From: Azolla caroliniana
Lineage: Eukaryota; Plantae; Polypodiophyta
DNA: 12,152 bases
NCBI GenBank assembly: GCA_043228905.1
Contig: JBHGNT010001093.1
Span: forward strand, 1-12,152
Direction: 5' to 3'
The stretch's first letter is position 1, and every line of letters starts with the position of its first letter. The notes under the pieces were generated by a model. The model did not search any database, had not been told where the DNA came from, and saw nothing but the letters and a program-made list of their open reading frames with translations. Positions 1 through 12,152 of this stretch are shown piece by piece. The translations under genes and the position numbers were made by a program.

Positions 1-145
1 AGCCTTGGCCAATCGGCCTCGGCCGAGTCCCTCATCAATTCGGCTCCTCTCTCTCCGCATCCGGAGAGACCTGTTTCCTAACATCATCATCATTATTATT
101 ACTATAATAATAATAGTCGAATCTTCAAACAATCGACTCACTGTT

Positions 146-176
146 TTCGACTCTTCGACTCTTCGACTCTTCGACT
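146..176. repeat. 8-bp tandem repeat (TTCGACTC)x3 + TTCGACT
   Basis: Read directly: units start at 146, 154, 162 and 170. Confidence 0.95.
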
Positions 177-244
177 GTCGGCTTTTTGAACAGTCGGATC
201 TTCCCTGTCATCGACAGTCGGCTTTTTGATCAGTCGGTTCTTCC
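171..244. repeat. 34-bp direct repeat with 40-bp period
   Basis: 171-204 tcgactgtcggctttttgaacagtcggatcttcc vs 211-244 tcgacagtcggctttttgatcagtcggttcttcc, 3 mismatches. Confidence 0.92.
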
Positions 245-455
245 TCCCACTGGAGTGACATATTCCCAACATTCCTTCCCCAACGAGTATCCCCCAATCA
301 ATAGCTTCGCTTCGATATGCCGCGATGATTAAGCTGACCCTTTTCTTTGGTACGCTATATGTATTGGCGGTCATGCATCCAAACTCCAAAAGGATATGGG
401 CCAGATTTTCGAAGAATACATTGGGGCCTCCATGCGTGCGATGGGCCTTCACAGA
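243..455 (-). pseudogene. Fragment of a retrotransposon extra-ORF (ORF3) homologue from an older, related element; cut by insertion of element A
   Basis: KAHRTHGGPNVFFENLAHILLEFGC...PKKR...IDWGILVG aligns without gaps to KAYRTREIPNQIFHEIAKFLLEIGC...PKRK...VDWGVITG in ORF 2978-3820 (23/58 identical by manual count). Homology runs right up to the LTR edge at 455/456. The left boundary is approximate. Confidence 0.85.
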
Positions 456-925
456 TGTTACCGATTAGGAACACGGTTTATGGTAAGTCCTTCGACCTAG
501 ACCTCAAAGTGACTGCGTTGCAACGAATGGTACCCTCGTACCGTAATACGTAATGGGATACCTCCCCGTATCCTAGTAGCGTATAAGGGAGACGTCTACA
601 ACCGAACTCCTTAGACAGTGCAGTAGTAACAACACTCGTACTCACGTCTATGCCCTTACGATTACAATACGCCACCAAGAATCACAGAAACACAGTAGAT
701 TAACCACAGATATGCACAGGAATTAGAGAAGATAGTACTCTATTAAGATAACGCTCTATGCACCCAAATTTACATGTTACCTCTTACAGAGGATTTTTGC
801 CCTTTATATACATAGGGTCTTTTAGCCGTTCATGCTTCCCGTGTGAACTGTTACGTGCGTTACATTTTTACTATATTATATATTTCTGCGCTCCTATCCG
901 TCGGTTACTATTCCGGCGGACAACA
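456..925 (-). repeat. 3' LTR of element A (470 bp)
   Basis: First 96 bp match 9317-9412 at 89/96. Termini on minus are TGTTGTCCG...CGGTAACA (TGTT/AACA inverted ends). The 456 boundary is firm. The 925 boundary rests on the terminal motif only, because that part of the other LTR is outside the window. Confidence 0.82.
803..810 (-). promoter_or_regulatory. Putative TATA box in LTR A
   Basis: Minus strand reads ccctatgTATATAAAgg, ~115 bp into the LTR and in the same orientation as gag-pol. Confidence 0.6.
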
Positions 926-927
926 CC

Positions 928-968
928 TAGCACGCCTGTGGGACAATGCCATGGCACGTCGGACCCAC
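928..968 (-). other. tRNA-3'-end-like sequence / inverted PBS at the position expected for the PPT
   Basis: Minus: GTGGG TCCGA CGTGCCATGGCATT GT CCCAC AGGCGTG CTA, then GG, then the LTR TG. Plus 928-944 TAGCACGCCTGTGGGAC resembles the element's PBS TGGCACGCTTGGTG and tRNA-Arg-type PBSs. Confidence 0.7.
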
Positions 969-972
969 CCCT

Positions 973-3568
973 TTAATCTTCCTCCAAAATGGCCCGGATG
1001 TTCGGTTTTGCCTCGATGTCCAGGTTCGGGGATGGTGTAGTGTCTGTAGGCGCGTCGTTGCATGGTTCCAGTATTTGCTCGGTAGGGTTTTCCATGGTGC
1101 CATTGGCTTCTTGTGTGGGCGGTCCAGGCTCCGTTGGCTCATCCTGTTCTACTGTGGCTGGCTCAGCCATCGGCAGGCTCTCAGTAGGTCGAGGTTCTGT
1201 CTCATTCGTAACCTCCTTCGTGATGCCGGCCATAGTTGTACGCTCTGGTGAATGGGGCTGAGGTTCCTCCTGGTCAGCAGTCTCACTTTCTGGTATCGCG
1301 GGGGGCTCCGCTTGCTGTTCCGTGCTGCCCACTTGTTAATTCCGGTGACGTGGGCTGAGGTTCCTCTCGTTCGGCAGTATCCTTTACCGATATCGCGATG
1401 GATTCCGTGTTGGGTTGCGTGCCACCGGCTTGCATGATTTGGTGAAATAGGTCCTCCTGACTTTCGCCAAAATCGTCTAGTAGCTACTCGAGTTCCTCTA
1501 AGTGTTGGTCCGCTAACGTGCGATAATCTTGCGCTAGGTCCTCGCGTACTGCTGCAATGCTTTCCTCATTGAGTTTGTAGAACCCTCGGCCGTCTTTTCT
1601 TCGGTTCTCCCAGTTCGCCCGATATGTATGCAACTCCGCCACTTGTGTGGCCCACACCATCTAGCCTTTGTCTAGCGCCGCTTGTAATTGCGCCGTAAAC
1701 CTCTCCCGATTTGTTTGAAGAAGTATGCGCATGTTGTCAGTTATTGCTTGGCAACAATTGCGTGCTTCTTCTATGGTTTTCTTGAGGTTTTCGATTTCTT
1801 GTTTATTGACCGCCGTCGATTCCTCATAATTGCTAGTTGAGATTCCTTCGAATGTAATTCCTCTAGCTTTCCCATTTCATTGTTCAGGCGGATTTCGAGC
1901 TGATGCCTTCTCGCCTCTTCCCGTACAAGCTACTCGTCGAACCATGCTTTCTTCTTTTCCAATAACGCCCGGAGTCCCGTTATCGCCGTTTCCGATTTTT
2001 GCTTCCTCCCGTAGTTTGGCGTTTTCTTCTTTCGTGCGGGTGTGCTGTGCTACCTCTGCTACAAGTTTCTCTTCAAGGGTCTTAACTGCCTTTTGGCCGT
2101 TGGCACGGATGTCCTTTTCTCTGTCTGAGGACTGGGGAAGTTCGGAGCTGAGGCAGTCAATCTCCGATTCCGCCAGTTGCACGACCCTTTTTGCTTTCGA
2201 GGCAATGGCGGTCTGTGCTTCTATCTCTTCTTTCGGGGCCTTGACGGCGTTGTCTGTTGGTTGAGCTGCCTGCTACGTCGTAGTCGCATTACGTTCCAAC
2301 ACCGCGATGCGTTCGTTGGACTTTTGTAGCTCGGCTTGGATCAGTTAAACCGTTTTCCAAACATTTTTATTTTTGATCGCCATATCCTTGGCGCCAATAC
2401 TGACCTTAGCCAGTTCCTTATGAACCTCGATGAGGGCCGCGTTTAATGGGGGTAGTTCCATCCCCATTCGGTGTATACCGGCGTTTCGTTGTCTACCGAC
2501 TCTGCCTAGCTACTCCTCGTCATCACTTTCCGCCGTTTGTGTTAGCGCACGCTCGATCATTTGTCACTCTGCGTGCTCCTTGGCCATTCGTTGGGAGACT
2601 TTTATTTGTTGTGTTGCCAAAAATTCCATGAGTTCAAAAGTAGTTCCGAACTGTAATAGTGCGTCGAAATCATGGGCCATGTCCAGAATGTTTGGATACG
2701 CCAAGACCTCGCTTTCCGCCGTAAATATGCCTTTCCCCTGTTGTGACGGGGCCGAAATGATCAGCCATGGTTCCTGGATTATTTCGAAGGTGGTGTTGGG
2801 CTATGTAGCTACGGAGTTGTTGACCACGGTGGTCGTCTCTGTGGCCGCGAGTGTGTCTTTAACTAATCCGCGCCCATCTTTCCTATCCAGCCTTCGCCGT
2901 TTCGGCCTCGGGCTACCCGGACGTTGCTCGGCTTCCTGCTCCTGCAGAGCTTCCTCCCTGTGCTTCGCCCGTTCCTCCTATGTTGTTCGCGTGCTAGGCT
3001 GGGTTGATTGGCGTTCATCCTCCCATTCTGTGGTGGCCAACTCAGCTAACCTTCGTTTCGCGGATCGTGGCGGCGGCGTGGGTTTGCTGGGCTGTGGTGT
3101 GAGTAGTCCTCGGGGCGGGAATAGTATCGTCAGATACTGTTGTATGATTGGCCTTAGCTTTTTGCCGCCTTGATACGCGTGCAGGCCTTCCCGCAATGCT
3201 GGTCCCGTAATGACCCCCCAATCGACCGTGCGCCCTTCGAAGGTATCAATGATGATACCTGCCTTCCGCTTGGGCATCCCATAGGCATTTATATGCACGC
3301 ATCCGATCTCCAACAGGAACTTGGCTATTTCGTGAAAGATTTGGTTGGGGATTTCCCTCGTCCTGTATGCCTTGGCGGACGTCGAATATGGCCCGAAATA
3401 TCTCTGCAAAGTTTGCCCAGGTGGGATTTTGAAATGTCTTTCTCCTAGCGATGACAGGTCAAGCTTCTTCTGGATGGATGTGTTGGTGATCGTGTCGATA
3501 TTAAGCTTCCTAGCAATGTCCTGGGCTTCAGGGTGAAGGGGGCACCTCGACAACTTTGATGTATCCAT
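973..3568 (-). pseudogene. Extra ORF (ORF3) of element A, ~865 codons: N-terminal globular domain, basic motifs, coiled-coil-like middle, Pro/Glu/Thr-rich tail
   Basis: One frame from ATG 3568 (MDTSKLSRC) to ~1335 joins track ORFs 2978-3820 and 1877-2182 through 9 in-frame stops. A 1-nt frameshift then leads into ORF 973-1332. The homologue at 243-455 supports coding status. Confidence 0.8.
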
Positions 3569-3890
3569 CCAGGCGTTTCTTGACGAGCCATCGACGCAGG
3601 GCGGCAGAAATAGGGATAGGCTTAGTACAAGGGTGAGATTCGTGGCTAGTGGGTGAGGACTGCTGGCTATGGCGAACTTGAGCTCTGTGGTAGGATGGAG
3701 AGGAGGGGAGTGAGGGGAGCGATGAGAGCAATGAGAGTTAGAAGGTTGGTTTCTGTATTGTGCAGAAAACCTTCTATTTTCTTCTTTTTGAAGCCTAGGG
3801 TTCATTGATCGGTGAGCCATCGTGGTGCCGTGTGTTCTTGGCCTAGAAGTTTGTGCATGCCTTAAGTCCTGTTAATAACGTCGCTATCTT

Positions 3891-3908
3891 CTCTCTCTCT
3901 CTCTCTCT
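3891..3908. repeat. (CT)9 microsatellite
   Basis: Read directly; lies in the spacer between pol and ORF3. Confidence 0.95.
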
Positions 3909-3965
3909 TTTCCTTTAGTAACGGTTACATTATTTTTAGACTATAGTACAAGTAGGGCCCTATAC

Positions 3966-5094
3966 TTACTCCGCGGATTCCCCAGCTTTGTCTTGTCCGG
4001 CGGAGAACGGGTTAGGTGGCGTAGGTCCCAGGTAAGGTTTAAGGCGAAACCCATTCACCTTTTGTCGTAACACTTCCCCGACCAAAGTGCCAAGTTGAAA
4101 CGTGCCTTGTTCCGCTCCCACTATCCAATACGGGCATGTCCAGTGGAATCTTAATTTTCCTGGCATTTGCCCCATGTGTGTTTGAAAAAAAAATACCGCT
4201 TTCCCAACCATAAAATCCTTTTCACGCGCATGCCGATGTTGGTCCACAAATGCTTTGCGCTATCGCTGTTCCTGCTCCAATATGGCCATACTGCGTAACC
4301 TTGTTTTGCCTAGTTCTAGTAGTTATTGTAGCCGTATTTGTTCGGATTTGCCCTCTGGCAGCCGGGCTCGTACTTGAATCCGTAGACTGGGTACCTGGAA
4401 TTCGACAGGCATCACGGCCTCCAGCCCAAATGCTAGCCTAAAAGGCGTGGATTGTATGCTGGTCTTATAGCTGGTTCGATACGCCCATAACGCACTGTGC
4501 AATTTGGTATCCCAATCTGTTTTGTTTTCATTGACTATCTTTTTGAGGATAGTTTGTAATGTTTTGTTCGTTGATTCGGCCAAGCCATTTTCCTGTGGAT
4601 AATACGACGTACTCTTTTTGTGAACCACAACGTAGTGTTGGGTTAGCTCGTTGATGAATGTATTCAGAAAGTGACTCCCTTGGTCACTAATGAGCTCGAT
4701 AGGGTAGCCGAAATGACACCAGATATGTTCGTAAAGGAATTTCACCGTGACTGCCGCGGTATTTTCGCGTAGTGGTTTCGCTTCTACCCACTTGGTGTAG
4801 TAATCCGTAGCCACCAGGATATACTTATTGCTGGTTCGGGCAGCCGCCAGGGTAAAGGGTCCAACGACAACACTGGTTGTGTGGCATTCTCGCGACTTCC
4901 GTGGGTTGGCCCATTCGTTGGCATAAATCGCACTGTTTGCAATATTCATACGCATCCTTTTGCGTAGTCGGCCACCAAAGTCCTGCTTGCCAGTTTTTTC
5001 GGGCCGTAACATCGCCCGCGTAATGTTCTCCTGCCGTACCACAGTGGGCTTCTTGTAAAACCGCAACCTTCTCATCCTGTCGTATTCCGCGCCT
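3966..5094 (-). pseudogene. pol: Integrase of element A (HHCC, core, GPY/F-type C-terminus), disrupted
   Basis: [13 protein letters not shown]...CKQCDLCQ (frame continuing from 5095); [60 protein letters not shown]. Stops and frameshifts are present, and the segment with the first catalytic Asp is missing at ~4865. Confidence 0.95.
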
Positions 5095-6700
5095 CTAGAT
5101 GCTATCACTGCTTTTGTGATATAGGACGTTGTCGACTAAACAGAAATTACGACTCCGTACGGCCAACCGTTTTTTCTCGTCCGTCCTTAATTGGGGTGGT
5201 GGTAACCCTGTGGTCAGAAAGTAGGTCATTTCCATCAACCACCGATCCGGAAAAGTCTTTTCTGTTCTTTCTGCTAAAGTTGCTCTATGTAGAATGTCTG
5301 CATCTGGAAAGAAATCGTCATCTTTTTGCGCCATTTCTCCATTATCTAATCTGGTCAAGAAATCCGCCACCACGTGTTGCGTCCCCGGTCGATGCTGAAT
5401 TACAAAGTCGAATTCTTGGAGCAACAACATCCATTTGGCCAATTTTCCCGTCAGTGCTTGTTTCCCCACCAGATATAGCAATGCCGTATGATCCACGTGA
5501 AACGTGAATTTCCGCCCTAGTAGATAGTGCTGGAATTTATTGATGCTGTATATCATACCCAACGCTTCACGTCCCGTTGTGGAATAGTTACACTCAGTCG
5601 TTGATAGTTTCCGACTAGCGTAGTACACTGGTCGGTACCAATTCAGCTCTGTGAGCTGCATTAACGCACTACCTATTGCTATATCCGAGGCATCCACGAA
5701 CACGTGAAATGCTTTCACCCAAACTGGTGGTTGTATTATTGGTGCCTGCGTTAGCATTATTTTTAGTGCATCATACGCCTTCTCTTCCGTTGTTGTCCAT
5801 TTGAAAGCAGTACGGTGAACGGCGACATGCAATGGTGTGGCGAAATCCGCCAAATAGCGTATCATTCGGCTGTGCCATCGTATTTGTCCCAAAAACCGGT
5901 TGAGTGCTTTCACGTTTGTCGGTGTTTTTGTGTGAGTAATCGTGGAGATTTTGTTCGGATCGACCGCTATCCCCTCACTGACTAGGTGGCCGAGGAGGGC
6001 CCCGCTGGTGACACCGAAGGCGCATTTGGCGGTATTCAGGCTTAAGCGTGCAGTTCAGCAATGCTCTAGGCAAAGCTGTAGATGCGTAAAATGTTCGGCT
6101 ACTATCCCATATACCGCAAAATTTTCTAAACAGACCTGCATGAAGGCAAGTATATATTCCCCAAAAATCTCCGTGATTGTTCGTTGAAATGTAGCCGGTG
6201 CCATCTTTAGCCCGAACATCATGACGACCGCGACATAGACTCCCAGTCCGTGACAAACGCTGTCTTCTCTTGGTCATCGGGGTGCATGCGTAGTTGAAGC
6301 CATCTAGAAAGCTGTACATGTCATGCCCTGCGACGGCATCCAGTACGTTGTTGGTGAAAGGTAAAGGGAACGCGTCCGTAATGGTTATGACGTTCAATTT
6401 CCGGTAGTCCATGCACACACGTATTTTGTCATTTTTCTTTGGTACAACTACTATCAGGCTTAGCCATGTGGTTTGTTTGACTGGTCGAATGAATCTGGCC
6501 TTGAGGAGTTTGTTAATTTCCTCTTTTACGCGAGCTGCGTAATTTGGGTTCATGCGGTATCGACATTGCTGGACCAGTTTCGCGTCGATCGCTAAATTGA
6601 TCTTATGTTGATAGAATTTCGGATCTAATCCCTTCATGTCCTTGTGGGACCAAGCAAACACATCTTTATACTTCTTGAGTAGTGCAAGCATCACGTGTCT
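5095..6700 (-). pseudogene. pol: Reverse transcriptase and RNase H of element A, disrupted
   Basis: WLSLIVVVPKKNDKIRVCMDYRKLN, DAFPLP, YSFLDGF. After a frameshifting deletion at ~6295: KTAFVTDWG...MMFGLKMAPATFQR, with the YXDD position reading CLEN (6121-6132). RNase H motifs: FVDASD, YYASRKL, HVDH, HVVADFLTR. The right boundary is approximate. Confidence 0.96.
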
Positions 6701-7109
6701 CTGATCTGGTAGTAATTCTTTTGCGATGGAGAGGAATCGGGGGTCTGACGCCGTACCCACGTTTACTTCTTCTAGGGCTGAGGCAACGACTCGTTGTGAA
6801 ATTTCCATTTCCCTCCCGAATGCCACCCGTGCTCTGCTTAATTCTAATATTGACTCTGGGTCTGGCTCGTAAGTCTCGTCGTGGAGCGCAATGGGCGTGG
6901 CGTATTCCGCCACGGTTTCTATGACGTCGATTTCGAATAGCGGAATGATCCGGGGGTGCTCATCGAGGTATACTTCTAATTCTGTATCATCCACCCCAAC
7001 CATCATATTTATATCTTCCGCGTATAACGGTGTTATGTCCTTGGGTTGTGCCGCCATTTCCTCTATTGGTACGAGAACCTTGGTGCGTCTGTGTCGAAAG
7101 CTAATGCAC

Positions 7110-7430
7110 TTATGTTGCCATCTCTGTTTGATATTTGCTGAACGAAGCCACGGTCTGCCAAGCAGCATAGGATACGCTCCTGGGGCGTCAAGGACGAGGA
7201 CTACCGCCGAGACGTCGAAGCGATGTTTGCCAACGATAATGCCTAACTTGCGTATTAAGCCTAAAGGTCGTATTGAGCGGGTATTCGCCATGCGAAGCCA
7301 AAACGGGCAAGATTCCCATTCTAAAATTCCCAATTGTTCGCATGTCTTCGCGCTAATTACGTTGACGCCAGAGCTGCCATTGATTATGCATCCTGTGATT
7401 TCCTAATCATGTAATATCAACTTAATAGCC
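7110..7430 (-). pseudogene. pol: Aspartic protease of element A
   Basis: CIINGSSGVNVI (expected catalytic Asp reads Asn at 7379-7381), LRMANT, YPMLLGRPWL. Boundaries approximate. Confidence 0.88.
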
Positions 7431-7799
7431 GGATTATGGTGATCCACCACCTTTGGTTTGGTGCTAATGTTCGTAAAGTTGGCGGAGACGCTTACCCCAA
7501 GTCTGCTTGTTATGTGATCTGCCACGGCCTAGCGGAACCGTGGGAGTAGTTGAAGTAGCTTCTCCATGGTCAGTGTTATCTCGTAGCCTGTCAGTGCTTG
7601 CCATATGGGATCCGGAGATATCACATCTTCCTCCAAAGGCCCCACATTGTTCCCGGACTCCTGCTGCATGCGTTCCGTATTTGCCGCGTTCGCTTTTTCA
7701 ACCCATGCTTGGGCCGTTTGCTGTATCTCATCTTGCGCGGCCCAATCAACATTTTTTGTTTGCTGTCTTTTCATGACTTGCTGAACTTCCACCATAATC

Positions 7800-9028
7800 G
7801 TATTGACGGCGGGCCCCTTGCCCTTGTGTAGTGGACATTGCGTGGCATAATGTTTGGGCTATTGGCAAACGAAACAATGGACGCTAGATTTTCCTTTCTC
7901 GGCAATTGGTGGCGTGTTCGGATCCCCAAGTGTGACTTGCTCCTCCCGGTCTTGGTTCGTTCTTCTGAGCATTCACGATGGTTGTCGGCGCGGCTCTTGG
8001 TGCCGGTCATCGTCTGAACATTCGTCGTACCGCCATTGGTCCCGATACTGACGATGTTTCCTGCGAGGCCCATTGAAGCCACAACGTTTGTTCGTCAGAC
8101 GGTAATTCTTGTAGCACCGGCCTCCTTTATTATATCTATGGTTGCCTCGGTAGTCTTCGTCCTCTGGCTCTTCTTCCTCGGAATCGTTGTTATTCCGACG
8201 ATTCCGATAGTGCCGGTTCTCGCGTGGGTTCTGATCCGTATACCGGGGTTGTTCTTCTTGACGCCTTTGCTCATTACGGCGAGGTGGGCACTGTGTTTCC
8301 ACACTTCGTACTGTGGGCATGGATCTGTTCAACATATTGTACTCACACTACTCGATCGTGTGTACTTTTGAGTGACCGATGTGGCAGTGAATTCGCATGT
8401 TGCATTCCACTGCGGAATGCCTAGAATAGAGCCAAATCGTGCACTGGATTGCCTGGCGAAAATGTCGTTCCTCGTCCTGAGGTAATGCTTGCCGTAATGA
8501 GGACATGGAAAACCTTTCCTTTTCTTCGTCCAACTCGAGTTGTAGCGCTCGTTCTATGACCATATCGGCTGTTTCTCCTTTCGAACTATTGTTGTTGAGC
8601 GTCGTCCATATCGGTCGTCGTAAAGCTGCCAAAAATGTCTCTCGAGCCTCGTCCTCTGTCGGACCTCGTTCTAATTTCCGCCGTAGATTTTGGAAGCGTA
8701 AACTAAAATCTGCTATAGTCTCGGCCGACAACTATTTAATTGTATAAAACTGCCTGAGGATTTTGCGTTGTGGAACCCTCCGATGAAAGAAACGCAGAAA
8801 GGCCGACTACAGCTGGTCGAAGGTCGTGATTGCTGGCAGATCCATTTGCGAATGCCAAAACACCGCTCTCCCATTCAAGGTTAATCTGAAATGTGTCATT
8901 TTGGACTAGTGTGCTTTTTCTTTGGGAAGTCTCTGCGCCATGTGATTTGCATTCCAGACATTCACGAACAGGTGAATGTGGGTTGCGGCGTCGGTTTCAC
9001 CGTTGAAGCAAGGATAAGAGAAGGCCAT
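7800..9028 (-). pseudogene. gag: Gag of element A with three CCHC-type knuckles, in frame with pol
   Basis: From ATG 9028: MAFSYPCFNGETDAATHIHLF...LNGRAVFWH...TFDQL...ETIADFSLRFQNL (retrotransposon gag core). Knuckles at 8402-8443, 8345-8386 and 7835-7876. Track ORFs 8348, 7973, 7529 and 5975 share one frame. The true start may be further upstream. Confidence 0.88.
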
Positions 9029-9298
9029 GCTGGACGCTACGGCGGGCAGGGAAAGACCACAATGCTTCTATGGTGAGCGCAATTCCTGCTTGTCGCCGGG
9101 GTATTTGGTGAGCGGGAAAATGTCTTTGTGGTCCCAACAGGTATCACTGAGGTCACTGAGGTGAGGTTTTTGCCGTGCACGTTCCTCTGCCTAGCGTGTG
9201 ATGGACCTTGTGATTGATCGGTCTTGTCGTGTTGGTTCTCTAGGACGTCTGCGGTTAAACATCCATTCGTCGCTGTTCTTCTGTGAGAAGACACAGAT

Positions 9299-9312
9299 CA
9301 CCAAGCGTGCCA
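9299..9312 (-). other. Primer-binding site of element A, probably tRNA-Arg
   Basis: TGGCACGCTTGGTG, 4 nt (CTTT) inside the LTR end ...TAACA. The TGG start is complementary to tRNA CCA. The TGGCACGC core is recalled from tRNA-Arg-primed plant Tat/Ogre elements, so the tRNA identity is unverified. Confidence 0.82.
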
Positions 9313-9316
9313 AAAG

Positions 9317-9412
9317 TGTTACCGATTAGGAACATGGTCTATGGTCAGTCCTTCGACCTAGACCTCAAAGTGACTACATTGCAATGAATGGTACCCTCAT
9401 ACCGTAATACGT
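9317..9412 (-). repeat. U5-end fragment of the 5' LTR of element A
   Basis: 89/96 identical to 456-551; homology stops exactly where TGTCGCG starts at 9413. Confidence 0.96.
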
Positions 9413-9571
9413 TGTCGCGGAATTCCGCGCCTGCGAGTCGGTCAAACGGGACCACCGGGGTCTTTGACCAAGGACGATGGATCAGGTGACTTGTGCTTGT
9501 TAGGAGTCGACCGTTGTTTAGGTTTACAATTGGGTCGTTCTTGTTGTCGAAGATGCTTGTGTGGGTTGACT

Positions 9572-9597
9572 GAGAGAAAGAGAGAGAGAGAGAGAGA
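9572..9597. repeat. Imperfect (GA)n microsatellite in LTR B
   Basis: gagagaaa followed by (ga)9 at 9580-9597. Confidence 0.93.
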
Positions 9598-9942
9598 ATA
9601 AAGAGATTGTGAAAATATTTACCGCACCACAAAGATGTCGTGAAGCACGCTACACATGTGCCAAACGTTGCGATGTGTGCGTTACACGTGCGCAGACAAG
9701 CACTGGCCTCTATCCGCAAGTGGTGATGGAAGAGCGAAAGGATCGTTGAAGACAATGGAACGGTGGAAGGATTAGTGCTTGCGAGAAGTATTAAAGATAG
9801 ATATGGTCGAGAATCCCAGCTCCTGGTTTAAACTTTTGACTTCAAAGTTGAGATACAAGACACATTGCTAATGAGATAACTAGGATTTATTAATTATTAT
9901 TGATTGCATACATTACTTGATTTCCTTTCCCTTCCTCTCCTT

Positions 9943-9951
9943 CTTATATAG
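9943..9951 (-). promoter_or_regulatory. Putative TATA box in LTR B
   Basis: Minus strand CTATATAAG, same orientation as pol, ~50 bp upstream of AATAAA. Confidence 0.65.
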
Positions 9952-10007
9952 ATGTCCCCATGAATATGTGCATGTGAGGGTGTAGTACATGCATACAATG
10001 CATGAAA

Positions 10008-10053
10008 TGCATGTGATGCATGAACACCAAATGGCAATCATGCATCACATGCA
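10008..10053. repeat. Perfect 16-bp inverted repeat with 14-nt spacer
   Basis: TGCATGTGATGCATGA (10008-10023) / TCATGCATCACATGCA (10038-10053). Confidence 0.93.
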
Positions 10054-10361
10054 ATGCATGATGACCATGTACCTCAACCAAGCTCTCATGTACCAATAGT
10101 TCGTGTGAAAAGTACAATGAAGAAAACAAGTTTTAAAGGAAATAACCTAGTCTAATGGTATGTCAATTGCCTGCTATCTTAGAGCTGTAAGGTTCAAACC
10201 CTTACTTGTACCTCAACACCTAAACACACATTACACGTGCACATTCATGTGTTTGACATACACATCTAACCATCACTCCTTTCATACGTGTGCATATTGC
10301 ATCTTCTTGATTTCCCTCGTTCCACGCGATTTTCACACTGTTGCCGAAAATCTTCACGACA

Positions 10362-10373
10362 TCCACCCCCACC
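10362..10373 (-). other. Polypurine tract of element B
   Basis: Minus GGTGGGGGTGGA immediately before the LTR start TGTCGTG, ~60 bp after the integrase stop. Confidence 0.82.
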
Positions 10374-10431
10374 AAACCGCACGTCCTCCGGTACATGCCA
10401 AGAAGTGAGTGTGAGATTTTGGCTACGGTGA

Positions 10432-12152
10432 TCAATCAATTTCCTCGATGGCCTCATCAACCTCGCTCACATTTGTGGATGCCGTCGTACTATCTTCATT
10501 GTTGAGGTCATCCAGGTTACGATCCTCATCTTGTCTTTTCTTGAATATCTTTACTCTTTTCCCCGCAATGGGTATGGCCAGCCTTGATCCGTTTAGCTCT
10601 GCGAGGTGGTAGGTGGCGTTGTCGTTGGCACTCATCACCACATACGATCCGAACCACCTTCTTGCGAACTTCCTTGTCGTCCTGTGTTGGTTCCCCAGGT
10701 TGTTGTCATAGACCAATACCCAATCTCCTTCTTTGATCTTCTTGGGACGCAGTCGGTGTGTATTATCAAACCAAATCTTATTCTTCACGCGGGTTGTCTC
10801 CATTATCTTTCACGCACTCTCTAGGTCTTCGGGTCTTCTTTCGAGTTGTCTGATTCATGCCGCCAATAATTCTTCCCAACTCATCTCATTCTCCCATGGT
10901 ATTGCTACCCATGAGGCGATCGTCCTCTCGATGGGCATTACTGGTTTCTGTCCATACATGAGCTCTGCTGGCATATAGCCTGTCACGGAACTGTGGAAGT
11001 TCTATTAGCCCACAATGCATAGGGCAATAATCGCGGCCAATTCCCAACTCGACCATCACATGCTTGTACGATGGCTTTGACTATTGGTCCATGCCCTCGG
11101 TCAATCTTCCCATTTGCTTCCGGATTATAGGTAGTTGTGAGGGAGAGGTTTACGCCTAGTCGCTCAAAGAGCTCCATTGCTTCATGTGCATCTAGCTCTC
11201 CTCGGTCGACCACTATCTTTCCCACACATCCATATCGGCAGACAACCTCTTCGAGAAGAAATTTGCATATGGCTGTCGTTGTCTTATTTGCTAAGGCTCG
11301 TCCATCTACTTGGTTTGTTAGGTCTTCCCTCGCTAGTACCAAGTACTTCATCTGTCCCACTCCCATTGGCATCGAGACCAGATCCACCATCCATTTAAAG
11401 TGTATGGTGAGTGGGTATATTGGTCGCAACCCATCACAGTGACGTATGTTCGAATGTACTTGACAACTTTCGCATGTGGACATGAAATGTAGTACATCTT
11501 TATACATGCTCGGCCACCAATACTTTTCCTTTAGCTTTTCAAACGTTGCCCACGTTCCTCTATGACTTGCCCATGGACTTTTGTGGAATTCAGACATCAA
11601 TGTTGTTTGGTCATCTTTCTTCACCACTACTCGTTGTGGCATCCCGATCCTTCTCTTTGGATGCCGCTAGAGGAATCCTCCCTTCAGAAAGTATTTCTAA
11701 GATTTCTTTCGTATTTGTAGAGCCTCCTCCTTCGTCCATGAAGCATATGCCATCATCATTCTCAAGAATCTACCGATTAGTAACCACTCCCCTTCATACT
11801 CGTTCTCGTTGAAAGCGTGGAGGGTTGGTGGGCCTCTGTCTTTTGCCGACAGTTGGGCTGCCTTAAAGAAGTCGAGGGCGACGTTTTTGTCTTCTGAAAC
11901 CATGTCAGTTTCATCCTCGAATCTTGTTCTTGACAGCATATCAGCCATGGCATTCTTCTTCCCAGCAATGTGGCGGATTTCCGAGTTCAAAGACTTTATA
12001 TAAGTGATCCACCTTAACATAGCCAGATCTGGTGTCGCACATCCGGAGATCATCCCAAGGATTGGGAGGCAATCCGTTTCAATTACCACCTCTGACCCGA
12101 TCAGGTAGTCCAGGCTTGTCTACTTTTACTACAGACACGATACCCCAAAGTT
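10432..12152 (-). pseudogene. pol: pol of element B (RNase H C-terminal part and integrase), disrupted, 5'-truncated by the window
   Basis: IETDCLP...RHIAGKKNAMADMLSR (RNase H); FHKSPWASHRG...CESCQ (HHCC); WMVDLV, VVDRGE, YNPEANGKIDRGH (core); RRWFGSY...IAGKRVKIF (GPY/F-type). In-frame stops at ~11667 and 11697, frameshift at ~10995, further stops at ~10813 and ~10855. Confidence 0.95.

What the first reader, a model, noticed from the sequence alone, without database searches (positions are those of the whole stretch)
926..974. Inverted second PBS / tRNA-3'-end mimic in place of the PPT: possible non-canonical priming
Seen: in the RNA sense, the 3' LTR of A is preceded by GTCCCACAGGCGTGCTA-GG rather than a purine run. 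This looks like a tRNA 3' end (T-stem 3' strand, acceptor strand, C[C>T]A) stopping 2 nt before the LTR TG. It pairs with the element's own PBS (9299-9312) over 11 contiguous bp including two G.U pairs, plus 2 more bp after a one-base bulge. Both sites fit one consensus, TGGCACGCCTGGTGGGAC, so the internal region is bracketed by inward-facing PBSs. Established: LTR elements normally prime the minus strand with tRNA and the plus strand with a PPT next to the 3' LTR, and a ~2-nt offset from the LTR end is typical of a primer end. Inference: the plus strand may be primed by the same tRNA on minus-strand cDNA, or the RNA may self-prime or circularise through 5'-3' pairing. I do not know whether this has been described for this family.
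Basis: partly seen in the sequence, partly recalled or inferred. Interest (0 to 1): 0.85.

Follow-up and report, generated by a model that had tools for sequence, protein, structure and literature searches.

The report
Second tRNA site replaces polypurine tract
A group of plant jumping genes lacks the purine tract that normally starts their second DNA strand and carries in its place a conserved, inverted match to the tail and T-arm of a transfer RNA, split by a small hairpin, so a second host transfer RNA likely starts that strand, which would be a copying route I did not find described.

Summary
The 3' LTR of this minus-strand Ty3/gypsy element spans 456-925 (mixed flanks at both ends), so no polypurine tract (PPT) touches it. 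At 926-968 lies a three-part module that, on minus-strand cDNA, matches tRNA-Arg nt 76-59 (17 nt), loops out a hairpin, then matches nt 58-49. The supposed PPT at 964-974 is part T-stem match, part stop codon. The module stands in 82 of 121 metagenome loci (27 groups): the hairpin co-varies (0/500 shuffles), the T-arm match holds in 26 of 27 groups against 0 of 21 18-nt controls, 0 of 27 have a purine run within 60 nt, and all 28 loci with coding homology place it at the 3' end. The true PBS has the same build. Best reading (0.6): a second tRNA primes the plus strand. Rivals: the element's own tRNA-like RNA as primer, or 5'-3' pairing. No biochemical test; host tRNA not seen. Nine paper searches found no description. 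The scan noted this before on at least five other pieces of the same genome.

The parts
456..925 (-). 3' LTR of element A (470 bp, TG...CA), TATA box at about 803-810
   Evidence: 93% identical to 9317-9412 over 96 nt; loose ends with mixed flanks at 456 and 925; TATA 116 nt from the LTR start in gag-pol sense only
926..927 (-). 2-nt spacer between the site and the LTR
   Evidence: 2 nt in 76 of 82 related loci, 4 nt in 6
928..944 (+). Second, inverted PBS: complement of tRNA-Arg nt 76-59 lacking one base at 65/66; reads as a PBS on minus-strand cDNA (window + strand)
   Evidence: the same 3' half lies in genes called tRNA-Arg in 16 of 19 bacterial loci
946..957 (+). Small hairpin (4-5 bp) predicted to loop out between tRNA nt 59 and 58
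   Evidence: 86% of cells paired, 23 double-sided changes, 0/500 shuffles; 946 reads G in 90-93% of depth
959..968 (+). Decamer complementary to tRNA T-loop and T-stem 5' strand (nt 58-49)
   Evidence: 9 of 10 in the window; 7 or more of 10 in 26 of 27 groups, 0 of 21 18-nt controls, 2 of 27 shifted windows
964..974 (-). Purine-looking run; not a conserved PPT (T-stem match plus part of the stop codon at 975-973)
973..3871 (-). Broken extra ORF in sense orientation after integrase; intact 1161-aa relative in L009; no Pfam family above cut-off
3966..8731 (-). Broken gag-PR-RT-RH-INT of element A (gag start lies further up and was not mapped)
   Evidence: intact relatives P0125, P0127
9275..9297 (-). 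Hairpin (9297-9280) and T-loop-complementary pentamer (9279-9275) after the true PBS
   Evidence: 9279 reads the T-loop-matching base in 89-92% of depth
9299..9312 (-). True PBS, 14 nt, 4 nt from the 5' LTR; G.U wobble at position 9
   Evidence: T at position 9 in 75-91% of depth
9317..9412 (-). U5 end of the 5' LTR, cut by nested element B

Best explanation
This Ty3/gypsy lineage has no polypurine tract and carries in its place a second, inverted tRNA-Arg-matching site that likely lets a second host tRNA prime the plus strand. Shown: LTR boundary, module, conservation, hairpin covariation, lack of PPT, 3' position, same build at the true PBS. Inferred: (1) tRNA-Arg primes minus-strand DNA at the PBS, helped by a T-loop contact beyond a hairpin; (2) after the first jump RT copies U3 and the module and RNase H clears the RNA; (3) a second tRNA-Arg anneals to the exposed minus-strand DNA over about 27 nt (76-59 and 58-49), the hairpin looping out at the 59/58 step and one tRNA base bulged; (4) its CCA end sits 2 nt from U3, so plus-strand synthesis would give the usual 2-nt extension that integrase trims; (5) RNase H would remove both tRNAs by one rule.
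For: No purine run of 10 or more within 60 nt of the LTR in 27 of 27 groups, so something must stand in for the PPT; the RNase H motifs of intact relatives are present. The module lies at the 3' end in all 28 of 82 loci with coding homology, and gag follows a PBS across the LTR in L046, L058, L067, L077 and L029. TATA points in gag-pol sense in 13 of 21 groups, opposite in 2. The match continues past the hairpin into the T-arm, a part my search pattern did not ask for (26 of 27 against 0 of 21). The true PBS, where a tRNA is expected to bind, has the same PBS-hairpin-T-loop build in 9 of 9 aligned autonomous-type sites. A natural tRNA-Arg 3' 28-mer binds the 3' site at -40 to -52 kcal/mol against -27 to -41 for 5'-3' self-pairing, in 18 of 18 site pairs, and the predicted duplex loops the hairpin out between nt 59 and 58 (RNA/RNA parameters, bacterial stand-in). 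Nt 12-17 of the 3' site match tRNA but not the element's own PBS in any of 20 pairs. L105 holds a full 18-nt PBS with the base that the 3' site lacks, which fits a real tRNA as minus-strand primer (one locus). Spacer 2 nt in 76 of 82.
Against: No cDNA end, primer or RNA was seen. The host tRNA gene was not found (0 tRNAs in 60 of 121 loci scanned). The 17-mer was imposed by my pattern, so its fixity in L001-L121 is no evidence; only one search is unbiased, and only for close copies. The wobble test is inconclusive: 20 wobble-compatible transitions on 8 sites against 4 incompatible on 2 sites. Position 10 agrees at both ends in 19 of 20 pairs (about four related groups), as self-pairing would also predict, and self-pairing is as strong as or stronger than tRNA on the true PBS in many pairs. 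A tRNA on DNA is itself a possible RNase H substrate (established knowledge). Groups are related, so covariation counts are not independent events.
Confidence: 0.6

Rival explanations
1. The element's own RNA is the plus-strand primer: the tRNA-like stretch survives RNase H and is cut after CCA, acting as a non-purine PPT that borrows the specificity used to remove the tRNA primer.
For: Needs no change to the canonical cycle; the RNA is already in place on minus-strand DNA; 2-nt offset; in RNA sense the module can fold a T-arm-like stem, 89% of cells paired.
Against: In a full RNA:DNA hybrid the hairpin would not form, yet it co-varies. The outer T-stem pair fails in 9 of 29 rows, and covariation of that stem cannot be tested because one side was fixed by the pattern. 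The window's module folds no better than shuffles (z +1.4) and Rfam finds nothing.
Confidence: 0.2
2. The module is mainly a 5'-3' cyclisation or self-priming element: the RNA's tRNA mimic pairs with the PBS module, and the plus strand starts by some other means.
For: 11+2 bp pairing; position 10 concordant in 19 of 20 pairs; self-duplex -27 to -41 kcal/mol; cyclisation is reported for Ty1/Ty3 (search listing only).
Against: Does not explain the missing PPT or the 2-nt offset. Nt 12-17 and most of the decamer have no partner at the 5' end. In the window's family and L009/L067 the T-loop variant at 55 mismatches the 5' pentamer but wobbles with tRNA. A cut at CCA before copying would detach U3-R from the genome (inference).
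Confidence: 0.12
3. A relic: an old aberrant jump copied the primer tRNA into the 3' junction of a founder, and the real PPT is a degenerate purine run upstream.
For: AAAGGGGTGGG at 974-964 in this copy; X5 contigs that leave at 967 into purine-rich sequence in RNA sense (29 contigs); unchecked scan notes report tRNA-copy inversions in other genomes. Such an event is a plausible origin of the module.
Against: Kept across 27 groups with unlike LTR ends and in short non-coding units; compensatory stems; purine runs of 10 or more in 0 of 27 within 60 nt and 4 of 27 within 120 nt; a start at 964 would leave 38 extra bp.
Confidence: 0.04
4. The packaged RNA is antisense to gag-pol, so the 17-nt site is the first primer site and 9299-9312 the second.
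For: The 3' site is the stronger tRNA match; the ends are symmetric.
Against: TATA in gag-pol sense in 35 of 57 loci, opposite in 4. Both strands would still need tRNA priming.
Confidence: 0.04

Closest known systems
Canonical Ty3/gypsy reverse transcription (yeast Ty3 and Ty1; PMC5371799, passages read)
   Same: tRNA-primed minus strand; bipartite PBS in which acceptor stem and T-arm bind separate segments (Ty1 with a small internal loop); PBS not rewritten by the primer, which fits the family-wide wobble at PBS position 9 here.
   Different: Ty1 and Ty3 prime the plus strand from a PPT. Ty3's 3' segment lies in U3 and is complementary to tRNA in RNA sense; here the 3' site is outside the LTR, equals tRNA in RNA sense and is complementary only on minus-strand cDNA.
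Plant non-chromoviruses: Athila, Tat/Ogre, Phygy, Selgy (PMC6317226, passages and Additional file 5 read; bioRxiv 10.64898/2026.03.20.713144, passages)
   Same: gag-PR-RT-RH-INT, no chromodomain, about 9 kb, extra 3' ORF; Ogre and TatIII use tRNA-Arg.
   Different: No aRH (unlike Tat); Arg primer and sense 3' ORF (Athila: Asp/Asn/Ala, antisense ORF, conserved PPT junction); Phygy uses Trp and has no extra ORF; no second PBS is listed for any lineage in what I read.
Helenus TRIMs (PMC10886601, passages read)
   Same: tRNA-derived sequence inside an LTR element.
   Different: There it lies in the LTR as a Pol III promoter, does not pair with the PBS, and the PPT is kept.
Tf1/Sushi, Tcn1 and TAR self-priming (PMC6317226, passages)
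   Same: Non-canonical priming; element sequence complementary to the PBS.
   Different: Concerns the minus strand and uses the 5' end of the transcript; here the only PBS-complementary site is at the 3' internal end.

Membership tests
Ty3/gypsy LTR retrotransposon | Direct LTRs with TG...CA ends | tested here: met
Ty3/gypsy LTR retrotransposon | Order gag-PR-RT-RH-INT | tested here: met
   RH then INT in the window; gag, RT, RH, INT in intact relatives at 67-68% identity; protease read by eye only
Ty3/gypsy LTR retrotransposon | tRNA PBS after the 5' LTR | tested here: met
Canonical LTR replication | PPT adjoining the 3' LTR | tested here: not met
   0 of 27 groups with a purine run of 10 or more within 60 nt
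Athila | No chromodomain, no aRH | tested here: met
   No Chromo or RVT_3 hit in 4 of 4 relatives
Athila | tRNA-Asp/Asn/Ala PBS, antisense 3' ORF, PPT junction | tested here: not met
   Arg-type site, sense ORF, no PPT
Athila / OTA | Placement among REXdb reference domains | not testable with these tools
   REXdb file too large to read; own tree of 32 rows gives a separate clade (100/96) among plant-type proteins, without labelled references
Tat / Ogre / Retand | Extra archaeal-type RNase H | tested here: not met
Phygy | tRNA-Trp PBS, no extra ORF | tested here: not met
Phygy / Athila | TSD length and sequence | not testable with these tools
   The start of A's 5' LTR lies outside the window; no genome held
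Tf1-type self-priming | Transcript 5' end complementary to the PBS | tested here: not met
   No site in the LTR pairs 11 or more with the PBS
tRNA or tRNA-like RNA family | Rfam or ARAGORN match | tested here: not met
Dual tRNA priming (proposed) | tRNA attached to the 5' end of plus-strand cDNA | not testable with these tools
   needs cDNA end mapping or an in vitro assay

The most novel reading that the evidence does not exclude
A high-copy plant Ty3/gypsy lineage, with its short non-coding parasites, has dropped the PPT and primes both DNA strands with host tRNA-Arg at mirror-image bipartite sites, making the two cDNA ends by one symmetric rule; the inverted sites may also let LTRs or the internal region flip (L075).
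Probability: 0.6. Interest if true: 0.9.

Novelty: new variant of a known kind. Interest (0 to 1): 0.8.

Why it matters
PPT priming of the plus strand is treated as general for LTR retrotransposons and retroviruses; the known exceptions in priming concern the minus strand. A successful lineage without a PPT would break that rule. It would give a natural system for asking how RT and RNase H choose and spare a primer on DNA, expose the element to tRNA fragments at two steps, and explain why PPT-based annotation can miss or mis-orient such elements. Even under the main rival, a CCA-ended tRNA mimic acting as PPT would be new.

Tried and rejected
No whole genome is held, so full-length copies and TSDs of A were not seen. 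Viral contigs: pattern 0 hits, protein 0 loci, tRNA pattern 0 hits. No RNA holder listed. ARAGORN found no tRNA in the window or in 60 of 121 loci. Rfam: 0 hits on 850-1100. Folding the window's module alone gave no signal over shuffles; this copy differs from most copies at 929 and 946. Rejected: LTR extends to ~960; 964-974 as PPT; the 12-nt palindrome at 946-957 as a dimer signal, because other groups have a 3-nt loop and no palindrome; the 17-nt site as the ordinary PBS of a plus-strand element. The wobble-direction test was inconclusive. Rows dropped: 10 of 121 loci lacked full context for clustering; one representative per cluster was used (27 and 21); L113 was counted with the 18-nt controls and added to alignment A1; 3 of 35 proteins were left out of the tree. 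The 18-nt controls are taken as ordinary seed-plant PBSs by inference; coding orientation was seen for one (L063). Sequence look-up in earlier findings returned nothing.

Full report
1. Setting. The window holds a decayed minus-strand Ty3/gypsy element A: 3' LTR 456-925, extra ORF about 973-3871, gag-pol 3966-8731, PBS 9299-9312, and the U5 end of the 5' LTR at 9317-9412, cut by a nested element B. The closest named protein is from a liverwort at 45% identity, and unnamed intact relatives reach 67-69%. The host is likely a non-seed land plant; an unchecked scan note says fern, which I did not test.

2. Observation. The 17-mer is at 928-944, 2 nt from the LTR. It pairs with the PBS over 11 bp with two G.U, plus 2 after a bulge; it is the only such site in the window, and 0 of 200,000 random 17-mers matched. 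Because B cuts the 5' LTR, the boundary came from public contigs: loose ends with mixed flanks stand before 456 (4 of 4 runs) and behind 925 (2 of 4 runs among the 24 of 905 rows shown). Place 929 reads G in 87-94% of depth, so most copies end in CCA in RNA sense. Depth stays high over 896-1007 and falls more than tenfold after 1008 (depth is no copy number).

3. The module. The 74 17-nt loci with full context fall into 27 groups at 70% context identity. After the 17-mer comes a 4-bp hairpin whose stem differs between groups but stays paired: 86% of 116 cells paired, 23 double-sided changes, covariation score 0.498 against 0.205 shuffled, 0/500, and at most 0.118 when slid (related rows are not independent, and one row is misaligned). 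Then comes a decamer predicted from tRNA structure (T-stem 5' strand and invariant T-loop, the latter recalled): 7 or more of 10 matches in 26 of 27 groups, 0 of 21 18-nt controls and 2 of 27 shifted windows. The same 3' half lies in genes that ARAGORN calls tRNA-Arg in 16 of 19 bacterial loci. Ogre and TatIII are listed with tRNA-Arg PBSs. The host tRNA was not seen.

4. No PPT. The longest purine run in RNA sense is under 10 in 27 of 27 groups within 60 nt of the LTR; 4 of 27 reach 10 within 120 nt. In the window the run at 964-974 overlaps the decamer and the stop codon of the extra ORF. Element B has a G-rich tract directly at its inferred LTR start, though its strict purine run is only 5.

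5. Orientation. All 28 of 82 loci with homology to the window's ORFs have them in the same sense as the window: 25 show the 3' ORF or integrase on the internal side, and 4 show gag across the LTR, one of them both; L029 adds a fifth gag case. TATA boxes point in gag-pol sense in 13 of 21 groups and 35 of 57 loci, opposite in 2 and 4. Eight loci hold short units (0.8-1.9 kb) without detected pol between a PBS and the module; they are oriented by analogy only.

6. The true PBS mirrors the module. In 9 of 9 aligned autonomous-type sites a 13-14-nt PBS is followed by a hairpin and a T-loop-complementary pentamer. In the window's family the pentamer is complete in 89-92% of depth, and PBS position 9 is a wobble in 75-91%. 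The latter fits the report that Ty1 and Ty3 do not inherit the primer's sequence.

7. Mechanism. With natural tRNA-Arg ends as stand-ins, the 3' site binds at -40 to -52 kcal/mol (core alone -27 to -35), with the hairpin looped out between tRNA nt 59 and 58, the step where primer copying normally stops (recalled). Self-pairing of the RNA ends gives -27 to -41, and tRNA on the true PBS -24 to -39 (RNA/RNA parameters, internal folds ignored). I therefore favour a second tRNA priming the plus strand on minus-strand DNA (0.6). For it: the missing PPT, the 2-nt offset (76 of 82), the shared build with the true PBS, tRNA-matching bases without a 5' partner, and one full 18-nt PBS (L105). Against or neutral: no direct evidence; the wobble test is inconclusive; position 10 agrees at both ends in 19 of 20 pairs, which fits either two tRNA variants or self-pairing; self-pairing could compete at the PBS. 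Rivals: own RNA as primer 0.2, cyclisation 0.12, relic 0.04, antisense genome 0.04.

8. Comparison. The element is a Ty3/gypsy non-chromovirus without aRH or chromodomain, in a clade of unnamed proteins (100/96) in a tree without reference labels. It fails the listed features of Athila, Tat and Phygy. Ty1/Ty3 bipartite PBSs, Helenus and Tf1-type self-priming are the nearest analogies, and all keep a PPT or concern the minus strand. Papers seen: PMC6317226 passages and Additional file 5; PMC5371799, PMC10886601, PMC9289625, PMC11963269 and bioRxiv 10.64898/2026.03.20.713144 passages; PMC12220202 abstract only (tRNA-Gly copies next to deleted HIV proviruses, not priming). Nine searches listed no paper on a second inverted PBS or a tRNA-primed plus strand; the library lacks most subscription journals, and I read few of the listed papers.

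9. Earlier scan notes. After forming my reading I found five notes on other pieces of the same genome with the same conclusion, and three on tRNA-copy inversions elsewhere. They are not independent support. The latter suggest an origin for the module that I did not test.

10. Verdict. A real, lineage-wide replacement of the PPT by a structured tRNA-Arg site; the mechanism is likely dual tRNA priming and is unproven. New variant of a known kind; interest 0.8.

Noticed in passing
window 9413-12152: Nested Ty3/gypsy element B (minus strand) inserted after ACGT at 9409-9412, which fits the NCGN target reported for Phygy; inferred 3' LTR 9413-10361 with a G-rich tract directly before it.
   Followed up: partly
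window 973-3871; L009 1408-4893; L014 167-3259: Extra ORF of 1030-1161 aa in sense orientation after integrase, with a conserved N-terminal block and long helical repeats; no Pfam hit above cut-off; its stop codon abuts the module in the window.
   Followed up: partly
L075 (sites at oriented 999, 1569, 2691): Two LTRs head to head, and a U3-type LTR end joined to a 5'-type PBS: perhaps a switch through the homology of the two sites, or a misassembly.
   Followed up: partly
L105 301-325 region: U5-type LTR end followed by a full 18-nt PBS where related units have 10 nt; looks like a fixed copy of the primer tRNA.
   Followed up: partly
L113 271-326: Module with the full 18-nt match plus hairpin and T-loop match on a different LTR; may be the ancestral form; orientation unknown.
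   Followed up: no
L018, L034, L035, L037, L039, L048, L057, L075: Short units of 0.8-1.9 kb without detected pol, bracketed by both sites and sometimes in tandem sharing an LTR (L035): likely non-autonomous parasites of this lineage, with a 10-nt PBS.
   Followed up: partly
window 120-250: Short tandem repeats (8-nt and 40-nt periods) in the flank beyond the 3' LTR.
   Followed up: no
window 9985-10070: CATG-rich imperfect palindrome (arms 10001-10023 and 10038-10060) inside the LTR of element B.
   Followed up: no
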